Assembly: GCA_002269645.1 (NCBI GenBank)
Contig: NIVC01000152.1
Location: 682,001 to 746,000, forward strand
DNA length: 64,000 nucleotides
Direction of reading: 5' to 3'
Source: Macrostomum lignano
Taxonomy: Eukaryota
Both the position numbers and the translations under genes were made by a program. Below, in pieces: positions 1 through 64,000 of this stretch. The notes under the pieces were generated by a model. That model was not told where the DNA came from, did not search any database, and saw only the letters and a list, made by a program, of their open reading frames with translations. Numbering within the stretch: position 1 is the first letter of the stretch; each line of letters begins with the position of its first letter.

Positions 1-1711
1 TGATCTGAGGTCCTGAACCACTTGGCTATAAAAGCCATAAAATGAAAATTTACATACTACCTACTATAATTATAAACACTGCACACATTATTAATTACAA
101 TAACCAAGATTTTCTATGTAAAATATTAGATGGACTAAATGCAGACAAAAGCAAAAATTAAAAGTCAAGTGCATACGGGTTGTTCAGAAAGAAAGGTAAC
201 GATATTGTTTTGTTACTTAAAAAGTTATCAAAGTACAAGGTATACAAAATGTACTGCATTTCTTAGATTTATGTAGCAGTTTAAATTCCCTCCAATAAAA
301 TGAAGCTTCGCGGGTGAAGCCGGGAAGTGCGCGCGCGTCGCGCGTTTTTGGCTTTACGTCGTGAACACGGGTAGCGGGTTCCGAATAATGGGAAAATTCC
401 GGAAAAATTGTCAACGTCATGAGGTATAAGCTCAATTTAGAGTCAAGGACAACTAGTTGTCCATGTTTAGAGATGCAGAGGAAAACACTCCCGAATTACT
501 TTCTTAGCAAACCAGAAAGTTGAATTACACTGCAGGATGGGTCTAAATAGACAAATTTGGTTTGTTTGTGGACCGCTGCTGCTGCTGGCCTTGGGCCGCA
601 CCACCCCCCCCCTCAAAATCATATCCATCAGCGACGGACTCAGGGAGCAGGGTTTGGGCGATTGACCGACCAACAATTTTGTTGGGGTGGGGGGGTGCCT
701 TTCCCAATTACATGTTTTCGCAGTATGCTGTCAAGGACTACCTAGACTGCATATAACGAAGTGTAGTGGTCCTTGTATGCTGTATGCTGCTGCACGCGGA
801 ATATATTAAATACTCAAATATATGCCTAAATGACTAAATAATGTTACAATTATAAAAAGGCTTCCTCTATCCAAAATATATCAGAATTTGCATGCCCTTG
901 TGTTGCCCCCCCGCCAAATACATGTACAAACTGCAGTGTTTCTCTTCTTCCGCCGTGCCTAATCATGTCAAAAGTTTTTGGGAACCTTTTCTTCACACGT
1001 CTGTTAAACAGTAATAAAGTGTTTTGATCTTCTGTGATTCAGATTGCCCCCTCCCCAAGAAAATAAACCCTAGCTGCGTCTCTGGCTGGCCACTGCGGCA
1101 GCCGTCAAAAGCTCTGATTGCTCAGATTCATTAATCGATGCATTTACATGTATGCCACAAATTACATATATACAAAGTAAGTCAAAGTTCACGATGCAAG
1201 AAAAATTTTTTCATCAGAAAATCATCATACGCACCTCATGTTTTACTACAAGTATAGTGAATTCTTGGATAGCAGCCTTTTTATCACATATACATGTACT
1301 TAGAGGATGATGTTACGAAACATCAAAAACAACCTTTAAAAAAATTAATTTCAAGTAACTGCCAATACGATTAGCCGATTGCAGCTTGGAACTAGACTAC
1401 AGCTGTAAAAGTGGTGCAACAAGAAGAAACTCTGTCAGGTTCCAGATAGAGTTTTCTCGTTGTTGGTGACTGATTGCTCGTCGCCGACCTAGTGAAAGAC
1501 GTGCGTGTACCGCGTCAACCTGCTGATCGGGCGATGAGGTCTCCACACTACCCGCCTGGAACGGGTCTATTGAGAATTTCCCGCAGGAAAGTTTTCCCGC
1601 CGAGGTTTGCCTGCACAAGCTTTTCCCGCAGCGAGGTTTCCCCACAGCGAGGTTTTCCCGCGAGAGTTTTTTCAGTTCGGAATTTCAAGTCAATTCCAAT
1701 CGTATTATTAA

Positions 1712-2021
1712 AATCTAGTCTAGCCTAGTTTTTAATCTAGTCTAGCCTAGTTTTTAATCTAGTCTAGTCTAGTTTTTAATCTAGTCTAGTCTAGTTTTTA
1801 ATCTAGTCTAGTCTAGTTTTTAATCTAGTCTAGTCTAGTTTTTAATCTAGTCTAGTCTAGTTTTTAATCTAGTCTAGTCTAGTTATTAATCTAGTCTAGT
1901 CTAGTTTTTAATCTAGTCTAGTCTAGTTTTTAATCTAGTCTAGTCTAGTTTTTAATCTAGTCTAGTTAATGTCTAGTCTAGTCTAGCCTAGTCTAGTCTA
2001 GTCTAGTCTACTCTAGTCTAG
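1712..2021. repeat. 22-bp tandem array (AATCTAGTCTAGTCTAGTTTTT)n
   Basis: Directly visible, period 22, decaying into (TCTAG)n. Confidence 0.95.
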
Positions 2022-2067
2022 CATTGTCTATAGACTATATTTGATTTGAAATTTCGACAGGAAAAAT

Positions 2068-2178
2068 CCTGCGGGAAAACCTCCAGCGGGAAAACCTCCA
2101 GCGGGAAAACCTCCAGCGGGAAAACCTCCAGCGGGAAAACCTCCAGCGGGAAAACCTCCAGCGGGAAAACCTCGGCGG
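2068..2178. repeat. 15-bp tandem array (GCGGGAAAACCTCCA)n in the right arm of the MITE
   Basis: Directly visible, about 7 copies. Confidence 0.95.
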
Positions 2179-3194
2179 GGAACTTCCTGCGGAAAATTCT
2201 CGTACTCCCCCCTGGAACAACGCCGCATTCTGGCGGTCTCTAGTACGTAACTGCTGGACTGTCCTAACAAAACTGGAAAGTCAGTCCAGGCAAAGCCTCC
2301 CGGACGTCGGGAACAAGTTAACCGAGCCGCTGAATTCCGTCAGCATTCCGTTAGCTTTTGGCATACAGTTCGTCCGAATCAACCCATCTTAGAAAGAAAG
2401 AATTAGCATCTAAGAAGCTTTCTTAGAAAGGCCGTCTCGGAAAAGTCGTTGGGTCGTTTTGTACCTCTTCACAGAATGAAGAGCAACTTGGTCCATGTAC
2501 TCAGTCTTCAGTAATCTGCTCACTTTTTACAATAAATTTACACTCACTGCCATACGTTACTTTAGTGCAAATTCATTCATAGATCAAGTTTTGTCCGCAT
2601 CCTGACTTGCATCGTAATTTTCTCTCTTGCTCTTTGCAAAAGAAGAAAAAAATCGGTTAAAAAGATCTATGTGAAATCTTGTCAATCAGCTGGTAGAAAA
2701 AATAACATTTAATTCCTCGCAAGCAGCTGTGGCAGGCAAGGTAAAGAAAACTTCAAAGCCAGGTAGGAGCAACAATTTTTCTGCTACACATTGATGTTCA
2801 TTTGGACAACGAAAATTGCTTTGCATGGTTTGGTCTTCCTCGGGACTCAGACCGCGATGCCCACACCTGGTCCCCGCAAGGACAACCCCGACCAAAAGGC
2901 AGCAATTACATCCGAGCAATTATTCATATAATCTACGAAAAAACCTTTTAAAGCAATGACCCAAGATGGAAAAATCGCTGCGCTGCCAATACTACCAATT
3001 GTGTAATTTATTTAAGCCGCAGCAAATCTACCGAAAACCAAGAACGTTAAGCATGCTCCGAGTACGAGGGAAAGACACTAAACACAAAAGAAGAAAATAT
3101 AACACAGCATAAATTTTGCCCCGAATTCGTCTCAACCCATCCAAGCTTTTAAGCCCTCTTTTCAGTGATTACCTGGCCGCCTGTAGCCCCAAGA

Positions 3195-3395
3195 GGACCC
3201 ACGGTCGGCAGGGTGTACAGGAGGGTGTACAGCGACCCTGATTTTCTCATAACATAGCTGTGTACACACAAACACACACCCTTTACCTCAGGGGTTGGTC
3301 GATACGACAAGCCCCCAGGCCGCTTGCTTTTACGCGCACCAATCCCGCAGAAATGGGACTGCAGAGCGGATTGGAACCAAGAGACCTTGGCATGA
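3195..3395 (-). mobile_element. Degenerate copy of a tRNA-derived SINE family
   Basis: Minus strand has a B-box-like ggttccaatcc and the 3' segment agaaaatcagggtcgctgtacaccct, shared with copies at ~27.8 kb and ~39.2 kb. Confidence 0.45.
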
Positions 3396-4563
3396 TGCGT
3401 GTTTGCCGTCAAAATCTTTTATTAAATTTTCCAAGCTTTGGGTGACGTCTTTTGTTGACGAAGGAAGTTTTGGCCAGGTAAAATTCTACTGTGTGCGTTC
3501 ACCTTTTTGAGAATACGAGTAGCCTTTGGTTGGACGCCATAATAATGCGCGCCAAAATAAATGATCGCAAACCAACAGTTCTGATTGCTCCGCTTGCTCT
3601 TGAAGTGTAATTACAAACTCGAGGCTACAAGCCGTACACTTATTATCCCACGCCAATTTCATGTAATCTACTGAGCAATTCCACTCCCGGCTAACACAGG
3701 AAACCCACAGCGAATCAAAGCGGTCTGACGCGGGGCTTGGGCCTGGGCCCGTGGAACCGAAGCTCGATCGGCTTGGGGATTCCTGCCGCCAATGGATGCG
3801 GGACGAGTGGGTGGGGCAGTGCGGCCCATTGCATTGTTTGTTAGAATAACCCCACCCCGCGCCAACCCCATGCTCTGCCTGCCCTCAAGCGCGTCTCTCT
3901 CTCGATCAGTTTATAATTGCCAGCGCAAACAATAAGCGAATAAAATTAATTGCCATCACCTGCAGCGAGTCGTCGACCGCCGCGCTTCCCCCTCTCGACT
4001 CTCGAAGGCACAAAACGCGACCGAGGCGTCTCCGCTGCCCGACCCAGCAGGTAATTACACAGCATCCGCTCCTCTTCCAGGCTTGTCTTTCTGTCCTCCT
4101 GCAGGCCTCTGATTTCATTTAGCAACCCTGCGAGACTGGGGCCCAGCCTAATTAAGGCCCGTGCTGACACCATTGAAAGCGAGAGTGGTCGCCGCGGGGA
4201 GCCGCCCGAAATTAAATCCCCCCGCCACTCTGCGACACGACCCCCCCCAAGTCGCCAATCCAAAACTGTTTGTCTCCGTTGAGCACCAGCTTCTCTCGTG
4301 TTCGCAATCGTGCTCAACTTGCACACCTCACTCTAGCCTGTGTTCGCTGCCTTCACTTCTGCTCCAAACCAATATTTGCTACTAATAGAACTGCGCTTAG
4401 TGGCCACAAATATTTCTCTGGCCCAATTCCGCTGGCGCTTATTAATTTTTTAATTATTGAAATAAGTCAACTTTCACAGTTTATTGTTTCTCCCACAACT
4501 GGTTGTTAGAACTATACATCTCTGATATCATTGTTGGACAACTGCGATCAGCTGTAGCGGAGA

Positions 4564-7500
4564 ATGTTCAACCACCACCATCAGGAGCGTCATGGATTTC
4601 AGCAGCCGCAGCCGTCGTCTCAGCCGCAGTATCAACCATGTCAACAAAACCCTCTGCCAGACTATTGCCGCAAGCTGACTGTCAGGGGTGAGTGCGATTG
4701 CAATTATGTATAGAGTCACACTGTGGGGGATCAGGGTGTAGCAGCGGGTCACACTGTGGGGATCAGGGTGTAGCAGTGGGTCACACTGTGAGGGATCAGG
4801 GTGTAGCAGCGGGTCACACTGTGAATGATCAGGGTGTAGCAGCGGGTCATACTGTAAGGGTTCAGGGTGTAGCAGCGGGTCACACTGTGGGGGTTCAGGG
4901 TGTAGCAGCGGGTCACACTGTGAGGGTTCAGGGTGTAGCAGCGGGTCACACTGTGAGGGTTCAGGGTGTAGCAGCGGGTCATACTGTAAGGGTTCAGGGT
5001 GTAGCAGCGGGTCACACTGTGAGGGTTCAGGGTGTAGCAGCGGATCACACTGTGAGGGATCAGGGTGTAAATCACAGGAGTTCAGGCGGTGTAAATCTAT
5101 TTATTCAGTTATTTACCAGCAAAAGGTAAAAGTGGGCTGACAGCTAAAACAAGGTAGCTAACATTTCATCATTTTCCATCTATCGGTCTTTTGCTTGAAA
5201 AATCATAATCCCCGTCGTAAAATCGTTTGTCCGCCCCCATAGGCGCTCCGAGCATCTGAAGTGCCTATTCAGCATTTTCAATCTGCATAATGGCTTTATC
5301 AGTTGTTTCGGCACTTGCTGCTTTTAAAAGCAATAGCTATTTAAAAAAGAGCCGCATTAACAATGTATTGACAATGCTGGCTGAAGCAAACAGGCAGTTT
5401 TCAATTAACAGGTCCACTCCGCTCCATTTGAAACGGGTCCCCCATCGTCTTTTGTTTAAATTGGCAGAGCAGCTCCAGCGCGGCAAAAAACTAATTAAGC
5501 AAAACGGCTGTCAGTGAAGTGTGTTTATCGCTGACAAACTCATCAATTATCAAATAAAAACAGTTACCAAAGTCGCTATATCCGATGGAAAATCAATTAA
5601 TTAATCGCGATATGCCGAACTGGGCTTTTGAGCGCCAGAATCGCAATTATTCGGCATCCTGGTTCCAAACTCGGGATGCCAAATTGAAAACCAGGATTCC
5701 AGCTGGCATCGGTGGAAAAATTCAAAATCAAATGAAATACCAACATCTGTACTGAAGCTTCTGCTTAGGAGGGGATTAGAAAGTTAAAGAGATGCACGCT
5801 CAATACGCGCGACTGTCACACGGCTGCTGTCAGGGTCAGAGAGTCAGAACTATTTAAAAAATTGTCGCAAAAAAGCATCGAATCTACATGTATCTTGAGG
5901 GAGAACTGCTGTGAGCTTTTTATTGTATCTTGCAAATATGAGCTTTTGGTTAAGAGCTTTTGGTTAGGAATTCTCGTTGCCAGTTTCCTTGGATGGATCG
6001 AGACAAAGGTAATTATCAAAATTGCCTTGCTCCCCCCTGCTGTGCCCCCGGAGTCCTTTTCATTTTTACTACTCAATTTCCCGCACGTCAGCAGTGGTTT
6101 CTGCTGGATTTGAATCTGTTCCAAATGCTTACATACCTACCATTTTCCATCCATTTGATTCCAGACTAAATTCTTGAAAGTTTACTAGCTACCAGTATGT
6201 CACAAGCCTATGATCCAAGACACAAGCCTTTGATCCAAAACACAAGCCTTTGATCCAAGACACATGCCTTTGATCCAAGACACAAGCCTTTGATCCAAGA
6301 CACATGCCTTTGATCCAAGACACATGCCTTTGATCCAAGACACAAGCCTTTGATCCAAGACACATGCCTTTGATCCAAGACACATGCCTTTGATCCAAGA
6401 CACAAGCCTTTGATGCAAGACACATGCCTTTGATCCAAGACACATGCCTTTGATCCAAGACACATGCCTTTGATCCAAGACACAAGCCTCTGATCCAAGA
6501 CACAAGCCTTTGATCCAAGACACATGCCTCTGATCCAAGACACATGCCTCTGATCCAAGACACAAGCCTTTGATCCAAGACACAAGCCTCTGATCCAAGA
6601 CACATGCCTCTGATCCAAGACACAAGCCTTTGATCCAAGACACATGCCTCTGATCCAAGACACAAGCCTTTGATCCAAGACACAAGCCTTTGATCCAAGA
6701 CACATGCCTCTGATCCAAGACACAAGCCTTTGATCCAAGACACAAGCCTATGATCCAAGACACAAGCCTTTGATCCAAGACAAGCCTCTGATCCAAGACA
6801 CGTCTTTGATCCAAGTCACATATCTTTGATCCAAGAAACGTGCCTTCTATGTTAGATACAAATTCTTTGATCTAATACTGCACAGCTACTTCAGTCCAAG
6901 ACTAAATAATGTCTTTAATACAAAACTCCAGACTCTTTATGTCAAGATATGAACTCTTACATAGGACACACAAGTTCTACGAGTCCCAAGACCCTTCAAA
7001 CTTAGCGATCGCATCCCCATTTCCCTTCCAGACTCGAACGGCGTACTGAAGGAAATGATCTTCCCCAAAGCGCTGGATCTCGACAGGCCAAAACGAGCTC
7101 GGACGACATTTTCCAGCGATCAGCTGGTCCGACTGGAGGAGGCGTTCAGGCACAATCACTACATGGTGGGCAGGGAGAGAAACGAGCTGGCTAAAGCCCT
7201 GGGCCTGTCTGAAACCCAGGTGCGAAACTAATTAAACGGAAAAGTAGTCAATTTCAATTATTTTAATAAATTTCCCGCTTGCACCGCTGACGTCATAGTT
7301 CGTTGCAAATGTCTCACGACCTATTTCACTGCTGCAACAGGTGAAAGTCTGGTTCCAAAACCGACGCACGAAGTTCAAACGCGACCAGGGCGGCGCCGGT
7401 GTGACGGACGATGCCGGCGCGGGCGGACAGTCGGACAGCAGTCCGCCCGGACGGCCGAGGACGCCTCCCGAGCTGCTGAAGCTCAGCAAGCCGCAGCAGG

Positions 7501-7787
7501 GTGAAGCCGCCGCAGCGGCGGCAGCTGCTGCAGCCTACATGTACAGCATGCCCTGGTACAGGCAGTCGCCAACAAGCAGCACAGGGCCGTCGTTTCTCAT
7601 GCCGGGAATCGCTCAGCAGTCGCAGGTGCCGCCGGAGACATCGCCGCAACCATCTTCGCAGTCGTCAAGTCGGCAGCAGCACCCAGTAGAGTCCAATGTG
7701 GGTCATTTTTCGTTCGTTCAGTCGACTTACAGCTTGCCAGCTCCGTACAGTCAGATGCAGGGCTTGTTCAAGCCTAGGGGCGTGTGA
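4564..7787 (+). CDS. Vax: Vax (ventral anterior homeobox) transcription factor, 3 exons, 252 aa
   Basis: Exons 4564-4687, 7032-7219, 7341-7787, all GT-AG with consistent phases. Spliced product has the Vax-diagnostic [31 protein letters not shown] before homeodomain [59 protein letters not shown]. In-frame TAG at 4555 precedes the ATG. Confidence 0.93.
4717..5070. repeat. 33-bp minisatellite in Vax intron 1
   Basis: Unit cagggtgtagcagcgggtcacactgtgagggtt, about 10 copies. Confidence 0.95.
6198..6835. repeat. 20-bp minisatellite in Vax intron 1
   Basis: Unit tgatccaagacacaagcctt, about 31 copies. Confidence 0.97.
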
Positions 7788-7912
7788 ACTGACGTTTTGG
7801 GTTTTACTAATAATTGTCACAATGCTTTTTGCTTAGCTTGTTCTCTGTTTGTTTAAGGCTATGTATGTTTTACTTCGATTGTTTTGATATCGGCATTTCG
7901 CAAGTCCGGGGA

Positions 7913-8407
7913 CGGAATGCGGAGTGAGGTGGGTGTTTGGCTCCACCACGGTCAACTTTGGGAGAAGGAATGCAGAGTGAGGTGGGTGTTTGGCTTCACC
8001 ACGGTCAACTTTGGGGAGAAGGAATGCGGAGTGAGGTGGGTGTTTGGCTCCACCACGGTCAACTTTGGGGAGAAGGAATGCAGAGTGAGGTGGGTGTTTG
8101 GCTTCACCGCGGTCAACTTTGGGGAGAAGGAATGCAGAGTGAGGTGGGTGTTTGGCTTCACCACGGTCAACTTTGGGGAGAAGGAATGCGGAGTGAGGTG
8201 GGTGTCTGGCTCCACCACGGTCAACTTTGGGGAGAAGGAATGCGGAGTGAGGTGGGTGTCTGGCTCCACCACGGTCAACTTTGGGGAGAAGGAATGCAGA
8301 GTGAGGTGGGTGTTTGGCTCCACCACGGTCAACTTTGGGGAGAAGGAATGCAGAGTGAGGTGGGTGTTTGGCTCCACCACGGTCAACTTTGGGGAGAAGG
8401 AATGCGA
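7913..8407. repeat. 54-bp minisatellite just 3' of Vax
   Basis: Period 54, about 9 copies; explains ORFs 7884-8504, 7937-8455 and 7952-8446. Confidence 0.95.
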
Positions 8408-9505
8408 AACTTTTTTCACTTTTTTACGGAATGCAAAGTTTTTCACGCACTATAAGCTCGTAAAAAATTTTCAATGGCGTGAAGAACAAACATCCGTGTT
8501 GTAGCGTAAATCATCCCTTACAGTAGATAATACCTTATAGTACTCGTATGCATTCTCTCTACCTTCGCTACCTTGAGTAATTTTGCGTTGTGTGTGCTTT
8601 ATCGCCGATTTATTTGTTCTACTTGTCAATCCCATGTTTTTGTTGAGTCACATTGAGTCACGTATAGATCGTACTTTTCAAGCGTTATCTTTAGCTGTGC
8701 ACCACCTTATTCGGAATGCATGTGCTTAAACTATCATGCAGTTAGCACAGTAGCAATAATACTGGCCGCTTCATTCAGTTTTAAAGTCCTAAAAAATACA
8801 CAAGGCATGCGAGGGTTTCAATGACTGATTTATAGGCGCCCGAGTATAACAGCCTGATGTCAATGAAGATTCTGTGTAACTATTTGGCTGAAGCGATTGC
8901 CCTTTACTAACCCGAACCCGAACACTAACCATAACTCCCACCTAATAAAGTGCGAGTAGAAAACGCAGATCCCAAGATTTAGAGGGCCAAAACATTGATG
9001 CTCAGCTGTCCCTACCTTTGTGTGGCAACTATAATTGGTGGGTAACTCAGCAATTTTCTCCTCCGTCTACGGTCGCCTTTATCCGACGCCCAATGATTGG
9101 CCAATCTTGTCACCTGGCTGGCTGCTCGGCTGATATAATTGCATGCGGCTCAATCAAAGCCCTAAAGCAGAAATCTAATTAAGCAGGTGGGGACGCGCGG
9201 ACGGGTGTCTGGATACACTATAGCTGGTATATTGTATTGGCAGATTATCTCTCAGGTACTAATTGAGGATTCTCAGACTATCTAACAGATTTCCCTTTTA
9301 CTATTAAAAAAACTACTTTTGCTGATTCCCTAATTAACTTGGGCAACCATTTTTTATTATTGAAAACACCGATTAATTTATATTATTAGCTTGTTTTAGA
9401 CAATTACAAACTGTATTACAGTAGCATAACATCAGTGATATTCAAAGTTGCGTCAAACCAATCGATAAGCAAATGGAGGCGAATGATCTCGAAAACAATG
9501 TTCAC

Positions 9506-12500
9506 TCAGGTCTCACTTCGGACTTCTGCTGTCTCTTCGGCAAGATGTCTGAAATTGGAAAATGTTTCAGTTTAGTCGTACACAACAACAACAAACAACA
9601 ACAAACTACAGCAACCCTGGGCAAGCCAATTAAGTTGGGGTGCTGTCAAAATGCGCGCGCAAGCGCAGATTTGCGCAGAATAGCGAGTCCGCGGGGGTCG
9701 GAGATTTCAGCGTCTCTTAAAAGCAGGTCGACGAAACGCAGACTTCTCGCCTGACCAAGCCGCCGCGGCCCTTGAAGGGATAGCAGCAGCACGTCTTGAA
9801 GCGGCTCAGGGCAGTACTGCTCTGCCCGGATGACGTGGCCGGCCAGCTGCAGGCGCTGCATAACTCGTCATTGCTGGTGTTGGTGGCGGCGGTCGGCGAG
9901 TAGTGGACACCGAAGGCGGCTCTCAGGAGTCCAGTGTGAGTGGCGTCGAGTTGCCGCTCGTGTGGGCCGTTCAGTGTCCACATTTCAGCGTTGTAAAGGA
10001 GGACGGTTTCAATGACGGCCTGGAACAGCCGCCCTCTCAGCCGATCCGGCAGCGCGGGGCTCTGCAGGACAGTCCGCACGGTGCGGAATGTGCCCCTAGG
10101 CAAGCGCCCTGCGCCGTGCCATGTCCTCCGTGATGCTTGGCACCAGACCACCGAGGTAGACGAACTCTTTGCAGCGGGGCAGCAACGCCACCTGCCCGTT
10201 CGTGCAGCGGCAGTAGATCTCAGCTGGGAGGTCCGTCGGCACGGTCAGCACCATCGTCTTTTTGGTATTCACGGACAGTCCGATCGCAGCGGCCGCCGCC
10301 GTCAGCTGGTCTAGCAGCATTGAGCTCCTTCAGCTGTGCTAGACAGCAGCGCTACATGTAGATCGTTCGCGTACGCTAGGACGGAGGGTCACTTCTCGGG
10401 GTGCCGCCTGCGTGTTCTGCGACAGAGCAAGAATCCTTTGGAGTCGTCAGGGAGGCCAGTGCGCAGTACCCAGTCCAGGACCAGGACGAATAGAGAAAAG
10501 GAGCCAAGGTGTCCCCTTGGAGAACGCCGGAAGACGTGTCGAAGAAGTCGGAAAGGCCAATCGGTGTCACAACTGCCGCCCTAGTTTCCTGTTACAGAGC
10601 TAACACAGCCGTCACCAGCTGCTCGGGTACGTGATACGCGCGCAGGATGTTCGCGATGACACCGACACCGACAGCCTCGACACCGAGTGAAAGGCCTTCA
10701 GGAAGTCTACGAAGATGCAGATGATGGTCGACTGGTGGATGCGGGCCTCTTCTAGAATTCGACACAGAGCGAGAATTTTGGTCACAGTGCCTCTGCCTGG
10801 CCGGAATCCATTTTGCTCGCGCCGGAGGAACGGGTCCAGCACTGGCTGCAGCCGCGACAGCAGAACTCTGTTAAATAGCTTAGCTGTGCTCGCCAGACAT
10901 TAGCGAAATCCCGCGATGTTCTTCGACCTTGACGGAACCTGGTTTCTTTGGGATCCCGACGATATGCGCAGTCCGCCACTCAGCAGGGGCGGGGCCCCCA
11001 GCTAGCACGCAGTTCATCACTCGTGGGACTTCCAGCGCGACTTGCAGGAGGCGCAGCACCTCGACAGGCACGTCGTCTGGTCCAGTAGCCTTGTTGCCTG
11101 GCGTCTTCTTTGCAAGTTGGAGCACTTCGTCGATGGTGATGGGGCTGATGTTAAAGGAGCTCTCCTCTGGCAGCTCAACCTCCGTGGGCCATGACATGTC
11201 GTCCCTTTGCGGCGGAGCAGGCGCGTTGACGATACCAGCGAAGAAGGTCCGCAGCTCGTTTCGCCTCTCTTCGGGCGTGTCACCCGCCAGGTTCAGAGCG
11301 TTGCGTCTCTTGCGGCCTGTCAGCTGATTGACGACCGACCAGACGGCACGCGGTTTCTTGTCGGGACCGGCGTCCGTGATCTCTTGAAAAGCGGTCTCTA
11401 CCGCGGCGCGTTGCCGGGCTTTAAATTCCTCCACTAGAGTCTCGTCTTCCTTCTCCGCGGGCTGTCCGCTCCTCCGCAGTCTCTCCACTGTCAGCTCGGG
11501 CCTGCCGCAGCACTTCGTCGTTCTGCCACACTGGCCGACTCCTTTCTGCTGGCTTCACCAGCGGTAGAGTTTTTGTAGCGGCGGCTTGGATGGCGGCACT
11601 GATGTCCGGATACTCGCCTGGGGTTGTTGTATCTGGCCGTTCTTCTAGCGCCTCGGCAAATGCCAGACAGAAGCGGCCACTTGTAACCAGGTCGCGTAGG
11701 GCGCGGAAGTCGTACACCAACACCCCATAAACTAACCCATAATACACCAACACCCCATAAACTAACCCAGAATACACCAACACCCCATAAACTAACCCAT
11801 AATACACCAACACCCCACAAACTAACCCAGAGTACACCAACACCCCACAAACTAAGCCAGAGTACACCAACACCCCACAAACTAAGCCAGAGTACACCAA
11901 CACCCCACAAACTAAGCCAGAGTACACCAACACCCCACAAACTAAGCCAGAGTACACCAACACCCCACAACTAAGCCAGAGTACACCAACACCCTACAAA
12001 CTAAACCAGAGTACACCAACACCCCACAAACTAAGCCAGAGTACACCAACACCCTATAAACTAACCCACAATGCACTAACACTTCATAAACTAACTCAGA
12101 ATACACCAACATCCCATGCATAAACTAAGCCAGTAAACACCAGTGGCCGATAAACCCGCGAAGACCCTCTAGGAGTGCATGACTAAGTCCCACAATTCAT
12201 GTTGCATCTTCATGCATTTAGATTCTCATAAAAAGCCAGTAGAACTGATGCGAGCTTATCATGAAACTACTCACCTCAGTACAAAGTAGGCAGTCAGTAG
12301 AACAAGAATGTAGAATGGAAAATTTAACCAGAAGTTGCTGATGCTATCAAGCATCACTTGCTTATCGATAAAGAAGTGGTGAATATCTGGCGACTGGTCA
12401 TCTTCATCAGGACCCATTGATCTTTTTAGAAGTGCGGCTACTGCAAATGATCGGATTGAGGATAGTTGCTTAAACAAACTGTTATTTTGGAGCCGAGAAC

Positions 12501-12540
12501 AATAGTTAAGTATGCTCTGATTGACTGTTACCATAGACAA
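9506..12540 (-). CDS. Possible last two exons of an unidentified membrane-protein gene
   Basis: Open frame ending ...LDSISNFWLNFPFYILVLLTAYFVL with a strong AG/GTGAGT donor at 12275/12274. It joins in phase 2 to an acceptor (ttttccaatttcag) at 9548 giving RHLAEETAEVRSET*. Upstream exons not established, no homology recognised. Confidence 0.3.
9582..11712 (-). mobile_element. Degenerate, 5'-truncated non-LTR retrotransposon (RTE-like) with a reverse transcriptase domain
   Basis: Minus-strand fragments in several frames carry RT motifs: KKTPGNKATGPDDVP, HRGISLMS, EQNGFRPGR, IFVDFLKAFHSVSR, SGVLQGDTLAPFL, YAND (normally YADD), GLSVNTKKT, FVYLG. A (TTG)n-type 3' tail lies at 9582-9605. No endonuclease domain is present before the satellite at 11713. 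Clade assignment is tentative. Confidence 0.9.
11713..12115. repeat. 30-bp minisatellite at the truncated 5' end of the retroelement
   Basis: Unit tacaccaacaccccacaaactaagccagag. Confidence 0.95.
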
Positions 12541-12627
12541 CTATAGTTCCTGGGTCTGTTAACAGAGATTATAAACCTTGAATGATTATAGACTGATAAA
12601 AATCAATGAACTATCATATAGATTTAA

Positions 12628-13438
<811 letters not shown>

Positions 13439-13816
13439 TGATAAGCACATTTCGGGAAAAGTATTTGTTTTTGAAAATATGCTGTAAAAGTCAGACAATC
13501 CTAAATTATTTTTTTAATTATTAATGTCTTTTCTTTTTTCCTGCCTTGCTTGTAAATGCAAATAAACGCATTACGAGCCACGATCACATTGCTGTCTGGA
13601 GAAATATTTCGAACAAAAACTTTTCCTTTTCAAAGCGGGAAAACGATTTTTTAAACTTGTCCCAGTTCTTACTTTATGGCTGCAATTCGAAACAGGTTTC
13701 CTGCTCTCTGACAGTCATATTTAATCTCGCAGTCATGCGGCTAATTGACAATATAATACCTTCAGAACTCTTTTACGAGCGTAACTGCAAATCGAGCAGG
13801 CCTGCCCCTCTAGAGA

Positions 13817-14487
13817 TTGAGATGGGACTGGAGCTAGGGATGAGATAGGACTGGGACTGGTGATGAGATGGGACTGGTGTTGAGATGGGACTGGTGTTGA
13901 GATGGGACTGGTGTTGAGATGGGACTGGTGTTGAGATGGGACTGGTGTTGAGATGGGACTGGTGTTGAGATGGGACTGGTGTTCGGATGGGACTGGTGTT
14001 GAGATGGGACTGGTGTTGAGATGGGACTGGTGTTCGGATGGGACTGGTGTTGAGATGGGACTGGTGTTGAGATGGGACTGGTGTTGAGATGGGACTGGTG
14101 TTGAGATGGGACTGGTGTTGAGATGGGACTGGTGTTGAGATGGGACTGGTGTTCGGATGGGACTGGTGTTGAGATGGGACTGGTGTTCGGATGGGACTGG
14201 TGTTGAGATGGGACTGGTGTTGAGATGGGACTGGTGTTCGGATGGGACTGGTGTTGAGATGGGACTGGTGTTGAGATGGGACTGGTGTTCGGATGGGACT
14301 GGTGTTCGGATGGGACTGGTGTTGAGATGGGACTGGTGTTGAGATGGGACTGGTGTTGAGATGGGACTGGTGTTGAGATGGGACTGGTGTTGAGATGGGA
14401 CTGGTGTTGAGATGGGACTGGTGTTGAGATGCGACTGGTGTTGAGATGGGACTGGTGCTGAGATGGGACTGGTGTTGAGATGGGACC
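13817..14487. repeat. 17-bp minisatellite (GGGACTGGTGTTGAGAT)n, copy 1
   Basis: Directly visible. Confidence 0.97.
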
Positions 14488-14797
14488 GTGCGAAGGCTTG
14501 GAATTTGAAATCACTTGTGAACTTGTGAAAAGAATAGGGCGCTCTCTTCTGCCATCCTCCGCAGCTAGGCACAAGTGCGCAAGCACTAACACTGCCAGTT
14601 TACAAAGCTTATACAGTTGATACAGCAAATCTAATGAGATGAGGTGAGCGACCGATACCTGAGCTGCCGTCCGTATAATAATTTCTCACAGCACTATGCT
14701 GGGCTAGAAGTGAAACGGCACAACAGATTTCAATTTTGACACTCAATGCATCGCCACAATTTTTTTCTATCACAGTTAAACTTTAGAACCTATGCAG

Positions 14798-15680
14798 ATG
14801 AGTTACATTAGGTGTGCACCAGAACATAGACAGGCAAATGAGTCACATTAGGCGTACACCAGAACCTACTCAAGCAGATGAGTCACCTTAGGTGTACACC
14901 AGAACCTACTCAAGCAGATGAGTCACATTAGGTGTACACCAGAACCTACTCAGACAGATGAGTCACATTAGGTGTACACCAGAACCTACTCAAGCAGATG
15001 AGTCACATTAGGTGTACACCAGAACCTACTCAGACAGATGAGTCACATTAGGTGTACACCAGAACCTACTCAAGCAGATGAGTCACATTAGGTGTACACC
15101 AGATCCTAGACAGACAGATGAGTCACATTAGATGTACACCAGAACCTACTCAAGCAGATGAGTCACATTAGATGTACACCAGAACCTAGACAAGCAGATG
15201 AGTCACAATAGGTGTACACCAGAACCTACTCAGACAGATGAGTCACATTAGGTGTACACCAGAACCTAGACAGGCAGATGAGTCACATTAGATGTACACC
15301 AGATCCTACTCAGACAGATGAGTCACATTAGGTGTACACCAGAACCTAGACAGGCAGATGAGTCACATTAAGTGTACACCAGAACCTAGACAGGCAGATG
15401 AGTCACATTAGTTGTACACCAGAACCTACTCAGACAGATGAGTCACATTAGGTGTACACCAGATCCTAGACAGACAGATGAGTCACATTAGATGTACACC
15501 AGAACCTACTCAAGCAGATGAGTCACATTAGATGTACACCAGAACCTAGACAAGCAGATGAGTCACATTAGGTGTACACCAGAACCTAGACAAGCAGATG
15601 AGTCACATTAGGTGTACACCAGAACCTAGACAGGCAGATGAGTCACATTAGGTGTACACCAGATCCTACTCAGACAGATA
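14798..15680. repeat. 40-bp minisatellite, copy 1 (units contain TGAGTCA)
   Basis: Unit gatgagtcacattaggtgtacaccagaacctactcaagca with variants, about 22 copies. Confidence 0.97.
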
Positions 15681-15881
15681 AGTTCAAACAGTAAAAAGTG
15701 GACAAAAAGCAATAATTGCAGAATGCGAACGCGCAGTATGAAGCGATTCCAGCTTGTATTTCTTTCATCTCAAAGTTTCTCAGCCAAGTAAGTTTTTCGC
15801 CATTCCTTAATTTTCCATTTTTAACCGTTATTGAAAACATTCTTTCTACGCTGCCGTGCCGCTGACTCTGCTGTCCGCCGG

Positions 15882-16927
<1,046 letters not shown>

Positions 16928-17305
16928 TGATAAGCACATTTCGGGAAAAGTATTTGTTTTTGAAAATATGCTGTAAAAGTCAGACAATCCTAAATTATTT
17001 TTTTAATTATTAATGTCTTTTCTTTTTTCCTGCCTTGCTTGTAAATGCAAATAAACGCATTACGAGCCACGATCACATTGCTGTCTGGAGAAATATTTCG
17101 AACAAAAACTTTTCCTTTTCAAAGCGGGAAAACGATTTTTTAAACTTGTCCCAGTTCTTACTTTATGGCTGCAATTCGAAACAGGTTTCCTGCTCTCTGA
17201 CAGTCATATTTAATCTCGCAGTCATGCGGCTAATTGACAATATAATACCTTCAGAACTCTTTTACGAGCGTAACTGCAAATCGAGCAGGCCTGCCCCTCT
17301 AGAGA

Positions 17306-18010
17306 TTGAGATGGGACTGGAGCTAGGGATGAGATAGGACTGGGACTGGTGATGAGATGGGACTGGTGTTGAGATGGGACTGGTGTTGAGATGGGACTGG
17401 TGTTGAGATGGGACTGGTGTTGAGATGGGACTGGTGTTGAGATGGGACTGGTGTTGAGATGGGACTGGTGTTGAGATGGGACTGGTGTTGAGATGGGACT
17501 GGTGTTCGGATGGGACTGGTGTTGAGATGGGACTGGTGTTGAGATGGGACTGGTGTTCGGATGGGACTGGTGTTGAGATGGGACTGGTGTTGAGATGGGA
17601 CTGGTGTTGAGATGGGACTGGTGTTGAGATGGGACTGGTGTTGAGATGGGACTGGTGTTGAGATGGGACTGGTGTTCGGATGGGACTGGTGTTGAGATGG
17701 GACTGGTGTTCGGATGGGACTGGTGTTGAGATGGGACTGGTGTTGAGATGGGACTGGTGTTCGGATGGGACTGGTGTTGAGATGGGACTGGTGTTGAGAT
17801 GGGACTGGTGTTCGGATGGGACTGGTGTTCGGATGGGACTGGTGTTGAGATGGGACTGGTGTTGAGATGGGACTGGTGTTGAGATGGGACTGGTGTTGAG
17901 ATGGGACTGGTGTTGAGATGGGACTGGTGTTGAGATGGGACTGGTGTTGAGATGCGACTGGTGTTGAGATGGGACTGGTGCTGAGATGGGACTGGTGTTG
18001 AGATGGGACC
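17306..18010. repeat. 17-bp minisatellite, copy 2
   Basis: 34 bp longer than copy 1. Confidence 0.97.
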
Positions 18011-18317
18011 GTGCGAAGGCTTGGAATTTGAAATCACTTGTGAACTTGTGAAAAGAATAGGGCGCTCTCTTCTGCCATCCTCCGCAGCTAGGCACAAGTG
18101 CGCAAGCACTAACACTGCCAGTTTACAAAGCTTATACAGTTGATACAGCAAATCTAATGAGATGAGGTGAGCGACCGATACCTGAGCTGCCGTCCGTATA
18201 ATAATTTCTCACAGCACTATGCTGGGCTAGAAGTGAAACGGCACAACAGATTTCAATTTTGACACTCAATGCATCGCCACAATTTTTTTCTATCACAGTT
18301 AAACTTTAGAACCTATG

Positions 18318-19522
18318 CAGATGAGTTACATTAGGTGTGCACCAGAACATAGACAGGCAAATGAGTCACATTAGGCGTACACCAGAACCTACTCAAGCAG
18401 ATGAGTCACCTTAGGTGTACACCAGAACCTACTCAAGCAGATGAGTCACATTAGGTGTACACCAGAACCTACTCAGACAGATGAGTCACATTAGGTGTAC
18501 ACCAGAACCTACTCAAGCAGATGAGTCACATTAGGTGTACACCAGAACCTACTCAGACAGATGAGTCACATTAGGTGTACACCAGAACCTACTCAAGCAG
18601 ATGAGTCACATTAGGTGTACACCAGATCCTAGACAGACAGATGAGTCACATTAGATGTACACCAGAACCTACTCAAGCAGATGAGTCACATTAGATGTAC
18701 ACCAGAACCTAGACAAGCAGATGAGTCACAATAGGTGTACACCAGAACCTACTCAGACAGATGAGTCACATTAGGTGTACACCAGAACCTAGACAGGCAG
18801 ATGAGTCACATTAGATGTACACCAGATCCTACTCAGACAGATGAGTCACATTAGGTGTACACCAGAACCTAGACAGGCAGATGAGTCACATTAAGTGTAC
18901 ACCAGAACCTAGACAGGCAGATGAGTCACATTAGTTGTACACCAGAACCTACTCAGACAGATGAGTCACATTAGGTGTACACCAGATCCTAGACAGACAG
19001 ATGAGTCACATTAGATGTACACCAGATCCTACTCAGACAGATGAGTCACATTAGGTGTACACCAGATCCTAGACAGACAGATGAGTCACATTAGGTGTAC
19101 ACCAGAACCTACTCAAGCAGATGAGTCACATTAGATGTACACCAGAACCTAGACAAGCAGATGAGTCACATTAGGTGTACACCAGAACCTAGACAAGCAG
19201 ATGAGTCACATTAGGTGTACACCAGAACCTAGACAGGCAGATGAGTCACATTAGATGTACACCAGATCCTACTCAGACAGATGAGTCACATTAGATGTAC
19301 ACCAGAACCTAGACAGGCAGATGAGTCACATTAGGTGTACACCAGAACCTAGACAGGCAGATGAGTCACATTAGGTGTACACCAGAACCTAGACAGGCAG
19401 ATGAGTCACATTAGGTGTACACCAGAACCTACTCAGACAGATGAGTCACATTAGGTGTACACCAGAACCTAGACAGGCAGATGAGTCACATTAGGTGTAC
19501 ACCAGATCCTACTCAGACAGAT
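18318..19522. repeat. 40-bp minisatellite, copy 2
   Basis: 320 bp longer than copy 1, about 30 units. Confidence 0.97.
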
Positions 19523-19724
19523 AAGTTCAAACAGTAAAAAGTGGACAAAAAGCAATAATTGCAGAATGCGAACGCGCAGTATGAAGCGATTCCAGCTTGT
19601 ATTTCTTTCATCTCAAAGTTTCTCAGCCAAGTAAGTTTTTCGCCATTCCTTAATTTTCCATTTTTAACCGTTATTGAAAACATTCTTTCTACGCTGCCGT
19701 GCCGCTGACTCTGCTGTCCGCCGG

Positions 19725-20823
19725 TCAGATGAACTGCAGCGGGTCGTAGCGTCGCTGCCGGCTTGTCTGTCGGAGAAATCCGCGTTGGTCACCGCCGCCG
19801 TCGCCGTTTCGCCGACGTCGGATGGCCAGCAGCGGGTCGTAGCGCTTGCGGAGGTCGCTGCGGCGCGACGGCTCCGAGCGAACCCAGTCGTCGTCAGCCC
19901 TGGCCGGCGGCTCCCTTCGGGTGTCGTCTCCGCAGTCGTCGACGGAGTCAAGATCGTCGCAGTCGGAATCGGCAAATTCGTTGGAATCGTCGTCAATGAG
20001 CTGCTGGTCCTCTTCGAAGTAGCTCGATGGTCGGAGACTGCGCGACTGCGACTGCGGAATCGGGCGGGAGTCTTGTCACTCCGCTAATTAGCTGGGGGAG
20101 TCTTGTCACTCCGCTAATTAGCTGGGGGAGTCTTGTCACTCCGCTAATTAGCTGGGGGAGTCTTGTCACTCCGCTAATTAGCTGGGGGAGTCTTGTCACT
20201 CCGCTAATTAGCTGGGGGAGTCTTGTCGCTCCGCTAATTAGCTGGGGGAGTCTTGTCACTCCGCTAATTAGCTGGGGGAGTCTTGTCACTCCGCTAATTA
20301 GCTGGGGGAGTCTTGTCGCTCCGCTAATTAGCTGGGGGAGTCTTGTCACTCCGCTAATTAGCTGGGGGGAGTCTTGTCACTCCGCTAATTAGCTGGGGGA
20401 GTCTTGTCACTCCGATAATTAGCTGGGGGAGTCTTGTCACTCTACCAATTAGCCAATCTTGTCACTCTGCCAAAAAATCGTGTCACAGTCTTGCCCATTT
20501 ACTAATTTCATAATGGAGTCTTGTCACTCCGCTAATTTGGTGGGAAGGGAGAGTCTTTTCACACCGTGAATTTTGTCTCGTCACTCTGCTACTTGATTTT
20601 ATTCTGATACCCCGAATTTATCTGCAACTTTCGCAAGCACAGATTCCATTGAGGCCAGAATTTTCACTTCCTTAGCAACTATCTGGGATAGCTACGCATA
20701 ATCTGCCCACATCCCAGCCTCCACACTCCGCAATGCAAGGCTCACCACTTGTAGCTGAGCCGCAGCGATCAGCAGCACCAGCAACAGGGCCGCTCCTGCG
20801 CCTCGAATTCCTAGAAAATTCAT
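19725..20823 (-). CDS. Neuropeptide/prohormone precursor, 2 exons, 134 aa, with YDPLLAI and YDPLQFI peptides
   Basis: Exon 1 20823-20746 encodes signal peptide MNFLGIRGAGAALLLVLLIAAAQLQV with a GTGAG donor (phase 0). Exon 2 20051-19725 follows ttccgcag in frame: [108 protein letters not shown]. Signal peptide, acidic spacer and repeated motif at dibasic sites form a typical prohormone layout. Confidence 0.85.
20067..20450. repeat. 30-bp minisatellite in the neuropeptide gene intron
   Basis: Unit gagtcttgtcactccgctaattagctgggg, containing the palindrome gctaattagc. Confidence 0.96.
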
Positions 20824-21139
20824 AATCCTCACTGGGGTAGAATGATAAACAGACAGTGCTGCACTGGGTTTTTTTAAAATTAGCCTAACAAAAATTTGGT
20901 CGAGAGCGAAATAACTTTATAAAGAGTGTCTCGCTCGCGAAAAAAGCAAAGAGAGAGAAAGAAGTGCCGGCTCGGGCCTAGAGCTGCAGGTAAATCTCGC
21001 TAGTCACCGGGCGGGGGGGGGACCTCTCAGGGGACGCAACCGGGGCCAATCTGTGCCAGCCGAGGAGCGAAGGCAGGATGGAGCCAGCTCGGCGACTGGG
21101 GAGCATTTCTACATGACAAAGTGGATTCAGGAGAGCTTG

Positions 21140-21705
21140 GGCCAGGGACGCCTGAAGATAGAAGTCTGGATTGGAAACTGCAAAGCTCTCTTACTGGGAT
21201 TGATGACGAGAGTTGGACCAGGGACGCCTGAATATAGTAGTCTGGATTGGAAACTGCAAAGCTCTCTTACTGGGATTGATGACGAGAGTTGGACCAGGGA
21301 CGCCTGAATATAGTAGTCTGGATTGGAAACTGCAAAGCTCTCTTACTGGGATTGATGACGAGAGTTGGACCAGGGACGCCTGAAGATAGAAGTCTGGATT
21401 GGAAACTGCGAAGCTCTCTTACTGGGATTGATGACGAGAGTTGGACCAGGGACGCCTGAAGATAGAAGTCTGGATTGGAAACTGCGAAGCTCTCTTACTG
21501 GGATTGATGACGAGAGTTGGACCAGGGACGCCTGAAGATAGAAGTCTGGATTGGAAACTGCGAAGCTCTCTTACTGGGATTGATGACGAGAGTTGGACCA
21601 GGGACGCCTGAAGATAGAAGTCTGGATTGGAAACTGCGAAGCTCTCTTACTGGGATTGATGACGAGAGTTGGACCAGGGACGCCTGAAGATAGAAGTCTG
21701 GATTC
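21140..21705. repeat. 76-bp minisatellite
   Basis: Period 76, about 7.5 near-identical units, no unique spacers. Confidence 0.95.
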
Positions 21706-22234
21706 TACGTTATCCCTGTAGCAACACGAACTCTGACGAATTCCGCTGTCAGCTCAGTCGCCACTCCAGAATCTCTGTCCTAGTGCTCCCTGGTCAGTGC
21801 CTGAAGAGCGAACAAGCAGTGTTTCGCTCTCCTGCGGCGCTCCAGAAACGGAGCTTTTAGGGATCTGCGGAATTGTGGCTCTTTCCATCCCCAGATTCTC
21901 AAGAGGTCTCCCAAATGTCAGGGAATGCAGCAGTGAGCAGCCTGCTGCCCACTTCATATTTCGTCGCTTACGATGTTTGCCTGTCCCTTCCTTCCCGTCT
22001 GCTTGCTGGCTCGGTCTGAGTTCAGTTCTGCTTTTCTAGAAAAAATGTTTACCCAAACAATGAACTATTGTTGCCTGTGAGTAAATGGGTGCTCGGCAGT
22101 TTGGAGAGAATCTGGCTGAAAAATTTCCAGCAGCGCATGTTGCCCCACCATCTGATTGTAAATCCCAATGTGTCATTGGGGCAGGTAAAGCAACAGGGCT
22201 TGCTCCTACCAGCAGCAACTCGCCTAGGAGCAGC

Positions 22235-23053
22235 CCTACAACAGACACCCCAAACTGAACAGCGCCCTACAACAGACACCCCAAACTGAACAGCGCCCTA
22301 CAACAGACACCCCAAACTGAACAGCACCCTACAACAGACACCCCAAATTGAACAGCACCCTACAATAGACTCCCCAAACTGAACAGCGCCCTATGACAGA
22401 CACCCCAAACTGAACAGCACCCTACAACAGACACTCCAAACTGAACAGCGTCCTACAACAGACACCCCAAACTGAACAGCGCCCTACAACAGACACCCCA
22501 AACTGAACAGCGCCCTATGACAGACACCCCAAACTGAACAGCACCCTACAACAGACACTCCAAACTGAACAGCGTCCTACAACAGACACCCCAAACTGAA
22601 CAGCGCCCTACAACAGACACCCCAAACTGAAAAGCGCCCTACAACAGACACTCCAAACAGAACAGCGCCCTACAGACACCCCAAACTGAACAGCGCCCTA
22701 CAGACACCCCAAACTGAACAGCGCCCTACAACAGACACCCCAAACTGAACAGCGCCCTACAGACACCCCAAACTGAACAGCCCCTACAACAGACACCCCA
22801 AACTGAACAGCGCCCTATGACAGACACCCCAAACTGAACAGCACCCTACAACAGACACTCCAAACTGAACAGCGCCCTACAACAGACACCACAAACTGAA
22901 CAGCGCCCTACAACAGACACTCCAAACTGAACAGCGCCCTACATCAGACACCCCAAACTGAACAGCACCCTACAACAGACACCCCAAACTGAACAGCGCC
23001 CTATGACAGACACCCCAAACTGAACAGCACCCTACAAGAGACACCCTAAACTG
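22235..23053 (+). repeat. 31-bp minisatellite, left arm of an inverted pair
   Basis: Unit aacagcgccctacaacagacaccccaaactg. Confidence 0.96.
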
Positions 23054-23711
23054 AAGCCACTTTAGATCAGTCAGTTTACCAAAGTCTAGAATCGATTGGC
23101 TCTATCAAAAAAATCATTTCGGAAACTTATTTTGAATTTTTCGCCTTAACTAAAGACGCTTGTCATGAGAATCTTGGCAGTTGGTCACGCAAAAGCAGAC
23201 TGACTGTTGCCCCTCTCAAAAGCTACTCCGACTGTTTTTTGCATAGGCTTTTAGAAAACTATTTTTTTACATTCGTTGCCGGCTTTTTCACCTGCCTCCC
23301 TTCGTCTTCGTTTTCTGCTTTGAAGAGTCGCGCAGTTTGGGTGGAAGGCTTCTGTATTGAGCACTGGGGGGGGGGGTTGGATCTATCTCAGAGCCCGCAT
23401 CCCGGATCCCGAAGTTCTCCCGGAAGTTTCAATTAGGTAGGCGCTGCGACGCCCCCCCCCTCATCTCTAGATTATCCGCCTGCGCGACTGTTTATCCCCG
23501 AGCTGGCCTACTTTTGAGAATGAATTTTTAGCAGGCGCTGGCGCCAGCCCAAGATTGTTGCGCGTCACGAGTTGCCTAGAAGGACAGCAATTGGAAAATT
23601 TTCTGTGCTAGGGGCGGAGAAGAGTTTGGGGAAATACGGGTTGATGTTTTTCAGTGTCTCGCTTCTAACTATGCTGCTGATGACAATTTTTTAGTCAAAT
23701 TTGCTTCATGG

Positions 23712-23990
23712 TAGGGCGCTGTTCCATTTGGAGTGTCTGTTGTCGGGCGCTGTTCAGTTTGGGGTGTCTGTTGTCGGGCGCTGTTCTGTTTGGGGTGTCT
23801 GTTGTCGGGCGCTGTTCAGTTTGGGGTGTCTGTTGTCGGGCGCTGTTCTGTTTGGGGTGTCTGTTGTCGGGCGCTGTTCAGTTTGGGGTGTCTGTTGTCG
23901 GGCGCTGTTCTGTTTGGAGTGTCTGTTGTAGGGCGCTGTTCTGTTTGGAGTGTCTGTTGTAGGGCGCTGTTCTGTTTGGGATGTCTGTTG
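23712..23990 (-). repeat. 31-bp minisatellite, right arm (reverse complement of 22235-23053 unit)
   Basis: Unit cagtttggggtgtctgttgtcgggcgctgtt. Confidence 0.95.
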
Positions 23991-24490
23991 TGGGTCCTAT
24001 GAAAGCGGTAGTGGCGAACCAGAAGCTCAGACCAGAAGCCGTATAAAATCAGCTCGCTCCATTAAATTGGCTGAGCCGACAAGATGCTCGTGTGTTTGAG
24101 TCGAATTCATCAGGCATCTATTATTTATTACTTTTTATTGACATTGAGACTTGAGTAGTAAACTAAAATAAAGCATAATTCAGTCAATTTCACGAGTAAA
24201 TCAAAGTCATTAAGAGTGTTGAGGGGGCTCTGCTGTTTAAATCGAAAGTGCAGCAGAGTGCGGTGCGCTAACAACTTGCTCGTTAATTGTATACATATAG
24301 ACTGTAAGATATATCTATTATACTACTTAGCTGATGGCTTTCGCTGTTAGTAGCATATTCAGCATTCGATGATAGTTAGCAAACGTTAGAAATTTTGATT
24401 TTTGGACAAAGTGCGACTCTGCTAGGGGTGAGGGGGGGGCGGTTGCCAAGCTGAGAATGCAGTTGAATGCGGCTGGCTCTCTGCAAAAGG

Positions 24491-24770
24491 GGAGAGGAGA
24501 GAGGAGAGAGGAGAGAGGAGAGAAGAGAGAGAGGAGAGAGGAGAGAGAAGAGAGAGGCGAGAGGAGAGAGGAGAGAGGAGAGGGGAGAGGAGAGAGGAGA
24601 GAGGAGAGAGGAGAGAGGAGAGAGAAGAGAGGAGAGAGGAGAGAGGAGAGAGGAGAGAGGAGAGAGGAGAGAGGCGAGAGGAGAGAGGAGAGAGGAGAGA
24701 GGAGAGAGAAGAGAGGAGAGAGGAGAGAGGAGAGAGGAGAGAAGAGAGAGGAGAGAGGAGAGAGAAGAGA
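24491..24770. repeat. Polypurine (GAGAG/GAGAGGA)n tract
   Basis: Pure A/G run of about 280 bp; ORFs 24376-24843, 24457-24897 and 24467-24901 are artefacts of it. Confidence 0.95.
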
Positions 24771-25100
24771 AAAAGACAGGAGAGGTCAAAGCTGCTCTCA
24801 TGTTATTTTGGCAACAACGTCTCGTCCCCAGCTGTACAAGCACTCTACCCTACCTGTCCATTCTGTCGTCACTTATCCCAATTCAGATAAGAATTGAGTA
24901 GACTAATTGATATATACTGTTACAAGTAATTACTGTTTCTCGTCTTCAAGCCGTGTTCGAAATTCTTCTGTTGTTAGGTGAGCTCACAGAGATAGAAGTA
25001 CTTTATAAAAAAGAGATTATACTTCTTCCGAAGCGATGAAGCTAAAGCATTGCATTTCAAAACAAATCAGAATCACAGAAAGTTTTCCCCCGCTCAAAGC

Positions 25101-28100
25101 TCAGGAGCGGCTCAGCGCTTCGATCATTTTGGATATTCGCTCATCGTTGCGCACGATGTTGGCCTTGACGGTGGCGATGAGGTCGAGCTTGTCGCGCTCG
25201 GCTTGCTCCAGCTCAGCCAGCTGGTGCCGCAGGCCATTCAGCGAGGCGTCTGCCGTGCTGCGGGACCGGGGGAGATCGTGGCTTCAGGGTCTGGTGGGTG
25301 CGTGGCTTCAGGGTCTGGTGGGTGCGTGGCTTCAGGGGCTGGTTGGTGCGTGGCTTCAGGGGCTGGTGGGTGCGTGGCTTCAGGGGCTGGTGGGTGCGTG
25401 GCTTCAGTGGCTGGCGGGTGCGTGGCTTCAGGAGCTGGTGGGTGCGTGGCTTCAGGGGCTGAGGATTTGGTTATCATGAAATATGGAATTCCCGAATATA
25501 GGATCGGGGAATATTTAGGATCAGGGAATATCTGGGATGAGGGGATATTTAGAATCAAGGAATATTTGAGATCAGGGAATATTTAGAATCAGGGAATATT
25601 TAGGATCAGGGAACATCTGGCTTGAGGGAATATTTAGGATCAAGGAATATTTGGGATCAGGGAATATTTAGAATCGGGGAATATATAGGATCAGGGAATA
25701 TCTGGCTTGAGGGAATATTTAGGATCAGTGAATATTTGGGATCAGGGAATATTTAGAATCAGGGAATATTTAGGATCAGGGAATATCTGGGATGAGGGGA
25801 TATTTAGGATCAAGGAATATTTGGGATCAGGGAATATTTAGGATCAGGGAATATTTGGGATCAGGAATATTTAGGATCAGGGAACATCTGGCTTTAGGGA
25901 ATATTTAGGATCAGGGAATATTTGGGATCAGGGAATATTTAGGATCAGGGAATATTTGGGATCAGGGAATATTTAGGATCAGGGAATATTTAGAATCAGG
26001 GAATATTTGGGATCAGGGAATATTTAGGATCAGGGAATATTTAGAATCAGGGAATATTTGGGATCAGGGAATATTTAGAATCAGGGAATAATTAGGATCA
26101 GGGAATATCTGGCTTGAGGGAATATTTGGGATCAAGGAATATTTAGGATTAGAGAGCATTTGGGATCAGAGAGTATTTGGGATCAAAGAATATTTGGGAT
26201 CAGGGAATATTTAGGATCAGGGAATATTTGGGATCAGGGAATATTTAGAATCAGGGAATATTTAGGATCAGGGAATATCTGGCTTGAGGGAATATTTGGG
26301 ATCAAGGAATATTTAGGATTAGAGAGCATTTGGGATCAGAGAGTATTTGGGATCAGAGAATATTTGGGATCAGGGATCATAATATTATTAGAGATATTAT
26401 GGGATTTCGTACCTCTGCTCCTGCTTCAGCCGGGCCATGACCTCTTTTGTCTCGGCGCGCCACCGCTCCAGCTCCTTTGACATGGAGTCCAGGTCTTCCT
26501 GCACGTAGTCGATGACTTTGCCGAGCGGGTTGGCCTCCCGGGTCAGCGCCTGCAGCTGCTGCTTCAGCCTGTCAATCTCCCTAGCCGTGGCCGCCTTCTC
26601 CCGCTTCCTGTTGGCGTCTGTGGTGGTCAGCACCGTCTTGCCGCCGGCGTCCTTGGCGCCGCCGCTGGCGTCCTTGAACTCCTGCTTGGACTTCAGCATC
26701 TCCTTCACCAGCCCGCCGTGCTGCTCGTCGCGACCTTCTTCGTCGTCGTCGAGGCCGCCGCCGCCGTCGTCGCCTAGGCCGCCGGCTAGCAGGGTTGGCG
26801 GCGCCTCCTCCACCACGAACTGGTCGTCGTCGGAGTCCTGGTCGCGCTCGATGATCACCCCGCTGACGCGCTTGCCGCTGCCGTCGTCGACCACCGCGGC
26901 GCCGGCCTTGGTCTTCGGCAGCGGCGCCGGCTTGCGCTGGAGGTTCGGCCACCGCTACTGCGTGGGGGAGGGGCGGGGAATTTCCCAGTGTTTTAGCCTT
27001 CTTCTGGGGTAGTTTGGAGGGTATTTTTTCGGGTAGGAGGGTATTATTTTTTGGGGTATTTCTGAGGGTATTTTTGGGGGTGTTTCGAAAGGTATTTGTT
27101 CGTAGGTGTTTTTAAGGGTATTACCTCTGAGATATTTCGAAGGGTATTCCTTCTGGGGTATTCCGGAGGGTATTTGTTCTTGGGTATTTTGGAGGGTATT
27201 CTTTCTGGGGTAGGTTGGAGGGTATTTTTTTGGGTAGGAGGGTATTATTTTTGGGGTATTTCTGAGGGTATTTTTGGGGGTGTTTCGAAAGGTATTTGTT
27301 CGTAGGTGTTTTGAAGGGTATTACCTCTGAGATATTTCGAAGGGTATTTTTTCTGGGGTATTCCGGAGGGTATTTGTTCTTGGATATTTCGGAGGGTATT
27401 CTTTCTGGGGTATTTTGGAGGGTATTCCTTCTGGGGTATTCCGGAGGGTATGTGTTCTTGGGTATTTCGGGGGTACTCTTTCTGGGGTATTTGGGAGAGT
27501 ACATGCACTTCGATTGGCATTTCTATGGGTACATCTGTGTGTATTTCTGTGGGTATTTCAGAAGATACTATTGGGGTAATTGTAGGTGCTACTCTCGAGC
27601 TTCTCAAGGTGTATAAGTTGATATTTGTGTGCTTATTTTTCCGAGAAATAATTATTAGGAATCTTAGGCTTACTCTGAGACATTTCTGAGGCTACTTCTG
27701 GGATATTCTAGAGTAGGTTATTCGCTGTTTTTTTTAATAATTCCTCACGCCTCGACCCCTGGTTTGATTCCATGAGCGGCCATATTTGGGGCTTGAGTAC
27801 AAAAAATGGCGTTGTCGTGTGCGATTCACAGCCATCAGGGCCAAACCCTCGTGTGTACATTGAAGAGTGTACATTCCCGACGATTAGAAAGTCAGGGCTG
27901 CTGTACACCCTGTGTGAGCGCTGGTTGTGGGACATGTCGCCCGCAGCCCTAAAATTTCAAATATTTGAGGCTCCTTGCCTCGACTGTTCCCCACTCACCC
28001 GCTGGGCTCCTCTGCGTCACCTCTTTGCCTGCGCTGCTGCTCTTCTTCTGAAAGGGTAACGTGGAAGTTTTGAGAATAGAAATCCGAATAATATTTTATT

Positions 28101-31100
28101 TGAATTTTCATTAGAGATTGTCTGTGCGGCGATTAACCAGATAAATATAGACGATTTTGGTTAATACCAAAACTAGATCAGTGCAATGGCAGACTTGTTC
28201 AGTATGCATCCCTAGCTGTGTTGAATAATGCGAGCGCGCTACGACAACTTAGCTATGCACCACAGATACTGAAATATCTAGATGGCGGCCACTCAGGCAT
28301 ATATACTTAGCAAAACAGCTTTCTACTTTCAGTTCAGTAGCAAAGAAGAATACATAAGTTATTTTATAAAATACATGTAAAGGCGGCTGAAATGACTTTG
28401 ATAAGTTTAGAAGCCCAAGCTTGGAGGTGTAAACAGCTTGCTAATTGGTTCAGCAGTTTTAGGCTGCCAATTAGAAATTGGGGCGGGGTGGGGGATAGTA
28501 TGTGGAAAGGCGCGCTTGGAGGGTTTAAGCTGGGGGGTAAGAGCCAATAAATGAGCCTTGGCTTTAAAAATACAAAAAATGTTTCTGTTAAACTTACTAC
28601 TGAACTGAAAGTAGCTTGCATGCAAATGTGCTGAGTGACCATCTAGTTATTCTATTATCTGTGCTATACACTAAACAAATGCATTTTATTGCATTTAGCC
28701 CAGCCCAGATGCCATTATTCCACACTTATTCCATGCTAATGCAAAGATGCAAAGGGGTGGATAGTATAATAAATGCGGGAAAGCAGTCACGGATGACATA
28801 TTTGTACATGGGTAAATGTACATTGGGGAGCAACTGTGGAATAATGGCCAACACAAATTGCTATTGTGCCTGGGTGAAAGTATATTTATAATGTCCATTT
28901 GAAATTATTTATAGTGCAATTAGCGAACCGCACTACTGATCTATTGCTGAGCAGTAGTTAGAACGCATTCTGCCAGTTAAGGAATTATGTAATGTAGCAA
29001 AACAGAAGTTCACGTTTTTGGCACTTGGTATACATGTTAATGGATAGCCAACAAAACACATTGGCATAATCGCTGGGCTCGAGACAGAAGAGATGCATAA
29101 AAGGATATTTAAAAAATCGATATTTTATTCAGTAGGCTTAACGGACACTAGCTAGATTAGCAATCCGTTCGATTTATCTATCCATAAACTATAGATTGTC
29201 AATCCATTCTACTCCTTTATTCATAGACGATAGATTAGCAATCCATTCTACACCTTTATTCAAAGACGATAGATTAGCAATCCATTCTACACCTTTATTC
29301 AAGACGATAGATTAGCAATCCATTCTACACCTTTATTCAAGACGATAGATTAGCAATCCATTCTACACCTTTATTCAAGACGATAGATTAGCAATCCATT
29401 CTACACCTTTATTCATAGACGATAGATTAGCAATCCATTCTACACCTTTATTCAAAGACGATAGATTAGCAATCCATTCTACACCTATTCATAGACGATA
29501 GATTAGCAATCCATTCTACACCTTTATTCATAGACGATAGATTAGCAATCCATTCTACACCTTTATTCATAGACGATAGATTAGCAATCCATTCTACACC
29601 TTTATTCATAGACGATAGATTAGCAATCCATTCTACACCTTTATTCATAGACGATAGATTAGCAATCCATTCTACACCTTCCAGAATATTCATGGTATAT
29701 ATTGTCAAGAACCTACAGAGACGGAGGCAGTGCTATGCTAAGAAGATACAGATAATTAATGTTAGAAGACAAACCAGTTGACAATAGTATATCGCATTAA
29801 TCGATGCTACTTAAATCAGTCAGTAGTATATATAGCATATGTTATTCATATTCCACTGGCCTGCCAGAAGATTTTTACCAATTTTCACACTGCGCATAAG
29901 AAAAGTCAGGTGCTTAATTTAAAACTCAACCTGAGTCCGCGCTGGCTGGAGCCCGGCGACCTACAATCGTCGGTTTATTATTTTTTCGATGAGGTGTCAA
30001 TGGTGAGAAAAGTGATGTCAGACGCATTTACCTTAGATTTAAAGTTTAACATCCACTTTCTACAAGTGTTCTATAAAAAAACCTACTGGTGTTTCAAAGT
30101 CTTCTTTTATAAAGTACAAAAAAACGGGTGAGTGAAAATTTTGTGAAATCTGGAAATGCAAAAGTAATATTTCCCGAAGCTGCTGTGAGCAGTAAGTAGT
30201 ATTAGTAGTTTGTTTTTGCATCATTTCTTACAGTAGGATATACGAGTAGCTACTACGGTTTCTCGCCGGAAACTTCTACAAGCTACAATTCCAAAGTTGA
30301 AGTCGTTACCATGACAACTCACCGTCTCGTAGGCGCCGATTGCCTTTGGCGCTGGAGGGTCGCTGCATTCTGTTCGGGCTGCCCTCGTCATCTTTGGAGC
30401 CTTTTTGGCCGCTGCCACCGTCGCCGCCTTCATTGCCCGCCTGCGGATTATGGATTAAAGATCTGCCTGTCAATGCTGTACAGACCTGCAAGTCAATGCT
30501 GTAAGATGTCTGTGTATACTTCAAGTAGATGTCAATAATGCATTTATGAGTGCATGTAGATCTGTCTGAGTGTGTAAGTTCTGAATCACTGCATGTGTCT
30601 ATCTGTCTGTCAAGCTTTGATATGCAATTGTCTAATACCTACATGCCAAGCACCTCAGCATGCAGTGCACAGTTCACGCGTAGGTAATTTTACAACATCA
30701 GTGAAAGTAGATAAATATAGAAAATGCAGACAATTGCAATGCAGAAAACTTTCACCTGAAAATGTGTACAGTACACGTACATGTGGAACAATTTACACAG
30801 TTTACACAGTACATTATACTTATGTAATTACTTTACACAGTAAAATAATTTTTAATTGAAAATCAAAAACACTAGCAGCACTAAGTGTTTTAAACTAAAA
30901 GACAATGACCTAATGGGTAGTTAATATGAAAAGCTACCAGTACAAGAATGGGGTAAGTATATTATAATAGAAGATAATAGGAAATTAATGAATAGGATAA
31001 GACTAATAGAGACCACAGGTCATCAAACACTGGATTGAGTCGCTCCATTTTATAGCAATGCAACTTGACAAACTTCTGCTTTCAGTAACTTCAACTTTAT

Positions 31101-34100
31101 GGCATAGTAGGAAGGGCAAATCGCGTCACATCCGTCAGTTTTGGCCATGGGCAAAAATCTGGAACTATACTAGTTCCAGTGTTAGTTCCATGCTAGCTCC
31201 ATACTAGTTCCATGCTAGCTCCATGCTAGTTACATGCTAGTTCCATGCTAGTTCCATGCTAGCTCCATGCTAGTTCCATGCTAGTTGCATGCTAGTTCAT
31301 GCTAGTTCCATGCTAGCTCCATGCTAGTTCCATGCTAGTTCCATGCTAGTTCCATGCTAGTTCCATGCTAGCTCCATGCTAGTTACATTCTAGTTCCATG
31401 CTAGTTCCATGCTAGTTACATGCTAGTTCCATGCTAGTTACATGCTAGTTCCATGCTAGTTCCATGCTAGTTGCATGCTAGTTGCATGCTAGTTACATGC
31501 TAGCTCCATGGTAGTTACATGCTAGTTCCATGCTAGCTCCATGCTAGCTCCATGCTAGTTCCATGCTAGTTCCATGCTAGTTGCTATTTCCATGCTAGTT
31601 ACATGCTAGCATGTTAGCTCCATGCAAGAATTAACGAAATAAACTCTAAAAAAAATGGAGCGACCCAGCTGTTGTTTTTGATGTCTGTGGCAGAGACAGG
31701 GAGAAATGAATTGCATAAATGTAATAAACAGAGCACGGTTGAAAATAAAATCAAGAATGAAGACTTTGATAACAAATAAACTTAAGAGTAAAATACAGAG
31801 ATTGGCGATAATCCGAGGATGCTGCTCAGTCACAATCAAGGACTCTTCTAAGTAGAAGAAGCGGCAATCTTATCGGTAAAACTTAATGGATTTCGATTTT
31901 CGACAGTTGTTTTTAATATCTCTGACTTAGAACCTTGCTTGCGGTGAAAGTTTCTCAGAACTATGACTAACTAAAGCTAAACATGTCTTGAGAGTGGCCA
32001 ATCCTTCAACAATAGAAGTCCTTGAGTGTTTGTGACATGAGCTACGATGGCTGTGTCACAAGTTCGCTGACAAGTGCTCGATGTCATAAGTGGTACCTCT
32101 GCCACAATCTGCCACATCTGCTGCTAAAGATAAAGAAACAGGCTGGAATTCTACAGCAGTGTGTCTGCACTAAATTCCGCAATCTACCAGTGGGGATAAA
32201 CGACCCCCAGGAATTCTTTGCCCAGGAAAGTGTGTTCAGATGAAGGGCAATTATGTGACAAGACTCGGCACTGCTTGCTTTTACAATAGGCTGTTTTGTC
32301 TTTCTCGCTGCGAGAAAGTGGTTGTAGTTTAGTGGTTTGAGCATCGGACTCACGACTTGAAGGTCGGGGTTCGATTCCAGATCCCACTGGAACCATTTGT
32401 GTCCTTGAGCAAGACACTTAACTCTGCATTGCTTCAGTTCACCCAGCTGTAAAATGGGTGCCAGCATTTGCTTGGGTCATTGAGGATGTGTGTGGCGACC
32501 CCCAGTCCTTGGACTGAACAGCCGTACGCAGCCTTCAGATGCGCCGCGCGATAGCTGCGGCTGAGCTGTCGGTTGCACATCTGGCCCAATTGGGGCAGGT
32601 GTAATCAACATTATTATTATTTGTCCACGAACTTATGACTCAGCCTTCGTATAGTATAAGTGAGGTCAATTTAGAAGCCAAAGTGACCCTAGCTAAAAGA
32701 TTAGAACCAGCTTGCTGGAAGTCGACTGTTGGGGCACCAACCGGCTGCGACCTCGCCTCTGCAGCGGAGCCCTGACGGGAGCTGGGCTGCGAAGCTCCAC
32801 CGCCTTCGTCCGTCCGTATGCCGTCGTCGTCGCGTTGTTGCTAACGGGAATATTCGCAAGCAAAGCCGCTGTACTGACTGAGAACTCTGAACTACTCATG
32901 TTTGCGTGCACAATCGTGTAAATCATTTCACTGTGAAGCATAACTGTGAAGCTCAATTATAAAATACCATTTGCATCAGAGCGGTAAAACACAGTGCACT
33001 GTGCGGGCATTGGGCAACTGAAGCTGAAGGACGCTGCACTTGATTTTCTTAGAAATGAGTTGATTAGCTTCTAGAGAACGCATAGCGTTGAATGGGGTTT
33101 TACCATAGACTTCGCACTGGTGATGCGAAAAATGCACGTTCCTTACCGGCCTCCAGCTGATTTCTAAGTAAACCGAGTGTAGCTTCCTTGATCTACTTCA
33201 GTTGTGCATGCGTGAGGGCTCACAATCTAAAGCTAACAACAAATGCTTTTTCTTCTCTACATGCATTGTTTTTTTGCTTCTCTACTCTTTCAAAGGCTTT
33301 ACAATAGCCTGGCGCAGTGATTCAAGCTGGTTACCTTAGAAGCCGAGATGGCGGCGCCCCGGCAGGGGGAGCTGAGGGCGCCGGCGCCGCCGCCGATTTT
33401 TTTGTCGACTTGTCGACGGGCTTGTTGACAATGGGCTGTTTGGGCTTTTCTCGCTGCGTGCGAATTTTTTTTTAGTTTGTTATTCCAGTTTTATGGGGCC
33501 GATTGTAATCTAGTGGAAAATATTATTAATTAGAGATTTATTTAACCCGAGCTATCGCCTCTCTGAAGAGCGGCTCACCTTATCCTTATCGTCGCCTCGT
33601 CCTCGCTTCCGGTCTTTGTCGTCGTCTTTTTCGCCTCGACCTCGGTCTCTCTCTTTCCCTCTGCTATCTCTACTCTCCCGTTCTTTGCCTTTTTCTCGCT
33701 CTCGCTCTTTGTCTTTTTCTCTCTCCCGGTCTTTGTCCTTCTCTCGCTCTCTGTCTTTGCCTTTCTCTCGCTCTCGCTCTTTGTCTTTTTCTCTCTCCCG
33801 GTCTTTGTCCTTCTCTCGCTCTCTGTCTTTGCCTTTCTCACGTTCTCGGTCTTTGTCCTTCTCCCGCTCTTTGTCCCGCTCCTTCTCCCTGTCGCGGCTT
33901 CTGTCCTTTCCGCCCTCGTCCCGGCCCCGCTTCTTGTCCCGGCTGCCTTCGTCCGGTTTGTCGTCTTTGCGCCGCTCTTTGCTGCCGCCGCCGTCCTCGC
34001 GCGATGGCTTTTTAGAGGAGCCTCCCGTCGACGCCGCCGGGCCCTCGCCGTTGAGGACGCGCTTGACGAAATCGGCGTTATTTGCCTGCGGGGAAAGGCG

Positions 34101-34676
34101 TAGGTTCATGGACGACTAAAGCACTCGGAAATCGTGCAAATTTGCAAGGAGGCCAGCTTTCGATTCCCTGCATTCGTCATTCCCTACATATAGTTGAATC
34201 GAACCTTTTTGCCAATAGCAGCCGCAAGGTCCTGCAGAAACGCGTTGGTCTTTTCGGCCTCCTTGCCAGCCACAATTGCGGACGGTTTCACCACCACCTC
34301 TTTGCCGTTGACCAGCCCTGGATTGGGTTGGAGGCGAAGTTTTTACAAATGGATTGTGCAGACCTGATATTGGTTTACAGAATCGTTTCTAAAGCTCCAA
34401 ATACTTAATATTTGGCTACTCACCAACCATGCGGATCACCTTGTCCAGGTACGCCATTTTTGAGTCGCGATCCTTGAAACTGTCGGGGTTCATCTCGGGC
34501 CCGGTGAACAGGCCCTCCATAAAACCTGTGCTCTTCATCACTGCCGTGAAGATGTCGTGCAGATACTTGAACGGCGGCCGGCCCAGCAATTTTTCTGTTA
34601 GCGGCGGTCGCTTCACATATTTGCCAAGCGAGCTCTGTGTGGCCTTGATCACTGCTGCACTCACCTCTTCAGCCAT
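25101..34676 (-). CDS. TRAF3IP1: TRAF3-interacting protein 1 / IFT54 (MIP-T3), IFT-B component
   Basis: Exons 34676-34424, 34317-34205, 34085-33579, 32840-(end uncertain), 30440-30323, 28047-27999, ~26958-26413, 25257-25101. N-terminal CH-like domain (LGKYVKRPPLTEKLLGRPPFKYLHDIF...KPSAIVAGKEAEKTNAFLQ), K/E/R/D-rich middle, RPSSAKG, DDQFVVEEAP, HGGLVKEML, NPLGKVIDYVQEDLDSM and C-terminal coiled coil VKANIVRNDERISKMI are all family hallmarks. An alternative upstream ATG lies at 34718. Confidence 0.93.
25278..25462. repeat. 24-bp minisatellite next to the last TRAF3IP1 acceptor
   Basis: Unit gtggcttcaggggctggtgggtgc. Confidence 0.93.
25495..26378. repeat. ~20-bp minisatellite (GGATCAGGGAATATTT..) in the last TRAF3IP1 intron
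   Basis: Directly visible, variant units. Confidence 0.95.
27010..27492. repeat. Degenerate GGGTATTT-based array with a ~200-bp higher-order duplication
   Basis: The block starting ggagggtattttt recurs about 200 bp later. Confidence 0.85.
27710..27925 (+). mobile_element. tRNA-derived SINE copy (same family as ~3.3 kb and ~39.2 kb)
   Basis: B-box-like ggtttgattcc and 3' segment cgacgattagaaagtcagggctgctgtacaccctgtgtgagcg, closely matching the reverse complement of 39125-39175. Confidence 0.55.
28261..28663. mobile_element. MITE-like element with ~85-bp imperfect inverted arms, in a TRAF3IP1 intron
   Basis: cacagata...ctagatgg..cactcag...ctactttcagttcagtag is mirrored by ctactgaactgaaagtag...ctgagtgaccatctag...tatctgtg. 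Confidence 0.6.
29150..29680. repeat. 39-bp minisatellite (TRAF3IP1 intron)
   Basis: Unit agacgatagattagcaatccattctacacctttattcat. Confidence 0.96.
31170..31622. repeat. 11-bp minisatellite (CCATGCTAGTT)n (TRAF3IP1 intron)
   Basis: Directly visible. Confidence 0.96.
32318..32622 (+). mobile_element. tRNA-derived CORE-SINE (MIR-like core)
   Basis: A-box gtagtttagtggt and B-box ggttcgattcc, followed by gtgtccttgagcaagacacttaactctgcattgcttcagttcacccagctgtaaaatggg, which resembles the MIR core (gtgaccttgggcaagtcacttaacctctctgagcctcagtttcctcatctgtaaaatggg). Ends in an (ATT)n tail. Confidence 0.8.
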
Positions 34677-35407
34677 GTCGCATGAAGTCAGAGCGTTCGA
34701 TAGGTTCGGACTTGACATTTAAGCTATTGTATTAAATGCCTTGTGTGCTATGCATATATAAAAATCTAGCAAGTAGCAAAGAAAAAACGAAACTCAAAGA
34801 CAGCTATGCAACTGCTAGTCATCAAGGATATAAACAGCTATCAAATTAGATTAAATTTTAGTATTAGATTAAAAAACAATTTGCGATTATTGGTGCCACC
34901 TGCTAGCATGCTTGAGATCCAATAACAGAAAATTCTAAACATTTACTTTTCAGTCTCCACTTGTATAACAAATTGTCAAAATTTAGTTCTTTTTCTATTG
35001 TGCTCGATTAATTTACCATTAGTGCAGTATATTTTGTGTAATGACTAAAAAAAATTTTCCTTAATAAGAATAAAGAATGAGAAGGGTTGAACAAATAAAA
35101 AATGCTTTATCAAATATATTGTACTAAAATAAAAAAGTTACACTCAGTTTTATTATAAAAATCTTAGTATGTATAAAATTTAATTAACACAATGTATCGC
35201 AGTATTGGCTATTATTTGGTACTTATTTGTTTCTGTCAGTAAATATTTAATGCATTAATTTTAAGTGTTCAAAAAAAAGTTGCAGAAAATTTTTGCTTTA
35301 AGATTGATAAGATTGTTAAAAGAAACCACCGTAAATGATTAAAATATATTATACGAATGGTTGCGGTGATATAATTGAAAAAAATAATTTCATGCAAGAA
35401 AATTCAC

Positions 35408-35562
35408 AGGGGCCGATCCAGGAGGGGGGGAATGGCCAAAAAGGTAAATTTTGTCCATAATTTTTGGCCTGTAATTATGCATGGTTTATTTTTCAATATT
35501 GGGTTGTAGTGCTTGTATAGCTTGCCTGGGCCTCTATCAAAAAATTTCTGGATCCGCTCCTG
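35408..35562. mobile_element. hAT-type MITE, 155 bp, with 8-bp target-site duplication
   Basis: TIRs caggggccgatccagg / tctggatccgctcctg; identical AAAATTCA at 35400-35407 and 35563-35570. Confidence 0.85.
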
Positions 35563-36080
35563 AAAATTCACTATTAAAATTAAATATTGCTTGATTTTTG
35601 CTTTCTATTTGCGACTAAATAAACTGTGAAGTTGGATAATTTAAGTAGTAAATTTTTGAACATGCTATCATTACTACAACATGTTAACCAAATTATAACT
35701 ACTGTTACTGTAGGGCAAAAGTTTCTGTGGCACAATCAAGTCAATCACATCACAGTATCTAAAAAATGAATCGGAATTCCAAAGTTGAAATTGTGCAGTA
35801 AAGCCAAAGTTTTAACTTTCGATGCCATAAACTTTTAACAGTAGTATATAAAGTCGCAAAAATTGTGGAATTTTTTAACTTTAGTAAAATTGCTAAATAA
35901 ATATTTGTCATATGCAGTCTACGCAGTACTGTTCTCACAAGCTTGTTTTAATGCATAAAAATTAAAAAGAATATGCCGGAACGTTAAAGTATACTTCTAT
36001 TTTGCATGCATTGGTTCAGCAACCGATGCTGCCGAGTCGATTAAAGAGCGATTTCGCTAGAACCTTTCGGATGGTTCTGT

Positions 36081-36500
36081 GAGAATTTACCCCGCAGACG
36101 AATTCCCTACGAGATTTGACCGCAGTATTTTGCCCGCGAGCGAATTGCCCACCGAGCTTTTCCCGCCGAGGTTTGACCGCAATGCTGCAGCGTATTTAGC
36201 CACGCGGCAAATGTTGTCTGCGTTGCCTCCATATGCTAAGTAAGTCCTAATAAAGAGATTTAAAGGACAAAGCTAGATGACGTATGCATGAACTAATCGC
36301 TCACAGATGCGTAACCCCTGCTGTATGCATATCGAATTAATTAAACCTACAAGAAAAATATGCATTTGATATCCATGCAGTTACCATCGAAACGTTTTGA
36401 TCAGGTAAATCTCTTTATTAAGACTTACTAAGCATTGCGGCTTGCTTGAAAAGCTCGGCGGGCAAATCTCGGCGGGCGAATCTTCTGTGGGCAAAGTTCA
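36081..36500. mobile_element. MITE-like element related to the 1572-2201 element
   Basis: Starts gagaatttaccccgcag and shares cttttcccgccgaggttt. Inner inverted pair taagtaagtcctaataaagagattt / aaatctctttattaagacttac, with ctcggcgggc motifs on the right. Confidence 0.6.
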
Positions 36501-37621
36501 TTAATTAATTAAACAAAAATATTTTTACAGTAGTCGTACAAGTTTACTGACAAGTACTGATTTGATACAAATATGTCATGCACAATCTCTTTATAATGAG
36601 CCACCTCGAAATCAAGAAAATGTGCCTGATTGGTAAACCTCGATTTTATGATTGAGCATTAAGTACATGTATAAAGTGTATAACGAAATGATATTTCTCT
36701 GTTTTTTATTGAATATGGCATTTCATTTCAAACTACATTTACGGTCATGTGGACAAGCGTTCTTAAAAGACTCGTTGTCGCAATCAATAATTTTTCTTCA
36801 GGGCGCCAAAATATAGCGCCTTCAGCGCCAAAATGAGTGCCCGTGGCGCTAAAATGAGTGCCTGCGGCGTCAAAAGGAGTGCCTGCGCGGTGCCTAAAGG
36901 AGGGCCTGTGGAGCCAAAACGAGTGCCTACGGCGCTAAAATGAGTGCCTGCAGCGTTAAAAGGAATACCTGCGGCGCCAAAATGAGTGCTGACAACACGA
37001 TTCTGAAAATAATGGAAATCTAGGAATTTAGTCATGTACATGTACGTGTTGAATTCTTGGCTTTGTCCCCCCCACCATAAAATCCATGGCGACGCCCCTG
37101 ATACGACTCGTACTATGATATACTTATAATTCACAGTAATCTCTGTTTCTTTTATTGCTCAAGACAAATTTGCTCGTTGCAACGCAATAGCTTACAGATT
37201 TCTCAGATTTTAGAAAAATTAAAAATACGAGTAAGCCAACGCGAGCTACCTACGACTTACGAGTACGGAGCCTTATAAATCAGCTACTATTCACGGGGTC
37301 CGCGCTCTCAAGGTTTGCTAGCATCTCTCAGTCTGAGTCTTACAGCATTTTAAACAAGCTGCAGGTTGAAGCACTCTGTAATACGACAGTTAAGCTTTCA
37401 AACGCAATGTACACTCAAATAAAGCAGCGCCTGCCTAGTAGTTGCTGGGGTGAACAATAACTGTGCCTCGCACTCAGGGTTTCTGTCCTCTCTCCTCCTG
37501 CTCAAACGCGCTACCGTAGCGCCTGAGTCAAAGCTATGTGTAAAAGCAGCCATAGCAAAGGCAACAATAAATACAGCACTAGAAACAAACACCAGAGTCT
37601 AAGACTGCGGCTTGACCCGCG

Positions 37622-39931
37622 ATGAGCAGCAGCAAGCTTGTTTCCTCCGCAATTCTGCTAGCATGGCTTTGGCCCACTCTAGCCGGTGTGCAATGCTATA
37701 ATATCATGTACGGTAGTCCCGAAGAGCGGGCGATTCGCACCTGGACGACCCGGTTGCTAGCCGAGTATTCGACTTCGTCGGACTGTTTGGCTGTGGCTTT
37801 CTCTAGCGTGCCCAATCACCAAGCGATCGGGGTGTTCTGGATTAAACTGATCGGCAGCGGTGCGGCCAGAAATGTTGGACCGATGAATGTCAGCTGGGAG
37901 TTCGCTCAGCACTTTGCTGCTGCAGGGTCGCCGAATGCGAGCTTCACTCTGCTGAAGGTGCCGATGCCACCAGGACTTCGGGATAGTCTGGAGGCCTACA
38001 AGGTTCATCTAAAGCCTCTGATGTACAGGTAAGACACTCAAAGAGGGGCACAGCAGCCCAGCAGTAACTCGAACCCCTGGGCTTGTGCCTTGATTCCATT
38101 TTAGATTTTATAGATGCGGCACAAGTTGACTTTAATAACAATTATAGTTAGCCTGGGCGTGTTGAAACGGCGAGAAACGCACGGCATCCCGCCCGCTGCA
38201 ATAATCTGTGGCCAACTTCAATAAGTAAAAAAACTCGAATGCATATAAGTATCTAGTTAATGTGTTCTACAACTTGTATGTAAATGATAAACGCCGTTTA
38301 ATTCATTATAGTCTATGGTTAGAATATCCTCGGCTGCAATCAATGGTCCTCGGCTCGCTACATACGCTCGCCTCGAGACCATTAAACGCAGCTTCGGACA
38401 TTCTAACCACAGAATGTGAATTAAACGGCGTTTATCATCTAAAGCCTAATAAGCCTAATTTATCATCTAAAGGGGTTATCATTTAATATATGATAAACGC
38501 CGTTTAATTCATTATAGTCTATGGTTAGAATATCCTCGGCTGCAATCAATGGTCCTCGGCTCGCTACGCTCGCCTCGAGACCATTAAACGCAGCTTCGGA
38601 CATTCTAACCACAGAATGTGAATTAAACGGCGTTTATCATATATTAAATTCGATTGCTCCTGATTTCAAGGAGATTATATGATATAATATCCTAGTTTTT
38701 GTTAAAAATTACCACAGACAACACATTCCCGGCTCAGAATAGTACAATTTTTTACCGATTAAATAAGCAATCGTATTTTATATTTTAAAAGTAAAGCTTA
38801 GTGCTGCTTAATAATTCTTAGTATTAGTTACTATTTTTTCAATTCGCAAAATAAGGAGTTTTGGCCATAGACAATTTTAGGATTTTATTATTTCTTTCTT
38901 TGTCTTGTGTGCTGGTGTGCTAATGTGGGGGCTCAGCGCCCCCTTGACCCCGCTTTCTTCTGACTTTGCCATAGACATTTTCAGCGGGCCGTGAAACCGA
39001 TTGAATGCATTGGAGTAAATAAGATTTTACCATAGACAGTCTCAGCGGCCCGTGAAACGTGGTTTCACGCCCGCTAACTATAACACTAATATGGATGAGC
39101 CGCTTCGGGCAGAAACGAGCTAACACACGCTCACACAGGGTGCACTGCGGCCCTGACTTTCTAAATCGTCAGGCATGTGCACTCTCTGTGCCTTATGGGT
39201 TTGACTCTCATGTGTTTGCGGAATCGAACCAGTCATCCCGTGGCGCGAGAGTCAGATGCATTTACCGCTGAGCTGCTCTACCCCCCCCCCTTTTAACTTG
39301 CCATCGTGACTCATCGAACTCGATGCAATTGCACTATCCATACCACAGGAACAACACCGAAGTAATTTCCATGGTCCCGTATTCCAAGCTGCAGCCTCAG
39401 TGTCACGTGACCTTCTCGCGAAGAGCGGCGCTTCCGCAACGTCTGTCCTTGTCTTCGGCACCGTCGGCCGACTGCGCCAGCCGGTGGGGCGATCGGCCAG
39501 CTTCCCTAGACGAGGCCTTCAGACGGTTGAAACTGCGAGTTGCAGACGACGGCTGCTGTCTGTCCCGCTTTGGAGTCGAATTGCCGCAGCCGCTCGTTGA
39601 CGCCGGCAGTGACAACTCTCCGCGGTCTCTGCCGGCGGCCCCTCATTTGGCAATGGTTGGCGCGGCGGCCGCTACAGCCGGAGTTGCCGCCTCCCTCCTG
39701 GCCGCCTGCTGCGCCCTGGCCGCTGCGCGAGCTCGGCGGCTTCTTCGCCGGAAGCGAATCGCCTTAGCGCCTTCCGGGGCGCCCTACAGCCTCCTGACGG
39801 CGCACTGCCGGTCTGTGCACACCAAGGAGCCGCTGCTGAACCAGGGCATGGCCTACCGAGTATGCATGCTGCGCTGGGACTTCACCAGTCTGTGCAGAGC
39901 CTTGCTCAGACCCGTGTGGCTGCGGCTGTGA
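37622..39931 (+). CDS. Uncharacterised type-I single-pass membrane protein, 2 exons, ~329 aa
   Basis: Exon 1 37622-38028 has a signal peptide (MSSSKLVSSAILLAWLWPTLAG) and an AG/GTAAG donor. It joins in phase 2 to 39349-39931 (acceptor taccacag), which carries a hydrophobic TM (VGAAAATAGVAASLLAACCALAAA) followed by a basic stop-transfer stretch (RARRLLRRKR). No family recognised. Confidence 0.7.
38284..38438. mobile_element. 155-bp palindromic MITE, copy 1
   Basis: Perfect 22-bp TIR atgataaacgccgtttaattca / tgaattaaacggcgtttatcat, extending imperfectly to about 45 bp. Confidence 0.8.
38490..38640. mobile_element. 151-bp palindromic MITE, copy 2
   Basis: Same element 206 bp downstream, lacking one CATA. 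Confidence 0.8.
39115..39279 (-). mobile_element. tRNA-derived SINE, best-preserved copy of the second family
   Basis: Minus strand: agagcagctcagcggtaaatgcatctgactc...ggttcgattcc (A and B boxes), then agaaagtcagggccgcagtgcaccctgtgtgagcg. Confidence 0.7.
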
Positions 39932-40071
39932 CAAAACCTCACTCGACATTGTTTGCTAATTTGTAAAAATATTAATGCAGCTCTGACTTCCGGTTGCGAG
40001 CGGAAGTTCACTTTGGCTTTGTTCTTGATTCTTTGCTGAACCAATGGATGGTGCATCGATTGAGCAGTCTT

Positions 40072-40727
40072 GAACACACCAACAGGTTTAAAACACACCA
40101 ACAGGTTTTAAACACACCAACAGGTTTTAAACACACCAACAGGTTTTAAACACACCAACAGGTTTTAAGCACACCAACCGGTTTTAAACACACCAACAGG
40201 TTTTAAACACACCAACAGGTTTTAAACACACCAACCGGTTTTAAACACACCAACCAGTTTTAAACACACCAACCGGTTTTAAACACACCAACAGGTTTTA
40301 AACACACCAACAGGTTTTAAACACACCAACCGGTTTTAAACACACCAACCGGTTTTAAACACACCAACAGGTTTTAAACACACCAACAGGTTTTAAACAC
40401 ACCAACAGGTTTTAAACACACCAACCGGTTTTAAGCACACCAACAGGTTTTAAACACACCAACAGGTTTTAAACACACCAACAGGTTTTAAACACACCAA
40501 CCGGTTTTAAACACACCAACAGGTTTTAAACACACCAACAGGTTTTAAACACACCAACAGGTTTTAAACACACCAACAGGTTTTAAACACACCAACAGGT
40601 TTTAAACACACCAACAGGTTTTAAACACACCAACAGGTTTTAAACACACCAACAGGTTTTAAACACACCAACCGGTTTTAAACATACCAACCGGTTTTAA
40701 ACACAAAAACCAGTTTTATACACACCA
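40072..40727. repeat. 19-bp minisatellite (AACAGGTTTTAAACACACC)n
   Basis: Period 19, about 34 copies. Confidence 0.97.
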
Positions 40728-40958
40728 ACGACTCCCTAACCTTAGCTTTAGGTAAATTCTACTATTTAGTGCTTGAAACTATTCCCACAAGAAGGAAGAA
40801 GAATCTGAACTGATCAGGATTCCTGATTGGCTCAGCCAGTTGAACTGCATGCGGAGCTGGGAAAGCATTAATAAGAGCAACGCTTGCAAAATTTCTGTAA
40901 TAAGAAAACTCTTAACATATAGATTCATCAAATAGGACCAAATCTACGTATACTGATT

Positions 40959-43900
40959 ATGAGGACTTTGAACGCTGCCCTACACATTCTGTGCACTGTC
41001 TACTGTCTTTCAGATGGTGAGCCCGTGTTGCTATGCTGCCTTTTACTGCTTTGCTAAATCCAGTTCTATAGTGACTGTCACAATCTCTATATTGACTGTC
41101 ACAATCTCTATAGTGACTGTCACAATCTTTACATAGCGACTGTCACAATCTTTACATAGCGACTGTCACAATCTCTATAGTGACTGTTACAATCTCTATA
41201 ATGACTGTCACAATCTTTACATAGCGACTGTCACAATCTTTACATAGCCACTGTCACAATCTCTATAGTGACTGTTACAATCTCTATAATGACTGTCACA
41301 ATCTTTACATAGCGACTGTCACAATCTTTACATAGCCACTGTCACAATCTCTATAGTGACTGTCACAAATTCTATAGTGACTGTTACAATCTCTATAGTG
41401 ACTGTCACAATCTCTATATTGACTGTCACAATCTTTATATAGCTACTGTCACAATCTCTATAGTGACTGTCACAAATTCTATAGTGACTGTTACAACCTC
41501 TATGCATTCTATATTGTGATATTTTAGTGAATACCATAGACACCAGTATTTACTAGATTAATATTTAGTATTGGTTTATTTATTTATATTTATTATTTAC
41601 GATGATTATTTTAGCTCCTATAATAAAAGGTTTGTTTTCTCTTATTTTGCTACTGCAAAATGGCAGCCGAATTGAAACACTCTGCTCCATTCGACTGCAA
41701 CGCCAAATGCCGCGCAATATCTGCGTTGTGAAAAAAGATTTTCCAATGATTGTAGCATGCCGAAGCCAAGAAGTTGTGCTATCCAGCTATCTGCAGAATT
41801 CCTAAATTCATCGTCCTGAATTTGCCCCATGGAATCGAATATTCGAATTCATGCAGCCACCAGCACTCCTAAAGTGGATCCCGTTCCCCGTGTGCCGTAT
41901 GTTTACCGTAGGCGGACAGGCTTCCATATGAAGTGGAACTGCCGTCTGCACCAAGAAAGGCAGTCAGAAAAGCAATAGAGCCTACGGTATATAATTTCCA
42001 CCGCAACAGGGAACTGCGCACCTGAAAAAAGTAATCCTTGGCATCATTTTTCCTGCTAAATATCCAAACTTTCTGAGTAAGGATAAAACTGCTTGCTTAA
42101 GGCGCGAATCTTAGCATCAACAAGTAGGCGAACTATTAGATTTAGGCTTTGTAATGTTTTTTATTCTCTTGCTTAAGAATCCCGAGAACCGAATGCTGAT
42201 CCCAAATTCGAATTTTGAATCCCGACTTCGAAATCCCGATCCCGAAATCCCGATCCAAAAATTCAAATCCCGATCCCGAAATTCCGATAATAAAATTCAA
42301 ATCCTGATCCCGAAATTCTAATCCCAAAATCCAGATCCCGAAATTCAAATACCAAAATCCCGATCCCGAAATCCCGATCCCAAAATCCCGATTCCGAAAT
42401 CCCGATCCCGAAATCCCGATCCCGAAATCCCGATCCCAAAATCCCGATCCCGAAATCCCGATCCCAAAATCCCGATCCCAAAATCCCGATCCCAAAATCC
42501 CGATCCCAAAATCCCAATCCCAAAATCCCAATCTCCACTCTGATTACAGGCAAAATACCACCCACCCTACCGGTGTGCCCTGAGGCCGACGTCAAAAAAG
42601 CGGCGCTGTGCAGGCGGCGGGTGAGCGACCGGCTGCGACTGATGACGGCCGGCTCGATTCCGCTGTTCGCGGGCAGCCTGCACCCCATCGAGATGCAGAC
42701 TGCCTGCAGGTCAGGCGCCTACTGACTGCTTGATTTTTGTTTGGTACAACACCCCCAAAACACAACACTCACCCAAAAACACAACAACCACCCCAATACA
42801 CAACAACGACATCAATACACAACACCCACCCCCAATAAACAACAACCACCCCAAACACAATACCCAACCCAGACACAATACCCACCCCCAAAACACAATA
42901 CCCATCCCAAAACACGATGCCTACCCCAAAACAAAATACCCACCCCAAACACAAAAGCCTCCCCAATAAACAGCAAACACCCCAAAACACAACACCCACC
43001 CCAAACACAACAGCCTCCCCAATAAACAGCAAACACCCCAAAACACAACACCCACTCCAAACACAACAGCCTCCCCAAAACACAACAGCAACCACCCCAA
43101 ACACAACAGCCTCCCCAAAAAACAGCAACCACCCCAAAACACAACACCCACCCCAAACACAACACCCACCCCAAAACACAGCAACCACCCCAAACACAAC
43201 AGCCTCCCCAATAAACAGCAACCACCCCAAAACACAACACCCACCCCCAATACACAACAACCACGTCAAAATGACGAAAGCTGCCCTAAAAGCAGCTATT
43301 TTCCGAATTTTAAAGGCTCACCCAGCAGTTTGAGAATTGCGACGCGATGGCAGGCGGCCTGTGCCGCAGAGCTTCAATCGACGGCGATTTTGAAGCCTCT
43401 GAAAAGCTTGTCGGTCCCTTTTTTACTGTTTTGCGTCGACTCTGTCTGGACGAGAGCTTGTGGGGTGAGCGACAGCTGCTTCTGTGCGTTTAACTACAAT
43501 TCAACAATTGACTCAAGATTCGGGATCGGGATCGGGATCGGGATCGGGATTCGGGATCGGGATGGGGATTTGGGATTTGGGATTCGGGATCGGGATTCGG
43601 GATTCGGGATTGGAATTGGGATTCGAGATCGAGATGGGGATTTGGGATCGGGATGGGGATTCGGTATTCGGGATCGGGATCGGGATTTGGGATTTGGGAT
43701 TCGGGATCGGGATCGGGATCGGGATCGGGATTCGGGATTTGGGATCGGGATTTGGAATTCGAGATCGGGATCGGGATTCAGGAGTCGGAATTCGGGATTT
43801 GGGATTTGGATTCGGGATCGGGATTTGGGATTCGATATTTTTGGGATGGGATTTGGAATTCGAGATCGGGATCGGGATTCAGAGTCGGGATTCAGAGTCG

Positions 43901-45029
43901 GGATCGGGATTCGGGATTGGGATTCGGGATTCGGGATCGGGATTCGGGATCAGGATTCAAAAATGAGGTTTACCGGGTTACTGGGCGGTAGCAACAAGCG
44001 CCCTAGCAAGCTCGCACAAATGCTAGACGCTTAACAAAGTCTCTGAAGAAGCAGCTGACTCACTCACCAAATGAGACTGCACAGCTAAGCGTGGCTTCGT
44101 CATCACTATTCCTCCAACCCCCCTCCCCGCAGACTACCCGGTGGTGTTCCTGTGCTACCGATCAGCGGGGCCCCAGCTAGTCCAATCCTGCTACAGCAGC
44201 AGGGCGCCAGTCTGGTCTGGCCACCTGTGCAGGTAAGCCGAGCCCGAGTGAGTGCTCTGGAATTTCTGGAAGCTCCGGAAGCGCAGCCGGAAATCTTACT
44301 GGGTCCTCAAAACTACACGAACCAAGCAAAAATATTTCAACTATGCAAGCCCAATTATATTTTTGCATCCGCGTCTGGGAGTCAATTTTCAGAGGCTTTC
44401 CCGCAATTAGCTTTAGTCAGGAGTGACAGGTGTGAGTCACTAGCTAAAGTAGCCACAGAGCCCTGATAGTCGACAAATGATTCGGAATGAAAATCTTTAA
44501 AATTGGGCCTTCAAAGCACAAAGGTCACGGTTGTTGTCCGGGGTGGTCAGCTCGTCCATCCGTTGTTTATGTCGCGCCTTATTAAGGACAGAAGGTGACG
44601 TGATGCTCCGAGGTCTCCTCTCCCATGCCACAGAAGGACGGGTGGAAAAGCAACAGGTTTGCAACGAGTTAAGTCTGAGGAAGGCCGGTTAGGACCATGC
44701 ACATCTCCCTGAGAACGAGTCTGCCACTAGTAGACTCTTGACTAGTTAGTAGTAGACCCCAACCCTAACCCAACCCTAACCCAACCCTAACCCAACCCTA
44801 CCCTAACCCTAACCCAACCCTACCCTAACCCTAACCCAACCCTACCCTAACCCTAACCCTTCGCAGTCCCTATCACCGCCTTCTCGACTGCGTCGAAGCC
44901 TCCGCCAACCGACTGTGCGGCTCCGCGGCCGCCCGCCTGGCCGGGCCGCTGACGCAGCTGTCCGAACCGGCGCTGTCCGAGCGATGCGGCCCACTACCTC
45001 GGACACGACAAGCAAGTCAAGCTCCATAG
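40959..45029 (+). CDS. Secreted cysteine-rich protein, 5 exons, 209 aa, two tandem 6-Cys domains
   Basis: Exons 40959-41016 (signal MRTLNAALHILCTVYCLSDG), 42550-42709, 43316-43464, 44133-44232, 44867-45029. All GT-AG, phases 1,2,1,2, giving one open 630-nt frame. Twelve mature Cys with repeated spacing C-x10/11-C...C-x8-C-x7/8-C...C. Resemblance to DUF19/CPG4-like helical disulfide domains is tentative. Confidence 0.8.
41068..41500. repeat. 21-bp minisatellite in intron 1 of the Cys-rich gene
   Basis: Unit tagtgactgtcacaatctcta. Confidence 0.95.
42225..42532 (+). repeat. (ATCCCG/AAATCCCG)n microsatellite immediately 5' of exon 2
   Basis: Directly visible; reverse-complementary in motif to 43517-43955. 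Confidence 0.93.
42742..43262. repeat. Degenerate A/C-rich minisatellite filling intron 2 of the Cys-rich gene
   Basis: Recurring aacacaacacccaccccaa and cagcctccccaataaacagc units. Confidence 0.9.
43517..43955 (-). repeat. (GGGATC/GGGATTC)n microsatellite just 3' of exon 3
   Basis: Directly visible. Confidence 0.93.
44757..44860. repeat. Interstitial telomere-like (CCCTAA/CCCAA/CCCTA)n tract
   Basis: Ends 6 nt before the exon-5 acceptor of the Cys-rich gene. Confidence 0.9.
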
Positions 45030-45427
45030 TTAGTAAATTATAAAACCAGTTCTATGCTGTCAAAAGTAGTAAACACCGCGTACTCATTTCTGATCCCTGC
45101 TCAGAAGACTGCCATGGCTAGGAACTCAGATTCTGCTGGGACCGCAACAGGTGGAGCTGTATCGAGCGCTGCTGCTGTGCTGAGCTGCTGGACGGTGACC
45201 TGCCTGATTGCCAAGCATATAGTAGTCTGGCTGCTCATATCTCATGAATATTATACATAAATTTAATGCTTACTGTTTCCATACTTTATGTCACGCTTAA
45301 CCCAGAATGCTTGTTAGCAACGTATCAAGTAGTATGATGCGTAAATTCTTGCACCGAAGTATGCTAGTTCTTTTTCTTAATGTGCCAAGCTTAATATATT
45401 TAATCAGTCTTTATCAACCTTGATGTA

Positions 45428-46315
45428 GTGTCTAAATCGCCCCAATATCTGTGTCTAAATCGCCCCAATATCTGTGTCTAAATCGCCCCAATATCTGTGT
45501 CTAAATCGCCCCAATATCTGTGTCTAAATCTCCTTAATATCTGTGTCTAAATCACCTCAATATCTGTGTCTAAATCGCCCCAATATCTGTCTAAATCGCC
45601 CTCAGTGGTGTGACTAAATCGCCCTCAGTGGTGTGACTAAATCGCCCTCAGTGGTGTGACTAAATCGCCCTCAGTGGTGTGACTAAATCGCCCTCAGTGG
45701 TGTGACTAAATCGCCCTCAGTGGTGTGACTAAATCGCCCTCAGTGGTGTCTAAATCGCCCTCAGTGGTGTGACTAAATCGCCCTCAGTGGTGTCTAAATC
45801 GCCCTCAGTGGTGTCCAAATCGCCCTCAGTGGTGTCTAAATCGCCCTCAGTGGTGTGTCTAAATCGCCCTCAGTGGTGTGACTAAATCGCCCTCAGTGGT
45901 GTCTAAATCGCCCTCAGTGGTGTCTAAATCGCCCTCAGTGGTGTCTAAATCGCCCTCAGTGGTGTGTCTAAATCGCCCTCAGTGGTGTGACTAAATCGCC
46001 CTCAGTGGTGTCTAAATCGCCCTCAGTGGTGTCTAAATCGCCCTCAGTGGTGTGTCTAAATCGCCCCAATATCTGTGTCTAAATCGCCCCAATATCTGCG
46101 TCTAAATCGCCCCAATATCTGTGTCTAAATCGCCTCAATATCTGTCTAAATCACCCTCAGTGGTGTGACTAAATCGCCCTCAGTGGTGTATCTAAATCAC
46201 CCTCAGTGGTGTGACTAAATCGCCCTCAGTGGTGTGTCTAAATCGCCCTCAGTGGTGTGTCTAAATCGCCCTCAGTGGTGTGTCTAAATCGCGCTCAGTG
46301 ATGTGTTTAAGTGGT
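45428..46315. repeat. Compound 21-23-bp minisatellite (two unit types sharing TAAATCGCCC)
   Basis: gtgtctaaatcgccccaatatct alternates in blocks with gtgactaaatcgccctcagtggt. Confidence 0.95.
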
Positions 46316-46600
46316 GTGTCTTGCCCCCAGCATTGCCCGTATTTTTGTTTTAAATAAGCCAGCTTGTAAATAGCAAATAAATAAAGCCTTATATAGATCA
46401 ACATTTATGACGAAAACCAACGCGTTTCAACCCACTAGGGCCATCGTCAGGGTATATTTTATCATTGAACGAAACACTCAATATAAATAAGAAACGATTG
46501 TATTGATACTATCTCAAGTGTCAAGTTGAAAACGGGAGGATACGAACAAACGTACGAAAAACATAGCAAAAAAACTGGGGGTGGAGTTAAGCGAGAATAA

Positions 46601-46613
46601 TGAGAGAGAGAGA

Positions 46614-46661
<48 letters not shown>

Positions 46662-46669
46662 GAGAGAGA
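46601..46669. repeat. (GA)n microsatellite
   Basis: Directly visible. Confidence 0.97.
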
Positions 46670-46919
46670 GCAAACAGACGGAAAATAAAAACACAATGTA
46701 CGCGCAAAAAAACTATTCAAACTCAAAACACCCTAAGAAGGTGGCCAGCACCACTATGTAGCAGCTGCACATTGAGACTGGGATTTTGGGCTTTGATGTG
46801 CAGCGCTTCAAGAATGCTGAGCTTGAATTCAGAGTTAGCACGGTCGATAATTTTAATTTCTCTCTCTATTATTTATTAAACGAGCATCTCTACCAGATTT
46901 CAGGGTAAAAAGTCGGAAT

Positions 46920-47432
46920 TTTCGCCTATATAAGATCGCGTCTAAATCACCTACATAAGATCGTATCTAAATCGCCTATAAGGTCGTGTCTAAATCGCCT
47001 ATATAAGATTGTGTCTAAATCACCTATATAAGATCGTGTCTAAATCGCCTATATAAGATTGTGTCTAAATCACCTATATAAGATCGTGTCTAAATCGCCT
47101 ATATAAGATCGTGTCTAAATCGCCTATATAAGATCGTGTCTAAATCGCCTATATAAGATCGTGTCTAAATCGCCTATATAAGATCGTGTCTAAATCGCCT
47201 ATATAAGATTGTGTCTAAATCACCTATATAAGATCGTGTCTAAATCGCCTATATAAGATCGTGTCTAAATCGCCTATATAAGATCGTGTCTAAATCGCCT
47301 ATATAAGATCGTGTCTAAATCGCCTATATAAGATCGTGTCTAAATCGCCTATATAAGATCGTGTCTAAATCACCTATATAAGATCGTGTCTAAATCGCCT
47401 ATATAAGATCGTGTCTAAATCGCCTATATAAG
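46920..47432. repeat. 25-bp minisatellite (GTGTCTAAATCGCCTATATAAGATC)n
   Basis: Period 25, about 20 copies. Confidence 0.97.
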
Positions 47433-47762
47433 ACAATTTATCCCAAAGGCGGGCGGGCGCGATCTCAGCTTCCTTCTCTCTCCCCGGTCCCCTTTCTCCT
47501 CTCCCCTCTCAACTAGCTATCTGTTGCTAGGGGGGTTGCAAAGAGAAAGCAACAACAAACAAGAAAACACAGGCAAAACATTCCAGTAGCAACCAAAACT
47601 CTGCGATGCGGGTGGGGAATCTGTTTCCCAGGGCGAGTCGCTGAGATGCTGTTAATGCATTTTCTAATTAAATAAATTTTTTATCCACCCATACTCGATT
47701 TTCCACAGAAAATTTTTACACAAATTATTGCTACATAAAATTTAAAAAGCTTTTGTCACAAT

Positions 47763-48805
47763 CAGTGCCACGATGCGTGTCACAGTACCGACAGCATGCC
47801 AAGCTGCGTAGCTAGTGAGTGTCACACTCAGTGCCACGATGCGTGTCACAGTACCGACAGCATGCCAAGCTGCGTAGCTAGTGAGTGTCACACTCAGTGC
47901 CACGATGCGTGTCACAGTACCGACAGCATGCCAAGCTGCGTAGCTAGTGAGTGTCACACTCAGTGCCACGATGCGTGTCACAGTACCGACAGCATGCCAA
48001 GCTGCGTAGCTAGTGAGTGTCACACTCAGTGCCACGATGCGTGTCACAGTACCGACAGCATGCCAAGCTGCGTAGCTAGTGAGTGTCACACTCAGTGCCA
48101 CGATGTGTGTCACAGTACCGACAGCATGCCAAGCTGCGTAGCTAGTGAGTGTCACACTCAGTGCCACGATGCGTGTCACAGTACCGACAGCATGCCAAGC
48201 TGTGTAGCTAGTGAGTGTCACACTCAGTGCCACGATGTGTGTCACAGTACCGACAGCATGCCAAGCTGCGTAGCTAGTGAGTGTCACACTCAGTGCCACG
48301 ATGCGTGTCACAGTACCGACAGCATGCCAAGCTGCGTAGCTAGTGAGTGTCACACTCAGTGCCACGATGCGTGTCACAGTACCGACAGCATGCCAAGCTG
48401 TGTAGCTAGTGAGTGTCACACTCAGTGCCACGATGTGTGTCACAGTACCGACAGCATGCCAAGCTGTGTAGCTAGTGAGTGTCACACTCAGTGCCACGAT
48501 GTGTGTCACAGTACCGACAGCATGCCAAGCTGCGTAGCTAGTGAGTGTCACACTCAGTGCCACGATGTGTGTCACAGTACCGACAGCATGCCAAGCTGTG
48601 TAGCTAGTGAGTGTCACACTCAGTGCCACGATGTGTGTCACAGTACCGACAGCATGCCAAGCTGTGTAGCTAGTGAGTGTCACACTCAGTGCCACGATGT
48701 GTGTCACAGTACCGACAGCATGCCAAGCTGTGTAGCTAGTGAGTGTCACACTCAGTGCCACGATGTGTGTCACAGTACCGACAGCATGCCAAGCTGTGTA
48801 GCTAG
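47763..48805. repeat. 66-bp minisatellite
   Basis: About 16 near-identical units; ORFs 47742-48773 and 47796-48839 are by-products. Confidence 0.97.
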
Positions 48806-49736
48806 TTATATGATAATAGTTATATTATTTATATTATAATTAGTTGACCTTGAATGCTAGTGCTGGCAGACAAACTGCTCATTGCTACGATAAAAAACAC
48901 TTCGACAAAAATTTTTTGGACACGGCGCAGGCACAACTGAGAGCTTAAAGGGTAAAGCATCTGAAATGGCGAATGCCTACAGAACAAAACCAACTCAATC
49001 TCTTGCCACTGCTCTGTCTTGACCCAAGCATGCCTAGCTAGGTACTCAAATCTATGCCTTCAGCTTATTCTCAATTAAATGAGGCAGAAGCACTGTGGGC
49101 GCACCTGGCAACCGAAGCAGCCGCCGCCCACCATTCCACAGTCCTCCCTCGACCTGTCAGTGCGCTATCTGGCCACCGGAAAAATAAGATGTCTAAAGAG
49201 CCCACGACAATGCGATATGATCTTGGGGTTTGAGTCAGAGAGGGGAGGGTGAGTTTGAGTCAAGACTGAATGCGAGCGAGCAAGCTAAAGAACTCGGTTA
49301 TTGCGTCTTACGATGCCTTCTCCTAGTTGGTTGACAGATTAAATACAAAACCTACCCCCACTGCTCAAGGCTTCGGCCCAGAAATAGAAGCATTAAGGGG
49401 TCTGAGCAGTGCGTTGTGTAGTTGCCTGGGCCAACCGATAACAATAAAAAGCAATGCATTTCTTGCTCGCTCTGCTTTGCAAATCTTTTTTTGAGCGACT
49501 CAACTGCGCCAGTGCCGACCCCGAGTTTGCTGCGCACACCCTCTGCTCACTGCAGAATTCCAAGCCCTCACCGGGTGCGCCCCACACAGTCCTGCAATAG
49601 GCGAAGGCGGCTCTCTCTCTCTTTCTCTCCATCGTCTCCGCCAACGCCACCCCAAGTTTTATTATCGGTTTCTCCCGCGCCTCAAAAGCGACACTCACGC
49701 CGCCCACAGGCGTTCACAGAGCCGCCCCAACGGGTC

Positions 49737-58265
<8,529 letters not shown>

Positions 58266-59526
58266 GTTGCTACGAGCGAGGATGTGAATCAAAGATTTTT
58301 GTGTTGCCTAGCTGACATTGCTTGTCACAATATACTACAGACTTCGTTTGCTGCCTCTCATTAGTAACTTGAGTAATCTCATTTGAACATTAGCTATCTA
58401 GCTAAGATCAAGAAAAAAACAAATTCTGACAAAATCTGTACGAGTGAGCCATAGTAGGGACACTGAGATTAACTTGATTCTTGATCAACTTCCTAAGTTG
58501 CACTTTAAACTTTTCATTGTTATACTGACAGACTTTGCTGGCTTCTGCGCCCAACTCGTATATATCAATGAGCTGCCTTTGCTGGAAGCTGTGTTTTACC
58601 TGACTCGATAATTTATTTTTGATATCTTGAATCTCCCAATCTGATTTGTTTTCATTTATTGTTCAGGTCGCTTATCGATTACAAATTAATCAAATTTTGC
58701 TCACCCATCGTTACTATGGTTGTCCGTGATTTTTGATGTCGTAGTGTGGCCCAAAGCAGAGAACTTCAGGTATGATAAAATCACTACTAACTTAACTACT
58801 GTCTCTTATAGTTGGAATTATTGACTGAATCTTAATTATAAATATTGATATAAATATTTCTTGACAGTTTTTTGACGATTATAATCTCAATTATGAAAAT
58901 TTAAGTCATCATTTGAAAAGGACTTGACACAAGGGAAGAAATTTCAGTCTTTTAAATTTTTATTTGATATGGTTGTAAGTTAATAATTGATTGATAGTGT
59001 GCTTGCTCAAAGGCTGAAAATCTTCTAGCAGATCATGGGGTGCCTGTGAGCAGGAGCGAGCGACAAGTTTCTCGCAGCTGGAGGTCGCAGAGAGTGACAG
59101 GTGCTAGCAGGTCTGCTGGCAGTTTCGGTAGAGCAGGAGTGACAGGTGCTAGCAGGTCTGCTGGCAGTTTCAGGAATCACTATTTTGCTAGGAAAAAATA
59201 AAGAGCCATAAACTCCAGAGTTGTTTTAGAGTATTTCTTGATGATGTATCAAATCATATCGATTTTTATACTTACTTATTAATTTATTTTTACTATTTCG
59301 TTTACCGAAGTTAATAAAACAAATTTCGTACCTTTCATGGTGTATTTAAACTCACACTTTAAAAGAGAGAGCGAAAAAAATTGGTTACATTTTTGCACAG
59401 ATTTCTTTATGGAAGATATATACAGACCCGACTTAGACTCAGACCTGCTTTAATTAGCTTATTTAGTTAATTTATTAGGTCTGTTCTACACTGCGGCTAG
59501 CACACCACTTCGATGTCACATATTTG

Positions 59527-60609
59527 TCACATATTCGTCTCGCTGACGCTAGAAGCCACTGTTGGCACATTTTTGCGGCTATGCAAGCCGCCATCGTTTC
59601 CGCCGCGGAAGCAACAGGGCAGTAGAAGACGCAGGAACTGCTGCTTGAACGCGGTGTTGTACAGCAGGTAGATTGGCAAATTAATAAACACTTGCCAACT
59701 ATAGAACAGGCTCAGGCCGTAGTTGATGCACAGGTAGAGGAAGTAGTCGTTGGTTCTCACGAAAGCCTGCTTCAGATTTACGGCCTCCAGGCAGGCGATG
59801 GGCAGAGAGAAGACGCTGTGCATGATGCTGGTTGCCAGGAGCATCTGAGTCAGCTGGCGCTCGGCGTCGTCAGTTGATGAAGTGGCCTGTCGGGACCGGC
59901 GCACAGAGCTAGGGACCTGGGAGAGTCGCCTGCGGCGCTTCCGCATATCCCAGATGCAGTAGCAGAGCACAATGTTTATCACGGCGTTGGCCACGACAGG
60001 GACGTGGATGGTGAGCGCCAGTTCAGCGCCTCGCAGAGCGAGAGACAGATCTGTCAATAGCAGGTAGCAGTAGGGCATGTACCATTTGCCCTGATAGTAC
60101 ACGTCTCGAAACTGCACTGTGTAAAAAAATCTGGGCAAGTTTACTGCCAGCACGGTGACGCAAAGTGCGCCAGTGCAGGCAACCGCAAATTGCGTTCGAC
60201 GCCCCTTGGCGTGCGTGCGCAGCGGCGACGCCACCACGCGGAGCCGGTCGGCGGCTAGCAGGACCATGAGCCAGTTGCCGAAGCCCCTGCCCACATTGTA
60301 GGCAGTAAAAAGGGCTCGGCAGAGCCACAGTTCCATGACTCCCTGTGGCAGCCGGCTGTAGTGGTAGATAGCTAGCCTGCACAGGCAGTAGACCAGATCG
60401 GCCAGAGTCAGCGCCAGCACGTACACGTGGCAAGAATGGCTGATGCGAGCTGCCAGGAGTGTAGCCAGGATTAACACGTTCGCAATGACGCCGATGCAGC
60501 AGATGATGGTCTGGTACCATGCGTGGTAGTTTTCCCACGCCTGCTGGATTTCATGGCAAGGACAGCCGATGCATTCACTGCTGTTGCTAACGCTTGTGCC
60601 GTTATTCAT
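59527..60609 (-). CDS. Intronless rhodopsin-class (class A) peptide-type GPCR, ~360 aa
   Basis: N-terminal sequons (NGT, NSS), seven hydrophobic segments, TM1 IGVIAN, TM2 LALTLADL, TM3 ADRL (DRY variant), TM4 NLPRFF, ERQLTQMLL before TM6, TM7 INLPIY, C-terminal LLPCC. These fit the invertebrate FMRFamide/myosuppressin-receptor-related (Srw-like) group. First ATG at 60609; the ORF track starts at a TTG at 60621. Confidence 0.88.
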   Translation of the reverse strand: MNNGTSVSNSSECIGCPCHEIQQAWENYHAWYQTIICCIGVIANVLILATLLAARISHSCHVYVLALTLADLVYCLCRLAIYHYSRLPQGVMELWLCRALFTAYNVGRGFGNWLMVLLAADRLRVVASPLRTHAKGRRTQFAVACTGALCVTVLAVNLPRFFYTVQFRDVYYQGKWYMPYCYLLLTDLSLALRGAELALTIHVPVVANAVINIVLCYCIWDMRKRRRRLSQVPSSVRRSRQATSSTDDAERQLTQMLLATSIMHSVFSLPIACLEAVNLKQAFVRTNDYFLYLCINYGLSLFYSWQVFINLPIYLLYNTAFKQQFLRLLLPCCFRGGNDGGLHSRKNVPTVASSVSETNM

Positions 60610-63600
60610 CGCGTAAGTCAAGGATTTTTGACTTTGAAGTCTTCAATTGCTATGAAGGCTGGCTCCGAACAGCAGCCGTATTTTATCTGGCTACAAGCAC
60701 TGCTTTGCGCCTCTGTTTTCGTCTCTTGCTCTCAAAGCTCTTAGAGCAGTTTGATTTACTTGCTTATCTGTCCACTTCCCGAGTGAGGCCGTCTCCATAG
60801 GGAGAAGACCAGATGCCACTGTTCCGAACTTGTCAGATACTCAGAGCTTCAAATTGTCGGCTTTCTTGACAACCAGCTGACAGGAGCTGCTAATAATGTA
60901 AAGCAGGCGATTTGGAAACTCGTCTGATTTACATTAGTTTGAGGTAAGAGACCTTGCTGATATCTCTTCTGGAACAGTCATACTGCATGGCATAAAATGA
61001 CAAAATGTGAGTCCCTGAATCAAATTAGGATTTCGAGCAAAAATAATGCATAATTCAGAATTTTTGTCAGCAGTGGAATAGCTCGGTTTTAAAATGCCCC
61101 ATTTTGGGTCCACATTTAACTGCACTTCTGGTTTGCACTGAAGCTTGTTATTGTTGGGTAATTTTCAGTTTTATTGCTTGCATACGTGTAGCCCTACTAT
61201 GTGTTTGAACTATAGCTCCGACTCCCATGCTTGATGATATAGCATGATGATATCCCTCATAGCTCTCACTGAAAGCCCAAAAATTCTTAGAACTTGTCCG
61301 TGCTGACCTTATTATCAAGTGGGTGGTAGCGCACGTACAACGTCATGACTATAGTTAATGAGGCCTCACGGTATTTGTTGTGTTTGCAGTCTCAGCGCAC
61401 TGCAGAGTATTCGGGGTGTGGTGAGAGTTTTACTTTCGCTGCACAGCGGCGTAGGCAATTTGACTGCATGGCTAATATATACTTTGTCGTCGATAGCCGG
61501 TGACGGCCGCGTGCCGAAGCCCTTGAAGGCTTTGTGAATTGACACTGTCAAAATATATTAAGGCCGCTTATAAGGCCACTGCGGCCCGATTACGGATCCT
61601 GCGAACTATAGGCATTGCAAGCGAATCATATAGCCGTGCAGCAGAGTATATGCGCCAGCTAAAACGATTGCTAGCTGGCTGGCATCGGACCAAGCTGCGT
61701 ATGCGTCTGTTTAAGCGTCTGCTGTTGCATGGCTTGTACTTAGTTATTCAGCACGGCTGCGTCATCGATTGTGAGGATCAATCACAGACGGACGGACAGT
61801 AATGAAGGATGGAAGTACACGCTACGATCGACGCCTTAAACGCCTGATACGCATAGGCGACTGGCGCGTAGCCATGCAGAGCGGCCAGATAGCCGCAGCA
61901 CAAGCAGCAGTGTGGCGTTAACCATCACCGTGTTCGACAGCAGCATCCATACACAGCCGATGCCCGCGTCCCACTACTATAGACGATGCATATGAATTTT
62001 GGCTTTTAACCAACAATTCTTCCATTGACTCGAAAAAGGTGTTAAACAAGGACAACTAATTAAAGAAACGTAGTAACCGTAGTTTAGCTAGTATAGTCCT
62101 TGGTGTTGGGCGCAATAAGCAGATCCGAGTACTTGGCAGCGATAACTGTACGTTTAACTTGTTGACATTGATGAACAGCAAGCAGAGAGATGTAGAAGCG
62201 GCGCTTCTAAAAATAAAATGCCACTGTAAAATTTCTGTTTGTTGTCGACCACACTTATATTGAACCTTTATATATATTTTCGGTGCCCCCTTATAAACCA
62301 TAGGCCTTTCTTTACGACTTCATCTGTATTATCTGCTTTTTCGAAATATTAAGTTGTCAAAGTGACTTGCCCTACGTCTCGGGGGCATTATGGACGACAC
62401 TTAATATATTTCACCTCTTTACGTAATGAAAAGGACATAATTTTATGTCAAGTTTAGTGTTAGTAAAATATACAATAGCTTTCATTTTCTAGTGAGCACA
62501 ATGCATACGAAAAAATAGTAACATTTTGTTATAGCCATTTTTTCTAAAAAATCGTTTTTTAATTGTAACTTATTCGGTATTTTATAACACGATTATTACA
62601 TTTTCCTGTAGAAGGTCGATGATTGATTGGCTTGACCCTAGCTTTCGTCATACGTCACCAGTATTGTAAAATTGTTACTGAGATTTATTATCTTTAGAGA
62701 GTAAGGAGCCGATACGATAGTCGGTTTCTTTTTAAACTCAATAAGGAGTCAATATAGAATTTAGTTTCATTCTTGAATTGCAATTGCATCAATAATACAC
62801 GTACGTAAATACAACTGCAAGAATGACGTCGATTTATTTCAGTGTAGTTATTCTTCTCTTAGCAGGTATGCAATGTTGTGATCTATTTTAAATGAGTAGA
62901 GTTCAAATTATGATTTTATTTGTGCATAGATTTTTTATAGCATAGACTATATAGCCATATATGTTAGACCTATAATTTTAATACCTCTGACCCTCCCTAC
63001 CCTAATGATGTATTGGAATAGGCTTAGTCAAAGCTGTATATTAGTATTGTCAAAAAAGCAAAAAAAGCATTATAATATAATTATAATATAGTTTAACTAG
63101 AAAATTTAACCATGTGTAGCAATCAGATATTTGTGATATTAATTATTTAACTAATTATTGCTAAACTTAATCACTATAAAAATAAAATGTTGATTGACAG
63201 TCATAAATCTACTTTGTTACTGAAGTGGCTGTTACCAAATTGGCTGGTACTGAAGTGGATTGTATTTGATATTTTCCCAACAGATATTTTTCCCTTCAAA
63301 TAGATAATTCAAACAAAAATTAATTGATGTTTCAGGATGCTCTTTACTCTGGTGCCACATTTAGCTAGTGTTGGGCAAGTTACTCAAAAAAAGTAACTTG
63401 CATTACTGTAACTTAAGTTACCAATTTTTAAAAAGTAACTTACGTTAGCCTAGTAACTTTAGACAAAAACCTGGTAACTTTTAAGTTACTGTCCGTTACT
63501 CACTTCCGTTATTGGCCATGTTATTAACAAAATTTTCTGCTTTTTTCACTTTACACATTTTTTCTCATTGTTGTTACCGAAATTTGCCATTGGTCATTGG

Positions 63601-64000
63601 GATTAACCAATTAACAGACAAAGACAGGAATTGGCGACACGATGTGAGGCAAGTAGAAGTACCAATGGGCAATGGCAATCAATAATTAAAATTATAAATG
63701 ATAAAATAAACGAATATCAATAATTCAATAGAGTAAAATAAATAGAACTGTATAAAATGGTCTAGTGTACTGCAGTGCCAGTGGAGGGACTTGTGGAGGC
63801 TACAGATGAATTTCTTTCTTTGGTTGTTTGTTTGAATCAAACCTTGAAAATTTTTAGTAACGAAAATGAAAGGCGAAAATATTTTACAGAAATTAACAAA
63901 GTAAAACATGTTTCAAGTATTTCTTCAATAATTAAGTGCAATACCATATGATACTATTTACTTAATTTTGAATTTAGGAATGAAAAATGCAAAAACATGT

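Follow-up and report, generated by a model that had tools for sequence, protein, structure and literature searches.

Mlig001801 of Macrostomum lignano, a catalogued gene with prohormone-like anatomy, and its likeness to the FDPI-type peptide precursors of flatworms

Flatworms produce a set of short peptides built around the core F-D-P-I. In planarians, Smed-spp-15 encodes eight copies of FDPIQFamide and one of FDPIMFamide, and Smed-spp-16 encodes (p)QFDPIMY; both sets were confirmed by MS, and spp-16 was classed by the authors under "miscellaneous non-amidated peptides" (Collins et al. 2010, PMC2953531). These are the planarian peptides that the earlier note on the DNA described here had named for comparison, and it had named them correctly. 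The peptides predicted for the schistosome precursor Sm-npp-26 are NFDPILF, SYFDPILF, SYFDPIIY, and EHFDPIIY, with similar ones from Sj-npp-26 (PMC2953531), and those of Sm-npp-26 have been detected by LC-MS/MS with free C termini (PMC9495596). Sm-npp-26 is expressed in neurons, RNAi affects egg production, gonads, and motility, and there are two candidate receptors, SmGPCR20 (Smp_084270), identified by yeast two-hybrid, and SmGPCR9, identified by BRET with NFDPILF at 1 µM (PMC10783048; PMC13367911). Our survey of the family drew on 17 precursors from trematodes, one cestode, and planarians, which together hold some 90 peptide units and 16 distinct core types. Within this set, every peptide has F at position 1 and I, or in rare cases T, at position 4, and nearly all of them close on the aromatic residue; most of the intact precursors hold 3 to 10 peptide copies. 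In the precursors of spp-16, Sm-npp-26, Sj-npp-26, Clonorchis, Opisthorchis, and Heterobilharzia, the peptides are non-amidated and the last of them abuts the stop codon, and the same layout, with the last peptide at the stop and no Gly, is also found in family precursors P0007, P0008, P0011-13, P0017-19, and P0024.

The locus compared here with these systems lies on the minus strand of a 64,000-nucleotide stretch of M. lignano contig NIVC01000152.1 (assembly GCA_002269645.1, Mlig_3_7), which we call the window, and a check of the sequence found every element in its place (Table 1). A 21-kb locus taken from this contig agrees exactly with the window read as its reverse complement. The two-exon structure that had been described, with both exons, a GTGAGC donor, and an in-frame splice, is present: the exons join in phase to give 405 nt, corresponding to 134 amino acids (aa) and a stop. 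The translation of exon 1 is the N terminus of the GenBank protein PAA67536.1, and the joined 5′ leader has a stop in frame with the ATG and 9 codons 5′ of it. The intron holds a 30-bp minisatellite of 12.9 copies (20066-20453) and ends in the acceptor CCGATTCCGCAG/T, and the 5′ edge of exon 2 carries three tandem CAG acceptors (CGCAG/TCGCAG/TCGCGCAG). The reading frame of exon 2 is devoid of ATG, GTG, and TTG, and the mechanical ORF list contains no ORF ending at 19725, as the earlier note had stated.

Table 1. Features of the Mlig001801 locus and of the surrounding window. Positions are those of the window; slashes within sequences mark splice or cleavage sites.
Feature	Position	Strand	Remarks
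Putative non-coding 5′ exon	21008..21128	-	From UniProt A0A1I8FTW2; limits approximate
Putative 5′-UTR intron	20832..21007	-	176 nt, GT..AG; from A0A1I8FTW2
TATA-like element CTTTATAAAG	20924-20915	-	Inside putative 5′-UTR intron
Exon 1	20746..20831	-	8 nt of 5′ UTR, ATG at 20823, 26 codons
Exon 1 coding part, MNFLGIRGAGAALLLVLLIAAAQLQV	20823..20746	-	26 codons; donor G/GTGAGC
Predicted signal peptide, about 22 aa	20758..20823	-	n-region MNFLGIR, h-region GAGAALLLVLLIAAA, cleavage AAA/QLQ
Intron	20745..20052	-	694 nt, GT-AG
Exon 2 coding part	20051..19725	-	108 codons and TGA
Acidic pro-region, residues 27-93	19851..20051	-	Two Cys (C-x9-C); RR at 71-72 and 89-90
Predicted peptide 1, YDPLLAI	19821..19841	-	RKR (19850-19842) before, RRRR (19820-19809) after
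Predicted peptide 2, YDPLQFI	19728..19748	-	RR (19754-19749) before, TGA (19727-19725) directly after
AATAAC, weak poly(A)-signal-like hexamer	19670..19675	-	50 nt past the stop; from sequence only
Exact exon 2 duplicate	15882..16208	-	327/327 nt; same acceptor context and 3′ flank
MIP-T3/TRAF3IP1-like exon	26400-26954	-	Upstream of Mlig001801
Homeodomain exon	7299-7784	+	
Ankyrin-repeat and ion-transport exons	51570-55992	+	TRPA-like channel
Intronless rhodopsin-type GPCR ORF	59530-60642	-	Among solved relatives, peptide and chemokine receptors come closest
Degenerate telomere-like (CCCTAA/CCCAA)n tract	44756-44859		

From end to end, the 134-aa product matches PAA67536.1 and PAA89378.1 with 100% identity; both are titled "hypothetical protein BOX15_Mlig001801g2/g1" and come from M. 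lignano. The Mlig_3_7 annotation in GenBank derives from a genome-guided transcriptome that combined StringTie/TACO, de novo transcripts, and RNA-seq (PMC5730564). Because this annotation is transcript based, an exact match across the junction implies a spliced mRNA, and the full identity of our product to a GenBank protein of this origin thus provides the evidence for such a transcript. Two models from the older ML2 assembly, A0A1I8IWE6 and A0A1I8FTW2 (UniProt), share the 20746/20051 junction and are frame-shifted further on. The locus is gene Mlig001801 of M. lignano, a real and catalogued gene without a functional name. The earlier note had called it hidden, in the sense of unannotated, which cannot be upheld, since the spliced product was already in GenBank as a hypothetical protein; annotated from RNA-seq, the gene is hidden from a bacterial-style ORF list only. 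Mention of Mlig001801 or of YDPLQF was not found in the searchable literature, and the Mlig001801 identifier is absent from the supplements of Grudniewska 2018. Both Macrostomum and FDPI are absent from a 2026 review of marine flatworm neuropeptides, and our literature search found no single-cell atlas of M. lignano with neuropeptides.

Upstream of the coding sequence, the A0A1I8FTW2 model suggests a non-coding 5′ exon followed by a 176-nt intron. In this model, a stretch that tblastn places at about 21128..21008 runs directly into VRIMNFLG. The putative exon adjoins a G/GTGACT donor and contains a 33-codon uORF, the TGA stop of which would be created at the splice junction, and the putative intron would end at the acceptor CCCCAG/TGAGG (20832/20831). 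As an alternative to a 5′ exon, the same acceptor may serve as an SL trans-splice site. We also considered the TATA-like element CTTTATAAAG as a candidate promoter, which conflicts with A0A1I8FTW2, where the element falls within the 5′-UTR intron; if the element were the real promoter, the 5′ exon would be unused.

Read from its N terminus, the product begins with a signal peptide and continues with an acidic stretch that holds two Cys residues, then RKR-YDPLLAI-RRRR, an 18-aa spacer, and RR-YDPLQFI-stop. The prohormone-like anatomy first noted for this locus, with a signal peptide, an acidic spacer, and a peptide repeated between di- or tetrabasic sites, is present. The signal peptide was called heuristically, by Kyte-Doolittle hydrophobicity and the -3/-1 rule: the hydrophobicity window reaches its maximum of 2.97 at residues 10-20, and the -3/-1 rule gives cleavage candidates after residues 20 to 22, of which Ala22 (AAA/QLQ) is the most plausible. 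Exon 1 had been described as a 26-aa signal-peptide exon; the usual n-, h-, and c-regions bear this out, and only the implied boundary shifts, the predicted cleavage lying inside exon 1 and not at its end. Residues 23-93 contain 22 D/E versus 8 K/R, and the protein as a whole is rich in D (21) and R (19), which occur in low-complexity runs. Five basic runs are present (RR at 71-72, RR at 89-90, RKR at 94-96, RRRR at 104-107, and RR at 126-127). Neither heptapeptide precedes a Gly, so the predicted C termini are free and non-amidated, and the calculated [M+H]+ values are 804.450 for YDPLLAI and 895.456 for YDPLQFI. Both peptide sites carry an identical 16-nt core, CGCTACGACCCGCTGC, and this exact repeat argues for an internal duplication of the peptide unit. 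A Pfam scan of the 134-aa product found no domain. An elevenin-like reading of the C-x9-C pair was considered and rejected as improbable, the loop being purely acidic, lacking flanking cleavage sites, and looking unlike elevenin.

Among the described systems, the npp-26 group (Sm-npp-26 [Smp_071050], Sj-npp-26, and their trematode and cestode relatives) has the same layout of a signal peptide, a spacer, and short KR/RR-bounded peptides in the C-terminal half, in precursors of about 120 to 190 aa that are likewise small. The group and the M. lignano product also have in common free C termini, a last peptide at the stop, and an aromatic-D-P-aliphatic-x-aromatic core. However, the npp-26 core is an invariable F-D-P-I in peptides that end on F or Y, whereas M. 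lignano has Y-D-P-L with an extra Ile and, in one copy, an Ala in place of the aromatic residue. The group carries 5 to 7 peptide copies, against 2 in M. lignano; most of its peptides bear an N-terminal extension of 1 to 2 residues (SY, N, EH), which the M. lignano peptides lack; and similarity at the level of the whole precursor is not significant. Compared with FDPIQF of spp-15, YDPLQF is identical in D, P, Q, and F and differs conservatively in F/Y and I/L, and these four identities and two conservative changes are in register with the cleavage site. As in M. lignano, the spp-15 peptide starts directly after a dibasic site and the last unit lies at the C-terminal end of the precursor; unlike the M. 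lignano product, spp-15 is amidated (Gly-Lys-Arg after each unit), has nine tandem units without long spacers, and lacks an acidic, Cys-containing pro-region. The spp-16 precursor is non-amidated, with few copies (3 to 4) set between spacer peptides and the last at the stop, all as in M. lignano, but its core is FDPIMY with an N-terminal Gln/pGlu and a Tyr end, and it has neither an acidic region nor a Cys pair. The acidic spacer of the M. lignano product is matched in several members of the FDPI family.

Set against the features that define the family, Mlig001801 has the signal peptide and the repeated dibasic-bounded units in the C-terminal part, with two units, and it has the last peptide at the stop without an amidation Gly (RR-YDPLQFI-TGA), as in the npp-26/spp-16 subtype. 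The earlier note had regarded this missing Gly and the peptide at the stop as unusual; they turn out to be the norm in the spp-16, Sm-npp-26, Sj-npp-26, Clonorchis, and Opisthorchis precursors. The invariant F-D-P-I core, in contrast, is broken by Y1 and L4, with D2 and P3 kept, and the aromatic C-terminal residue is lost, YDPLQF-I adding an Ile and YDPLLA-I being without an aromatic residue. Because the peptides depart from the family in these two defining features, we do not file the gene as a family member.

How far the core resembles the family was scored with a PSSM built from the 16 distinct FDPI-family cores. YDPLQF scored 10.3 bits and the first peptide 5.2 bits, versus 15 to 22 bits for true members. 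The chance of reaching at least 10.3 bits is 5.9e-5 per random 6-mer, and only one unrelated 6-mer did so among the 95,729 obtained by translating the window in six frames. With five post-basic positions in the protein, the chance becomes about 3e-4, or by our arithmetic roughly 0.02 after allowing for 50 to 100 known flatworm peptide families.

Searches at the level of the whole precursor linked the product to no described gene. A word-indexed homology search with the 134-aa product returned M. lignano entries only, several being older-assembly models with frame shifts, and phmmer against 1.84 billion representatives recovered these entries again and found no homologue outside M. lignano and no FDPI-family member, in collections in which other Macrostomum species are seemingly not represented. 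A 4463-aa repetitive protein (phmmer E = 4e-8) was discounted as a likely compositional match. In the family search, which used Sm-npp-26 as the query and then a 7-sequence family profile, the profile recovered Trichobilharzia, Clonorchis, Opisthorchis, three Paragonimus species, the cestode Mesocestoides, and planarian spp-16, as well as a JGI metagenome contig (10 × YFDPIMY), one Logan contig, and the MetaClust sequence P0024; no M. lignano protein was among its matches, a canonical FDPI precursor included. When a 13-member family alignment was compared with the M. lignano protein by hhalign, FDPI was aligned with YDPL at a probability of 0.66% (E = 0.087). Insignificant similarity is to be expected for very short peptides, and the failed profile, phmmer, and hhalign matches are therefore only weakly informative.

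Taking anatomy and comparison together, we lean towards reading Mlig001801 as a secreted prohormone that works like the FDPI-type precursors. The signal peptide would be removed after about Ala22, a PC2-type convertase would cut at the basic sites, and a carboxypeptidase would trim the basic residues to leave YDPLLAI and YDPLQFI with free, non-amidated C termini; as neuropeptides or peptide hormones, these two may then be the ligands of a rhodopsin-type GPCR. The flatworm FDPI-type precursors (Smed-spp-15/16, Sm-npp-26) are the analogous systems that work in the way proposed. A pc2 homologue of M. lignano, RNA815_2403.2, is detected in the nervous system by ISH, and its knock-down is lethal in hatchlings (PMC4490696); prohormone-processing machinery thus exists in this species. 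The functional analogy to the FDPI-type precursors is a stronger claim than family membership. Mlig001801 might be a genuine, though divergent, relative of the FDPI family in the macrostomorphs, a placement that we offer tentatively and would not press, and the more specific proposal that YDPLLAI and YDPLQFI are macrostomorph orthologues of the FDPI peptides (spp-15/16, npp-26) is possible but somewhat doubtful.

The composition of exon 2 and the genomic copies of the gene bear on whether the frame is coding. Exon 2 has a GC content of 65%, versus 42 to 45% in its flanks, and in the claimed frame the GC content by codon position is 0.70/0.49/0.76. Three exons of the window that are verified as coding by Pfam show the same pattern (GPCR, 0.54/0.43/0.72; ankyrin, 0.62/0.36/0.78; MIP-T3, 0.71/0.41/0.91), and the composition of the claimed frame is thus coding-like. 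Together with the 16-nt core common to the peptide sites, the GC-rich island and this pattern speak against a merely chance frame. Such GC-rich sequence is open in several frames, so the length of the ORF alone carries no weight. The gene is present in three genomic copies with introns of 694, 664, and 1457 nt, and in g3 (PAA74970.1), the third of them, the protein carries the changes L14P, S62P, and G111S; within the 405 nt, the paralogues are set apart by 3 amino-acid changes and 2 synonymous ones. Each of the three copies has an intact frame, intact splice sites, and both peptides undamaged. Identity among the copies is 98.3% in the CDS (398/405) versus 98.2% in unique non-coding flanks (771/785; Fisher p = 1), and since identity is about 98% in both, the three copies say nothing on constraint. 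The 94% BLAST identities between copies stem from the minisatellite arrays.

The PSSM scan of the window also brought up a second pair of peptide sites, which belong to the exact duplicate of exon 2. This duplicate sits in a tandem duplication of about 3.5 to 3.8 kb, whose two halves, 12712-16237 and 16231-20080, are 98.4% identical; the duplication includes three minisatellite arrays. No partner exon 1 was found for it, no gene is called at 15882-16208, and each of the sister loci L002 and L003 has exon 2 just once. The duplicate may serve as an alternative terminal exon for the same protein; it may equally be a partial duplicate that stays silent, or have arisen as an artefact of assembly. 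Minisatellites abound in the window as a whole (Tandem Repeats Finder gives 64 rows), which has a GC content of about 47% and a CpG observed/expected ratio of 0.75.

The kinship with the FDPI family can be denied while the prohormone reading is kept. Mlig001801 would then be a Macrostomum-specific peptide precursor unrelated to FDPI, its [FY]DP[IL]x[FY] likeness being the result of convergence or chance; we think this rather unlikely, and because it disputes the homology alone, its probability lies within that given to the prohormone reading. The M. lignano peptides do break all three rules of the family (F1, I/T4, and the aromatic end), and the precursors are linked neither by hhalign, with its probability of 0.66%, nor by phmmer or the family profile. 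On the other hand, a motif match in register with the cleavage site is expected by chance in only about 3e-4 of cases for this protein, the free C terminus and the peptide-at-stop architecture are common to FDPI precursors, and the family-profile search found no other FDPI-type gene in M. lignano.

Signalling itself is in question if the product is a small secreted acidic protein of another kind, for example a gland or seminal-fluid protein, in which the basic runs stay uncut and the YDPL repeat is a by-product of duplication. The low-complexity stretches in which D (21) and R (19) predominate would suit such a protein, as would the lack of a Pfam domain and of a homologue outside M. lignano. 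We nevertheless hold this explanation to be unlikely: the duplicated unit is exactly a basic site plus a heptapeptide, the second copy ends the protein, and the layout is typical of prohormones and common to a validated flatworm family. Least of all do we favor the idea that the ORF, though transcribed, is young, confined to the lineage, and devoid of conserved function, lying in a repeat-rich region and resembling a prohormone by accident; this strikes us as quite improbable. A canonical signal peptide joined in phase, the coding-like codon-position GC, and the survival of the frame, the splice sites, and both peptides in all three genomic copies argue against it, even though minisatellites crowd the region (64 TRF rows), several frames of the sequence are open, the paralogue differences look neutral with the same divergence as the flanks, and no homologue was found outside M. 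lignano.

The gene model is public and the family has been described, so the present work adds an annotation of function, together with a hypothesis, and does not reveal a system of a new type. Should the peptides prove real, M. lignano would have a candidate neuropeptide whose nearest relatives in schistosomes (SmNPP26) are tied to egg production, gonad development, and motility and have candidate receptors that are considered as drug targets; as M. lignano is free-living and amenable to transgenesis, the biology of ligand and receptor would be easier to study there. Mlig001801 would also test how far short non-amidated ligands can drift while the signalling system is retained. If the orthology is true, flatworm-specific, reproduction-linked FDPI signalling would date to the base of Rhabditophora, and the ligand would prove able to change from F-D-P-I-x-F/Y into Y-D-P-L-x-x-I, a form extended at the C terminus, the receptor presumably having co-evolved; this shift would then be seen in the one flatworm with routine transgenesis.

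Exon 2 of the peptide gene (Mlig001801) is present twice in the window, and the second copy, which has no exon 1 of its own, is enclosed in a tandem segmental duplication of ~3.5-3.8 kb (12712-16237 vs 16231-20080, 98.4% identity). No annotation lies at the duplicate exon, and it is not present in either of the two sister loci, the genomic regions of the other M. lignano copies of the gene. This copy may serve as an alternative terminal exon, it may be a silent duplicate, or the assembly may have produced it artefactually. At the acceptor of exon 2 itself, use of the second of the three CAG sites would remove Ser-Gln in frame, and use of the third would shift the frame.

At the other end of the gene, comparison with A0A1I8FTW2, the older UniProt model, suggests that the transcript may include an additional non-coding 5′ exon followed by a 5′-UTR intron. 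This putative exon would hold a 33-codon uORF, the stop codon of which is created by the splice junction. Minisatellite arrays are extremely dense across the whole window: TRF lists 64 rows for the 64 kb. Their periods range from 4 to 76 bp, and single arrays reach up to 1.2 kb; a 30-bp array lies inside the intron of the peptide gene, and its copy number varies among the gene copies.

Features in and around the peptide gene, with neighbouring genes and repeats (window coordinates)
Feature	Position	Strand	Remarks
Possible non-coding 5′ exon of peptide gene	21008-21128	-	Based on older UniProt model
Possible 5′-UTR intron of peptide gene	20832-21007	-	176 nt; based on older UniProt model
TATA-like CTTTATAAAG	20924-20915	-	Within putative 5′-UTR intron
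Three tandem CAG acceptors, CGCAG/TCGCAG/TCGCGCAG	20038-20059	-	At 5′ start of exon 2
Duplicate of exon 2	15882-16208	-	327/327 nt identical; acceptor and 3′ flank also the same
Rhodopsin-family GPCR ORF	59530-60642	-	371 codons, stop-free, uninterrupted; PF00001, E = 1e-12
TRPA-like channel exons	51570-55992	+	Several ankyrin-repeat exons, then ion-transport domain
Homeodomain exon	7299-7784	+	Encodes third helix of homeodomain
MIP-T3 (TRAF3IP1/IFT54) exon	26400-26954	-	C-terminal domain match, E = 8e-26
Degenerate interstitial telomere-like repeat, (CCCTAA/CCCAA)n	44756-44859		~100 bp
Example minisatellite regions	12650-13365, 16249-16854, 47754-48806, 57303-58151

Among the neighbouring genes, the MIP-T3 exon is probably part of the gene that lies upstream of Mlig001801 and encodes 374 aa, and the ankyrin-repeat and ion-transport exons belong to a gene for a TRPA-like cation channel. 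The GPCR ORF is apparently intronless and is separated from the peptide gene by ~39 kb; the solved structures closest to it are those of chemokine, bradykinin, and somatostatin receptors.

Outside the window, a 904-bp JGI metagenome contig from an environmental sample (P0016 in the family-profile search) encodes a precursor of 186 aa that combines an acidic spacer with ten YFDPIMY/YFDPILY units. As yet uncharacterised, this precursor belongs to the FDPI family of flatworm neuropeptide precursors.
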